Of a DNA stretch of 64,000 nt, positions 1 to 64,000 are shown piece by piece (position 1 is the stretch's first letter; every line of letters starts with the position of its first letter). This DNA comes from Octopus vulgaris. Its lineage: Eukaryota. Below the pieces are notes generated by a model. It did not search any database. It was not told the DNA's origin and was given only the letters and a program-made list of their open reading frames with translations. The position numbers and the translations under genes are program-made. The stretch covers positions 159,154,001 to 159,218,000 of the forward strand of contig OX597815.1 in the NCBI GenBank assembly GCA_951406725.2. The letters are read 5' to 3'.

Positions 1-7
1 ATATGAT

Positions 8-57
<50 letters not shown>

Positions 58-58
<1 letters not shown>

Positions 59-385
59 AAAAAAGGTTTGAAAATGCAATTTAAACGATGTTTATTTACT
101 TAACCGGTTTCACTCTTTGGTAAAAGATTGTCAAAAGTTACATTTAAGGAAACATTGAATAATATGGGTTCAAAAAAAGTTTTTTACATAATTGTCACAT
201 TGAATATTATGCATTCAAAAAAGTTTTTTACATAATTGTCACATTGGATATTATGAATTCAAAAATGTTTTTTTATACATAATTGTCACATTATTTGGGA
301 AAATTTGGCAGAAAAGGATAAAACAAATATATTATTGGGAATTGGTTGCGTTAATTATTGGTTGTCGCAAATTGTCACATTACAT
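58..385 (-). mobile_element. Short non-autonomous PLE-like element between (TA)n tracts, with a hammerhead-like motif and internal ~43-bp tandem repeats
   Basis: Minus strand 138-98 reads ACTT-TTGACAA-TCTTT(TACC)AAAGA-GT-GAAA-CCGG-TT-AAGT, followed by AATAAA. About three copies of TTTTTACATAATTGTCACATTG..TATTATG.ATTCAAAAA lie at ~155-295. TA runs flank both sides. Confidence 0.5.
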
Positions 386-649
386 GTATATATATACAAT
401 CTTTGGTATATATATACAGCGTTTTGACAGCAAAAATTAAAATGGCTTTTTTGTACATCTCAGAATATTTTAAGTATGTTTTTACTGACCTGTCAGTATT
501 AGCAGAAAGGCTGAACTGAGAGAACAGAAGAAGTAGCCAATGTGGTGTATACTTCCCCTTTATGCATGAATGATTTTGGGGTTATCAGGAGGTTAGTATG
601 CGGGTGTGAATAGATGTGTCCATGCCTGCTGGTCAGACAGCGTCTGTTT

Positions 650-870
650 GTCACACACATATATATACACACAAACACACACACACACAACAACACACAC
701 ACACACACACATAGTATACAAACACACACCACATACAAACAACACACACACACACAGAACACACACACCCACACACAACGCACCCACATATATCACATAT
801 ACACACAGCACACAAATATAACATGTATCTATATATAACATACACAGATATATAACACACATACACACAC

Positions 871-908
<38 letters not shown>

Positions 909-1692
909 TACATACATAATATAAATATCACACAAATACACCTAGCATATATATACACACATACAATACACACATACAGCATGTAAGTAATATATATACA
1001 CAATATATGCATGCAATATACATACGTAATACATACATATAATATATATATATATAGACAATGCATATACATATATACACATATACATATAAATAGTGTT
1101 TACATACACATACATAGATGTACCACATATACACACAACACACATACATACAATGCATACACATACACATACGCATACATATAATATATATATACACACA
1201 CACACACATAACATACATACACACACAATGCATACATATATATACACGCAATGCATATACATGTATTCATGCACATATAGCACACCTACAATATACATAT
1301 ATACAGTGCACACATATACACAAATATATACACTTAATTGTACACGTACATATACAATACACATACATACAATATACATATACACAATGCGCATGCAAAT
1401 AATGTACATGTTTATACACACATAAACATGCAAATAAATATACACACACACACATACACACACACACATATATATACACATATATATATATATATATACA
1501 CACATACATACATACATACATGCACATACATATATTTTTTCACACACATATATATATATAAAAAATTCACCACCCCCCACACACACAAATTACAAACCTA
1601 TAGCGTACACACTCAAATATATCTCTACATGCTGCACATACACACAAACAAAGTACTAACATATACACACATACCATGCATATACACACACA

Positions 1693-1735
<43 letters not shown>

Positions 1736-1962
1736 CAGATACATATGTAAATACATACACACGTACACAATGCTCACACACACACACACACACACATACA
1801 CACACACCCGCACACAGTGCACACACACACACACATATATACACACGTGCACACACACACACACATACAACGCGCGCACACACACATACACACACACACG
1901 CACACAGTGCACACACACACACACACACAACACTCACACACATACATCACCTACATATATAT
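650..1962. repeat. Compound (CA)n/(TA)n/(CATA)n microsatellite tract
   Basis: Directly visible; it explains the C/V/Y/H/T-rich pseudo-ORFs here. Confidence 0.97.
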
Positions 1963-2115
1963 AATGCATGCGTGTGCATGCCACGTATGTGTGCGGTCAA
2001 TGCCCGCTAGTGTGTCCTATGCGTGCCGATGCGCGCATGTGCCCGCCCGCACGATATGCTGTGAGCGTGCGCGCGTCCCTGTGTGCTTGCTCTGGATGTG
2101 CTTCCAGGGGGTATG

Positions 2116-2966
2116 TTAGAGTATGTTTAGTTGTGGTCTGTATTTTTGAATAAGATTACTTTCCTTATTTATTCGTGTTTGGTCTGTGGTGTTGTCCGAG
2201 CATTGGTATAGTGGGAAGACTAAGAATTTGGGGGACTTATTGTGTGCACAAAGGTCTAAGTGTCCACTTAGTGGTATCTGTCTTGTGGAGGGGTCCCTCA
2301 GTTGTTGTCGGTGAACTGTCATTCTGTCTCTGAGGGTAAGGCTCGTTTGCCCTATGTAGTCTTCGTGGCATCCTTCACACCTTATGACGTAGAGTAAATT
2401 TTTTGATGCGCACGTGAAGTTATTTTTTATGATGAATGTGTGTCCCGAGTGGAACTTGTACGACGATCCCTCAATGAGGTGGATGCAGGTCTTACAGTTG
2501 GGGCGACCACATTTTTTGATGGTGGGCGGTGGGTTTGTGTTGTGTAATTTTGCGTTGGTGAGGAGGTTTTTTAGGGATTTAGGTTGTCTCTTACTTTTTA
2601 TTATTTTATGAGCTGCCAGTATTTTTTTCAGGCGTGGGTCTTGATTTAGTTGTGGAATGTTGTTGTATATAATAGTGTAAGCTTCTGCATTCCTTGGGTT
2701 GTGTGTTGAGAGATAAGGAGGCTATTGACTGTACTGTGGATGTGTTTGGGTTTTCGAAGGTCTTGAATGTTGATTGATTTGGCCCGTTCTATTCCGTTGT
2801 CTACTAGTGATGCCGGGTAATGTCTTTCGAGAAGAATTGCCCTTAGTTCCCGGAGTCTTCAATAGTGCAGATTCTTCTCGCTAGGTTGAAGGGGATATTT
2901 GTCTTTGTGTGTTTTGGGTGATTGGAGGTGAATAGAAGGTATTGTTTAGAGTCAGTGGGTTTGTAA
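2116..2966 (-). pseudogene. PLE ORF2 thumb, Cys linker and GIY-YIG endonuclease, broken by about three frameshifts (~2966, ~2860, ~2720)
   Basis: Shifted frames read YKPTDSKQYLLFTSNHPKHTKTNIPFNLARRICTI, then RLRELRAILLERHYP, then an open frame 2718-2116 containing CGRPNCKTC, FTCASKNLLYVIRCEGCHEDYIGQT, DRMTVHR, GHL, KES and QLNIL*. Confidence 0.9.
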
Positions 2967-4403
2967 ATAGATGTCAGTTTCAATGTTGACGCCTTTTTTA
3001 ATGATTAGGATGTCAAGAAAAGGGAGTTGGTCCTGACTATATTCCATTGTGAATTGAATGTTGTTATTTACACTGTTGATAAGGTTTTTGAAGTCTATAA
3101 GTTGGTCGAGTGTGTGGGACCATAGGATGAGGCAATCATCTAAGTAGCGTTTCCAGTTCTCCAACAGGTATTTGTGGAAAGACTGGCCGTACTTATATTT
3201 GGATTTTTCATAGACATGTGATTCCAGGTAGGCCATCACCAGGTTTGCATAGGTAGGTGCAACTTTCGTACCCATTGCAGTCCCTGAGACCTGTCTGTAA
3301 GTGTTGTTGTGGAAATACATGAAGTTGTTTTGCAGAATAAATTTGAGGCCCTCAATTATGAATTCTTTTTTAATTCTTTCCGGGATCTCATTGGGATATT
3401 TATCCAGCCAGAATTTAATGGCTTCCAGTCCAAATTCATGTGGGATTGTGGTGTAAAGATTAATAACATCAAAAGAAACGATTAAGGTGTCTTTATCGGC
3501 ATGTTTGGGGAGATGGTTTAATAGGTCCAGGTCATCTCTTACAATACTTGGAATGTGTTTCAGTATTGGCTTTAAGATGATATCTATAAAGTTGCTAAGT
3601 CTGTGTGTTTCACAACTTGGGCCTGCCACTATTGGTCTCAGTTTGAGATCAGTGGGATGTGGTATAGTGATGCAGGTTGAAGTGGACTTTTTGCAAGCTT
3701 CTGTGATAATTTGACTCTTGTGTATTTTTGGAAGCCCATAGAGTGTGCTGGTTTTGCAATTAAATTTAGTAATGTAGTCGCATTCCTTTGCTGTCAAGTC
3801 ATTCCGGTGTTGGTAAATGAGTGCCTTCAGATTGGTCATTGTTTTGGATTGCTGGTAGTCGACTACTCTTTCGTAGTATGTGGTATCCTCTAAAAGGAGA
3901 GATACAGAGTTTTTATACTGCTCAGTATTCATAATAACGACCGTACTACCCTTATCAGCTTCCTTTATTGTGACGTCATGATTGTCTCGTAGCGTATGGA
4001 TGATTTCCCATTCTCTTTTACTGGTGTTGGGTTTGAGTTTAGGTTGTGGGAGTTCACCATAAGGGAAGTTGGAGATGTAATCGCAAAATTTGTCTAAGGT
4101 TTTGTTTTTGCCTTTTATGGGATTATAGTTGCTTTTGTTACAGACCATTGATTCGTCGTTATTATTAGTTTTTCTGTCAAAAAATTCCTCTGTGAGGCGT
4201 AATTTTCTGCAAAAGTGCCAGATGTCATCCTGTATTTCCCTCAGGTTAGGGTATTGCGGAGTTGGGGTGAATTTTAGTCCTCTTGAAAGGATTTTTATTT
4301 GTGGTGTCGACAGGTTTAGGTTAGAAAGATTCACTATTTTTGGTTTTTCGGGGTTGGTATCTACCATCTGGAGTCGTGGAAACTGATGCCCTTGCCTAAA
4401 AAA
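2952..4403 (-). CDS. PLE ORF2, reverse transcriptase part (ATG at 4367, or entered by -1 frameshift at 4403-4397)
   Basis: Motifs IVNLS..LSRGLKFTPTP, KEADKG, YGLPKIHK, LRPIVAG, SFDVINLYT, QVSGTAMGTKVAPTYANL, RYLDD, LPFLD. Confidence 0.93.
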   Translation of the reverse strand, partial: FFRQGHQFPRLQMVDTNPEKPKIVNLSNLNLSTPQIKILSRGLKFTPTPQYPNLREIQDDIWHFCRKLRLTEEFFDRKTNNNDESMVCNKSNYNPIKGKNKTLDKFCDYISNFPYGELPQPKLKPNTSKREWEIIHTLRDNHDVTIKEADKGSTVVIMNTEQYKNSVSLLLEDTTYYERVVDYQQSKTMTNLKALIYQHRNDLTAKECDYITKFNCKTSTLYGLPKIHKSQIITEACKKSTSTCITIPHPTDLKLRPIVAGPSCETHRLSNFIDIILKPILKHIPSIVRDDLDLLNHLPKHADKDTLIVSFDVINLYTTIPHEFGLEAIKFWLDKYPNEIPERIKKEFIIEGLKFILQNNFMYFHNNTYRQVSGTAMGTKVAPTYANLVMAYLESHVYEKSKYKYGQSFHKYLLENWKRYLDDCLILWSHTLDQLIDFKNLINSVNNNIQFTMEYSQDQLPFLDILIIKKGVNIETDIYLQTH

Positions 4404-5704
4404 GGAATCCTGGGGGTTCTTCTATTTGCGGTATTTTGCTGTATGTGATTCTGTCCCCCGTTGACATGTCTGTTGAAGAGGTTTTGGTTGTTGTGATTCT
4501 GTCCCCCGTTGCTATGTTGTCTGTTGAGGAGGTTTTGGTTGTTCCAGGGTCTGGGTTGTTGGTGTGGCCTCCTGGAAGAGTTTTGGTTATTCCAGGGTTT
4601 GGGTTGTTTGTCCTGGGTGTAATGTTGGTTCCTTAGAGTGGGTTGGAAACTATATTCATGGTTTAGGAGTGAATTCCTATATGTTGGGGGAGAACTCTGA
4701 GTTAGGAGCGGTTTGGGTTGGAATCTACAATCATAGTTCAGAGATGGGTTTCTAAGTGATGGGTAGGATCTCCGAATCTGGAACGGTTCTTGTGTGGGTT
4801 GGGGTCTACGTTGTCTGGTAAAGTTTTGTCGTGTGATGATGGGTGTCTCGGTTCTTTTGATGGGATTGTAGTGCTGTCTGTAAGTTCTGTTGTTGTTGTT
4901 GTCGATGTTAGGGGTGGTGTGTGTTCGGTGTTTTGTGGTTGGTTTTCTTTGTTTTTGGCGAGGGGTGTGAGTTGAAGTAGATATTTTAAAATATGGGTTG
5001 CTTGAAAGGTGTTCCTTTGTGAACTCTGTTTCATAATTGGTGAACCAGCTGTTTTTTTCCTTTCGCTGGAGGGATGTTATTTCTTCATCCTCGCAGTTTT
5101 TTCTCCAGAGTTTGGTGGTTTCATCAAGGAGTGCTCCTTCACAGTGTTTTGAGATTTCAATCTGCATTTCATTGTCAAGGGTCTTGGATTTTTCTTCACT
5201 GGTGTTGGCTCTGAGCCGCAATAGTTCTACTTCCGTTTTGAATTTTTCAAAAGCTAGTTTCTCCCTGAGGTTTTTTTGGTTTTCTGGTTCATTTTGGATG
5301 GGTTTTATTTGTAGTTTTCTGGGTAGGATGATAGGGGTGGAGTTGAGCCACTTTTCATAAATGTCAGCTTTGTTGTTATTTTTTATGAAATTCCAGAAGG
5401 CAAACTTACGCGCTTTGAGATTTTTACTCCAGGTGTGGTTAAGAGAGCTTTTAATTGAGAAGCAGTCTTTAGTTTGCTCCTGCTTTGGGAGCACTGCCGT
5501 CTCTATGGATTTCATTAGGTTTTGCAGTGTTGGGATGATGTCAGGGATTTGATTGGTTGTTTTGGCCTCCATGAGTCCATTTAGGTATAAGTGCGATTGT
5601 TCGACTTTGTTTATTATGGTTGAAAGTTTCGAGGAGATTTCTTGTAATTCTTTTAGGATATTTTGGTTCATCAAAGATTCTGCTTGTTGTGATTTGGGTG
5701 GCAT
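4361..5704 (-). CDS. PLE ORF1 (447 aa from MPPKSQQ): predicted coiled-coil/helical N-terminal half and basic, N/Q/R-rich disordered C-terminal half
   Basis: Uninterrupted ORF. The first 60 codons of the called ORF are microsatellite-derived and AAAATGC at 5704 is the plausible start. Peptide repeats QP(K/R)PWNNQN x2 and NNQNL.NR..NGGQNH x2. Confidence 0.8.
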   Translation of the reverse strand: MPPKSQQAESLMNQNILKELQEISSKLSTIINKVEQSHLYLNGLMEAKTTNQIPDIIPTLQNLMKSIETAVLPKQEQTKDCFSIKSSLNHTWSKNLKARKFAFWNFIKNNNKADIYEKWLNSTPIILPRKLQIKPIQNEPENQKNLREKLAFEKFKTEVELLRLRANTSEEKSKTLDNEMQIEISKHCEGALLDETTKLWRKNCEDEEITSLQRKEKNSWFTNYETEFTKEHLSSNPYFKISTSTHTPRQKQRKPTTKHRTHTTPNIDNNNNRTYRQHYNPIKRTETPIITRQNFTRQRRPQPTQEPFQIRRSYPSLRNPSLNYDCRFQPKPLLTQSSPPTYRNSLLNHEYSFQPTLRNQHYTQDKQPKPWNNQNSSRRPHQQPRPWNNQNLLNRQHSNGGQNHNNQNLFNRHVNGGQNHIQQNTANRRTPRIPFLGKGISFHDSRW

Positions 5705-6430
5705 TTTCGGGACTCGTGTGATGTTTATATATATATAAAAAAGTTGAGTTGTGGGGTTATATATATATATATATATATACACACACGTATCTATACACAC
5801 ACATAAATGTACACACACACTCTCATATATATATGTGTGTATGTATATATACACACATATATATATGAGAGTGTGTGTGTACATTTATGTATGCGTGTAG
5901 ATACGTGTATAAATATATAAATATATATATATATATATAAATATGAGTGTATGTATATATAATGTATACATGCACACACAAACATACACACACTAACGCA
6001 CATCACAGATACACATACATTCATACACACGTGTTCTGTTTGTGCTTGTGTGTGAAGGGTGTATGCATAAGAAAGAGAAAAAGAGATTATGCATATAATA
6101 GCACCTTATTGAAAAGGCCACAAATCATATTTCAGGAAAAGGAAAAACATGCAATATAGTTTCTATACATACTAAACAGGAAATTAAGTGCAATAATCAC
6201 ACTATGGAACATAGAATTGGGTAAGTTAGTGTTATTATATTGACTGCAAAGGAACTAACTGGAAATAAAATCTGCATTATTTTTCTGATAATTAACAGAG
6301 ACAGCTCATGACATGTTTCAGTTTAATTCTGACCTCAATAGTTAAAATATGAGGCAATAGACTTGCCTCATATTTGCCAATGTAGAGATGAATGATGGCA
6401 TAGAAGAAAATAAAAGTTTTTAGAGATTAA

Positions 6431-6641
6431 CCCTTTAGCATTTAAACCGGCCATAAGTATTCTGCCTGTTTTATGTTCAAACTGGCCATATCTGGTCTCT
6501 CACACCAACCCTATAATGTCGTTTTAAAAATTAACAGCTACCTCATCAAAATCTCAAAGCTACAAGATAATGCATGATTAGTTCAAAACAATTTGGATAA
6601 AAAAGCATTAATTTTGGCAGAATAATGTGAACACTAAAGGG
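6431..6641. mobile_element. piggyBac-type MITE (TTAA-flanked, CCCTTTAG ends)
   Basis: TTAA|CCCTTTAG...CTAAAGGG|TTAA. Related copies at ~8963-9580, 15490-15765, 23146-23830, 24890-25825, 32481-32940, 46716-46942 and 59542-59735. Confidence 0.8.
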
Positions 6642-7361
6642 TTAAAGAACTCAACTACAGCTGTCTGGTAACAAAGTTAATCTCAAAACCATGTGGCTTT
6701 GAGTTCCATCCAATTGCATGGCACCTTGGGCAAGTGTCTCCTTGCCTGAAGTTAGCCAATGCTTTGTGAGTGAAATTGATAGATTGGAAACTGTTGTGTG
6801 AGTGAGTGAGTGTGTGTGTGTGTATGTGCATGCGTGTGTATGCATACCTACATAGATATACACATTCATACAGGCACAGGAGCAAGGGGGTGCATGTTAA
6901 GAAAACTGCTTTCCTACCACATAATTTCAGGTTCATTCCCACTGCATGGTACCTTGGGCAAGTGTCTTGTACTACAGCCTTGGGCCGACCAGAGTCTTAT
7001 AAGCGAATTTGGTAGGTAGAAGCTACGATAAGCCTATCATATAATATATATAATGTATGTATGTATATATGTATGTATATACATGTGCATGTTACTCTTG
7101 GCTTGCCATCACATGCTATTTGTAAATGAGTATCCCTGTCATGCAAGCGGTGTCCTTCATTTTCACTCTTCTCTGAAACCATGTCTGGCTATGGGAAAAT
7201 ATTACCTTGATTGGAAACGTGTGAGAGTTGGTGTCAAGAAGGACCTCTGACTGCAGAAAACCCATCTCAACAAATTCTGTCCAAGCCATGGAAGCTTGGA
7301 AGAGAGGATGTTAAAACATCATCATCAACATTATTTTACAATTTTTTCTTGTGATCCTTAA

Positions 7362-7684
7362 CCCTTTCGTAGAAAATCCTTCGAATTCTGACTCGCTGCT
7401 TGATATAATGAAATTCGTATCCATTTTTTTGTCAGAATTACAAATTTTGAAAACACAATAGGAACAAATTTCGGAAAAAAATCTCCCAAAATTCACGGAA
7501 TTAAAATTACACTTCGATTTTTGTACAAAACTGTAGTTGAACTCTTTACGAAGTATAATACGTGTTTTCACGAATGTACTAAAGAGATTTGCTCTGATAT
7601 TCTCATTTAAATATGAATAGGTAAATTCGGGCGGTTTGGTCACATTAACCAAAAATTTTTTCGGGCGGTTTGGTAACGAAAGGG
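7362..7684 (-). mobile_element. Internally deleted piggyBac-like element retaining the apparent transposase start
   Basis: TTAA|CCCTTTCGT...ACGAAAGGG|TTAA; subterminal repeat ACCAAACCGCCCGAA x2; minus-strand MDTNFIISSSESEFEGF from 7424. Confidence 0.7.
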
Positions 7685-8540
7685 TTAAGGAGAAAACAAA
7701 GGGTGTCTGGCATCTTGCCGTTTTCAAGAAGACCCGTCCATCACAATATAATTGAAACTGATGCTGGTGCCACATATAAAGCACTGGTGTTGATGCCAAG
7801 TTAAAAGAACTGGTGTTGGTACCACATAAAAAGCACACAGTACACTCTGTAAAGTGGTTGGCATTAAGAAGTGCATCCAGCTGTAGAGACCATGCCAGAA
7901 CACACAATGGAGCCTAATGCAGCTCCCAGCCTTACCAGCTCTTTATGAAATTGTCCAACCTATGCCAGAATGGAGAACAGCCTTTAAATGATGATGATGA
8001 TGATCCAATGAATCAGTATACTGAATCATGTTCCAATATCATAAATTTGGCTTGGTTCTTATCATTGTATACCTTGGTTAGAGCCAACCAATTTACAGAG
8101 GAAACTGAGGGTATATTTTTGAGTCATTAACTCTAGAGAAGTTTAACTGCTGCTAGCAAAAGTGAAGAATCCTTTCAGTCTTCGGAGAAATAAAAAGGCA
8201 GTGAGGTAGAAGAATCTTAGAATTGAGGTCTGGTTGAAAGATGTGTCCTTTCCTTTATAAATTTACCAAAGGCGTAGACATGGCTGCGTGGTAAGAAGTT
8301 TGCTTCCTAGTCACATAGTTCTGGGTTCAGTCCCACTGTGTGGCACCTTGGGCAAGTGCCTTCTACTATAGCCACAGGTCATCTACAGCCTTGTGAGAGG
8401 ATCTGGTAAGATGGGAACTGAAAGATGTTTGTTGTATGTATATGTTAACAGTTCTGTCATCTTACAGTCTCACTAACAACAACAACAACAACAACAACAA
8501 CAGCAGCAGCAGCAGCAACAGCAACGACAACAGCAACAAC

Positions 8541-8751
8541 AATCCTTTCTACTATAGACACAAGGCCTGAAATTTCTGGGGAGAGGGCTAGTCAATTATA
8601 TCGACGCCAGTGCTCAACTAGTACTAATTTAATTGACCCTGAAATGAAGAAAGGAAAATTCAACCTCAGCTGAATTCAGAACATAAAGATAGATGAAATG
8701 CCACAAAGCATGTTGCCTGGAGTGCTAATGATTCTGCCAGCTCCCCACCTT
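8541..8751 (-). mobile_element. tRNA-derived SINE family B (diverged copy)
   Basis: Matches the repeated unit AGGCGGCGAGCTGGCAGAA...GTTCAAATTCC...CTTTCATCCTTTCGGGGTCGATAAA..AGTACCAG seen across the window. Confidence 0.75.
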
Positions 8752-8995
8752 AATAACAGCAATAATAATAATGGTTTCTTACATTGACATTAAACCTCAA
8801 ATGCATAGGATTAGAGTGCAATCAATCAATCAATCATTCAAATTAACAATGTACACAGCTGTTATTCATTTCATTGGCCCTGGGAGAGATACAAGGTACA
8901 GTCAACACTGACAATTTGAACTCAGGATGTAAAGAGAGCAAACTAAATAGAGTCAGGTATTTGACCCTTTACCATTCAGATTGCTTTATCAAATA

Positions 8996-9391
8996 CTAGC
9001 AGTATAGCCCAGTGTTGCTTGGGCTTGTTTTCTTTTCGACCCCTTAGAATTGGAATTTTTGAAAAGTAAAAATTTTGCACTATGTAGCTTGTTATTCTTT
9101 TTAAGTGAACATTTTCCAGTTTGAAATACACCGAAAAATGGCAACACAGCAGTCAAAAAATCATAAAAAATAGGGATTTTCATAGAAAAAAAGAACCTTT
9201 TTGATGTAAATAAATTTTGGTGTTAACATAGTCCGATTTGAATTTTTTCTTCTACGGAAGGAAGAGCAAGCCTTCTTCTATCATACTCTCAATTTTGGTC
9301 AACTTGTGTCGCAGGGACTCGGAGGAGATAGTGTTAGTTGAAGGCTACCAAACCTGCCATACACAGACATCTTCAGCTTTATATATATAGG
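8996..9391 (-). mobile_element. Non-autonomous Helitron nested in a TTAA MITE
   Basis: Minus strand starts CTATATATATAAAG and ends with hairpin CCCAAGCAACACTGGG plus CTAG. The host MITE sequence resumes on both sides. Confidence 0.75.
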
Positions 9392-9663
9392 TCATGCTTA
9401 TTTATTCATTTGTCTTGAATAAATCATGTATTATCTCACAGCTTTGAAATTTCAATAATGTGATTGTACTTTTAAGAATCACATTGTAGAGTACATATGA
9501 AAGGCTGGATTTGACTGGATTGGACACAGAACAAGTAGAATATATTTGGGTTGGATATGGCTGGTTTAGATGTCAAAGGATTGTGCTGAAGTTCAATCAT
9601 TTACAAAGAATTACCAATTATTGATCATCATCAACCAAATAATGTCCCCTCCCCATTTTTTAC

Positions 9664-9728
9664 CTATGCTAGTATGGATGATTTCATGACTCTTATAAGG
9701 TTCATCAGTAGCTGACATCTTCTTTCAT
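9664..9728 (-). CDS. Candidate first coding exon of an unknown host gene (MSATDEPYKSHEIIHTSI)
   Basis: tgtcag acceptor, AG|gtaaaa donor, ATG in AAGATG context with an in-frame upstream TGA; lies in a non-repetitive island. No homology recognised. Confidence 0.25.
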
Positions 9729-11054
9729 CTGACACACAAACACACCACCAGCAGCAGTTCAAGAATTTGGACCTGGAGATCTCCATTTCTAGCGACTTCG
9801 AGGTCCACCTCATAGTGGTGTCAGGTGTCAACGAAGAGCCCTCAACTACAACAAGACGACCAAAGTTTTTTTTTCCCAAGGTCTGGGGTCTCCTGCCCCT
9901 AAGCCCTAGACCATCACCTAATCACCCTTACCCGTCTTGGTGCTTAACAACAACAACAACAACAGCAGCAGCAGTAGCACTACCACCACCATAATTTTTT
10001 GTCCATTTTTCAACAGAGATAATGGTTGGATGGTTTCTTTTCTAAAACAGTGTTTTATGGACGAATGCCTTTTGTGTTGTTACCAACATTTTCAGTCAGC
10101 TCTTATGTTATGCACACACAATTATCATTTGATACACACAGTAAACAAAGAATATCTGTCAAATCATTATCGTTAATATTACTTTTTAGTGTATTTCAGT
10201 TTCTTTTAACATCATTTTTACATGACTGGTAGACCTTTCATAGCTCCAACTGCTTTGCAGTATAGGAAACAAAACAAAATGAAACGAAACAAAAAAGATC
10301 ATGTGACATTCATGCCAGACCACACAGCCTGTTAAAACAACAACAATGATAATAATCATATTTATTAGTGACATATGCTAGGGATTAAACCTATTCCTTT
10401 GGTAAAAGACTAAGAATTTAGTGAGGAAACCATATTTGCAACAGTGATTCAGATGTTGACTGCAGGGAGTTAGAATTTTAGAAAAGAAAATTAATAAAAT
10501 TAAGTTTATCATCTTTGCCTTATCTGCATGTATATCTGAATAATTGTACAAAGATAGAACTGTCTCTGCAAGAGAGCATGTATTTGTGTGTTGTGTGTAT
10601 GTGTGTGTGTGTGTGTGTGTGTGCAATAGGTATGTGGTTGTGTATGTCTGTGTGTTTAAATATAAACACATAAATATCTGTAAGGATAAAATTTTATTTG
10701 TTTTTTTTTTGCTTATTTTAAAAAAAAAAAACAAGCAGGAGAAAAATGAAAATGACTTATATAGGAACGTGCAACAGAAATTTAGTGAGTAAGCATAAAT
10801 AAGTGAGTACATAAAGCTTTCTGTTCTTTTTCTTTTCGATTTTTTTCTTTTTTGCTCTCCCTAGCATCACAGACTAGCTTGCAGCTACACTATGACAGAT
10901 ATCTCAACTGAATTAACTAATAAAACATACCATATTCACAAACATCTATATTCATACATACATACATACATACATATATATATATATTTACATATATATA
11001 CATATATGTATATACACTTGTACATACATGTATATATACGTACATACATGTACA

Positions 11055-11093
<39 letters not shown>

Positions 11094-11098
11094 TTACA

Positions 11099-11139
<41 letters not shown>

Positions 11140-11797
11140 GAAAGATGGAAGATGGAATATACACACACATACACACTCATGTATACATAACCACACATGC
11201 ATAGACTTCTCTCCCTCTTTCCTTTTCTCTCTCTCACTCACTCTCTTACTCACTCACGCATACAACCACAAATTATAAACATTTTAACAGCTCACATTAA
11301 AAAGTTCAATATGTAACTATATTTAAATCTTCCCAAACTGTATTAAAGTGAAAGTATAAAAAAAAGGAGTAAAAAAAATAATAAAGAAATAAAATAAAGA
11401 CACAGGACCAAAAGAGAAAAAATAACAAAAAAAAAAAAGTAAAAGGTACCCCCGCCACATCCCCAATAACTCTGACTTAACAAATTGCACGAAAATTACA
11501 CATTAATGATATCAAATCACAGTCGTTTAGATTGAAAATATTATAGAAGACTTGAATTGAACGAAAGCATTTGTTTTAATGTAGATGCATCTACTTTCTT
11601 TCTTTCTTTCTTTGATTTTGTTTTTCCTTTATATAATTCTTAAGAATTGCTTCTTATTTCAGACAGTAATTTAGAAAAACAGAGGAAAACAAAAGAAATT
11701 TTTTTTTTAAAAAAGTAAAATAATTTCAACCAAAGGACATAAATAAAAAAAAAAAAAATTCAGCAATTGAAAAAGAGATAGCAATGTGAATACCATC

Positions 11798-12045
11798 AAT
11801 AATAATAATAATAATAATAATGATAAATAATAATGATAATAATAATAATAATAAATAATAATAATGATAATAATAATAATAATAATTATAATAATAATAA
11901 TAATAATAATCATGATGATGATGATGATGTTTCAAATTCTGGCAGAAGGCCATAATAATAACAAACACAATAACAACAATAATAATAATAGTAACAACAA
12001 AAATAATGATAATCATAATAATCATGATGATGATGATAATGATGG
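11798..12045. repeat. (AAT)n/(GAT)n/(AAC)n trinucleotide microsatellite
   Basis: Directly visible. Confidence 0.95.
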
Positions 12046-12465
12046 TAGTGGTGGTGCCTAATTATTTATGAATTGTATAGGAAGTGACAAAAAGGTGACT
12101 GAATAGAAATGTTTGTACTTATTAAGTTCAAGATTTCAAGTGATTTGAGAGAAAAAAAAAAGGTGCTTTTGTTTTTATAGGAAATTCTATATTTTACTTC
12201 ACTTTTGGCTATTTTCCTTGTTAAAAAAAAAACAAATCAAAAAACTGTTAATGTTGCCACCACAAACTCTTTCCACCTCTCTGCTCTGCACCTTAGTATC
12301 ATACGTCATATGTGTGAGCATAATTGTGTGTGTGTGGTGTATATTTAAATAATAGTAGCGAAAGGTAACTATTTTGTCTTATGTAAACACACACAAAACC
12401 ATGTGTACATATATATATATATACATATATATATATACAAACTAAAGAGTTATGCTGTTTTTTTG

Positions 12466-13503
12466 GGCTGTGTGGTAAGTAGCTTGCTAACCAGCCACAT
12501 GGTTCTGGGTTCAGTCCCACTGCGTGGCATCTTGGGCAAGTGCCTTCTGCTATAGCCTCGGGCCGACCAAAGCCTTGTGAGTGGATTTGGTAGACGGAAA
12601 CTGAAAGAAGCCTGTCATATATATGTATATATATGTGTGTGTATATGTTTGTGTGTCTGTGTTTGTCCCTCTAGCATTGCTTGACAACCGATGCTGATGT
12701 ATTTACGTCCCCGTCACTTAGCGGTTCGGCAAAAGAGACCGATAGAATAAGTACTGGGCCTACAAAGAATAAGTCCCGGGGTCGATTTGCTCGACTAAAA
12801 GGCGGTGCTCCAGCATGGCCGCAGTCAAATGACTTGGGAAAGTGTCTTCTACTATAGCCTCGGGCTGATCAAAGCCTTGTGAGTGGATTTGGTAGACGGA
12901 AACTATAAGCCTGTCGTGTATATATATATATATATATATATTTCAACAATTGAGGGTAAAATTAATTAATTATTAATCAATTTCACCAAGTGTTCAGTAT
13001 GCAAAGGGACCATTTAAGGCGAATTCAAATTATTACATTATATAAAAGGGCTTAGTAAAATAAATTACTTTGCCGCATACTGAACTCATTAGAAATAGCA
13101 GCTAAAAAACTTTTTTAAAGCTATTTCTAATACTTAAAGAAAATCTCTCTCATATATAGTGTTTGCTTAATTCAACTCACAAAAGTTTGGGGGTAAGGAC
13201 ATCAAAAAATCAAATGCTAAGGTTATTTGAGAACGTACGTTTCAAGATTAGTCAAAACAACACTTCTATCATTTATATATATATATATATATATATGTGT
13301 GTCTGTGTTTGTCCCCCCAACATCGCTTGACAACCGATGCTGGTATGTTTACGTCCCCGTTACTTAGCGGTTCGGCAAAAGAGACCGATAGAATAAGTAC
13401 TAGGCTTACAAAGAATAAGTCCTGGGGTCGATTTGTTCGACTAAAAGGCGGTGCTCCAGCATGGCCGCAGTCAAATGACTGAAACAAGTAAAAGAGTAAA
13501 GAG
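12466..13503 (+). mobile_element. Two tandem copies of tRNA-derived SINE family A (octopus OK/OR-like); the second is interrupted in its internal (TA)n
   Basis: A-box/B-box-like head TGGCTGTGTGG...GGTTCAGTCCC, body ACCTTGGGCAAGTG...GGAAACTGAAAGAAGCC, internal TA/TG tract, tail GTAAAAGA repeats. Confidence 0.85.
12941..13272. mobile_element. Unclassified structured element inserted in (TA)n
   Basis: Flanked by TA runs inside a SINE. Hairpins GTTCAGTATGC..GCATACTGAAC and TTAGAAATAGC..GCTATTTCTAA. Confidence 0.55.
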
Positions 13504-13719
13504 TAATATACAGGCATTGCTATGTAGAAATATTCACACAAATGTATGTATATGTGTACATATGCACACATATACATACAGGCGCAGGAGTGGCTGTGTG
13601 GTAAGTACACTGGTACTTATTCTATCAGTCTCTTTTGCTGAATAGCTAGTTCACAGGGATGTAAACACACCAACACCGGTTGTCAGTCGGTGGTGAGGCA
13701 ACAAACACAAAGACACATA

Positions 13720-14270
13720 AATATACATACATACACACATCATGATCATTCTCATTTAACATCCATTTTCCGTCCTTGCATGGGTTGGACGGTTTGACCG
13801 AGGTGTGGAGAGCCAGCAGCTGCAAACACATACATGATAGGCTTCTTTCAGTTTCCATCTGCCAAATCCATTCACAAGGCTTTGGTTAACCTGAGGCTAT
13901 AGTAAAAGACACTTGCCTAAGATGCCATGCAGTGAGACTGAAGCCAGAACCATGTGGTTGGGAAGCAAGCTTCTTATTTCTTTACTGCCCACAAGGGGCT
14001 ACACACAGAAGGGACAAACAAGGAGAGACAAACGGATTAAGTCAATTATATTGACCGCAGTGCATAACTGGTACTTATTTAATCAACCCCGAAAGGATGA
14101 AAGGCAAAGTTGACCTCGGCGGAATTTGAACTCAGAACGTAGTGGCAGACGAAATACCACTAAGCATTTCGCCCGGCATGCTAACGCTTCTGCCAGTTCG
14201 CCGCTCTGGGAGGCAAGCTTCTTACCACACAGCCACACCTGTGCCTCTTACCACACAGCTACACCTGTAC
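13720..14270 (-). mobile_element. SINE A head with nested SINE B (13975-14204) and an RTE-type tail fragment
   Basis: Matches to both SINE consensus units; GCAAGCTTCTTA is duplicated around the SINE B copy. Confidence 0.75.
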
Positions 14271-14494
14271 CTATTATAAACAGAAAGCTATTTGAATAGT
14301 AGATATGCTCTACTTACCTACATACACACACTCTGAAGTATGGTAGACCAGGGTTGCTCTTTTTGAACAGAGAATTTGGTTGATAGACATCAAAGATTAT
14401 ATTCCAGTCAGCAGAATTATCACTGGAAAAAAAAAATGGTCAGAGTATATAACATGTGTGTGCGTGTAGAAAGAATATTTAATAATAGATAATA

Positions 14495-14745
14495 GATGCA
14501 CCCTTTTAAAGCCTAGCCAGGCTCATGGGCCCGGTTTCCCGGTTTCCATGGCATATGTGTTCCCCAGCTAGATGGGACGCCAGTCCATCGCAGCATTACT
14601 AATTTTTGCCAGCTGAGTGGACTGGAGCAACATGAAATGAAGTGTTTTGCTCAAGAACACAATGCATCGCCCAGTCCAGGGATTGAAACAACAATCTTAC
14701 AATCATGATGCTGACACCCTAACCACTAAGCCACGCACCTCCACA
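14495..14745 (-). mobile_element. tRNA-derived SINE family C
   Basis: Head GTGGAGGTGCGTGGCTTAGTGGTTAGGG...GTTTCAATCCC and body GCGATGGACTGGCGTCCCATC. Related heads at ~46560-46705, 48100-48215, 55838-56000 and 59230-59360. Confidence 0.75.
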
Positions 14746-15346
14746 GAAAAAATATTTGGTAGTCCTAAAACACCTAGCACCATTTTGTCTTTGAAAGAAA
14801 TAGCTAACCAGCAGTGTAGCCACAGCATCAAAACCAATGGATGACAACGGCACAGCTAAAGCACCTAGCTGCTAGAACCAACCAAATTGTTTCAGTGGTG
14901 ACACATACAGTTATACTGCTAGACAGATCATTCATACTACTGTCATTCCAACATAATGTATTACGCAGGACATCACCTAAAGTGTCACATCTTTTCTAAA
15001 GAAGGTAGGTTGCTATTTTGGGGTGTTTTGACTGCAATTTCTACTTGGCCTCGGGCCATTGTTGTATGAAAAACTGCTGCATTTACTGTGATTAATTGAT
15101 TTCTATGTTCCTTTACTTCAAGATTCATTATCATCATACAGGGTTCTGTAGCCATCAAGGGCCACTGATAACTTGAATTTTCCAAAAGTCTGTGAGGCAC
15201 CAGTCTGTATCAGAGTGAACAAGAGTAATGTGAAGTAAAGTGCCTTGCCCAAGGGCAGATTGAGCCATTGGTCTGGGAATCAAACTCATGACCTAACAAT
15301 TGTCAGTCCAAGGCTACACACTTTCACACTTCTGGATCCACCAACA

Positions 15347-15380
<34 letters not shown>

Positions 15381-15880
15381 CCAGAAATTATACACACCTC
15401 AGCAAAGCATTCTTCTTCCCAAACTGTTGATAAGCCATCCATCCAACCCATGCCAACATGGAAAGAGGACACTAAACAACGATGATGATTGTTTCGAATT
15501 AATCATGTGTTATCTTGTAGCTTTGAGATTTTCATGATGTCATCATTATCATCACCATCATCATCATCGTCATCATTTACAGTCTTTTTCCATGCTGAAA
15601 CTGGTAAGCCGGAGAGCAGCACCAGGCTCCAGTTCTCTGTTTTGGCTTTGTTTCTATGGCTGGAGGCCCTTCCTAATGCCAACCACTGGATCTGGCCAGA
15701 GTTAACATAAAGCCAGTAGAATATTTGAGCCTGATATGGCCAGTTTAAAATGCTGAAGAGTTAACGTTAAACAAAAAATTTTTGTCTTAAACATAAAAAT
15801 CCACTGAAAATCACACAGCAATTTACATATCCCCTAAGTGGTCACTTGATATGCTAGTAATAGCAGTTTTCTTTAATGCA

Positions 15881-16221
15881 TAGGCGCAGGAGTGGCTGTG
15901 TGGTAAGTAGCTTGCTTACCAACCACAACCTCGGGCCAACCAAAGCCTTGTGGTAGACGGAAACTGAAAGAAGCCTGTCATATATATGTACGTGTATATA
16001 TATGTGTGTGTGTGTTTGTATGTCTGTGTTTGTCCCCCCAACATCGCTTGACAACTGATGCTGGTGTGTTTATGTCCCTGTAACTTAGCGGTTCGGCAAA
16101 ACAGACCGATAGAATAAGTACTAGGCTTACAAAGAATAAGTCCCGGGGTCGATTTGCTCAACTATAGGTGGTGCTCCAGCATGGCTGCAGTCAAATGACT
16201 GAAACAAGTAAAAGAGTAAAG
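15881..16221 (+). mobile_element. SINE family A (internal deletions)
   Basis: AGGCGCAGGAGTGGCTGTGTGG head through GTAAAAGAG tail. Confidence 0.85.
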
Positions 16222-16456
16222 GGAGTATGCTAATATTTTTAAATAGTCAGGACACATTGGATAATGTAGTTCTATGCTAAAGCTGATAAAACAAACTAAC
16301 ATGGCCAATGGAACTGAAATGGATTTAGACAGGTTTGCTTGACCAGGGTTTATCTGGTGAACAATAGCAACAGCAACAGTATGAAGGCACCTCAATGTCA
16401 GTCATGGACAAACTGGCCTACAGAACTCTTTGAATGGCATACCTAACAATAATTAT

Positions 16457-16691
16457 TTATTTCTTTACTACTCACAAGAGGCTAAACACAGAGAGGGCAA
16501 ACAAGGACAGACAAACGGAGTAAGTCGATTATATCGACCCCAGTGCATAACTGGTATTTATTTAATCGACCCCGAAAGGATGAAAGGCAAAGTTGACCTC
16601 GGCGGAATTTGAACTCAGAATGTAGCAGCAGATGGAGTACCGCTAAGCATTTTGCCCGGCGTACTAATGTTTCTGCCAGCTCACCGCCTAA
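16457..16691 (-). mobile_element. SINE family B, near full length
   Basis: Near-identical to 40363-40594. Confidence 0.85.
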
Positions 16692-17069
16692 CAATAATTA
16701 CCTTCAAATAGCTTGGCTGGGGTTATAGTGGAAGTCACTTGTCCAAGGTGCCATGCAGAGGGACTGAACCCTAAAAAGCCATGTGGTTGAGAAGCAAACA
16801 TCTTACCACACAACCACTTCTGCATCTACAACCAATTTTCTTAATACATTCACATCTCTTCTGTCATCTATCTCTTGCAGAGTATCCAAATACCTGCTAT
16901 GCAGAATTTTTCTGAATTAACAGGAATGTCTGCAACATATGCCTGCATCAAGCTAGCATATGTACTGAAATTACAAGCCAATCAGAGCCTCTGTGTTATG
17001 AATGCTCTTAGCAGGATACTAAAGTTAGGTCAGCTAAACAATATGGGGGATGCATTCAGTTTGAAGGCG

Positions 17070-17161
<92 letters not shown>

Positions 17162-17799
17162 CATATACATATATATATACACATATACATACACACACAC
17201 ATATATATATATATATATACACTCACACATATTTCTATTTATATTAAAATAATAAAAAAGGAGGAAGGCTTGGTTTGCATACTTATCGTTATAGTAATAG
17301 TGTGGGTCTTAACCAAAACACCAGGAGGATATGACAGAGCTGCCCCCCCCCCCCGTGTCAGCCATAAAAATATAGGTAGGGTGGAGAGATAACTAAGAAA
17401 GAAACAAACAAACCAACTCATGTCTGGAATGAATGAATGAATGAATGAATGAAAGAAGGAATGAATGATACTCAATCATCTGAATCCAAGATATTTTAGT
17501 TATTTATTCAAGTTTCATCACCATATATCTTCTTTAATAGAAAAATTGATCCACTTTAAACACATCCCGATATTCACGAGTGGGAAAATGTTTACACAGA
17601 ATTGTATACACAAATATATGAATATGTACATACACAGATATATAAAAAATATATATAAATGTAAACACAAATACATGAATATGTACATACACACACATAT
17701 ATACACACATACATATGTACACACACATATACAAACATACATGTACACACACACACATGATTTATTTGTGTATTAAGGCTGTAATACACTAAAAAACTT

Positions 17800-17836
<37 letters not shown>

Positions 17837-18084
17837 ATATGTATATATATATATATATATATATACACAAACACACACTTAAGCATGCATGCAAATATAC
17901 CAGACTTTGCATAAGGGAGTTTTAATAAGTACAATAAAAATATGAAGCAAATACTACGTAAAAAAAACCCCTAAAATTAAATATTGCTTGTTCTAGTATT
18001 TAGTATGTTTGTTCGTTTATTTTAGCAGTCACCCTAACATTTTTCCTAGATAACTATCTTTATTCAATATTTCCTAAATTCATT

Positions 18085-18129
<45 letters not shown>

Positions 18130-19443
18130 AAGTGCAAATACATGAAATAGTATATGAATGGAATGTATCTGTATACACACACAGATACATATGTATATAT
18201 ATCTATACACACACACACATACATGCTCATAGATAAACAAAGCCAAAAAAATGGACACAAATATATATATATTATATTTTTTATGCTTCATGTTTGCATA
18301 GCACTAAGAAATCACATAAATAAATTTAAAAAAAAAAGGAAAAAAGTAATAAAAAACCCCCCAGAAAAGCTACAGGCTTCATAACAAAACAGAAGAGAAA
18401 AAAAATTCAGGCAAGCAAGCAAGCATTTTGGATCTAAAAAAGAACTAATTTATTTTTGTTGATGATAGGATGAAGGGTTATCTGAGAGAGCCCCTCGTTG
18501 TTTGTGGTAAGCTAATATACAGTAAGTTATTTCTAACTAAGAGGTCAGATTCAATCAGAAACAAAAACTGAATTAAAAAACATAATAACGAAACACACCA
18601 TTCCCTTTTATAAAAAAAACCCCTCTTTCATCAGCTTTTTTTTGTTTAGTTGGATCTATTCTGCTGACGCCAATTCTTGTTTTATAGACTGTTTATTAGT
18701 CATTTATTTTACAATGCACTGAATTTAAACAGGAATTAAAAGTACGCTTAGAAACACTTAGGGAAAATATAGAGACGGGGGTGGGTGGGGGGGGTTGTCT
18801 CTTCACAAGACAGTAAAGGAAATAAAAGGAAAAAAAGCAATGAGATGAACAAATTTTACTTATATACATACAGATAAGGTTCATGTGAAAATGTCATAAG
18901 CTATATAGATAGATATAGGTTTAGAAAGTGCATATAAAAATTTGCAATTTAGACCAATAATGCAATGGTGAGCAAAAGATGATTGATGTTGATGTTATTT
19001 ACACTTTTAGTCTCAAAATCCAAGTTCACAGAGTCAGGTTGTGTGTGCGCATATATATGTATACATTCATATATATATACATTTATGCAAGTATGTATCT
19101 AGCTACCTAACCATATTATCATAATTTAGCAGCAGTAGCAGTAGCAGCAGCAGCAATAGCCATCTGCAGAGGAAACTATAACATCTTTCACTCTCTGCCT
19201 CCAACTGTCTTTGTCTCCCATCAAAACTTTTGATTTCAGAATCTGAGTCAATACCAGTAACCTTGCTGAGCATTTTTTGGCAAAATTTTTATTCCTGCTC
19301 TTCTACACCACCAGATGGTGACCAAAATGAAAGCTTAGAAACTGGCATCTTCTACCATAGCTCCAGGCCGACCGAAGCCTTGCAAGCGGTAGATGGAAAC
19401 TGAAAGAAGCCTGTCGTATATATGTACATTTAAGTGTGCACGA

Positions 19444-19476
<33 letters not shown>

Positions 19477-19812
19477 TGTGTGTGCTACAGTCTCCTTGCT
19501 TCAACATTGCATGATAGTTGTAAGCAAGAGCCACTCACATGAAACCAGTGTTCTTCATTGCCAATCTACCATGAAAACATGTGTAGTTATGGGGAAAATG
19601 CTTTCTTACTTGAAAACAGGTAAGGGTTGGTGATAGGAAGGGCATCCGGCCGTAGAAAAATCTGCCTCAACAAATTTTATCTGAGCCATGCATGAAGGCA
19701 CCAGACATAATGTAAAATGTTCTCTGAGTTGTTTTCATCACATGAAACAATTAGTAGCTCATAAAAATAGATACTGTGTTTATTAAACAATATCATCATC
19801 ATCATCATCATC

Positions 19813-20048
19813 TTTTACTCTTTTACTTGTTTCAGTCATTTGACTCAGACCATGTTGGAGCACCGCCTTTAGTCGAGCAAATCAACCCCAGGACTTATTC
19901 TTTGTAAGCCTAGTACTTATTCTATTGGTTTCTTTTGCCGAACCGCTAAGTTACGGGGATGTAAACACACCAGCATCGATTGTCAAGCGATGTTGGGGGG
20001 GACAAATACAGACACACAAACATACACACACATACATATATATATATG

Positions 20049-20087
<39 letters not shown>

Positions 20088-20610
20088 GTAAGTATATATA
20101 TATATATATATATATATCAACAATCAAGGAACGGCCATAATAGGCCATTCACCCACTAGAAATAACAGCCAAAAGCTTTAACCGCAAAATAATGTCAATT
20201 CCGTAAACCAGGAGAAAATTGAAAAACATTTACCCTGTAATTTCTTAGACGATGCACCGTTTCATCTTCAGTTTAATGGAAAACTAACCTGATTAAATTA
20301 AATCAAGCCAATCTACCATAGGCCCTTAGATTCATCAGTAAGAAATAGCCAAAACCGGAACAGATATTTTTCACGAGGCATTCTCATTGCTATCGTCAAT
20401 ATCTGACCTAAAATTTTCAAATCGTCGCACTCGCGCCAAATTTATCGGCAGCAAATAAATATAAGCCGCCGATTCCATTACGGAATTAACCAGAAAATTC
20501 ATAATTAATCAATATAGGGTGGCAAAAAAATTTTGTAGAATTCTTTTGCCACCAGCGGCCTAGTGGGAAAAAAATTAAATAGTCATAAACCATTTTTAAT
20601 ATTGATTAAT

Positions 20611-20642
<32 letters not shown>

Positions 20643-20752
20643 TATGACGGGCTTCTTTCAGTTTCCGTCTACCAAATCCACTCACAAGGCTTTGGTCGGC
20701 CCAAGGCTATAATGAAGACACTTGCCCAAGGTGCCACACAGTGGGACTGAAT
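19813..20752 (-). mobile_element. SINE family A interrupted in its (TA)n by an unclassified ~495-bp element (20117-20612)
   Basis: SINE tail at 19813-20040 and head at 20640-20752 are collinear on either side of the insert. Confidence 0.8.
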
Positions 20753-20995
20753 CCATCATCATTTAATATATATTGATACACACACACACACATAAACATG
20801 AATATATACACATATATTGCAGATTGGTTAGTGTTAGGAAGGGCATCCAGCCATAAAAACCCTGCCTAAGCAGTCAGTAGCCCAGGGTAGTTTTCTACCT
20901 GGCTGGCTCCTGTCAAATGTTCTACCCATGCATGCATGGAAGATGGACATTAAATGATGATGATGATACACACACACACACATATATATATACAT

Positions 20996-21044
<49 letters not shown>

Positions 21045-21048
<4 letters not shown>

Positions 21049-21408
21049 CACAGGAGTGGCTGTGTGGTATCTTGGGCAAGTGTCTTCTGCTATAGCCTTG
21101 GGCCGACCAATGCCTTGTGAGTGGATTTGGTAGATGGAAACTGAAAGAAGCCTGTCGTATATATGTATATATATATATGTATGTGTGTGTATGTTTGTGT
21201 GTCTGTGTTTGTCCCCCCAACATTGCTTGACAACCGATGCTGGTGTGTTTACGTCCCCGTCACTTAGCGGTTCGGCAAAAAAGAGACCGATAGAATAAGT
21301 ACTGGGCTTACAAAGAATAAGTCCCGGGGTCGATTTGCTCGACTAAAGGCGGTGCTCCAGCATGGCCACAGTCAAATGACTGAAACATGTAAAAAAAGAG
21401 AAAAAGAG
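21045..21408 (+). mobile_element. SINE family A
   Basis: Matches the family consensus within the window. Confidence 0.85.
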
Positions 21409-22412
21409 ATATGTGTAGAGAGAGAGAGTGGGGGAGAGAGATACATCAAACTATGACCACACTGGGACACTATTTTTACTGAATTATATTAACTACAATA
21501 TGTAATTGATACAAATTTTATTGATTTCTGAAAGATGAGGAAAGTAATGTCAACTTGGAAAGGATTTGAACTTAAGTCATAAATAAATATAACCAAATAT
21601 ATTTTGCCTTATGGCCAACTGATTCTGCCATCTACAACATTACATATAAATATAAACTGAAATTTATCAGATATCTTGTAATTATATATTTGGAATAATT
21701 TGGAATATCTATGTATGTATGTCATGTTCTTTGATGCTTTTCACCATATTATCAGCCGAAGGAAAGGACATTTTATTAGTATTCCTAGAATAAATTTCAG
21801 TTTCAAATAATTAAATATTTTCTTCATTTTCTGTTCCCCATCCCTCAATGTTTTGGATATATTTTGCAAGATTTTCTTTTCTTTTTTTTTTTGGTGTATT
21901 TGTTGTTGTGTAATATTTTGAAGAATATTTTATATTCTGTGCAATGAAAAATTTTTATAATTGCTTTTAGCTAAAAATCATATCTGACATCTTTTCACAG
22001 CCTAGATACAAACCTGAGATGAATGACGAGACCTTTCAGTGATGCAGACATATCAAACTTATGCCAACAAAGAAACAAGCATCTGTTGATGATGATGATG
22101 ATGATGACGATGATTATCATCATTATCATTATCAATTTACTTTTGCTGGTATGGTTTGGGATAAGCATCATTGTCCAAGCCAGTTTTTATTTTGAGTACT
22201 GCCTTCTTAGACAGGTTGTGGACTGATTCTTGCTCAATATGTTCAACCACTGGCATGGTTTCTATGACTGGATGTCCTTCCTAGCATCTACCACTGCACA
22301 GGGTGCATAGAGTACATTTTACTGTGACACCAACACTAGTTCAAGGCAATGAGATTGAGTGATGAGAGAGAGTGAGAGGCAGTAGCAATGAGAGAGAGAG
22401 AGAGAGAGAAAA

Positions 22413-22445
<33 letters not shown>

Positions 22446-23200
22446 AAGAAAGAGAGAGAGAATCAGACAGATGGAGATAGGCAGCTGCATGTTGGTTGCT
22501 GGTAAGGAGATGGACTAGACCAACAGCAAGTGTGATGAGGGAAGAGAGAGAGAGATTGAAGGAAAACAGGTTAATGAAAGACAGAGTAAAGGATATGTGT
22601 GTGCATGTGTGTGTGTGTGTGCGTGTGAGAGAGAGAGAGAGAGACTGATGCATATCAACAATGAGTGACAAAAACAATAATATGTGAGAGAGAGTAGACT
22701 CCTTTGGGCTAAACAGGCATTCTGCAATCAAGTTGTCTTTTCTTCAGACAATATATATAGGACTATATTATCTAATATTTCCTTCTTATTTAATACTGTA
22801 GTGTGTGATACAAGCTTGTCTTGGCTGCTTACATCAAGCTACTGTAATTTTCCCTGACACATATTACAAATTAGTCTACAAGGGAAAGTTTATATAGTTA
22901 GTCAATATGCTAGAAATAACAACAAAGTATCCTTTGAATTATACCCTGCTCCTTACATAAAGGAACATTGGGCAATATATCCTCTTATATACAAACAGAT
23001 GAGATGGACATAGCGAAGAATGCATTTCATCAAAGCTGACCTGGAGCTGTATGACAGTAAGAACAATCCAGAACTTCAGTCAGAGAGAGAAACAGTTTAA
23101 ACAAAGATTATGATGGGAAGGTCAGCAAAAGCAGCAATTTGTCTTTACCCATTAGCATTCAGATTACTCTGTTAAAAGCAATGCTTATTTATTCACATTA

Positions 23201-23680
23201 CCATAAATCCTTGAGTATAGTCCGCCCTTGAATATAATGTGCAGGAGATTTTTAGGGGGCTGTACCTCTGAAAAACCTAAACCTTGTGTATAATACGCAC
23301 CCCTTCTCTAACTTGAGTCAAAGAGGTCTATATAACGTCCTTAGTTTGTAAAAATGTATACGGTAATGTCCTTTATTATTATTGTACATATATAACATAA
23401 TTTTTGTGCATTTTGTTTGCAGAAAATAAAGAAATAACAGTAATAACATTTAAGAAATGTTGCTTACTGCAAGTTTGATTCTTTTATGACTTCATTGCTT
23501 TCAGGCTTAGCTTAAGATATTTCTTAATATGTGTCTGAATAAACATTGCCAGACAGCAAATAGAGACTCGGACATTGCTTAGAAAATAATTTTCATTTTT
23601 AACCTCGTATATAGTATGCACTAAGATTTTGACCTTTAAATTTTTGGAAAAAAATTTGTATTATACTCGAGGATTTACGG
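23201..23680. mobile_element. pogo/Tc2-like MITE with TA target duplication, nested in a TTAA MITE
   Basis: TA|CCATAAATCCTTGAGTATAGT ... ATTATACTCGAGGATTTACGG|TA terminal inverted repeats. Confidence 0.8.
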
Positions 23681-25230
23681 TATTTTGAAATAATCATGTA
23701 TCAGCTTGTAGCTTCAAAGTTTCAATGATGTGAAAGTTCATTTTTAGAATATTATAAATTAGCTGTGAGGGTCCGGGTGTGGTTGGTTTGAACATAAACA
23801 TGAAGAATATTTGGGCATGATAAGGCTATTATAATTTATCATTTTAGACAGAGGCTGAATCCACCTCAAAGTCATTTGCAAAATTGAGATTAAGAGGTCT
23901 TCCAGTTTAATTTATCTAATATTCCAAAAAGATTTGCTTAGCAAAAAGCTTGATAAATTTCAAGATTAATTGTCATAAATAATGAAATAGCTAACATCTG
24001 GATTATGAACAATCTTGAAATTATTTTCAATAATGGAACAAATTTCAAATGCTTCCCAAATGAAGTATAAAAAAGAAAATATTCCAGACTGATTTCTCTA
24101 CAAGAGAAATGGCAAACTACAAAAAATTCAATTCAAATATTTCTGACTCTTCATTTCCTAAAAATTTTGTAATGTAATGCCCAACCACTTACTGTTTGGG
24201 TGGCCATTATGAACCAATAAGAGCACTTTAGTGGAAGTGTGAAGCCCACCAGCTAAGAAGAAGGATAGTTTCATGAAATCAATGAGACACAAGCAAGTAA
24301 ACCAGATTGTGAGATGAAAAGACTCATGTCACAGTGGATAAAGCAACAAATTAATTATGGGGCATCTTAAAGAAGAAAGGGAAAAAAAAATTCTGGATGT
24401 ATTTTTGTTTAATATATCCATTAGATTCAGGAATGACCATTTGTTCCTATATTAAATATAAGCACATGATTCAACATGGCTTGCTAAAAAAAAAAAAAAA
24501 AAAAAAAAAAAATTCCTTTTTTCAATTAACTTCCTACCAAACATTAAATAAGTTGAAATATAATATTTGGTCCCATGATATTCATTCGGAGACACACAGC
24601 TGTATTTGTGTGAGAATGGGTTTTGTTTCAACGATTAGGTTTAAAAAGGAATTAAACTTTAAAAACATATACTATATATATATTCATGAGATTTCATGAT
24701 GTTTTTTTTTTTATAAATAATTGATCAAAAGGCAGAAAAGAACCTTGGAAAATATAATGAATAGTTTTTACTAACAGATATCAACTATTGCTAACTTAGT
24801 TATATGATTCAGAATAATATAACCTGTTAGGTAATGCAGAAGGTAACACAACGAATAAGACAATTCTGATTTAGTTGCCGAATATGATTTAGCATTCTTT
24901 GTTGCTTCAAGATTTTGATGACATGATTGTGTATTTTAAGCATTCAGGATTGCTCTGTCAAACGTAATGCTTATTTATTCACATTGTTTTGAATTTAATC
25001 GTGTAACTTTGAGATTTTGATGGCATGATTGTGTATTTTTAGAATGATATTGTAAGATAGATGGGAGAGGTCTGCATCTGGCCGGTTTGAATGTAAAATA
25101 GGTAGAATATTTGGGCTGGGTATGGCCGTAACCCATTAGCACTTGAATTATTCTGCAAAATGTAATTTTTTATTCATTCACATTGTTTTGAATTAATCCT
25201 GTATTATCTTCCAACTTTGAGATTTTGAAG

Positions 25231-25497
25231 CTGTCATCATCATCACCATCATCGTTTAACGTCTGTTTTCCGCGCTAGCATGGGTTGGACGGTTCGACCG
25301 GGGTCTGGGGAGCCAGGGGCTGCACCAGGCTCCAGTCTGATCTGGCAGTGTTTCTACAGCTGGATGCCCTACCGAACGCCAACCACTCAGCGAGTGTAGT
25401 GGGTGCTTTTTACGTGCCACCTGCACAGGTGCCAGAGGGGTCTGGCATCAGCCACGATCGGTTGGTGCTTTTTATGTGCCACCGGCTGACAATCCTG
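25231..25497 (-). mobile_element. 5'-truncated RTE 3'-UTR copy with (GAT)n tail, flanked by ~205-bp direct repeats
   Basis: Reverse complement of the 59000-59224 RTE tail. Similar tails at ~7740-8003, 26110-26440, 45270-46395 and 52860-53012. Confidence 0.8.
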
Positions 25498-27031
25498 TGA
25501 TTGTTTAATTTTAGAATGACATTGTAAGATAGATGGGAGAGGCTGCATCTGGCCGGTTTGAATGTAAAATAGGTAGAATATTTGGGCTGGGTATGGCCTT
25601 AACCCATTAGCACTTGAATTATTCTGCAAAATGTAATTTTTTATTCATTCACATTGTTTTGAATTAATCCTGCATTATCTTCCAACTTTGAGATTTTGAA
25701 GGGGTGATTGTTTATTTTTAGAATGACTTTGTAAGATAGATGTGAGAGTCTCGATCTGGTTGGTTTGAACATAAAACCAGTAAAATATCCAGGCCAGATA
25801 TGGCCAGTTTAAATGCCAAAGGTTACATACTGAAGGATCAAACAAACTTATAATCTAAGCAGTTCAAGTTGTGACCATCACATCATTTTATTAGCCTATG
25901 TATGTCTATGGATACATTAACCAATATTTCTGTTTCTTCTTTTTTTCTTAAAGATGATCAAGAAAAGGATGAAACTGAGGGAAATTGTGTTGCTATATGC
26001 ACCAGTCGGGGTAAATATGTGGAGGCTTGTTATCTTGTTTTGATTAATCTTTAATATTTTACATATTTCAATTCTTAGACTATGATCATGCTGGAGTTTT
26101 TAATTATCAAATCATCATCATTGTTTTAACATCCGCTTTCCATGCTGGCATGGGTTGGGCGGTTTGACTGGGGACTGGTGAGCCAGATGGCTGCACTAGG
26201 CTCCAATCTGATCTGGCAGAATTTCTACAGCTGGATGCCCTTCTTAATGCCAACCACTCCGAGAATGTAGTGGGTGCTTTTACGTGCCACTGGCATGAGG
26301 GCCAGTCAGGTTGTACTGGCAACGGCTATGCTCAAATGGTGCTTTTACATGTCACCTGCACAGGAGCCAGTCAAGTGGCACTGGCAACACCCTCGCTCGA
26401 ATGTTGTTTTTCATGTACCACTGGCACAAGTGTCAGTAAGGCTACACAAGGATGCTATGAATGGCCGTAAATGTGAAATAGCAACAACAAATGACAAATG
26501 AATGCCTTTATGGAGACAGGCTGAAAATTTGAAAGAAAATCAGGCAAAAACAGCAGAGTCTATCTGGTCACTGTGTGCATCACCCTCAACTTGTAGCTTC
26601 CAAATTAGTCAAGTGGAACCCACTTAATGGTGATGTAAGAAGAGGAAAATATCATCACACTTACTTTAACAACTAGATTGCAGACACTGGCCTGGAATGT
26701 ATCCAGGATCTCAAGATAGTGATGTTGGACTGAGAAGTGTGATGAGTAGACTTTGATGTTGTGACCCAGGTAGGAACCCAGCCATAACAATAATAATCCT
26801 TTCTACTATAGGCACAAGGTCTAAAATTTGAGGGAGTGGAGGATAGTTAATTGCAACGGCCTCAGTACACAACTGGTACTTATTTTATCAACCATGAAAG
26901 GATGAACGGCAAAGTCAACCTCGGCAGAATTTGAACTTGGAACACACAGACGAATGAAATGCTGCTAAGCATTTCACCCAGTGCGCTAAAGATTCTGCCA
27001 TCTCGCCACCATAATGATGATGATGATGATG

Positions 27032-27061
<30 letters not shown>

Positions 27062-27066
<5 letters not shown>

Positions 27067-27163
27067 CATTAGAGCATCACAACAAATCACAGCACATACC
27101 CAAGGCACACAGAGCTGCGCTCGGTAGTGAAGTGAAAGCACACTATAAAAATAAAACTACTGA
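27062..27163 (+). mobile_element. Dong/R4-type LINE 3' UTR fragment in (TAA)n
   Basis: Homologous to the 3' UTR at 54052-54137, which follows an R4-like C-terminus; embedded in (AAT)n. Confidence 0.65.
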
Positions 27164-27862
27164 ATAATAATAATAATAATAATAATAATGCTTGGGTACC
27201 ACTGGGAACAGTTTAGTTGAACAAAGTGATACCAATACTTATTTTTTAAGTTAGGTTACTTAGTTACAGGGATGTAAATAAGCCAACATAAGTTGTCGGG
27301 TGTGGTAGTGGTGGACAAACACAAAGACACACACACACACAAGACTGGCTTCCACACAGTTTCTGTCTACCAAAATTCACGCACAAAGCATTGGTCAGCC
27401 AGCAGCTTATGTAGAACATACTTACCCAAGGTACCATGCAATGGGACAGAACCCAAAACCACATGGTTGCAAAGCAAGCTTCTCCTCCACACAGCCATGT
27501 CAGTGCCTGCCAATGTTCTTTAAAAAAAAGATCAACTGCAGAGTATTTTTCTCAAAAGAGCTGAACTGTAAATATAAACCCTTAACAATGTTTTCCGGTA
27601 GAATACGAAAACCATCTCTTTAAATTCGGGGTAAGCAGGTACCTTTTCTAACATTAGTGGCTTCCCTTATTTTAATATCTTTATCAGTTCTTATATACCA
27701 ACTTACACTATTTTATTCATAGCTTCTTTATTGTCTCTTCATTTACCATATTTTATTGCTGCCAGTTCTTCTATCATCTCACTGTATTTCAACAGAGTTC
27801 TTATTAATTATTTTATTGTCATATTATGTTTTCTGCCTTAAATATTGTATCCACACACAAAC

Positions 27863-27898
<36 letters not shown>

Positions 27899-28448
27899 TT
27901 GTATGGCTTAAATGCCCATCTCTACTTTCTTGCATAGAAATGGCATATTGGTGCCATGTAAAACAGGTTGCCTGCCTTGCAGCTTGCTGAGTCCATGTTT
28001 TACTGCTCCTTCCTTCACACACATACAAACTCACATATTAAGGAAGAGAGGGGGAAGAGAGAGAGAGGAAGCGAGAGCGATAAAGGACAAATAGATAGAG
28101 AGACAGAGAGGGAAAGAGAGAGAGAATAATGTTTTATAATAGTTGAACACAGTTTGGAATATTCACACACAAACACACACAAACACACATATATATACAC
28201 ACACACAGACATAGATACATAGATATATATGTTGTGAAAACAAAAGTGTAACTTAGTTACAGAGAAGACGCTGCAGCTGTCCAATTAGAAGTTAGTTAGA
28301 AAAATGGTGCCAAGTTTTAAGTGAATGATATGAACTTTGAGAGGAACTGTAGCCAGTTTAAGAACCTATCAACAAGACATAACCACAAGTGAGGACCTTA
28401 CACAAAGTGTAATTGATAACTAGATAGCTTCGTAGACAGACAGGCATA

Positions 28449-28509
<61 letters not shown>

Positions 28510-29671
28510 CTAAAAACAGAGGGAAAGACGAAACACGAGTGATAGTGAATATGGTGAAAGAGAGAGAGAGGTGTCTTACAGCCTAGTTTTCGTAAGTCAA
28601 GAGATATTAGGAAACCATTTAATTCTGTTGTTCGCTAATTAGCAATACCAGACACCTGAAATGACTGTTTCTCTTCGGTGCAAGTAAAGTTCGGGATGTG
28701 GGCGGAAAAAGGGGGTTTCAGGGTGTTGGGCGGAGTAAGTTGGCATGTTCTTACTCCTATCAGGTGTAATTAGAAAGGAAGTCTTGTTGTCAGCAATAAA
28801 AAGCCGTAGCACAGTTCCTGCACAAGCCTCCTGCAAATCTTTTGCTCTGTGCAGAGCCAATTTAAAATGTTAGTATAATTGCCATTATCAAATGCTATCA
28901 AAGTTGGTTATGAAGTGACTTGTCATCGTTGGGAAAGTGTGGGAAGCAGGGGAAAGAGAGGGAAGTGAAAGAGAGAGAGAGGGAGTGAGAGAGAGAGAGA
29001 GAGAGTAAGAGAGAAAGAGTAAGAGATAGGGAGATGAAGAATGGGGGAAAGGCACCAGCTCTCTCACAAACAATTGATAACTACTCGCAAGTAAGAGTTT
29101 GGCAAGGAATGAAGGAGCCATTAGAACTAGTACGGCGAAAGTTAATAATACCTGCAGGGTGGTTGTCAGTTGGCAGGATTTGAAAATAAGTAGGGAGAAA
29201 TGCGAATAAAAGGATAGATTTGAAGAGGCACGAACTGGACATGTCAGGGCATCATAACATAAAATATGATTAACTCAAATCTTTCCGAACCTAAGTAGAC
29301 TTGGGAGAGAATGAAAGACATCATGGAAATTACAATGTCTGCGATAAAACTGTTAAGATTACATACACAGACACACATAAGCACATCCGTCCATCCATAC
29401 ATACATACGTACACTGCCACCAAAGTGCACTGAACAAATGAGAAAAGAGTGCTCAATAGAGTATATGTCAATAGGAGATATGTCTTACTAAACATACATG
29501 CTTATTTCCTGACATGTGTTCCACACTACTTTCATCTTCTTGTGAGAATGTGCTCGTGCACACACACATATATACTCATGTATATGTATGTAAGTATATA
29601 TATACATACATATATATGTATGTAAGTATATATATACATACATATATATATATTTATATATATATATACAT

Positions 29672-29730
<59 letters not shown>

Positions 29731-29813
29731 CATACATACATATACATTATATATATATATATATGTATATATATACATACACACACACACACACACACAT
29801 ATATATATGAATG

Positions 29814-30508
29814 AAGTGTCAGTGCTAAGTAGTGTGTAAGTATGAGCAGAATTATATAAGACGGAACATGTTTGTCACATATTTCAACTGCTAAAAGGTA
29901 AATACAGTGCAGTTACAGTGGAGAATAAATCTCTCCTATGGTAGAAAAGTGTGAAAGCACCCTGTTTGTTCAGTGTCACCATCTATAGGAAAGAGCCAAT
30001 AAACTCGAAACATGGAAATCTGGGATTCCAAATAAATAACAACACTGATCAAACAGGGTGTTTTCACACCATTTTACGATAAGAGAAATCTATTCTCTAC
30101 GGTAACTGCAGCGTACTTGTCTTTTAGCAGTAGAAATATGTGATAAACATATTTCAACTTAACCTAATTCTGCTCATACTTACACACTGCATAGCACTAA
30201 CACTTTGTTATTTACCTAGGTTGGGCGATGTACTTGCGCATATCAGTCAACGTGTTGACTGAATTATATTATATAGCTTATGGCTTTATTAAGTTGGTTT
30301 AGAGTTGCCTCACTTAGGTACATCTCTTTGATAAGAGTCAATACACTCGAAGCATCGATGTCTGGGTTTCCTAATAGATGGCGACACTGAATGAACAAGG
30401 CATTTCCATACCATTTTACTATAAGAGAAGTTTATTCTCCACGGTAACTACAATTGCCTTTTAATTGTTGAAATATATGACAAACATATTTCAAATTACC
30501 TAATTCTG
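29814..30508. repeat. Foldback element: ~160-bp inverted arms plus a third arm copy
   Basis: 29814-29976 is the diverged reverse complement of 30040-30205; 30370-30508 repeats the right arm. Confidence 0.8.
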
Positions 30509-30578
30509 GTTATTTATTTATATATCTATATCTATATCTATATATATATCTATATATATATATATATATATATATATG

Positions 30579-30870
30579 GTGGAGGCGCAATGGCCCAGTG
30601 GTTAGGGCAGTGAACTCGCGGTCGTAGGATTGCAGTTTCAATTCCCAGACCGGGCATTGTGAGTGTTTATTGAGTGAAATCACCTAAAGCTCCATAAGTC
30701 TCTGGTAGGGGGTGGTAGCGATCCCTGCTGTACTCTTTCGCCACAACTTTCTCTCACTCTTGCTTCTGTTGGGCTGCTCGCTTAGCCAGTGTGTGTGTGT
30801 GTGGGGGGGCGTCATTTGAAGGCTAAAACAATGTGAAGTGTATAGTGACCAGCAATGTGTAGTAACATCT
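30579..30870 (+). mobile_element. tRNA-derived SINE family D
   Basis: GGAGGCGCAATGGCCCAGTGGTTAGGG...GTTTCAATTCCC A/B-box-like head followed by a non-tRNA body. Confidence 0.7.
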
Positions 30871-30970
30871 CACAATAAAAGGCATTTTCCTAAGGTGACA
30901 AATGACAGGACTGAACATAAAACCACATGGATGGGAAGCAAATCACTTAACCACACAACCATGCCTGCAC

Positions 30971-31010
30971 CTTCTTGGTCTTCTAGTTAAGATCAAAGTG
31001 AAGTATCAGT
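30971..31010 (+). pseudogene. U2 snRNA 5'-fragment pseudogene
   Basis: CTTCTTGGTCTTCTAGTTAAGATCAAAGTGAAGTATCAGT aligns without gaps to the U2 5' end as recalled (CTTCTCGGCCTTTTGGCTAAGATCAAAGTGTAGTATCTGT), with about 7 mismatches. Confidence 0.65.
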
Positions 31011-31254
31011 ATGACTGAATGTCTTACACAAACCCTCTGACAAAGTATTATGCTACATAGGTATGTGTAGTGCTTGCTTTTAATGTGCCGCTCATCAAAC
31101 ACTTCAGACTTTTAATGCCCCAACCCTTATCCTCTCATGATTCTATTGAATATTATGCTTTCTCAGATCTCCAATTAACACTAATTATCTCTTCATAACT
31201 ATAACCATAACTACAGATATATTACAGCCATATATATATATATATATATATATA

Positions 31255-31975
<721 letters not shown>

Positions 31976-33669
31976 ACTTACTGTCCTCTGCACACACAAG
32001 TAAAATATACATAAACACACTCACAATTCCCACCCCACCCTGCCAAAAACAAAATAATACTAAACAGGGTTTTATTTTTCGTTTACTTAAATAATAATAT
32101 AATTCACCAGCACAGAACTCAGTGACATATTAAAAAAAAAGTTATAGTTATGAGAAAGAATCCTGTTTGCTTTTTAGAGGAAAACATCTTGATTTAGGTT
32201 TTTTTTTAGGTTTGATTTCTTGCTCTGAGTTATCATAATAAGAAATGTTTTCATACTCTATTTTCACAAATTCACTTCAAAAAACAAGATGAGAGTTATA
32301 AAGCAGAAAAAAGCTGTGAGGCTGAAACTGTCTTCAAATTAAAGGACTTAGGATTTGTAGTTAGTGATCTGTAAACAGTTTTTCAATGATTTCCTTCATA
32401 ATATATAGCACGATAAACACCCCCGTCTCTCCCACAACGATCAGCTTGGAATTGCAGATCCAATACAGCTAGTTCCAGCTTAACCATTTAGCATTCAGAT
32501 TACTCTGTCAAATGTGAAGCTTATTTCTTCACATTGTTTTGAATTAATCATGCATTACATTGAAGCTAGGAGATTTCAATGATGTGATTGTTTACTTTTA
32601 GAATCACATTGTGGGGTTGACATGATAGGCCAGATCCGACCAGTTTGAACATAAAACAGCTGGAATATTTTGGCTGGATATGGCTGGTTTAAATGCTTAG
32701 GGTTTAAAGATTTCAATGAAGTGGTTGTTTATTCTTAGAATCACATTGCAGGGTAGGTGCGAGAGGCCAGCTCTGGCAAATTTGAACATAAAACAAATAA
32801 AATATTATGGTCAGATATGGTTAGTTTAAATGCTTAAGGTTTAAAGATTTTGATGATGTGTTTGTTTATTTTTAGAATCACATTGTAGGGTAGGTGTGAG
32901 AGGCCAACTCTGGCCAATATGATAATAAAACAGGTAGAGGTAATAATTACCCCCATTTAAACATGGTGTTGCATTAGAACAAACTACACTGTGGTAGTTA
33001 CCATGAGAGAAAAATTTCATATTGGCTTTTTAGTGCAAAATGCATTTTTTTTATATTGCTAGCAGTGAGGTAAATCCCAGCTATCTTTAGTGCTGAGACC
33101 ACCAAATCACATGATTTCGACCTTGTTTGGTCTTGTCAATGATGGACACTTGGCTGCTAGAGGCAGCAGCAATTCATCTCTCTGCCATCGATAGTTTGAC
33201 AGTGCCAGAACAGGCACTGGCGTTGCAGTTAGCTAGTAAGCTTATTAAAAAATATATATTAGTGACAGAAGCAGTGTTAATACAAAGAGGTAATATTTAT
33301 CCCCACTTCAATGTGGATGTTCTATTAGAACAAATGATACTGCTGTAGATACCATGAGAGAAATTCTCAGGTAGATTACTTGGACAGGATATAAATAGTA
33401 TAAATGATAAAAGGCTAAATGAAATGCCAATAGTCTGAACTGAATGCCAGTTTTGTTTATGAAAATATTCCAGCCCTACACTCATTGCTATTTACTGTTT
33501 TTTTATTTTATCCTTTAGACAGGAGGGAAAACAGACCATGGCTTCTGAACAGGGGCTCTGAAACTTGTTGGGAGGAAAGAGAAAGGGGACTTCAAATCAG
33601 AGACCTGATCTGAATGCTTGCAACAGAGTGTACCTCATTAAAGGCACCCACATTAAAGGTACCATGGTT

Positions 33670-34685
33670 AGTGACATTTTGTCTGTCTTTACATTCTGAG
33701 TTCAAATTCCACCGAAGTTGTCTTTGCTTTTCATCTTTTCAGGGTCAATAAAATAAGTACCAGTCAAGCACTAGGGCTGATGTAATTGACTAGTTCCCTC
33801 CCTCAAAATTATTAAAGAGGCAAAACTGGCAGAAGTGTCAGTGTACTCCTCAATGCTTGACTCGTACCTATTTTATTGACCCCGAAAGGATGAAAACAAA
33901 AGCAAAGACAACTTGAATTTGAACTCAGAATGTAAAGACAGACAAAATGCCACCAACCATTCTGTTCAATATGCTAACAATTCTGCCAGTTTAGCCACCT
34001 TAAGCCTTTTGATACCAACCTGCCTAGAACCAGCTCTGGCTCTGTAGTACAAATGTCTTGTTTTCAAAAGTTCTGAATTAAAATCTTCCACCAAACCTTA
34101 GTCACAAATTATGTTCCTAACACTAGCTTAATGATAATTAAGTTATTTTACCTAATTCATTGTTATATTTAAGATTAATTGAAAGAAACACAGAGCATCT
34201 CAATGGAAATATAATAACAAAAGGGTTAAGTAAACAAATTATAATTGTTTTATATGTTTGTACAAAGACCAGCAAGTTCAGAGAAGATAAGTCATTTACA
34301 TCAACCTAAGTGCTCAACTAGTCATTTTTTTTCTCAACCCTGAAAGATGAAAGTCAACCTTGGTGGAATTTGAATTCAGACTGCAAAGACAAAGTAAATG
34401 CTGCTAACCATTTTGTCCAGCATGCTAACAATTCTGCTAGTTTGCCACCTTAATTAAATAAATAATAATGATTTCAAATGTTGGCACAAAGGCCAGCAAT
34501 TTTGAGAGAGGAGGTAAGGTGATTACAGCAACCTCAGCACTCAACTGGCACTTATTTTTTTGAGCCTGAAAGGATGAAAGGCAAAGTGAACTTCAGCAGA
34601 ATTTGAACTCAGAACATTAAGATGCATGAAATGCCACTAAGCATTTTGTTCAGCATGCTAACGATTCCACCAGCTCACAACCTTA
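33670..34685. mobile_element. Cluster of about four SINE B copies with a TTAA-flanked MITE (34004-34225)
   Basis: Repeated GAAAGGATGAAAGGCAAAGT..GAATTTGAACTCAGAA units; TTAA|GCCTTTTG...CAAAAGGG|TTAA. Confidence 0.75.
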
Positions 34686-36115
34686 ATTAAATAAATAATA
34701 ATGATTTCTTTAGTTAATAATAAAAACAACAATAATAATTATATGCAATTTACAAATAGAGAAAACAGAGGCTGCAGAGAAGGAGTTTATAGAAGGACAG
34801 AAAAAAAAAAAAAATTTTTATGCGAAAAGGCAGTACAATACTCAAAGTAAAGAAACAAACAAAAAAATATAAACAAAATAATATAATTAGAATACTGAAA
34901 ATGTTGTGTTAGTATTGATGTTGCCATTGTCATCACTGTTACTGGTGATGTCAATGTTACAGAATGAAAATTGTCCAAAAGGAGTTTTAACAATACAAAC
35001 AATTGCACTGAGAAAGGAACTGATGTCCACTTAATGACGAGAGAGCATGCATGTATAAAACTGAATTCAGCACCAGACTAGCATCTCTCTCTCTCTCCTT
35101 TTAGATTCTTGTTATTGTTGAAAGGAGCAAAGAGGCAATGATGAGATAAACAAGCTGATTACGTCAAATTATCAATTGACTCATCCATCAAAGAGGAAAG
35201 TAATGACGGCATGAATAGATTTAAATTAATTTCAATGCAATCAGCTGGCTGTCCAAAAAGGTCACAGAGTACAAAAATGGAAGCCAACAATAATTAAAAC
35301 AAAATAAATAAAATATCAAAACATAGGTAGCAATAAAAGCAAAACTGTGTACAAACAATAATGCTGGTTTCAGTCGTAACATTTTCAATATAAAGATGTG
35401 TGTACAGACGTCATATTGTCTAAAGTATCCATTATTAGCAAAAACAGTAGAGTATAATTTGGTGGGGATTTGGTTGCTATTTCCAGCAGGGTCAGTGACA
35501 TTATAGAAGTGGAAACTATAAATAGACTCAGTCATTTATAACTTATAGTTACTTATATTTTAATCTTAGTTTACTATAGATCTGAACTACTCTTGATTGC
35601 TGACTGCTGCAGAAATGGTTGGCATTACCATAAAGACAGAGCATCTAATGTTTAGTTGACCAGCTAAAAATGCCAACCATATCTTTCTTAAACCACACCC
35701 ACATGATTACACAGCTACCTCAAAAAACAAAAATATCCTTATTTTACCAGCCTCTTTGCCATACTTACATGGGTCAGATAAAATTCGTTGAGGCAGATTT
35801 TCTTTCAACAAATAACTGTCTAAAAAGGACTAGAAGTATTCATTACACTACCAGTATATTAACTTTGTTTAACCATGGGCATACATATGCAAGCATATTA
35901 TGGTCATAAATTATAGGTAAAGACAAGGATAAACATGAGTTAATCAAGAATCAAAATTTAAAGAAGACAGGAAATGGAGAAATATCGATAAACAACGATT
36001 GACTCACATCAATTATTAATAATAATGTAAATAAATAACAACTGATGTAAGTCAATTGTTGTTCATTAATATTTTTCCATTTTCTGTCTTCTTTATATAT
36101 ATATATATTACGGAG

Positions 36116-36308
36116 ATGTACTCGCATAGCAAGTCATTTGATCTGAGAGCGTGTGCTGAAACGAAAACAATTGCAGCGTGGAAGGTGTTTATAAGCCATT
36201 TAAGAAACACACAAAAGCCGTTCGATTCACTTCAACATTTAAGTTTAATTTGTCAAAATATTTTCGTCGCTAAAATCCGCGACCTGTTCACTGACAAAAA
36301 TCCGTGCT
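36116..36308 (-). mobile_element. Short (TA)n-embedded element with a hammerhead-like fold
   Basis: Minus 36298-36249: TTTGTCA-GTGAACA-G-GTCGC(GGATTTTA)GCGAC-GAAA-ATAT-TT-TGACAAA. Confidence 0.55.
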
Positions 36309-36331
36309 ATATATATATATATATATATATA

Positions 36332-37173
36332 CAGAGGGTGCAGTGAATAAACTGTTGTCTTAATTACGCAAAAATGAAAATAACACTGACATCTCATTTT
36401 AACAGATATATTTACCAAAAATACATTAAAATATCTTGAAATACTAGACAGTAAATTTATTCAATAAAATTGCCATTGGCTTCAACCACGGCCTCCAGAC
36501 AACTTCAGAATCTCCTGCAACTCTTCTGGACGGTCTCCTTGTTTAAGTTGGTGAATGCTGACATAACCTTTGCTTTCAGTTTATATTTGGTGTTACAAGG
36601 AGTTTTGTTGGTCTTGCACTCAACTGCACCCCACACATAATAATTAAGGGGTTGCAGTCTGGGGAGTTAGGTGGCCAGATGTTAGGGGTGATGTGGTTAC
36701 AGAAATTGTCCGACAGCCATGACTGGGTTCTCCTGCGTGTGTGGCATGGTGCAGAGTCCTGTTGCCAGACATAGGATCTTCCAGCAGCTACCCTCTTAAC
36801 CCAGGGCAGCAAAACCTTCTCCAGGCACTTGATGTATGCCACCGTGTTGAGTCTGAGGCTGTGTAGGAAGATGTATGGAGACATAACGTTGCCATCACTC
36901 TAAACACCATGATGTTGACTGGATGTTTGAATTTTATCACTCTAGGTTCATGTTTGTATTGAAGCTTCCAGTGGAATTTCCGGCACAGATGCCAAGCAAT
37001 ACAGAATGTAATTTCCAGATTTCTGGCAGAGTGAATTACGTCATGGTGCTGTTTTTCTCACAGATGGTGCCCAACTGACCCTACTATACTGTGTAATTGA
37101 CAAAATCAAAAACAAACAATGCACATGTGCGAAATTAAAAACGTAAAATGGCAACAATTTACCCATCGCACCC

Positions 37174-37175
<2 letters not shown>
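36332..37175 (-). mobile_element. Internally deleted Tc1/mariner transposon, DD37D (maT) type
   Basis: Diverged TIRs (CAG.GGGTGC..TG..TAAA.TGTTG) in TA context. Transposase remnant WQQDSAPCH...WPPNSPDCNPL has 37 residues after the second D, then a frameshift to (N)YYVWGAVE...VVEANGNFIE*. Confidence 0.88.
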
Positions 37176-37214
<39 letters not shown>

Positions 37215-38078
37215 ACACACACATACAGATAGATACATGTGTGTGTGTGTGTGAATATATATATATATACACACATATGTATGTCTCACTGACACAAAGC
37301 AAAATTAAAGCTATTACCAAAGATACCACATATGTTATGAAAGCTCCCATCAATGTTAGAATTAGGTTAATATCTAAGACTTGTTAATAATAAGACTTTA
37401 TCTTTGGAATGAATCCTTGCAACTGCTGGGAATGGTACTATTGATAATCACCATATATATGACATGACATTTTGATAGTTCGAATTTAATATAAACCAAT
37501 AATTATTGCTAATTTTGGCACAGAGCCAACAATTTTGATGGGAGGGGGCAAATCAATTACATTGAACCCCAAAATTTGACTGGTACTTACATTATCAACC
37601 CTGAAATGATGAAAGGTAAAGTTGACTTTAGACACCACCACCACTTCAGAGTGAGTATGTGGTTCATTTTTTTGTAAATCAGTTGTTCTCATTTAATTGT
37701 ATACATTTTAATTGCTTGTTTATTGATACGTTTTGTCTCATTTGATGTTTTGTCTGTCTTCGTATCGTCCCCCCTTTTTCTCAACCTCATGGTTAATAAA
37801 GAAATTAACAGGAGAGAGAGAAAGAGAGAGAGGAGAGAGAGAGAGAAAGAGAGAGAGGAGGAGAGAGAGAAAGAGAGAGAGAGGGAGATGGAGACGGAGA
37901 AAGAAAGTAATGATGGTGATAATTGTTATGAGCAGTTATTACTATACATTAGCAGACAGAATACAGTGATACAGAGCTACATATATATATGTACACATGT
38001 ACATATATATACATACATACATACATATATACCCACATACATATATGCACACATGTACATATACATACATATATAAAT

Positions 38079-38465
38079 ACAGGCATGGCTGTGTGGTAAA
38101 AATCTTGCTTCCCAACCACATGATTCTAAGTTCAGTCCCAGTGTGTGGCACCTTGGGCAAGTGTCTTCTACTAAAGCCTTGGGCTGACCAAAGACTTGTG
38201 AGTGAATTTGGTAGACGGAAAGTAGAGAAGCCTATTGTGTGTGTGTGTGCATATGTATATACCTTCGTGTGTGTTTGCTGCCGCCATCACTGCTTGACAA
38301 CCAGTGTTGGTGTGGTTACATCCCCGTAATTTAGCAGTTTGGTAAAAGAGACCGATAAAATAAATACTACGACTTAAAAAAACAAAAATAAGCCCTGGGT
38401 TCAATTTGTTCAACTAAAACCCTTCATGGCTGCAATCAAATGACTGAGACAAGTAAAAGTAAAAG
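38079..38465 (+). mobile_element. SINE family A (diverged)
   Basis: Head, body and GTAAAA tail present. Confidence 0.8.
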
Positions 38466-38482
38466 TATATACATATATATAT

Positions 38483-38741
38483 AGGGAGAGTTTACGAAAA
38501 AAAAAAAGACGGAGACAGGTGGTGTACAAAACAAACAGATGTATTAGTATAATGCTCAGGAATAGAAAAAGTCTTTTACGTTTCGAGCCTACGCTCTTCT
38601 ACAGAAAGGGACACAGAAAAAACAAGGAGAGAAACAAGGAGAGGAAAAAAGGAGAGAAAAAATATTAAATATATGCTTATTAGTGTTTCTACAGAAACAC
38701 TAACAAGCATATATTTAATATTTTTTCTCTCTTTTTTTCCT
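38483..38741 (-). mobile_element. Short PLE-like element with a hammerhead-like motif and an adjacent ~49-bp-arm palindrome
   Basis: Minus 38608-38573: CTTT-CTGTAGA-A-GAGC(GTAG)GCTC-GAAA-CG-TA-AAAG; palindrome at 38642-38741. Confidence 0.6.
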
Positions 38742-39420
38742 GCTCACTTCCAAAAGAAAAGAGAGAGAGAGAAAGAAAACAAGAGAAAGAAAGAGAGATG
38801 ACGATGATGATGATCCCGATGAGCAGTTATTACCATAAATCAGTAGTTAAAAACAAATGAACACAGTTCTTTAGAAAGAATGAATGAAAGAGTAGAGTAC
38901 AATAGAGAATGGGTATGAGTTAAGCAGAGAGCATAAACAACACGAGTGTCTTGCTTGCTATCAAGAGCTAAATTGAAAATTCAAGATTTTTCTCATTTCT
39001 GCCATCAAATAACTTATGTAAACTGACAAATCAGTGTTTATATTTAAGAAAGGGTGTATATAAACAGTTAGCAGAATGAAATACACACAGCAACACATGG
39101 ATACAGATACTCACAATCAAATGCTTGGAATATTTTAAAGCAGAAAAAAAAAGAAAAAAATCTACACATATATTCTTCTATTCTTTTGCTGGGTTTCAGT
39201 CATTGGACTGTGGCCATGCTGGTGCACTGACTTGAAAGGTGTAGTCAACCGCATCGCCACCCCTGCTACCCTATACTTATATCAGGCTGGTCCTTAACTT
39301 ATCGAGCTTTATTTGTTGGACTGTTAAGTTTTGAGACGTAAAGGGACGCTAATATAAATTGCTCCAGCTTTCATATCACATGATCATAAATGTGGTAAGA
39401 AGCTTGTTTCCCAGCCACAT

Positions 39421-40219
39421 GGAGAATACCTTGGTAGATAAAGCAATTAAGGGTATGAAGACAGGGAAAGCCCCCAGCCCATCAGGAATCACCACAGAGA
39501 TGTTCAAAATATCTGGTGGTGTCAGCTATAGCCTAATCACCCGTATAGTTAACCAGGTGATACATGAAGGAGTCATACCCAATGACTTGTGTAGCAGTAG
39601 TCAACTGCTACAAAGGTAAAGGAGGCGCTTTAGATACAAATAATTACAGAGGTATCAAGTTGTTGGATCAGGTAATGAATGTCACAGAGAGGATCATAGC
39701 CCAACTAATTAGAGAGAGAGTCGGTCTAGATGAGATGCAGTTTGGGTTTGTGCCAGGGAAAAGCAACACTGATGCTACATTATTGGTAAGACAGCTGCAA
39801 GAGAAATGCCTAGCCAAAGATAAACCTCTGTACTTGGCTTTCATTGACATGGAGAAAGCCTTTGACAAGGTCCCCCGATCCCTTATCTAGTGGTCAATGA
39901 GGAAACTAGGGATAGAGTGCTGTGCAAGCCATGTACAGGGATGCTGTCAGTAAGGTGAGGGTTGGTAACAAGAACAGTGAAGAATTCTGGGTAGGGGTAG
40001 GGATCCACCAAGGATCAGTCCTCAGCCTCTCTTATTCATCATAGTCCTCCGGGCAATAACAGAGGAATTCAAGACAGGATGCCCCTGGGAGCTCCTCTAT
40101 GCCGATGACCTTGCTCTAATTGCTGAGTCACTATCAGAACTAGACGAAAAGTTTCAGGTGTGGAAGCAGGGATTAGAACTGAAGGTCCTTAGAGTCAAAC
40201 TAGCTAAAACCAAAGTCCC
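39421..40219 (+). pseudogene. RTE-clade LINE reverse transcriptase internal fragment
   Basis: MKTGKAPSPSGI, YKGKG..NYRGIKLL, QFGFVPG, AFIDMEKAFDKV, GIHQGSVLS, LLYADDLAL, KTKV; contains frameshifts and a stop. Confidence 0.93.
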
Positions 40220-40320
40220 AATGTGTGGCATCTGGGGCAAGTGCCTTCTACTATCACCTAGGGTTGGCCAAAGCCTTGTCAGTGGATTTGGTAGATGGAA
40301 ACCAAAAGAAGCCCATCATA

Positions 40321-40362
<42 letters not shown>

Positions 40363-40367
<5 letters not shown>

Positions 40368-40594
40368 CTTTACTACCCACAAGGGGCTAAACACAGAGGG
40401 GACAAACAAGGACAGACAAAGGGATTAAGTCGACTACATCGACCCCAGTGCGTAACTGGTACTTAATTTATCGACCCCGAAAGGATGAAAGGCAAAGTCG
40501 ACCTCGGCGGAATTTGAACTCGGAACGTAACGACAGACGAAATACGGCTACGAATTTCGCCCGGCGTGCTAACGTTTCTACCAGCTCGCCGCCT
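40363..40594 (-). mobile_element. SINE family B, young CpG-rich copy
   Basis: Full unit with many intact CpGs, set in (TA)n. Confidence 0.88.
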
Positions 40595-40761
40595 TATATA
40601 TATATAATATATAAGAAAATAGGATGATAAATTAGCTTACAACTGTTTCTGTTATATGATGCAGTGGAATTGTGCAATGATTGAGCGATATATATACATA
40701 TATATATATATATGTAATTGGTAAAAATAGTAAAACCTTACTGACACATATATATATATAT

Positions 40762-40880
40762 AGTCAAATCAAATGAATGAACATGAAAAATAACAATAAC
40801 AAACAAGAGGACATGCATAGTTTGATGCTCCGTAAGAGAGAGTTTTTGACGTTTCGAGCACAGCTCTTTGTCAGGAATGT
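40762..40880 (-). mobile_element. Short (TA)n-embedded element with a hammerhead-like motif
   Basis: Minus 40877-40845: TTC-CTGACAA-A-GAGC(TGT)GCTC-GAAA-CG-TC-AAA. Confidence 0.6.
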
Positions 40881-41059
40881 ATATATATATATATATATTC
40901 AAATGTGAAGTAGAAGCTCTACTAGTACAATAAGCATTATTGACCGCAGATACTTAATTTATGAGCTCTATGCATTTGGCAGTAGGTAGTGATTTAGTGT
41001 GGTGGAAATTAATCTCTAAGGTCATGGACAGGTGAAACAGGTGGGTGAGTTGTCTTTTG

Positions 41060-41845
41060 GAGGCAGGGCTAAGTTGAGTACATCAACCCCCAGTGTTCAG
41101 CTAGAATTATGTTATTGATCCCAAAAGGAAGAAAGGCGAAGTTAACCTCAATGGAATTTAAACTCAAAAAGTAAAGCTGAAAGAAATGTTACTAAGCATT
41201 TTGCCAGTGTGCTAATGATTCTGCCAACTCATTGCCTTAATCACAACAACAACAGTTTCTGGTTTAGGCACAATGCCAGCAATTTTGAGGGGGAGAAAGA
41301 GAAGTTCATTGATACCAGTTCTAAACTGATACTTTATTTTATCAGCCCTGGAAGGATGAACGGTGAAACGGACCATGGCGGGAATTGAACCTGGAACATA
41401 ATGAATCAAGGAAATATCACAAGGCACTTTTTCTGATTCTCTAGGGAATCAGCTAAATCACTGCTCTTTATAATTGTTTCTGACACAGAAACAAGGCCTC
41501 TTGAGGGACCAACTGAATAAACTGACCCCTCTATTGACCTTGAAAGCATGAAAGGTGAAATTGACCATAGCAGGATTTGAACTCAGAATATAAAGAGCTG
41601 TTAATAAAATACAGCAAGGTATTTTCTTCAATGCTCTACTGATTCTTCTAATCTACTGCCTGTTTTTAATTATTTCTAACTTAGGGAACAAAACCTCAAA
41701 ATTTATCAGGGGGTGGGAGTGGTGAATTAGTCAAATCAATTCTAGTGCTTGATTAGTAAAATGTTATTTTATCGACACCCTGGAAGGATGAAAGGTAAAG
41801 GTGAACTCAGCAGGATCTGTAAGTTAGAATGTGAAGAGCTGTAAC
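41060..41845 (-). mobile_element. Head-to-tail array of about four old SINE B-like copies
   Basis: Repeated GAAGGATGAAAGGTGAA.TTGACC..GGATTTGAACTCAGAA units about every 200 bp. Confidence 0.7.
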
Positions 41846-42462
41846 TAAATACAGATAATAATGATAATGATGATGATGATGATGATGATAATGATAACAA
41901 TGTTGATGATAATACTAATAATAATGATGATGATCATCATCATCATCACGATAACGACAACAACAACAACGCAGCCAACACTGTTGTGACTCATGCAGAA
42001 AACGAGAGAATCACGCAGCACAATGTCAAATGCGACATTTGAAGGTCTCAAAAATTTAATTGGAAGCCAACAACAGTACAGAATGTCATAATTCCAGCAG
42101 CTCCCTATTCTCTGCTATCTGCCAAGAAGCTTGTCATCTGCAAATAACATGTCAGCTCTCTCTCTCTCTCTCTTACTCTCTCTCTCTCAGTTTTGTACCC
42201 ATTTTGATTCCATTCCAATTTTCTCCTGGTTTATTCTTATTCTTCAGTAATCCTTGCTTGCTGTACGTACGTATGTATAAAGTTATACACACACACACAC
42301 ACACACATCTGCATGTGTATACGTGATGAATGCATGTATGTGTCTGCATGTGAGTGTGTGTATAAACACTTGTGTACATGACAGTGACAATATGTTATAT
42401 ATATATACACATACACACATTCATATGTATTCATATCCACAAACACATGCACATATCTATGA

Positions 42463-42502
<40 letters not shown>

Positions 42503-42699
42503 GCACACACATACATACATATGTATTCATATCCAAATACATGCATATTAGGGATACATACAAACACACATACAGATACAAACCCACATATACACATATA
42601 CTAATGCATGGATACATATGAATACAGACAAGCATAAAATATAAATTTATGCATGCTCACACATACACAAAGAAGATATAAGCTAGGAGATATAATTGG

Positions 42700-42756
<57 letters not shown>

Positions 42757-42915
42757 TACATATATACATACATATATACATACATATATACATACATATA
42801 TTTATACATATATATATACATATATACATATATATATATATACATATACACATACATATACACATATATATACACATATATATACACATATATATATACA
42901 CATATATATATACAC

Positions 42916-42972
<57 letters not shown>

Positions 42973-42985
42973 AATATATATATAA
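42700..42985. repeat. (TA)n/(TACA)n microsatellite
   Basis: Directly visible. Confidence 0.95.
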
Positions 42986-43468
42986 TATTGAAGACAGTAC
43001 ACATTCTGTTGATGGCCCCCAAATATGCTTGGCTAAGTGTGAATATCGGTACATGATGCTGTATGTATGAATAATGAATGTATAAAGAAATCGTCTATTG
43101 GAAAACATGTTTGTTTGCAGTTTTTCCTATCTGCATTTGCGGGTTTGAAAGCAGGAAAGCAACACACATATAGAAGAAGTACATATGTATTTATGTATGC
43201 GTGTATGTATGTATACATGAATATATGGTTTACATAAACATACAATCAAACAGTAAAAAAAAAACCCCGAAAAAACCCCCCAAAAAAGCTTGAATAAAAA
43301 CGTATAAAATAACAAAGAAATATGTATCTTTTGCAGGTTTCCACATGTGATTCTGTTGATCATGTAGGTCTTCATTTTCATGTACATGTGTGAAGAAGAA
43401 GCAACTGATATGAATGCTATAACATACATACAAGATATATATATGTATATATATACATACACATAAAT

Positions 43469-43501
<33 letters not shown>

Positions 43502-44207
43502 CATACATACATACAACACACACACACACACATACTCCTTTGTATCTTGAGAATTTCCATCCGCATTAGGCAGGAATTTCCCTTTAGTTGTAGGTATTGA
43601 TTATATAAATTTACACACACATATACACACACATAAACATGTGTGTTTGGAAAGGAAAATTAATTCACTCTGCTAAAGATTTTCATTATATTACATATGA
43701 TGTGTAATGACCTTGAGCTTCACTTAGAAATGTATGGCTATAAGATAGATATATGTACATTATATATGTGCATGTTTGTATGTGCATAAATACACACACA
43801 CACACAACATATGTATACACACATACTGCATTATCATAAGAATTAAAGGAAAGTGATAGAAGAAAAAAAAGAGAAAATATTGAAAAAAATAAAAAAAAGA
43901 AAGAAAAACATGTGAGGGAGAGACAAAGAGATAGGAAGAAAATAAGTATCCAAATGCAAGAATTTTCTTACAAAAAATACAAGAAAAATACAAAATTGCG
44001 TAACCCCACCCACCAAAAACAACACACATAAACATACAAAATAAAAAACAAAACCATTAAAAATATACTTTCATATGGAAAAGGAAATGAAAACAAACAT
44101 TTTATATTCTATTGACTTCCTGTAGATGACATAAAGTACACAATTAAAGAACACCTATTCCTCTTCTCCCATTTGCTGAGCTGTTTCATGGTATTTCATC
44201 TTATACT

Positions 44208-44240
<33 letters not shown>

Positions 44241-44351
44241 TGTTATTTTATCCCTTTATTACCATTATTATTATTATTTTCATTATTATTATTATTATGT
44301 ATCTTTATATTAGCCCTTGTGGCCAATCAAAGAAATAATAATTATTATTAT

Positions 44352-44401
<50 letters not shown>

Positions 44402-44735
44402 TTCGATTTTTTACTTTTAATTTTCATCATTCCATTCCATGTAAGCACCCCATCACATTTATGTCCGTCTTTGTATTGTTTTCCTTCATTCGTCACCCTG
44501 GTGGCAAATAAAAGTAATCATTATCATCATGATCATTATTATTATTATTATTATTATTACCATTATTATTATTGATATACACTTTCATTTTCACTCTTCA
44601 TTATTCTGTTCTTTTATAACTCCCCACCCACACTTTATATCCTTCTTTGTACTGTTTTCCCTCATCCGTCATCCTGGTGGCAAATAAAAGAAATTATTAT
44701 TGCTATTAGCATTACTATTATCATCATCATCATCA

Positions 44736-44770
<35 letters not shown>

Positions 44771-45274
44771 GTTATTGTTATTGTTATTATTATCATCATT
44801 AGTATTATTATTATTTTCCATTATTCACCTTCTTTTCTGAAGAATCGTTGAGAAATGATAGCCGATCATTTTCAGCATTTGATGGTAGTGGTGGTGAGGA
44901 AATGAATTCCATTCCAACAGAGAGAAACAGAGATTTGCATGCATGCATGCATGGAATATGATAACATAGTAAGTGAAGCTTATTTGTGTGAAATAAAACA
45001 CAGCTTTTATGATATAATACATAAGGTGTTAAAAAATATATAATAAATAATAGCTGTAGATACAAGCATGGCAGTGTGAACATACAGTTCATTTGGTATT
45101 CAGGTGGTTTCGGTTCCCATTGCATAGCGTGTCAGTTTGGGAGAGTGTCTTCTACTACTACAGCTGAGGGCTGAAGGCTGACCAATGTGTCATGAGTGGA
45201 ATTGGAAAATGGAAACTGTATGGAAGCCTGTTGTGAGTGGGAGCATTTCACATCTTCGCACGAGTAGTGATTTT

Positions 45275-45780
45275 TACATGGCACCAACACTAGTGTTTTT
45301 TATATGGAACCAGCACCCACACCAATGTAAAAGCATTGGTGTGGGTGCTGGTGCCACATCAAAAGTACTGGTGCTAGTTTCGCATAAGAAGTGCTGATGC
45401 TGGTCTCACATAAAAAAGCACCGGTGCTGGTGCTATGTAAAAAGCATTGGTACTGGTGCCACGTAAAAAAGCACAGGTGCTAGTTCTATGAAAAGCACTG
45501 GTGATGGTGCCACAGGGAAACACTGGTGTTAGTTCTATGTAATAAGCACTAGTGCTGGTGCCATGTAAAAGCACTGGTGGTGGTGCCATGTAAAAAGCAT
45601 TGGTAATAGCTTCACATGAAAAACCCTGGTGCTGGTGCACATAAAAAGCACTGGTGCTACGTAAAGTGCATTGGGGCTAGTTCTATGTAAAAAGCACTGA
45701 TGCTGGTGCTACATAAAAAGCACTGATACTGGTACCATGTAAGAAGCACTGGTGATGGTGTCATGTAAAAAACACCCAGC
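45275..45780 (+). repeat. Minisatellite of about 20 degenerate ~24-bp units (GCACTGGTGCTGGTGCCATGTAAAAA) expanded inside an RTE 3'-UTR copy
   Basis: Units are directly visible and run into the RTE tail ACACTCTGTAAAGTGGTTG..AGGAAGGG. Confidence 0.85.
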
Positions 45781-45870
45781 ACACTCTGTAAAGTGGTTGA
45801 TGTTAGGAAGGGAATTCAGCAGTAGAAACAGATTATGGAGCCTTGTGTGGCCTTGGCCTTGCCAGTTCCT

Positions 45871-46321
45871 TATTTCTTTATTGCCCACAAGGGGCTAAAC
45901 ATAAAGGGGACAAACAAGGACAGACAAAGGGACTAAGTCGATTACATCAACCCCAGTGCGTAACTGGTACTTAATTTATCGACCCCAAAAGGATGAAAGG
46001 CAAAGTCAACCTCAGTGGAATTTGAACTCAGAATGTAATGACAAATGAAATACTGCTAAGCATTTTGCCTGGAGTGCTAACATTTCTTATTTCTTTACTG
46101 CCCACAAGGGGCTAAACACAGTGAGGACAAACAAGGACAGACAAACAGATTAAGTCGATTATATCGACCCCAGTGCGTAACTGGTACTTATTTAATCAAC
46201 CGCCGAAAGGATGAAAGGCAAAGTCAACCTCGGTGGAATTTGAACTCAGAACATAACAGCAGACGAAATGTCGCTAAGTATTTCGCCCGGCATGCTAATG
46301 TTTCTGCCAGCTCACTGCCAT
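45871..46321 (-). mobile_element. SINE B dimer flanked by the 9-bp direct repeat CCAGTTCCT
   Basis: CCAGTTCCT at 45862-45870 and 46322-46330; the host RTE tail resumes afterwards. Confidence 0.8.
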
Positions 46322-47267
46322 CCAGTTCCTGTCAAGACATCTAACTCATGCCAGCATAGAAAGCAGACATAAAATGTTGTGGTGATGATGATGATGGTGT
46401 GAACTCTCTTATCGTAAGCAAAATTTGATGGTTCTGCAATTTCATGCTGAACAACCTGCACAGATAGTTTGTCTAAAGTGACCAAATGTTTGTACAGTGT
46501 ATTAGTTTAGCTTACTCCCTCCATTAAATTGACATTACCTGTACAGGTGCACATTATGACATATGTCAGTTGTCCAAGTGATCACGGAGTAATGTGAAAC
46601 AGAATGTTTTGTTCAAGAACCCAATGCACCACCTGGTCTAGAAACTGAAACCCTGATCTTGCAATTTTGAGTACAACACTCTAACCACTTGGGTAGGCAT
46701 CTTCACATCGTATTTTAACCTTTTAGTGTTCAGATTATTCTGTCAAATGTGATGTTTGTTTATTTATATTATTTTGAATTAATCATGCATTATCTTGTAG
46801 TTTAGAGATTTCAGTGATGTGATCTTTTAGTTCTAGAATGACATGGTAGGGCTGAGGTGTGAGGCGAGATCTGGGCAGTTTCAATATAAAACAGGTAAAA
46901 TGTTTTGGCCGGATATGGCTGGTTTGAATGCTAAAGGATTAAACAGTGGGGTGTAACTAAAAGGAGATTTGGCAGATCAAGCAGTCATGCAGATGGCCAT
47001 CCATGGCTAGTGTTTTTACAAGCCACCTACCATATTTTCTAGCATACAAGTTGAATTTTTCAGACCAAAATTTACAGCCGAAAGAATAAGGGTTAAATAT
47101 GAATACTTAAAAAGTGAGCTTTTCATAAATTGAACCAAAGGTAGGTGGGATAGGTACCAAAAAAGTTAAATGATTTCTAGCTAAAGGACTGTCAACACTA
47201 TACTATATACAGATTGTTTTTTAACCAAATATATTAAAGTTTGCTATTCTCTCACTCAATCCGACTT

Positions 47268-47302
<35 letters not shown>

Positions 47303-48758
47303 AAGATAAGAAAGAACAATCCACTTCAAGCACTTGAAATCACCATATTTTCCAGCATGTGAGATGAAGCTTTCAGGATAAAATTTGCAGCCAAAAACGG
47401 TAGGTCAACATATACTAAAATAATTTTGGAGGACCAAAAATTCCATGTCAAATAAAGCAAGAAGACAGTGATGATGTTTGAATGTTTACACAACATGTTT
47501 ACACTATATAGTACGTTGACTAGCACTAGTGACTAGCATGCTGGAAAATACAGTTTCAACAAAAATATTGTGCTAAAAACGAAAAATAAAGTGGTAAAAA
47601 TGGAAAGACTCTGGTGAAATGTTTATAGTAGATGGATTTAACCAGTTAATTGTTTAATGATGCTATGAAACATCTGGGTGTTGTTTAGCTTCAAGAAAGC
47701 TCTGGTTATGAAGATCAATAGTCAATGGCAACCCAGCCATGACCATTTGTTCTATTTTTCGAACAAAGTTCAACTAATATTATATCATTCAATGTAAAGG
47801 GTAAAGACCCTCTTCTGTCATGAATGACAATGGGATTACACCAAGAAAGTTCCCCTCGGAGGCACAAGTACGGGCAAGGTTGTTTGCGGAAGACCAACAA
47901 TCGCCCGTGCATACCAGCTTCCCCTCTCCATGCTATTATATGTACTTAGGGTATAGGGTAAAGGACCCCTCACATCATGAGGTATAAGTTCAGGCAAGGT
48001 AGTTTATGGAAGACCAGCAGATGCCCATGCATACCTGCCTCCCTTCTCCAAGCCACCAATGTTATCCAAGGGAAAGGCAAATACAGCTTAGCAGCAGTGA
48101 CACTGCAACTCATTTCTACAGCTAAGTGAACTGGTGCAACATGAAATAAAGTGTTTTGCTCAAGAACACAACATAGAGCCCAGCCCAGGAATTGAACTCA
48201 CTACTTCATGATTGTGATGATGTTAAAAATGATGATGAAGATAATGATTGATCTGAGACTATGGAAGAACGCACTTGCTCAAGGTGCTACACATTAGAAC
48301 CAAACCAGTACCTATAAAGACTTGATGGCCATGTCTAGAGTGTTTAACAAATGGGTGTTTTGGGATTAAAATCAACGAAAGAGTGTTTTGGGTTTAAACA
48401 ACAATAACATTGGCAGCCATCATATCTTTTCATAAAGACATTGTAACAGTAGCTTATAACTTAAAGAACCAAAGTAGTTTTACAACTGAGTGAAAAAAAA
48501 AAAAAGGGAAAAAAGAGCGTGAAGAAGATGACAGTGTTCTCTGTGGATACTTTTACATAAACAAGACTAGCTGGTTTCTGATGATGTACTTTAGACTATG
48601 AAATGGTTGATAGTAACTATAACTAAAGTATAAAAGTAGCCACCATGAACTCAGTGGCCTATCAAATTGATGTAAGCTGATATAAAAGCACTTCTGCTAA
48701 AACAGAGCAAATCAATCTTTAAAGCGAGTAATATAATATAAACAGAGAGAGAGAGAGG

Positions 48759-48920
<162 letters not shown>

Positions 48921-49238
48921 TTGCAAGATTGATAAGGAGACCGATAGATATCGAAAGATAAATATTGAAAAATAGATAAATAGATAGATAGATAAATAGA
49001 GAGATATATAGACAGAGAGATAGATAGATATATAGATAGATATATAAATAGAAGGCTAGATAGAGAGAGAGAGAAATAAGGAAAGAGATACAGTGAAAAG
49101 AAGCAACATTTCAGTAGGATCATAGCATAAGATAAAGAAAATTGGAAATAAAGAGACAGACTAATCAGAGAGTACTTAACCTATCAAAGTGGCTCGCTAA
49201 GTATTAAAACAGTTTGGTTCAGTTTGATACAAGAAACA

Positions 49239-49326
49239 TTAAGAGAATAATGGAAAGCTGGAATACAAGCTGATGTCAGAGCAAGGGCAAGGTGGATGTA
49301 TTCTAATATCATTCGATGTTGTTTTG
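49239..49326 (-). CDS. Candidate terminal coding exon (KTTSNDIRIHPPCPCSDISLYSSFPLFS*)
   Basis: Strong acceptor ccccttattttcttatttgtag; phase-compatible with the candidate exon 50618-50690. Confidence 0.3.
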
Positions 49327-49537
49327 CTACAAATAAGAAAATAAGGGGAGATGTGGTAGTGCCGTTATAAGGAATAAATATGATTAGCTATTATCACACA
49401 ATACATCAGCTTTGTCAACTGTGAGTAGACTTTCTCTCTTAATGATACTCTCCTCAATCTGATATTAGACACTGACCTTTGAATAGCAGATATCTTATAA
49501 ATGCAGAGTATGCACATACACATATATGTATGAGTGC

Positions 49538-49812
49538 ACACAGATATGCAAGTCACTATCTCTCTCCTCCTCTCTCCCGCGCACAGCTGGACACATCCTC
49601 TCACACATTTTTATACACACACACACACACACACATACACATGTGTTTGCACATACAGATATGCAAGCCACTATCTCTCCCCCACTTCTCTCTCATGCAC
49701 AGATGGACAAATCTTGCTACACAGTTTTACTTCCATCCCCACACACATGTGCACACAGATATGCAAGCCACTATCTCTTACCACCTCTCTCTCATGCAGA
49801 TGGACAAATCCC
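49538..49812. repeat. Three ~105-bp tandem repeats
   Basis: CACAGATATGCAAG(T/C)CACTATCTCT...CAG(A/C)TGGACA x3. Confidence 0.8.
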
Positions 49813-49900
49813 CCACCACACACAAAGTGTAGCAAAATTTACCCTGGTTTAGCAAATTTATGATAAAAAGCATTCCAACTATGACCATCCTGTCATCCTC

Positions 49901-50116
49901 TTTCTCTTTTTCTCTTTTACTTATTTCAGTCATTTGACTGCGGCCATGCTCGAGCACTGCCTTTAGTCAAGCAAATCAACCCCAGGACTTATTGTTTGTA
50001 AGCCTAGTACTTATTCTATCGGTCTCTTTTGCCGAATCGCTAAGTTACGGGGATGTAAACACACCAGCATCGGTTGTCAAGCGATGTTGGGGAGACAAGC
50101 ACAGACACACAAACAT

Positions 50117-50153
<37 letters not shown>

Positions 50154-50309
50154 CGACAGGCTTCTTTCCGTTTCCGTCTACCAAATCCACTCACAAAGCT
50201 CTGGTCGGCCCGAGGCTATAGTAGAAGACACTTGCTCAAGGTGCCATGCAGTGGGACTGAACCCGGAACCATGTGGCTGGTAAGCAAACTACTTACCACA
50301 CAGCCACTT
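49901..50309 (-). mobile_element. SINE family A, near full length
   Basis: Reverse complement of the family consensus. Confidence 0.88.
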
Positions 50310-50617
50310 CTATTTAGAAAGTGTATACAAGACTAAATACATTCTGCTTTTAGACAGTAAGACATCATTTATTTCCAGTCTTCCATGAAAAGACATATGG
50401 GAAATATCACTTTGTTTGGTAACAGGCAGGTAAAGGTTGGCGACAGGAATGGCATCCAGCCATAGAAAAAATTGCATTTGTAATAATGACCAAAAGTGGA
50501 CATTAAATGATGATGATAATGAAGATGATGATGATGATGGTGGTGATGCAGCCTACGCAACAGAACAAGTTGATAGAGTGGCCAGGCAGGAAAACTAATG
50601 AAAACTATAATACTTAC

Positions 50618-50690
50618 GACCTACTGGTTTTGCTTCGGCTGCTGTGGAGCTGTGCATTTTCTATGATTTGTAACTTCTGGAGGACTGCAT
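50618..50690 (-). CDS. Candidate internal exon of an unknown host gene (xAVLQKLQIIENAQLHSSRSKTSR)
   Basis: Long polypyrimidine tract plus ctag acceptor, canonical GTAAGT donor, 73 nt, exactly one open frame. Confidence 0.45.
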
Positions 50691-51526
50691 CTAGGAGGAG
50701 GATGAAAATAAGAAACATCAAAATCAAAATTGAAAGAGAGAAAAAACAAAAACAAAATAAAAAGCATTTTTTTTTCTGTATTTTCTTGCAATGGTTTTAT
50801 GCTTATTTGAACATGTTTGATTTCTTACTGACATTAAGAACATCCCATTTAGTTATTTAGCTATTAATATTATTATTATTATTATTATTTATTCACCCAG
50901 CAGTAAGTCTTACAGTTACGAACATATACTTATTTATTTAAAGCCACTGGCTCACCCTAATCATGAGTTTGCTCACATTCGTGAAATCGTTCAAAGAGAT
51001 GCCTGAATGAACACACAAATGTAACTAATGAGAGAGAGAGAAAGACTAGCTTCCAGTAACTAACTGAACTCTTCCACTTGTATTGAGTGCATTTCCCCTG
51101 TTTGTAAACACACAAAAACAGCTTGTGTCAAAATAGTAAAACGGTTACATCAAAATCAACAAAAATCTTTCCCCGGCAGTTTGCACTGCAATTTACTGAT
51201 GTATTCAAACTTACTAAAATCCAGCATTGGAGACTACATCAAAAGCAATATAGTTTTCTTACATGGGTCACACAAGAGTGGATGATTAGTTATGTGGTTC
51301 TTTCTGTGACCACATGATTTGGTGTTTGGTCCAACTATGCAATTCTTTGAGCAAATGTCTTCTATAAGCTCTGGTTGGCCAATGCTTAGTAAGCAATAAT
51401 TGGAAGATACAACCTGAGTGCTATGCCATTATGTATATTTGTGTGTGTATACATAAAGACACACATATATAATACATACATACATATATACACATATACA
51501 CATATATACATACATATATATATATA

Positions 51527-51580
<54 letters not shown>

Positions 51581-52735
51581 TATGTATGTATGTATGTGTG
51601 TGTGTGAGTGAGTGTTACTGTCTCCTTGCTTTGACATTCCTTGACAGTTGTAAATGAGCATCACTGTTAAGCAAGCAGTGTTTTTCATTTCCAATAACAC
51701 GTTAAGCCATGGAGACAGGGGAAAGTAGGCAACATGAAAGGCATCTGGCTGCTGGAAATCCAGTCCAACCCATGCCAGTATGGAAAAGTGGTCATTAAAA
51801 CAGTGATGGTGGTGATATGTATGCATATGTGTGTGTATGTGTGTAATACATACATGTACATCGTACAACTGTGTGCTATCTGACTAGTAGTCTGAGCTAT
51901 TGTTTTTATAAAGTATAATTACACCTCAATGTGGAACTCCTACAATGGATAATAACCCTCATTTCATGGTAGGATCATCAAAGTAGCGTATACTTTACCA
52001 CATAAACACCCCAACACCCCACCTTCACAACACCCATAGACAATACACACACATACAAAAGGGGGAAAAAAAAAACAGACGCTTTTGAATGTAAGCAATA
52101 TACTACGTGGGAACATCTGTAAATCAAATGACAAAAAACCTAATAATAACCACATTCATAATGATGATGAGGATGAGGGGGAGGAGGAGGAGGATGGTCA
52201 AAGTGATTGCTATGATTCAACTATGAAAAATAAAAAACAACAACAAAAATCGCATGCATACACATACATATGCATACATAACAAAAAAAAAAAATTACAA
52301 AAAAACCCCAAAAAACAAAAAAAAAAAAAAAAAAACTTGCAAAACTAAGAACCATTCTAATATTTTTTTGCAAATATTCTTTAAATGTTCTTTTGAAGTT
52401 GTTTGCAAGTTATTATGTTTTGATATAAAGATTTCTGAGAATTCCAGCTGCAAAGAAAGACATGCAAAACACACTATTTTCTTTTCTAAATGGTAAGAAA
52501 CACTTGAAGAGAAGCAGTTAGAAATAATGAAAAAGTGTTGATGTAAGTGAATTGTTGATAATGTAAATTCTAAAAACCAGAATTTCAAAGAGAGCTATCA
52601 TTTCTAAGAGGTACCAAAAGTAATAACGAAATGAAAAAGAAAGGGGAGAAAATGATTAAATATTAAAACAAAAAGAAAATATTCTTCTTTTTCATATTGT
52701 TGTTGTTGTTGTTATTATCATTATAATGATTATTA

Positions 52736-52777
<42 letters not shown>

Positions 52778-53477
52778 CATAGTGTGTTTTTGGCTTGGTT
52801 TCTACGGCTGGATGCCCTTGCACACACCAGCCACTTTATATAGTGCGCGTAAAAAGCACCCAGTACATACTGTAGAGAGGTTGGTGTTAGGAAGGGCATC
52901 CAGCTATAGAAACTAAGCTAAAACAGACTATGGAACCTGGTGTAGTCCCTGGCCCTATTAGTTCCTGTCAAACCATCCTATTCAGGCCAGCATGGAAAAT
53001 GGATGTTAAATAATGGTTGTTGTTGTTGTTGTTGTTATTGTTATTATTATTATTATTATTTTTATTAAGGTAGTGAGCTGGCAGAAATGTGAGTGGTATT
53101 TCATCTGTCTTTATGCTCTGAGTCTAAATTCTGCCAAGGTCAACTTTGCCTTTCATCCTTTCGGGGTTGATAAATTAAGTATCAGTTTCATACTGGGGTC
53201 AATCTAACTGACTGACCTCCCCCCACCCCCAAAGTTTCGGGCCTTGGGCTTAGAGTAGAAAAGATTATTATTATTAATCATTAGCATGCTGGGTGAAATG
53301 CTTAGTGACATTTCATCTGCCTTTACGCTCTGAGGTCAACTTTGCTTTTCATCCTTTTGGGGTTGATAAATTAAGTACCAGTGAAACACTGGGATTGATG
53401 TAATTGACCAATCCCCTCCCTGCAAACTCCAGGCCTTGTGCCTTTAGTGGAAAGTATTATTATTATTATTACTATTC

Positions 53478-54026
53478 TTGAGTGAAGGAGCAGCGTATGC
53501 CATTAAAGTGACACTGGAGTACAAATATACGAAGCCTAATATACCCATTATGACTACACATCCGATAAGGGTACACCAGGCACATACATCCCAACCATAT
53601 GTGCGCGACATAATGATTTCATGTCAATATAAACAGTGTATGACCTTGCAAGTGGGCTCTGGTTAGAATTTTCTTAACATTGAGTAGCCCATCCTGCTCA
53701 AAAGATCACTGAATAAGGGTCGTTTAAGGATGTTAAATGAAACACCCATGTTTCTGGAGGTGAATTATTCAAATCCCGAAGAACTCCTCTCAACACATGG
53801 CTATTATGTTCTCTCACTACTCCTGCTTGTAATCAGAGATACACATATCATCAGCCACTATGGGACATGCTCAACTGGTTAAGGTCAAGCAACTGATAAG
53901 CAGATCTGTGGTATTGAACAGAATATTTGCTGTAGCCCATCTTTTTTTTACACTAAAACAAAACATGTACATGATAACACTTTCAATCAGTTAAGATCAG
54001 AAGCCATGAGAGCCAGTTCCTGGTAC
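53478..54026. mobile_element. ~550-bp non-coding insert in (ATT)n, next to a Dong/R4 fragment
   Basis: Complex sequence bounded on both sides by (TAT)n; classification uncertain. Confidence 0.45.
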
Positions 54027-54051
54027 TTATTATTATTATTATTATTATCAT

Positions 54052-54284
54052 TCAGTAGTCTTACATTTATCATGTGCTTTCACTGCACGACTGAGCACAG
54101 CCTGGTGTGTCTTGGGTTTGTTGTGATGCTCTTATTTTTACTGTATTGAAAGTGTTTTATGTAGGATGTGAGAAGTGCCTAGTAGTGCTATTTTCTGTAT
54201 GTTATATATATTTGTTAGTCCTGGTGTTTTTGTTATGTATTTGTCTGAATATTTTTTTATCATACCTAATGCACCTATTATGAT
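54052..54284 (-). pseudogene. Dong/R4-clade LINE C-terminus plus 3' UTR in (TAA)n
   Basis: IIIGALGMIKKYSDKYITKTPGLTNIYNIQKIALLGTSHILHKTLSIQ* (stop 54138-54140) resembles the end of the R4-type restriction-like endonuclease; Dong elements target (TAA)n. Confidence 0.8.
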
Positions 54285-55032
54285 ATATTATTATTATTAT
54301 TATTATTATTTTATGTTCTGAGTTCAAATTCTGTTGAGGTTGATTTTGTGTTTCCTCTTATTTTTGACAAGTTAAGTACCAGTTGAACCCTGGGGTTACT
54401 GTAATCAACTAGTCCTTTGCCCCTAGAATTTCAATCCTAGTGTCTACAGCAGAAAGAATTAATGATTTCAAATTTTGGTACAAGGCCAGCATTCAACTGG
54501 TACTTATTTAACTGACCCAAAAAGATGATAGGCAAAGTCAACCTTGGCTGAAGTTGAACTCAGAATGTGACGACAGACAAAATACCTATTTCTTTACTAC
54601 CCACAAGGGGCTAAACACAGAGGGAACAAACAAGGACAGACAAACGATTACATTGACCCCAGTGCATAACAGGTACTTATTTAATCAACCTCGAAAGGAT
54701 GAAAGGCAAAGTTGACCTCGGTGGACTTTGAACTCAGAACGTAACGGCAGGCGAAATACCGCTAAGCATTTCGCCCGGCATGCTAACGTTTCTGCCAGCT
54801 CGCTACTCTAGAGGAAGAATTATTATTATCATTAAGGTGGTAGACTAGCAGAAGCATTAATGTGACAAACAATGCTTAGTGGCATTTCTTCCCAACTTGT
54901 TATATTCTAAATTCAAATTCTGTGAAGGCTGACTTTGCCTTTTGTCTTTCTTGGATCAATAAAATGAATACCAGTTAAACAGTGAGGTTGATGTAATTGA
55001 CTAGCCTCCCCCACCCAAATTTCAGGCCTTGT

Positions 55033-55243
55033 AGGAGCTTTCTCCGTCCGGGTTGCGGATCCGTGGAACAAGCTGCCAGACGAGATGGTAAAGATGCCGA
55101 CGACCGCTTTGTTCAAAGCCTCCCTGGACCTCAAGTGGCCTGAACTCTTTACATGAACACCACCCTGTACTTAACTCCATGTCCCCCTATATGGCCTTGC
55201 TATTTGCTTTTGAGCCAAATTAACTAACTAACTAACTAACTAA
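55033..55243 (+). pseudogene. CR1-clade LINE 3' end with (TAAC)n tail
   Basis: GAFSVRVADPWNKLPDEMVKMPTTALFKASLDLKW matches the FSxRVxxxWNxLP...FKxxLD C-terminal motif; inserted into a SINE B tail. Confidence 0.8.
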
Positions 55244-56159
55244 GTAGAAAGGGTTATTGTTATTATTAAGGCGGTGAACTGGCAGAATCATTAGCATGCC
55301 AGGCGAAATGCTTAGTGGTATTTTGTCTGTCGCTACGTTCTGAGTTCAAATTCTGCTGAGGTCAACTTTGCCTTTCATCCTTTTGGAGTTGATAGATTAG
55401 GTACCAGAGAAACATTGAGGTTGATGTAATCAACTAGTTTCCCCCACTCAAATTTCAAGCCTTGTGTCTTCAGTAGAAAGGATTATTATCATTATCAAAG
55501 GCAGCGAGCTGGCAGAATTGTTAGCATGCTGGACAAAATGCTTAACGGTGTTTCGCCCATCGCTACGTTCTGAGTTCAAATTCCCCTAAGGTCAACTTTG
55601 TCTTTCATCCTTTCAGGGTTGATAAAATGAGTACCAGATGAACACTGGGGCTGATGTAATCAACTTATCCCCTCCCTCGAAACTGCTGCCCTTGTGGAAA
55701 AATTTGAAACCGTTATTATTATTAGCTGGCAGAATCGTTAGCATGCTGGGCAAAATGCTTAGCAGTATTTCATCTGCTGTTATGTTCTGAGTTCAAATTC
55801 CACTGAGGTTGACTTTGCCTTTCATTTTTTCAGGGTCATGCTTTAGTGGTTAGGGTGTTGCACTCATGATCACAAGGTCATGGTTTCAATTTCCAAACTG
55901 GTGGTTCATTGTGTTTTTCAGCATAACACTTTATTTCACATTGCTCCAGTCCACTCAGCTGTAAATGGGTAACCCTGCAAATGGATTAAACTTCCAGTCA
56001 AGTGGAATGTTGGCCTACCCACCTACTCAACAGGGTAGCATTATTCAAAAGCTACAACATGAGGAAGTACATTGTGAGCAGCAGTGTATAACAATATCCA
56101 ATAGTCTGGTTCATACAGCGATTTGTATCACAGCTATGTTTTATAAAGGATACCACCAA

Positions 56160-56540
56160 CAGGCGTGGCTGTGTGGTAAGAAGCTTGCTTACCAACATTA
56201 TGGTTCTGGGTTCAGTCCCACTACATGACACCTTGGGCAAGTGTCTTCTACTATAGCTTCGGGCTGAGCAAAGCTTTGTGAGTGGATTTAGTAGATGGAA
56301 ACTGAAAGAAGTCCATCATATATATACATATATCTCTGTGTCTTCATGTCTGTATTTGTTCCTCCACCATTGCTTGACAACCGATGTTGGTGTGTTTACA
56401 TCCCTGTAACTTAGCAGTTTGGCAAAAAGGGCCAATAGAATAAATCATTGGGTTGATTTCTGCAGCTAAAAGCCCTTTAAGGCAGTGCTCCAGCATAGCC
56501 ACAGTCAAATGACTGAAACAAGTAAAAGAATAAAAGAAAA
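56160..56540 (+). mobile_element. SINE family A
   Basis: Matches the family consensus. Confidence 0.82.
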
Positions 56541-57916
56541 AGTACTGAGAAATCACAATGGGATTGTTTGATTTGCAAGAAATAACAGTAAAACCCCTTC
56601 TGACCACACCATTCTGTTATAAGGACAAAGAAGAACATGAATATGAAGGACTGGAAGAAGTGCCACAAAGCATTTTGTCTGATGCGTAAATGATTCTAGC
56701 ACCAGCCATCTTACGTAAAACCTTTGAGAGACCAGGAACCATTATTGTTGGAAGCTGGTAACAGAAAATTAATCAACTATGTTAAGATATCACTGTTCAT
56801 TGTTCATCTTGTAGTGGCATACAGTGAAAATGAAATGTCTGTATTCTGCTGAGAAAATTTACAGCTAACTAGAAAGATATATCAAATAATTCTTAACAGA
56901 TCTACAGCTGAATGTTAGTAGAGGAAAGAATGAATATAATGGCACTGTGCGTACACTGCTTCTCTTCCAGCCTATCTAATCCTAGAGGATATCATTTTCT
57001 TCTCTCTTTCTCTTTCAATCACAGAATCTGCTTTTCTTATTGGGACAGGTCAGACATAAATAATCTTAGTTTAATTAACAGTGAGGCAGATAGTCATATT
57101 ATCTCTCGAAGGTAAAGATGCATTGCTGTTTGCTATCTTGACAACTTGAGATAAACTGCAGAAAATCCCCAGCTAAACAGATTACAACAAAGATCATTGG
57201 AATAACATTTGTTCAATCTGTACACAATTCTCTATTCTTTCACATAGCTTTTCTTTTGTTGTTTGTTAGAATTCTAGCTTCCTCAAGCACCATACCTTAT
57301 TTCTCAAAAGCTTAAAGACGAAGGTAAGGTAAGAGTTTCTATGGGTTTTTTTCTTCCCTTTTCTTTCAGATAGACAAGAAATATAGTTTGCTTGTCCTAT
57401 GTTTTTTTTCTTAATTGTTCTGAATTCAAGAGATGGAGTTGGTGGGGTGGAGAAAGATATAAATTTTAAAAGAAAGCAAAAAAAAAAAAGCATAAAAATG
57501 CAAAAACCAAACAAATGAAGAAATCCAGAAAGAAACAATTTACAATTTCTCTAAATAACAAACTGTAACAGATATTTCATCAGATTCAAATACTGAGTAT
57601 ATTTATGGCTATTTGGTAAGAATTTTGCTTCCCAACCACATGGTTCCTGGTTCAGTCCCTCTGTGTGGCACTATCATAGCCTCAAGTCAACAAAGCCTTG
57701 TGAGTGGATCTCTTTTACTTGTTTCAGTCATTTGACTGCAGCCATGCTGGAGCACTACCTTTAGTCGAGCAAATCAACCCCAGGACTTATTCTTTGTAAG
57801 CCTAGTACTTATTCTATTGGTCACTTTTGCTGAACCGCTAAGTTACGGGGATGTAAACACACCAGCATCAGTTGTTAAGCGATGTTGGGAGGACAAATAC
57901 AGACGTATACACACAC

Positions 57917-57970
<54 letters not shown>

Positions 57971-57973
<3 letters not shown>

Positions 57974-59224
57974 GGTAGAAACTCTATAAGATGCACCAAG
58001 TGTAAGCTATGGACACATAAGAGGTGCAGCAATGTCAAAGGAAGGCTAACTAGGAAGATAGTTTTTGTCTGTGGCAGATGCTCAGGAGTCATAAACACTG
58101 AAAATACGCAGAGACCATCTTCCGCCACATTCCAGGGAGAAAAACTAGAAATAGTTGATAGCTTCCGTTACCTAGGTGACCAAGTCAGTAGCGGGGGCGG
58201 GTGTGCTGAAAGCGTAACTGCTAGAGTAAGAATAGTCTGGGCAAAGTTCAGAGAGCTCTTACCTCTGCTGGTGACAAAAGGCCTCTCGCTCAGAGTAAAA
58301 GGCAGATTGTATGACGCATGTGTACGAACAGCCATGCTACATGGCAGTGAAACATGGGCCCTGACTGCATAAGCTCGCAAGAAATGAAGCCAGTATGCTC
58401 TGATGGATGTGTAATGTCAGTGTTCATACTCAACAGAGTGTAAGTACTTTGAGAGAAAAGTTGGACCTAAGAAGCATCAGTTGTGGTGTGCAAGAGAGAC
58501 GTTTGCGCTGGTATAGTCATGTGGCGAGAATGGATGAAGATAGTTGTGTGAAAAAGTGCCACACCCTAGCGGTTGAGGGAACCTGTGGAAGAGGTAGACC
58601 CAGGAAAACCTGGGACGAGGTGGTGAAGCACGACCTTCGAACTTTAGGTCTCACCGAGGAAATGACTAGAGACCGAGACCATTGGATGTATGCCATGCGT
58701 GAGAAAACCTGGCAGGACAGGTGAGGCCATAATCCTGTGGCCTCTACATGGGATGTAGCCAGCCCACTTATGTGTTCCTTTCCTTCTTGGGACACAAAAC
58801 TCCACTTGTGAAAACCTGTTGAGGCAAGTGAAAATCAAAATCAAAATCAAAATTGTAATCTATCAACATCAGTGGAATTTGTAGCTGTGATACCAGTGCC
58901 GGTGGCATGTAAGAGATCCATCCGAACATGGCTGTAGCCAGCGCTGCCCTGACTGGCTTCCGCGCCGGTGGCACGTAAAAAGCACCATCCGACCGTGGCT
59001 ATTGCCAGCCTCGTCCGGTCTCCGTGCCGGTGGCACGTAAAAAGCACCCACTACACTCACGGAGTGGTTGGCGTTAGGAAGGGCATCCAGCTGTAGAAAC
59101 ACTGCCAGATCAGACTGGGCCTGGTGCAACCTTCTGGCTTCCCAGACCCCAGTTGAACCGTCCAACCCATGCTAGCAATGGAAAGCGGACGTTAAACGAT
59201 GATGATGATGATGATGATGATGAT
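57971..59224 (+). mobile_element. 5'-truncated RTE-clade LINE: C-terminal coding region (to 58724), long 3' UTR and (GAT)n tail
   Basis: CTKCKLWTHKRC..CGRC, EIVDSFRYLG, KGRLYDACVRTAMLHGSETW, RRLRWYSHVARM, GRGRPRKTW; frameshift at ~58370. Confidence 0.93.
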
Positions 59225-59541
59225 ATATGTTGAGCGGACTGGAGCAATGTAAAAAAAATGTTTTGCTCAAGAATGCAATGCATCACCCGGTCCAAGAATT
59301 GAAACCACAAGCTTATGACCATGAGTCCAACACCTAACAGCTAAGCTAGGTGCCTCCACATGTCTCATGTGGCCCACATAAAACAAGTAAAAGGTAAACA
59401 ATAAAAGATCTATGTACACATAGATGGATGAGTCTCTGTCAGTTCTGGTGATGAGAGTTTAGTTGTTCTGGCAACTGAATCACCAGTTCGATGAATTAGT
59501 GAGTAAGTGACTGAGCATCAAACAGGCATATGTAGCCTTAA

Positions 59542-59735
59542 CCCTTTAGCATTTAATCCAGCCATTTCCAACCCAAATACTGACCAGATCCAACCTCTCA
59601 CACTTACCCTACAATGTCATTCTAAAAATAAACACACTATTGAAATCTCAAAGCTACAAGCTAAAGCATGATTCATTCAAAACAATGTGAGTAAATAAGC
59701 ATTTCATTTGCGAGATATACCTGGATGCTAAAGGG
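59542..59735. mobile_element. piggyBac-type MITE
   Basis: TTAA|CCCTTTAGCAT...ATGCTAAAGGG|TTAA. Confidence 0.82.
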
Positions 59736-60892
59736 TTAATCTTAATCTCAGGTGACAGAATCACCATGACATTGTGTGACAAGGCTGTACCTTTGAATTA
59801 CAGGTACAATCCACTTAATGGGCTTCTACACAGTTTCCATCAACCCAATAACATTTACAAGGTCACAAGGTATGGGTTGAACTTGGGGCTATTGAAAAAT
59901 TACATGGGTAAGAAACCAAAGAGTGAGATTGAACCTGGTACCTCGAGATTAAAAAAATGAGCTTCTTTAGTCATTTGGCCCTACTGCATTTACCCACACA
60001 TGCACGCACACACACACATATATACACAACTGAGCATCAGCGGCTTAGTGTGGTAAAAGTTTCACCTATTTTATTCAAAATTACAATGATCTGAAGATAA
60101 CAGATTCAAAGTAAAACAAAAATTACAAAATGTCCAATTTTAATTTCAAGGCAACTTGGGAGATCTACATAATCTTTGTATGCGTGTGTGTACTGATAGG
60201 ACGCTGAAAGACAGAGTGAAGGAGAGAGAAAGAAGAGGGAAAAGAATGTGAGTGTATATAAATGTATGCATAACGCAATGAAATGATTGGTCAAAATTTT
60301 TCACTAGTTCTAAATTAAAGTAAATTATAAGTCATTTTTTTTTTTCAGTTTCTACACCAGGAAGAAAAAAATGCCCACAATCTGATATCACATACCAGCT
60401 GGTCTCCATTGCTTTCATTCTTTTCTTAGCATTGGAAAGGAAAAAATTAAACTTTTTTTTTTTAAATTTGAAACCTGATAAAAATAAGACTTTCTCATTG
60501 CTTTTTGTTCTTTTTCCCTATAGCAAAAAAACTTAAAGATTGGAAGAAAAAAAATAAAAAACTGAATCAATTTTTTTTTTTAGCTAATGTCAATGAAAAC
60601 CAAGTTTGATATATTGTATAAAGAGTTTGTTGAACGTTATTTTTTTTAATCAGGAAAATATGCAGCAACACAGAGGAAGTCTAATTTCACACACACGACA
60701 CCAAGTGTTAACTAAAAGACACTCATCAAAAACAAAAAAGGAAGAGTAGCAGGTCTTGCTGTAGCTTTTAACTCTATCAAGAATACTGCAGAGCTGCTGT
60801 CAATGTATCTTGTATTCTATCCAGGCATGGAATTCTGCTCCATTTATCATGCAGTAGAATAAGAAAATAAGAGGTAAAATAAATATTGTCGA

Positions 60893-61292
60893 ACAGGAGT
60901 GACTGTGTGGTAAGTAGCTTGCTTACCAACCACATGGTTCCGGGTTCAGTCCCACTGCGTGGCATCTTGGGCAAGTGTCTTCTACTATAGCCTCGGGCTG
61001 ACCAAAGCCTTGTGAGTGGATTTGGTAGACGGAAACTGAAAGAAGCCCGTCGTATATATGTATATATATGTATGTGTGTGTGTCTGTGTTTGTCCCCCTA
61101 GCATTGCTTGACAACCGATGCTGGTGTGTTTATGTGCTCTGTAACTTAGCGGTTCGGCAAAAGAGACCGATAGAATAAGTACTAGGCTTACAAAGAATAA
61201 GTCCTGGGGTCAATTTGCTCGACTAAAGGTAGTGCTCCAGCATGGCTGCAGTCAAATGACTGAAATAAGTAAAAGAGTAAAAGAGCAAGAGT
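60893..61292 (+). mobile_element. SINE family A, near full length
   Basis: Matches the family consensus. Confidence 0.88.
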
Positions 61293-61972
61293 AAACTGAG
61301 ATCTGAGGCAGAGTAATTTAGAGTTCAATAATAAGGATTGGCCGAAGTATTTGAGACCTTGAATAAAATACCTGAGGTATTTGGTTATGGTCTTCTATAT
61401 CTCTGAGTTCAAATCATGCTGAGCTTAACTTTGCCTTTCGTCTGGGAAGACAAAAATAAAGTGCCAATCGTATATACAGTGGTTGATTTAATAATCCTAT
61501 AAAGCATTACAGATCATCTTCACTATTGTTTTAACATTCACTTTTTTCATGTTTGAATGGGTCAGAGGGAATTTGTTGAGGTGGACTTCTTACAGCTGGA
61601 TGCCCTTCCTGTCACCAACCCTCACTTGTTTTCAAGTAAAGTAATATCTCCTCACAGCCAGGCAAGCTGTTTCCATGCAAGATCAGAAATGAAGGACACT
61701 GCTTGTATGAAGGTGACATCTGTTTACAACTACCACAAGTTCAAGGCAAGAAGGCACAAACATATGCATACACACATGTATATATAGATACATATATACA
61801 CACATGTGTGAGAGGAGGTTCTTGTATTCAACCCACGTCTTTTGGAACAGGTTTAATCCAGAGTAAAACAATAACCATTAATCAACTAGGGCACCTCAAC
61901 ATAAGTTCTCATCCAATCAGAAATAACAGCCACAAGTCCCTCCAAATCACGCCCTAGCATTTGTTTTATTTT

Positions 61973-62352
61973 ATCCTTTACTTGTTTCAGTTATTAAACT
62001 GCAACCTTGCTGGAGCATCACCTGGAAGAACTTTTAGTCGAATGAAGCAATCCCAGTACTTATTCTTTCTTTTTAAAACAGCGTACTTCGGTATCTTTTA
62101 CCAAACTGCAAAGTTTCGGGAACACAAACAAACCAACACCGGTTATCAAGTGGTGCTAGGAACACACACACACACACACGCACACATATATGATAGGTTT
62201 CTTTCAGTTTCTGTCTACCAAACCCACTCACAAGGTTTTGGTCAGTGCAAGGCTATAGTAGAATACACTTGCCCAAGTTGCCATGCAGTGAGACTGAACC
62301 CAGGACAATGTAGTTGAGAAGCAGGCTTCTTACCACACAACCACACCTTGCC
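61973..62352 (-). mobile_element. SINE family A (diverged)
   Basis: Reverse complement of the family consensus. Confidence 0.75.
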
Positions 62353-63104
62353 TTTTTAAAATTTTTTTAAAAGGACACCTCGGATATTGTGCTCTAAAAC
62401 ACACTATTCCAGAATGACAGTATGTGGAATACTTTTTGGATCAAAGGTCTAAAAGATTAGAATCAGAGATAACTTTGAGCTAAAGTGCAACAAGAACAAC
62501 AACAACCACAAGGATATAGTAGAATGATAAGAACTCAATCATCATTATAGTTTAAAATTAGAGATGTTGCAAAGAAGAAAACCATTGAATGTTAGAGTTA
62601 TGAAAGATTAAAATACAACACACCACACACCCACCAACCAACCAAACTTATCATCATTTAATCTTACAATAAACATTTCTCATTTACAGTAGCCACAAAA
62701 CTTGTCTAGATTATATCACTAACCAGTATTTCTTAATCTTTAGGGGTGGTCTCATGGAATCTTTACACAGAAACACATATAGTGTAAATATTAAGAAAAA
62801 AAACACAAAACAAAACAAAACAAAAAAGAAAACAAAAACAAAAACAAAAATCAATGAAAAAATTTAAAGAAAAGAGTAAGTAAAAATAGATGGAAGGGTA
62901 AGGGAAAGGAGAAGAGGGGTGAGGGGAAGAAGTTTCTGCTTAAACTGGTTGCAAAATTGTTTAGTGTGACAATGAAAAATTATAAAGAGGAACTCATAAG
63001 AAAATATCACTGCAACAGTTTATGTACACGTCTGTGTGTATGGATACACACACATATATATATATACAAACACGCATGTATATATACGTGTGTGTGTGTG
63101 TGTG

Positions 63105-63153
<49 letters not shown>

Positions 63154-63194
63154 TCATCATCATTGTTTAACGTTTGCCTTCCATGCTAGCATGG

Positions 63195-63225
<31 letters not shown>

Positions 63226-63268
63226 GATGTATTTATACATATATATATTTATTGATGTATATATAATG

Positions 63269-63320
<52 letters not shown>

Positions 63321-63436
63321 AATATACACACACATATATACACATATATAAGTATGTATGTATGTATACACATAACCATGCGTATATACATATAGACTTT
63401 ATAGACATGATATTACATATACATATGCGTATATAA

Positions 63437-63470
<34 letters not shown>

Positions 63471-63701
63471 AATTATACACATCACTACATGCACATACAT
63501 TGAAAGACATATTATTACATTTCACACACACACACGCATGCACATTCACAAGCACAACATAAATATTACACAGATGGAAACAATTTTCCATGAAAGTGAA
63601 CAAAAAAAAGCGACCAGACTGTTGATAAATGGAAAACAAAATAATACAAGCTTGAAAATAAAATACACATACAGGGAGAGAGAGAGAAAGAGAGAGATGG
63701 T

Positions 63702-63752
<51 letters not shown>

Positions 63753-64000
63753 GAAAACACATACAATACAATGATGAATAGGGGTGGGTGTATTAGAAAA
63801 AAAAAATCCACAACAGCGACTATGATGACAACAACAACAACAGCAACAACGACAAACTACTTATGAAGATGATGAGTACAAAACCAGTTCTTTAGCAAAA
63901 CGGTAGTTTATTTGAAAATTCTCTGAGTGTGTATTTTTAAGAGTGATTTGAAGAGCCAGAGTTAAATATGTCAACATTTATTAAATAAATTTTATTTGGA

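Follow-up and report, generated by a model that had tools for sequence, protein, structure and literature searches.

Telomerase has its sister group in the reverse transcriptases (RTs) of Penelope-like elements (PLEs), retroelements whose RNP assembly is, to our knowledge, poorly understood. The canonical endonuclease-bearing (EN+) PLEs are described as single-ORF elements in the excerpts available of PMC8557442 and PMC11167929, the latter presenting their N-terminal helical region as a putative nucleic-acid-binding domain and as a predicted dimer interface. Athena/Terminon elements, which are EN-minus, carry a coiled-coil ORF1 upstream of the RT with a frameshift and a pseudoknot between them (legend to Fig. 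1 of PMC8557442), and ORF1 of Coprina-1_Alen, a two-ORF Coprina, combines a coil with disorder according to the accessible part of PMC13159263.

The window, a stretch of 64,000 nucleotides of Octopus vulgaris DNA, contains an element with two overlapping ORFs (Table 1). We propose that its ORF1 is probably the Gag-like upstream gene of a two-ORF Neptune-type PLE, fused to the RT-endonuclease (RT-EN) by a -1 frameshift.

Table 1. Features of the element and its flanks (positions in the window)
Feature	Position	Strand	Description
ORF1	4361..5704	minus	447 aa: coiled coil, helical core and basic disordered tail
ORF1 residues 16-46	5567..5659	minus	heptad conserved in the family, mainly Leu at a and mainly Ile at d; predicted to form an oligomerising coiled coil
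ORF1 residues 75-231	5012..5482	minus	conserved helical core
ORF1 residues 241-447	4364..4984	minus	low-complexity N/Q/R/P tail, net charge +26, recent internal duplications
Slippery heptamer U_UUU_UUA	4397..4403	minus	spans codons Pro434-Phe435-Leu436; its phase would let a ribosome slip -1 into the RT frame
ORF2	2116..4421	minus, -1 frame relative to ORF1	first ATG at 4367
ORF2 content			N1 GLKF motif, DKG, RT, CX4CxxC linker, CCHH-type GIY-YIG endonuclease
3' UTR	1955..2115	minus	GC-rich, moderately structured (z -2.17)
3' flank	652..1946	none	(CA/TA)n microsatellite-rich
5' flank	5714..5993	none	(TA/CA)n; 126-nt head-to-head palindrome at 5783-5908

The element and the state of its two ORFs

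The 447 codons of ORF1 hold zero internal stops; when its DNA was shuffled 2000 times, stop-free runs reached 218 codons at most. A further ATG lies 60 codons upstream of the start; its run passes through the TA/CA microsatellite, and we take it as a chance occurrence. The sequence-only reading had described ORF1 as free of lesions, which holds as far as stops are concerned but not beyond them, the window copy lacking Trp215 (85% conserved in the family) at a one-residue gap and ending 8-9 codons short of the stops in the four full-length proteins most closely related to it. All the motifs quoted in that reading were found in ORF1, and the internal repeats it saw in the tail are genuine at the DNA level, consisting of a 51-nt unit present twice at 4444-4543 and of PWNNQN copies starting at 4597 and 4549.

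ORF2 is split into four pieces in successive frames (4421-2955, 3004-2846, 2858-2649 and 2721-2119), that is, by three frameshifts, in line with the earlier count of about three. The contrast drawn there between an intact ORF1 and a broken ORF2 is real to this extent, but length alone would place all three lesions in ORF2 with p=0.25. The window copy is decayed and unable to make a full RT-EN. ORF2 matches RVT_1 (E 3e-8) and GIY-YIG (E 5e-5), and it contains both motifs of a PLE-type RT, N1 GxKF and DKG. Among RT relatives with a named host, the nearest come from Argonauta, Octopus, Mytilus and Saccostrea; a PDB search with the RT profile gave 0 matches. RT relatives of this type also contaminate bacterial MAGs.

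We assign the element to the Neptune-type EN+ PLEs as a two-ORF variant, a placement made from motifs compared by eye with Figs S1-S2 in the available part of PMC8557442. That the family as a whole has a two-ORF architecture is close to certain. No hammerhead core was found in the 3' UTR of this decayed copy, and neither a pLTR nor a second copy of the element body within the window; a hammerhead-like core is present in a relative, locus L001, at 3660. Around the window element, Rfam recognised only hairpins formed by the microsatellites; they scored below gathering and were rejected.

The ORF1 family and its helical core

ORF1 is a member of a large, unnamed, all-helical protein family of 815 representatives (clusters at 50% identity, E<=1e-3). 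Searching Pfam with ORF1 returned no family above cut-off, 18 families from the family libraries each matched only one of 123 members, and in the PDB the ORF1 protein had 0 sequence matches while the family profile retrieved coiled-coil peptides only. The heptad-like N-terminus noted earlier is conserved across the family, in which positions 20, 23, 27, 30, 34 and 37 are 93-97% hydrophobic; a four-copy complex prediction in which no alignment was used gave a score of 0.12 and a mark of 0.32. The structure model of ORF1 (pLDDT 92) builds the core from helices of 13, 33, 47 and 27+12 aa and a loop with a PRK motif, and the residues W92, R99, W119, P128, E139, R147, D177, W200 and E208 are near-invariant. 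The lack of a zinc knuckle and of an RRM, as first read from the sequence, was borne out: CX2CX4HX4C occurs in 0 of 155 family proteins, and the model of residues 1-245 contains no beta-sheet and no strand of at least 3 residues, the remainder being low-complexity.

Tails and motifs were counted in those 103 of the 155 proteins examined that have a full core and a tail of at least 80 aa, the 52 shorter ones being dropped. A prion-like composition calls for a low charge and for 30 or more N/Q per 80 aa. The window tail, earlier named prion-like, reaches this N/Q threshold (33), but only 10 of the 103 family tails do, and 100 of the 103 have a positive net charge. Basic charge, not prion-like composition, is the family trait of the ORF1 tail. 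Gag-like clusters are found among the Atlas feature neighbours of one ORF1 relative (0.90-0.91, sharing 126-134 features), which we take as a lead only.

The family had been suggested to be undescribed, and this is so in the sense that a conserved PLE ORF1 family has no Pfam or PDB assignment, but its core is probably not new to PLEs. What had been called an unrecognised fold is, judging from the structural models, rather likely a homologue of the helical domain found at the N-terminus of single-ORF PLEs, split from the RT and lengthened. The model of this domain from the single-ORF locus L006 (pLDDT 93) has the helix series of the ORF1 core with a turn at Pro+1..+3, and its loop and third helix independently choose offsets 74 and 75, the best of 230 and 202, respectively. 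Ten of the top 50 structural neighbours are common to the two models, and the best-ranked of these, 3lg7 and 1s94, are aligned over the same chain ranges. Poseidon PAc (residues 27-173) and loci L006-L012 agree with ORF1 in the predicted series of helices, in the xPR/KxL loop and in the register; in them the domain is always fused to the RT at 1:1, whereas ORF1 here is mostly free and is Trp-rich. In sequence the two are weakly similar, with profile-profile matches at E about 0.1 (0.09-0.1; reversed control 0.57), and a Pfam search with the single-ORF domain gave no family. Long-helix bundles are a common arrangement, which counts against the homology.

The junction between ORF1 and the RT

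A conserved -1 slippery site that likely joins ORF1 to the RT was overlooked in the sequence-only reading. There are 5 in-phase heptamers in ORF1, and only the one listed in Table 1, which is of the HIV-1 type (U_UUU_UUA), leads into a long -1 frame (483 codons versus 2-9). The linkage of ORF1 to a PLE RT, proposed earlier, was found at two further independent places. L001 carries a homologue of ORF1, which matches at E 5e-48 and contains one in-frame stop, then U_UUU_UUG and then an intact RT-EN of 771 aa in the -1 frame relative to ORF1; the RT frame has a stop just before the slippery site and its first Met at residue 140. In P0161, a Mytilus coruscus gene model, the end of an ORF1 (E 5e-20) is joined to this type of RT. 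Since the window carries an in-phase U_UUU_UUA and the same junction, devoid of an RT AUG, recurs at an independent locus, it is likely that -1 programmed frameshifting joins ORF1 to the RT. The -1 slippery sites follow the rule XXXYYYZ, for which a heptamer ending in G, as in L001, is atypical. Such sites commonly have a stable stem or a pseudoknot 5-9 nt further on. Folding that allowed for stems but not for pseudoknots showed no stimulatory RNA structure in the window, where shuffled sequences fold better than the 67-91 nt past the site (z +1.3 to +2.4); downstream folding in L001 is modest (z -1.5), and back-translation across the family revealed no covariation and no fixed-register stem (best z 3.2 of 378 tests).

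Junction DNA covers two elements, the window and L001, and elsewhere the conservation of the heptamer is deduced from protein. Within their last 45 aa, 84 of the 103 full-tail relatives have F[LF], compared to 3 of 97 in the preceding interval and to a mean of 15.8 (maximum 27) in shuffles, and 19 tails are without an x-F-L/F motif. The residues K, E, Q, M and W, which are the five that have no U-ending codon, precede the motif Phe in 0 of 84 cases (background 21%) and other tail Phe residues in 83 of 368. The tree (all trees being quick trees) requires 44 or more replacements at the position before the Phe, and this position is occupied by R 13 times and by K never, by N, H and D but never by Q or E. 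Read at the level of codons, the x-F-L/F ending together with its excluded residues is the signature of a U_UUU_UUN slippery site. Past the site, codons 3-12 after the Phe encode more residues with GC-rich codons (G/A/R/P 0.39 versus 0.27), stops within ten codons are seen in 0 of 84 relatives (47 expected), and codon 13 is a stop in 26 of the 84 (7 expected) and Trp in 8. The stop at codon 13 is clustered, 24 of the 26 lying in one half of the family tree, so its p-value overstates independence.

In the subfamily of the window element, a conserved AUG sits 12 codons past the slippery site. For 25 of 70 near-full RT relatives the start has been called within the N1 motif or beyond it, and ORF2s of this type that have no usable AUG would be mis-started in annotation. 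Of those RT relatives with a long N-terminal extension only 5 of 25 show the -1 reading FF, and many begin at a downstream Met.

Alternatively, the conserved U-run could be the pyrimidine-rich stretch of a splice acceptor. The RT would then be translated from a spliced transcript lacking most of ORF1, and F-L would simply be how the run reads in the ORF1 frame. PLEs carry introns, as stated in the Fig. 1 legend of PMC8557442 and in the available part of PMC3846280, and in 62 of the 84 motifs the next codon begins with G, so that the sequence doubles as a 3' splice site; the window itself has two good acceptor-like sites, one at 4396 (11/15 pyrimidines) and one at 4368 that abuts the ATG (10/15). 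However, an AG right after the motif is impossible in 22 of the 84, from at least 17 changes on the tree, and although an acceptor could work in any phase, the ending FF[RS], which the U-run would give in its other phase, is seen in 0 of 103 tails. In L001 the first AG does not come until 13 nt after the run, and no in-frame AUG precedes residue 140. We consider splicing unlikely. Initiation of the RT at its own AUG, either internally or by re-initiation (stop-start coupling), with the U-run acting in cis from upstream, would agree with the stop or Trp at codon 13 and with the AUG at 4367, whose position the nearest RT relatives share. It is quite improbable, given that a -1-frame AUG is impossible inside the overlap in 16 of 84 and that L001 has no such AUG. 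Stop-start coupling through AUGA was rejected, since the last residue before the stop is unable to end in A in 21 of 84 (background 25.5%) and thus shows no bias to A-ending codons.

It is very improbable as well that x-F-L matters at the protein level, as a docking site for instance, with ORF1 being an accessory or prion-like protein in its own right. A preference for certain neighbours does exist, His being the commonest residue before the Phe (29/84) and Gly after the motif (32/84), and the N/Q content of the window tail would fit, but the exclusion follows codon endings rather than chemistry and the family tails are basic, mostly falling below the N/Q threshold. Finally, the break between ORF1 and ORF2 falls in a U-run of a copy with three other frameshifts and might be another such decay within a single long ORF. 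This reading is largely refuted and we give it next to no weight: the 150 ORF1 relatives listed are all of stand-alone length (57-546 aa, none at RT-fusion length), 70 RT relatives are separate ORFs of at least 700 aa, and the break recurs in L001, whose RT is intact. The absence of a fused protein of 957-2730 aa among 7199 candidates, weak on its own, points the same way.

Proposed role and comparison with known systems

We propose that ORF1 probably has a structural role in the RNP. Its product would be an abundant, RNA-binding, self-associating protein, assembling through the coiled coil, with the basic tail binding and compacting the RNA of the element. A minority of ribosomes would slip -1 at U_UUU_UUA, gag-pol style, to yield an ORF1-RT-endonuclease fusion, of ~1,190 aa in an intact copy, in which the canonical NTD-RT-EN order is restored. 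Co-assembly would place this rarer fusion on its own RNA, where it could carry out target-primed reverse transcription at (TA/CA)n sites.

It is conceivable, if doubtful, that a large EN+ PLE lineage has independently invented a Gag by splitting off the N-terminal domain, adding a coil and a basic tail and rejoining it by a -1 shift that is driven by queueing in the half of the family to which the window belongs. The Gag-like ORF1 and the fusion would then build particles or condensates. Queueing is suggested because the stop at codon 13 is about one ribosome footprint downstream of the slippery site, so that a ribosome terminating there might park the next one on that site, with no pseudoknot as the driver. 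If the main reading, that of a Gag-like ORF1 joined to the RT by a -1 frameshift, holds, hundreds of unannotated mollusc-type ORFs gain a function, the N-terminal domain of all canonical PLEs becomes open to study as a free, confidently modelled protein, a route is provided for a Gag-like protein to arise from within an RT polyprotein, and nature supplies an extensive set of -1 frameshift sites from animals, in which the fixed spacing of the stop is unexplained.

With retroviral and LTR gag-pol the element would share an upstream structural ORF made in excess over the RT, and it has the same type of heptamer. The Gag of Ty3, Ty1 and retroviruses differs in having the CCHC zinc knuckle that the ORF1 family lacks, and no capsid match is listed for the ORF1 model. 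L1 ORF1p likewise consists of a coiled coil and a basic region, but it includes an RRM domain, of which the ORF1 model is devoid, and L1 is not known to use a -1 frameshift. The Athena/Terminon and Coprina elements resemble the window in placing a coiled-coil ORF1 before the RT, a likeness drawn from published descriptions; they are telomeric and have no C-terminal endonuclease, whereas the window element is EN+, and the pseudoknot at the Athena/Terminon frameshift has no evident counterpart at the window junction.

The closest resemblance is to Neptune EN+ PLEs, which have the same RT with GLKF and DKG, a CX2-5CxxC linker and long spacer, the C-terminal CCHH GIY-YIG and microsatellite flanks; the long spacer sets the window ORF2 apart from Nematis. 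The literature consulted holds no text on a frameshifted ORF1 in an EN+ PLE, and older PLE papers and Repbase entries may have one. While an ORF1 with a frameshift has already been noted for some PLEs, the two-ORF form is, going by the excerpts cited above, new for EN+ PLEs as described: compared to the canonical elements, the N-terminal part is here a separate ORF that overlaps the RT in the -1 frame and to which a coiled coil and a basic tail have been added.

ORF1 and the element that carries it

ORF1, the upstream gene of this Penelope-like element (PLE), is real, as the sequence-only reading had held: its 447 codons far exceed the longest stop-free run of 218 obtained in 2000 shuffles. 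It is flanked on both sides by TA/CA microsatellites in repeat-rich animal DNA, and downstream of it lie an RVT_1 match (E 3e-8), the reverse transcriptase (RT), and a GIY-YIG domain, the endonuclease (EN). This RT/GIY-YIG region, ORF2, is in four pieces and thus has three frameshifts, which bears out the roughly three that had been counted. ORF1 had been called free of lesions, yet the copy is not pristine: Trp215, conserved at 85%, is missing at a gap of one residue, and ORF1 ends 8-9 codons short of where its nearest relatives do. That ORF1 is intact and ORF2 broken does not reach significance when their lengths are considered (p=0.25). In a visual comparison with the text of Figs S1-S2 (PMC8557442), ORF2 is of Neptune type in its CX4CxxC linker, its long spacer and its RT motif 4. 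The nearest named RT relatives are from Argonauta, Octopus and Mytilus, which suggests a cephalopod-like host.

The palindrome, which lies some 80 nt upstream of the ATG of ORF1, could have come with the PLE as its 5' palindrome or be a product of the microsatellite; a comparable one occurs in the single-ORF PLE L006 (~1252-1351). A hammerhead-like core is present in the 3' UTR of L001, a two-ORF relative (3660-3686), and none was found in the window copy.

Features of the window and of ORF1
Feature	Position	Strand	Description
ORF1	5704->4361	minus	447 aa
Slippery heptamer U_UUU_UUA	4403-4397	minus	ORF1 reading Pro-Phe-Leu, within overlap
Helix	ORF1 residues 4-46		heptad conserved, mainly Leu at a and mainly Ile at d (AlphaFold model)
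Linker helix	between helix 4-46 and core of ORF1		AlphaFold model
Core helices	ORF1 residues 75-87, 89-121, 141-187, 190-216, 220-231		with PRK loop (AlphaFold model)
Tail	ORF1 residues 241-447		net charge +26
Palindrome	5783-5908		near-perfect, head-to-head, 63-nt arms, TA/CA-rich
3' UTR	1955-2115	minus	GC-rich, several short hairpins (z -2.17), then ~1.3 kb (TG/TA)n
Dispersed repeats	8590-8746, 13966-14206, 16449-16689, 40354-40594, 45862-46316, 54506-54808, others		families of 150-240 nt, 6-14 copies, SINE-like in size
26-bp tandem arrays	45344-45775, 7757-7836		related to each other
137-bp tandem repeat	32571-32932		
230-bp tandem repeat	55243-55696		

Fold, tail and family of ORF1

AlphaFold, run on 123 sequences, predicts an all-helical ORF1 (pLDDT 92), in agreement with the helical core and the heptad-like N-terminus that had been proposed. 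No family in Pfam or PDB covers ORF1, and no zinc knuckle occurs in 155 ORF1-family proteins, as read from the sequence. The N/Q-rich, prion-like tail fared less evenly. Among the 103 proteins with complete core and tail (52 of the 155 were too short and were left out) the tail is net basic in 100, whereas 30 N/Q per 80 aa is reached by only 10 and the median N+Q fraction is 0.23; the family trait is therefore a basic disordered tail, not a prion domain. Such a tail would be suited to RNA binding.

A word-indexed search returned 5 relatives (51-64% identity) and a core-profile search 815 representatives at 50% clustering, 392 of them at E<=1e-10; the 150 listed of the 815 are 57-546 aa long. 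The RT relatives stand as ORFs of their own, about 730-800 aa long, and 7199 candidates of 957-2730 aa included no ORF1-RT fusion, which alone is weak evidence. Linkage of ORF1 to this RT was found at three places, namely the window, L001 and one Mytilus coruscus gene model. Among the 16 PLE loci fetched from the genome collection, L001 alone is both closely related and preceded by upstream DNA; a further four that are close start inside the RT, and the remainder are distant, single-ORF-type or fragmentary. These 16 loci are eukaryotic PLE contigs inside bacterial MAG records, and several of the RT relatives carry labels that assign them to bacterial symbionts of bivalves; host contamination is the likely source.

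Distant single-ORF PLEs start with ~150 helical residues that include an xPR/KxL loop. In their model (pLDDT 93) the helices are 11, 32, 44 and 40 residues long and a turn falls at Pro+1..+3; those of the ORF1 core measure 13, 33, 47 and 27+12, with the same turn. Independent ungapped profile scans chose offset 74 for the loop (z 4.4, best of 230) and 75 for the helix after it (z 3.9, best of 202), this register not being the best for the first, second and last helices. The best 50 structural neighbours of the two models have 10 in common, the best-ranked of which align over matching chain ranges, and hhalign gave a weak match (E 0.09-0.1; reversed control 0.57). We consider it fairly probable that the ORF1 core is homologous to this N-terminal domain, i.e., an old part of PLEs. 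For the Poseidon element PAc the corresponding region has been described as a putative nucleic-acid-binding domain and a predicted dimer interface (PMC11167929). Two of the single-ORF loci, L009 and L010, are intact PLEs in a tandem head-to-tail array on one contig with a spacing of ~3.08 kb, and both have a hammerhead-like core.

The ORF1/ORF2 junction

The ORF2 frame is -1 relative to ORF1 and is open over the last 20 codons of ORF1. Five in-phase heptamers occur in ORF1, and only U_UUU_UUA, identical to the HIV-1 heptamer, leads into a long -1 frame. Within their last 45 residues 84 of the 103 relatives carry F-L (80) or F-F (4), compared with 3/97 in the preceding window and a maximum of 27 in 1000 shuffles, and the alternative U-run phase FF[RS] at the tail end was found in 0/103. 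The residue before the motif Phe has changed at least 44 times on the tree, yet K, E, Q, M and W, exactly the residues without any U-ending codon, do not occur there (0/84, against 83/368 before other Phe residues). Independently, L001 DNA has U_UUU_UUG under Asn-Phe-Leu; its RT-EN is intact (771 aa), but the RT frame has a stop just upstream of the heptamer and its first AUG only at residue 140, so that this RT needs recoding or splicing.

Splicing, with the U-run region as a 3' splice acceptor upstream of the RT, could be read at 62/84 sites, which counts against frameshifting; the other 22 have no AG, with at least 17 changes on the tree, which weakens splicing. Also against frameshifting, an AUG lying 12 codons downstream of the site is retained in the subfamily of the window. 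Stop-start coupling, in which the RT starts at its own AUG, is weakened, as A-ending codons are not favoured and an AUG is impossible in 16/84 overlaps. As further points against frameshifting, no stable RNA structure was found 3' of the window site (z +1.3 to +2.4), L001 has only a modest hairpin downstream (z -1.5), and no covarying stem was recoverable from the protein sequences of relatives. On balance, this two-ORF Neptune lineage likely uses -1 frameshifting.

Stops are absent from the ten codons after the slippery Phe (0/84, 47 expected) and fall exactly at codon 13 in 26/84 (7 expected), where the window's subfamily has Trp. The relatives that stop at codon 13 gather in one half of the tree, so the trait may have arisen only a few times. 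The spacing could reflect a GC-rich structure some 30 nt long, a linker in the -1 frame that is polar and has a hydrophobic residue at its end, or ribosomes queueing behind a terminating one.

Proposed mechanism and known elements

We propose that most ribosomes would yield free ORF1 protein, which would oligomerise via coil and core and coat the element RNA via its basic tail, whereas a minority would shift -1 and produce ORF1-RT-EN, about 1,190 aa long. This fusion would bring the domains back into the order they have in single-ORF PLEs and would co-assemble with ORF1 on the RNA for target-primed reverse transcription at microsatellites. Of this scheme the gene layout and the codon constraint are observed and the folds come from models, while the frameshift, the oligomerisation and the RNA binding are inferred.

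A frameshifted ORF1 is known from Athena elements. A literature search found no account of the ORF1 family or of frameshifting in endonuclease-bearing (EN+) PLEs, although the image of Fig. 1 in PMC8557442 or Repbase may already mark it; the legend of that figure notes that ORF1 can be split off by a frameshift with a pseudoknot, the text not stating the clade. The available portions of PMC3846280, PMC5408684, PMC5718144 and PMC6515669 hold nothing on a Neptune ORF1, and a Coprina element has an ORF1 of coil plus disorder (PMC13159263). EN+ PLEs have been described as single-ORF (PMC8557442) and contrasted with two-ORF elements without EN (PMC6431247); the element studied here represents a two-ORF, likely frameshifting Neptune lineage, with a structural ORF1 family undescribed in the literature found.

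Follow-up and report, generated by a model that had tools for sequence, protein, structure and literature searches.

In a Neptune-like, endonuclease-bearing Penelope-like element (EN+ PLE) of Octopus vulgaris, a first open reading frame (ORF1) is followed in the -1 relation by a reverse transcriptase-endonuclease (RT-EN) frame, and the two are probably joined by programmed -1 ribosomal frameshifting at an in-phase heptamer, a reading to which we assign a probability of about 0.8 from sequence comparison. At U UUU UUA, ribosomes would move back by one base, and this slip would yield a rarer ORF1-RT-endonuclease fusion beside abundant ORF1 protein; both the slip and this product ratio we infer from the junction. 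As a stimulator we tentatively put forward the ribosome that terminates at the ORF1 stop codon.

The window is the whole stretch of 64,000 nucleotides of contig OX597815.1 that was analysed. The element occupies its minus strand from about 5757 to 51, is flanked by (TA)n, and comprises the following features:

4361..5704, minus strand: ORF1, 447 aa, starting with the ATG at 5704 and intact in the window copy
4422..4424, minus strand: TAG that bounds the RT frame on its upstream side, 6 codons before the heptamer
4397..4403, minus strand: slippery heptamer T TTT TTA in the phase of ORF1, the predicted -1 shift site
4364..4396, minus strand: spacer from the heptamer to the ORF1 stop, 33 nt (11 codons), without a stable fold
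4365..4367, minus strand: ATG in the RT frame, 1 base upstream of the ORF1 stop
4361..4363, minus strand: ORF1 stop codon TAG, a candidate ribosome roadblock
2952..4421, minus strand: RT part of ORF2 in the -1 frame, RVT_1 (Pfam, 33.8 bits, cutoff 29.6)
2116..2721, minus strand: C-terminal part of ORF2, CX4CxxC linker and GIY-YIG (Pfam, 24 bits, cutoff 22.6)
51..2115, minus strand: 3' UTR, largely (TA)/(TG) microsatellite-like, with a degenerate hammerhead-like stretch at about 125-98 at its end

The C-terminal end of ORF1 reads PFLGKGISFHDSRW and is followed by TAG at 4363-4361 (minus). In the phase of ORF1 the heptamer TTTTTTA at 4403-4397 is divided as X XXY YYZ, and RT-EN is the -1 frame; re-reading coordinates and phase confirmed what a sequence-only reading of the window had given for the heptamer. 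That reading also had the RT frame opened by a TAG, which holds, but its distance of about 7 codons from the heptamer does not, as the TAG lies 6 codons upstream (4424-4422). Two elements of a programmed -1 signal, the in-phase X XXY YYZ heptamer and an open -1 frame, are thus present. A stem-loop or pseudoknot 5-9 nt 3' of the heptamer was found neither in the fold of the window nor in the comparison of 16 families; the downstream sequence, in which the earlier remark saw weak hairpins, folds no better than its shuffles (z +1.1 to +1.7). The observation itself is confirmed: the heptamer is in phase, RT-EN lies in the -1 frame, and both are conserved.

RT and, at the C terminus, a GIY-YIG endonuclease in one frame, as seen from the Pfam domains and from the 776-codon frame of intact copies, place the element among the EN+ PLEs, and the GIY-YIG domain sets it apart from Athena and Coprina, which lack an endonuclease. 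The CX4CxxC in the translation agrees with the CX2-5CxxC linker before GIY-YIG, a Neptune feature that is also found in Nematis and Naiad (PMC8557442, in part), and by its motifs the element appears Neptune-like. Canonical EN+ PLEs have a single ORF according to the abstract of PMC8557442, where the corresponding statement of the sequence-only reading is borne out; here, by contrast, two ORFs in -1 relation are present in 16/16 families. ORF2 is a single frame of 776-777 codons, running from RT through the endonuclease, in 10 of the 12 longer loci. In the window copy it carries three indels, at about 2967 (insertion of 1 nt), 2860 (deletion of 25 nt) and 2718; the first two shorten the RT part, and the endonuclease part, continuous with RT in intact copies, is detached, so that this copy cannot make an intact RT-EN. 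Its alignment with copy L034 covers 3656 bases and contains 13 mismatches besides the three ORF2 indels, which marks it as young but disabled. A tandem or pseudo-LTR arrangement is represented by a 5.83-kb tandem unit in L040 and, upstream of other copies, by incomplete 3' repeats. The hammerhead core is canonical in the relatives L174 and L181 and degenerate in the octopus's own families; Rfam gave no hammerhead match in 4 loci, and just sub-threshold microRNA matches on microsatellites.

The junction is not an accident of this copy. Among 30 copies fetched from 40 scored matches in the genome (2.8 Gb, 227 contigs), the T run is T6 in 28, T5 in two and T7 in none, and exact junction patterns occur genome-wide 55 times with T6 and never with T7. 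The heptamer is therefore not an assembly error, and the seven T's that the sequence-only reading had named among the findings that would refute its proposal were looked for and found in no copy. That the two frames stem from an artefact, or from a dead-copy mutation of a formerly single ORF, might be thought from the decayed ORF2 of the window copy and from the description of canonical EN+ PLEs as single-ORF (PMC8557442, in part), but this explanation is refuted by the identical junction in 55 copies and its presence in each of the 6 own families and of the 10 outside ones. In four copies of family fam3, three of them fetched for their long frames, A runs close by hold one A more, which creates fused frames of 1199-1214 codons; no private variant is common to the four, so a fused sublineage is not indicated.

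Five further families in the O. vulgaris genome came to light when divergent ORF1 proteins were used as queries. The ORF1 sequences differ too much for their alignment to serve in locus searches, so the RT alignment was used to find relatives elsewhere, and 86 outside loci were fetched; a search of viral contigs gave no match. Of the outside loci listed, nine have both an ORF1-profile match and a junction, and in all nine T TTT TT[A/G] lies in phase within a -1 overlap, as it does in two endonuclease-bearing outside loci without an ORF1-profile match; L230, which is decayed, is one T short, and L220 stood outside the comparison. The set used for statistics comprises 16 families, 6 of the octopus's own and 10 from outside, after omission of L180, a near-copy of L179, and of the endonuclease-less L200. 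In 16/16 of these families, T TTT TT[A/G/T] is in phase with RT in the -1 frame, the T run being 6 long except for 7 in one family, and the conservation among relatives for which the sequence-only reading had called is thereby found across divergent families. The 3591 upstream codons examined in nine elements hold a single in-phase T6, so its presence at every junction is more than chance. In the 16 families the -1 frame is free of stop codons from the heptamer to the ORF1 stop (0 in 263 codons), versus 74 in 960 codons upstream.

The same signature is visible in the proteins. At E<=0.001, homologues of ORF1 fall into 448 clusters; Pfam gives no match above cutoff, and this family is unannotated. 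We examined 157 homologues, 98 of which were judged full-length because they continue past the conserved domain; 59 were dropped. F-L or F-F lies within the last 60 residues of 75/98 full-length homologues; in the 23/98 without a terminal F[LF], some look decayed, as judged from the protein. Among the 68 proteins of >=330 aa, 55 have FL within the last 60 residues, versus 8-14 in upstream windows, and the Phe of the heptamer is invariant in a 60-row alignment. Lys, Gln, Glu, Met or Trp never precedes F[LF] (0/75; background 20%), as is expected if the preceding codon must end in T. The best 150 of the 448 ORF1 relative clusters reach at most 609 aa and the best 120 RT-EN relatives measure 478-803 aa, so none is fused among these best matches; a weak search of 535 candidates likewise found no fused ORF1-RT protein of 784-2235 aa. 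The RT-EN relatives whose source is named are labelled as gill symbionts of bivalves, labels that presumably reflect host contamination. The ORF1 protein itself is predicted by AlphaFold to be all-helical, with a long-helix domain at about residues 53-231 (pLDDT 94-98 in blocks 81-240) and a low-confidence tail rich in N, Q and R that ends in F-L plus 11 residues. Foldseek found no match at E<=0.001, and the best fold match, with Z 8.7 and an rmsd of 6.5 across 119 residues, is one that helical bundles yield generically. From its position and basic tail, a packaging or RNA-binding role of ORF1 may be envisaged; to call it gag-like is a statement of logic, not of homology, as fold searches returned generic helical matches and no homology to Gag.

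Could the RT frame be reached without a ribosomal slip? Ribosomes might finish ORF1 and restart at an adjoining ATG to make free RT-EN, and in the window copy an ATG does sit 1 base before the ORF1 stop. The clade of the window family has TGG at the 10-codon mark in 9/12 rows and a stop there in 3/12, and TGG at this mark creates NTG in the RT frame, which is ATG in the window family; furthermore, the database entries of the closest RT relatives place a Met 9-11 residues ahead of xNLS, although these starts may be GTG or TTG calls. An ATG before xNLS is, however, absent in 14/16 families, most copies of the sister family fam2 have CTG at that place, and restarting would need neither an in-phase heptamer nor a stop-free -1 overlap. 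Reinitiation is consequently improbable as an account of the junction, and the stop-restart at ATGGTAG offered in the sequence-only reading fails as a general route, with the ATG in just 2/16 families; as a side route in the subclade of the window family it is somewhat less improbable, but still unlikely. More remote is the use of the T run and an AG as a 3' splice acceptor, in which case a spliced RNA that skips ORF1 would encode RT-EN. The stretch TTTTTTAG does resemble an acceptor, AG follows the T run in 10/16 families, a G-initial codon comes next in 55/75 proteins, and introns occur in PLEs (PMC8557442, in part). Yet the AG is missing in 6/16 families, with the next AG in another phase in three of these six, and the bases 5' of the T run are mostly A-rich without a pyrimidine tract. 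Contigs of X1, X5 and X12, three runs from three studies whose RNA label is guessed and whose assembly drops rare forms, cross the junction unspliced, and none of 5 listed joints ends there; such contigs carry no information on expression level or strand.

Equally far-fetched is slippage of the polymerase on the T run, by which one added U would fuse the frames in the RNA. In its favour, a 1-base insertion does fuse the frames, as the four fam3 copies illustrate. A T run of 6-7 is short for such slippage, and the run is kept at 6, or at 7 in one family. At the T run, for which the sequence-only reading had advised a check of raw reads, the contigs show, apart from the unspliced crossing, no indel in 12 listed rows of 20. 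In addition, retrotransposition of slipped RNA should leave T7 DNA copies, which the window family lacks, and slippage of this kind does not require a codon phase. Programmed frameshifting toward an ORF1-RT-EN fusion, as first proposed in the sequence-only reading, is supported by the lack of T7, the in-phase conservation, the unspliced contigs and the rarity of the ATG.

With regard to what stimulates the slip, a property of the junction that stands out is the distance from heptamer to ORF1 stop. It is exactly 10 codons in 25/75 proteins and 7/16 families (11 in the window family), and it is below 10 codons in 0/75 proteins and 0/16 families; the protein and DNA sets overlap in part (P0107 is L183). 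In shuffles that keep composition and the open RT frame, 0.45/16 families are expected at 10 codons (P ~1e-7), and the joint P for the 10-codon floor is 0.0006, both values treating as independent families that are in fact related. On the tree, the 10-codon label requires 11 changes, at least 6 of them forced, versus a shuffled mean of 21; the label is therefore clustered, and the P values overstate independence. Across the 25 proteins the 10 spacer residues are 10% identical, from which it follows that the length is kept and the sequence is not. The endonuclease-less loci L200 and L240, one of them with a different heptamer, likewise have 10 codons; the other 11/13 distant loci do not. A peak of 20-codon spacers (7/75), considered as a queue of two ribosomes, was left uncounted, 5/7 coming from one subclade.

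Geometrically, the slippery site lies one ribosome length before a potential pause site. A ribosome that pauses on the ORF1 stop, 10-11 codons downstream of the heptamer, would hold the next one with UUU in the P site and UUA in the A site, at the moment of attempted translocation. Because the 10-codon spacing matches the ribosome-collision distance, the terminating ribosome suggests itself as the frameshift stimulator and roadblock, a proposal that we put at a little under even odds; the wider claim, that a widespread clade of two-ORF EN+ PLEs has its -1 frameshifting driven by the terminating ribosome and not by RNA structure, is slightly more doubtful still. In E. coli reporters, a ribosome at a stop codon stimulates a -1 slip of the one behind it, most strongly when the spacer measures 9 codons (PMC6815119, in part). 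The minimal collision distance in yeast corresponds to a 10-codon gap, and human stop codons are enriched in disomes, as stated in the sections consulted of bioRxiv 10.1101/2023.02.01.526718, while in mammalian cells collisions are rarely triggered by termination pausing (PMC13341110, in part). As to the spread of spacer lengths, the 50/75 proteins with longer spacers (11-41 codons) need another account than the roadblock, and the subclade of the window family with its TGG in place of a stop forms a counterpoint.

The competing view holds that a family-specific or long-range RNA structure is the stimulator and that the stop spacing is inherited history. It concerns the stimulator alone and, as a share of the cases in which frameshifting is real, it appears possible, if somewhat less probable than not. 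Folding favours it in some families with long spacers, where L173 (z -3.5) and L252 (z -2.1) stand out and the pseudoknot score of L183 exceeds 30/30 shuffles; the clustering of the 10-codon spacing on the tree fits an inherited history as well, and a PLE frameshift has been paired with a pseudoknot in print (PMC8557442, in part). Among the 11 families with 10-12-codon spacers, however, z falls below -2 in just L176, and there in the 150-nt window alone; spacer length is also kept across long branches with a randomised sequence. Folding gave no hairpin that is conserved among the 16 families, and a crude scan of 80 nt gave no common pseudoknot. On this comparative evidence, the slip is probably stimulated by something other than an RNA structure.

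A large group of EN+ PLEs would, on our reading, be bicistronic with a gag-pol-like switch, against the canonical single-ORF description. If the roadblock is real, it would constitute a natural, evolutionarily conserved case of eukaryotic collision-programmed recoding, and RT output would be tied to ribosome load and termination speed. Should the interpretation of the spacing hold, a third natural -1 stimulator would join RNA structure and bound protein, in the form of a simple 40-nt cassette that raises the question of whether eukaryotic stop-codon collisions are usable for programmed recoding. What is surprising in our proposal is a stop-spaced design that does without RNA structure, and it carries the same tentative weight as the roadblock.

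The PLEs drawn with a frameshift-separated ORF1 are reportedly those of Athena and Coprina. According to the legend of Fig. 1 of PMC8557442, a frameshift with a pseudoknot can set the PLE ORF1 apart, and a preprint legend of the same work has Coprina organised like Athena. The novelty is hence partial, as a frameshifted PLE ORF1 is already in print; new are the missing hairpin and the stop spacing. Single-ORF EN+ and two-ORF EN-lacking PLEs are contrasted in PMC6431247 (in part). Within the portions of the reports consulted, killifish Neptune has two non-overlapping ORFs with no frameshift claim (PMC12602865), esterase-bearing Neptune-like PLEs come with no such claim either (PMC5408684), and frameshifts are mentioned just as defects in PMC3846280; esterase-bearing PLEs also feature in PMC3905857, whose main text contains neither 'Neptune' nor 'frameshift'. 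Literature titles and abstract openings, a scope that leaves aside the 2007 and 2017 papers of the Arkhipova group and Repbase notes, held no description of this junction, and titles and abstract openings likewise yielded no conserved eukaryotic stop-spaced -1 site. The present elements differ from Neptune EN+ PLEs in that a separate helical ORF1 of 400-480 aa precedes RT in -1 relation. With the frameshift-with-pseudoknot PLEs they share an ORF1 of helical or coiled-coil type and its connection to RT through a frameshift, but they differ in their endonuclease, their (TA)n insertion and the lack of a conserved pseudoknot; the EN-lacking relatives, too, have -1 overlaps, at heptamers such as A AAA AAC.

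The HIV-1 site has a downstream stem-loop, whereas the octopus junction is without one and belongs to a non-LTR element. The heptamer, its phase and the logic of a structural protein followed by an enzyme are nonetheless identical to those of HIV-1 gag-pol, U_UUU_UUA being the HIV site (PMC5009743, in 300,000 characters of which 'Penelope' does not appear). The closest parallels to the proposed roadblock are bacterial: in the E. coli reporters and in Salmonella ugtL, for which a natural collision-stimulated +1 shift has been proposed (bioRxiv 10.1101/2024.09.11.612453, in part), the slippery site likewise lies about one ribosome length before a stop and a structure is unneeded. Those systems consist of a synthetic reporter for the -1 shift and a single +1 gene, in contrast to the PLE case, which, judged from spacing only, would be a natural, conserved and eukaryotic -1 counterpart with a 10-codon spacer.

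The Penelope-like element (PLE) carries repetitive sequence of its own, and a hammerhead-like element adjoins its ORF1 on the 5' side. The features were located as follows, locus positions being given after the colon:

Window 4550-4440, minus strand: imperfect 48-nt repeat in the ORF1 tail, with a counterpart at L034:3384-3433 in another copy of the same genome
Window 125-98, minus strand: hammerhead-like element in this copy
L040:2702, L073:632 and L166:4531: hammerhead-like element at own-genome loci
L174:57 and L181:854: hammerhead-like element in outside relatives, for comparison

The copy number of the 48-nt repeat differs in frame between subfamilies. What appears to be a microsatellite of about 1.4 kb, (TA)/(TG) in composition (window 2115-51, minus strand), belongs to the 3' UTR of the element itself, and every full copy spreads it. 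The hammerhead-like core is canonical in the two outside relatives and degenerate in three Octopus vulgaris families, two of which have apparently retained the flanking stems. At L040, a 680-codon frame (L040:83-2123) lies immediately 5' of a tandem PLE; judged by eye, it looks like the pol of an LTR retrotransposon.

Four copies of the own-genome family fam3 (L153, L154, L299, L300) possess ORF1 and ORF2 as a single frame of 1199-1214 codons, caused by one additional A within A runs close to the junction; comparison of these four fused copies revealed no private variant common to them.

Bacterial genome bins include PLE contigs (L252-L258) and proteins (P0183, P0200, P0208, P0245) under bacterial names, which probably represent contamination from animal hosts.

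Among endonuclease-less PLE-like loci, -1 overlaps with canonical heptamers (T TTT TTA, A AAA AAC, G GAT TTT, C CCT TTT) are also present in L200, L240, L249 and L212, and in L200 and L240 the ORF1 stop lies exactly 10 codons past the heptamer. In L216, L224, L225, L248 and L251, likewise PLE-like loci that lack an endonuclease, the ORF1/RT overlap is very long (186-209 codons), and A AAA AAC marks its start.
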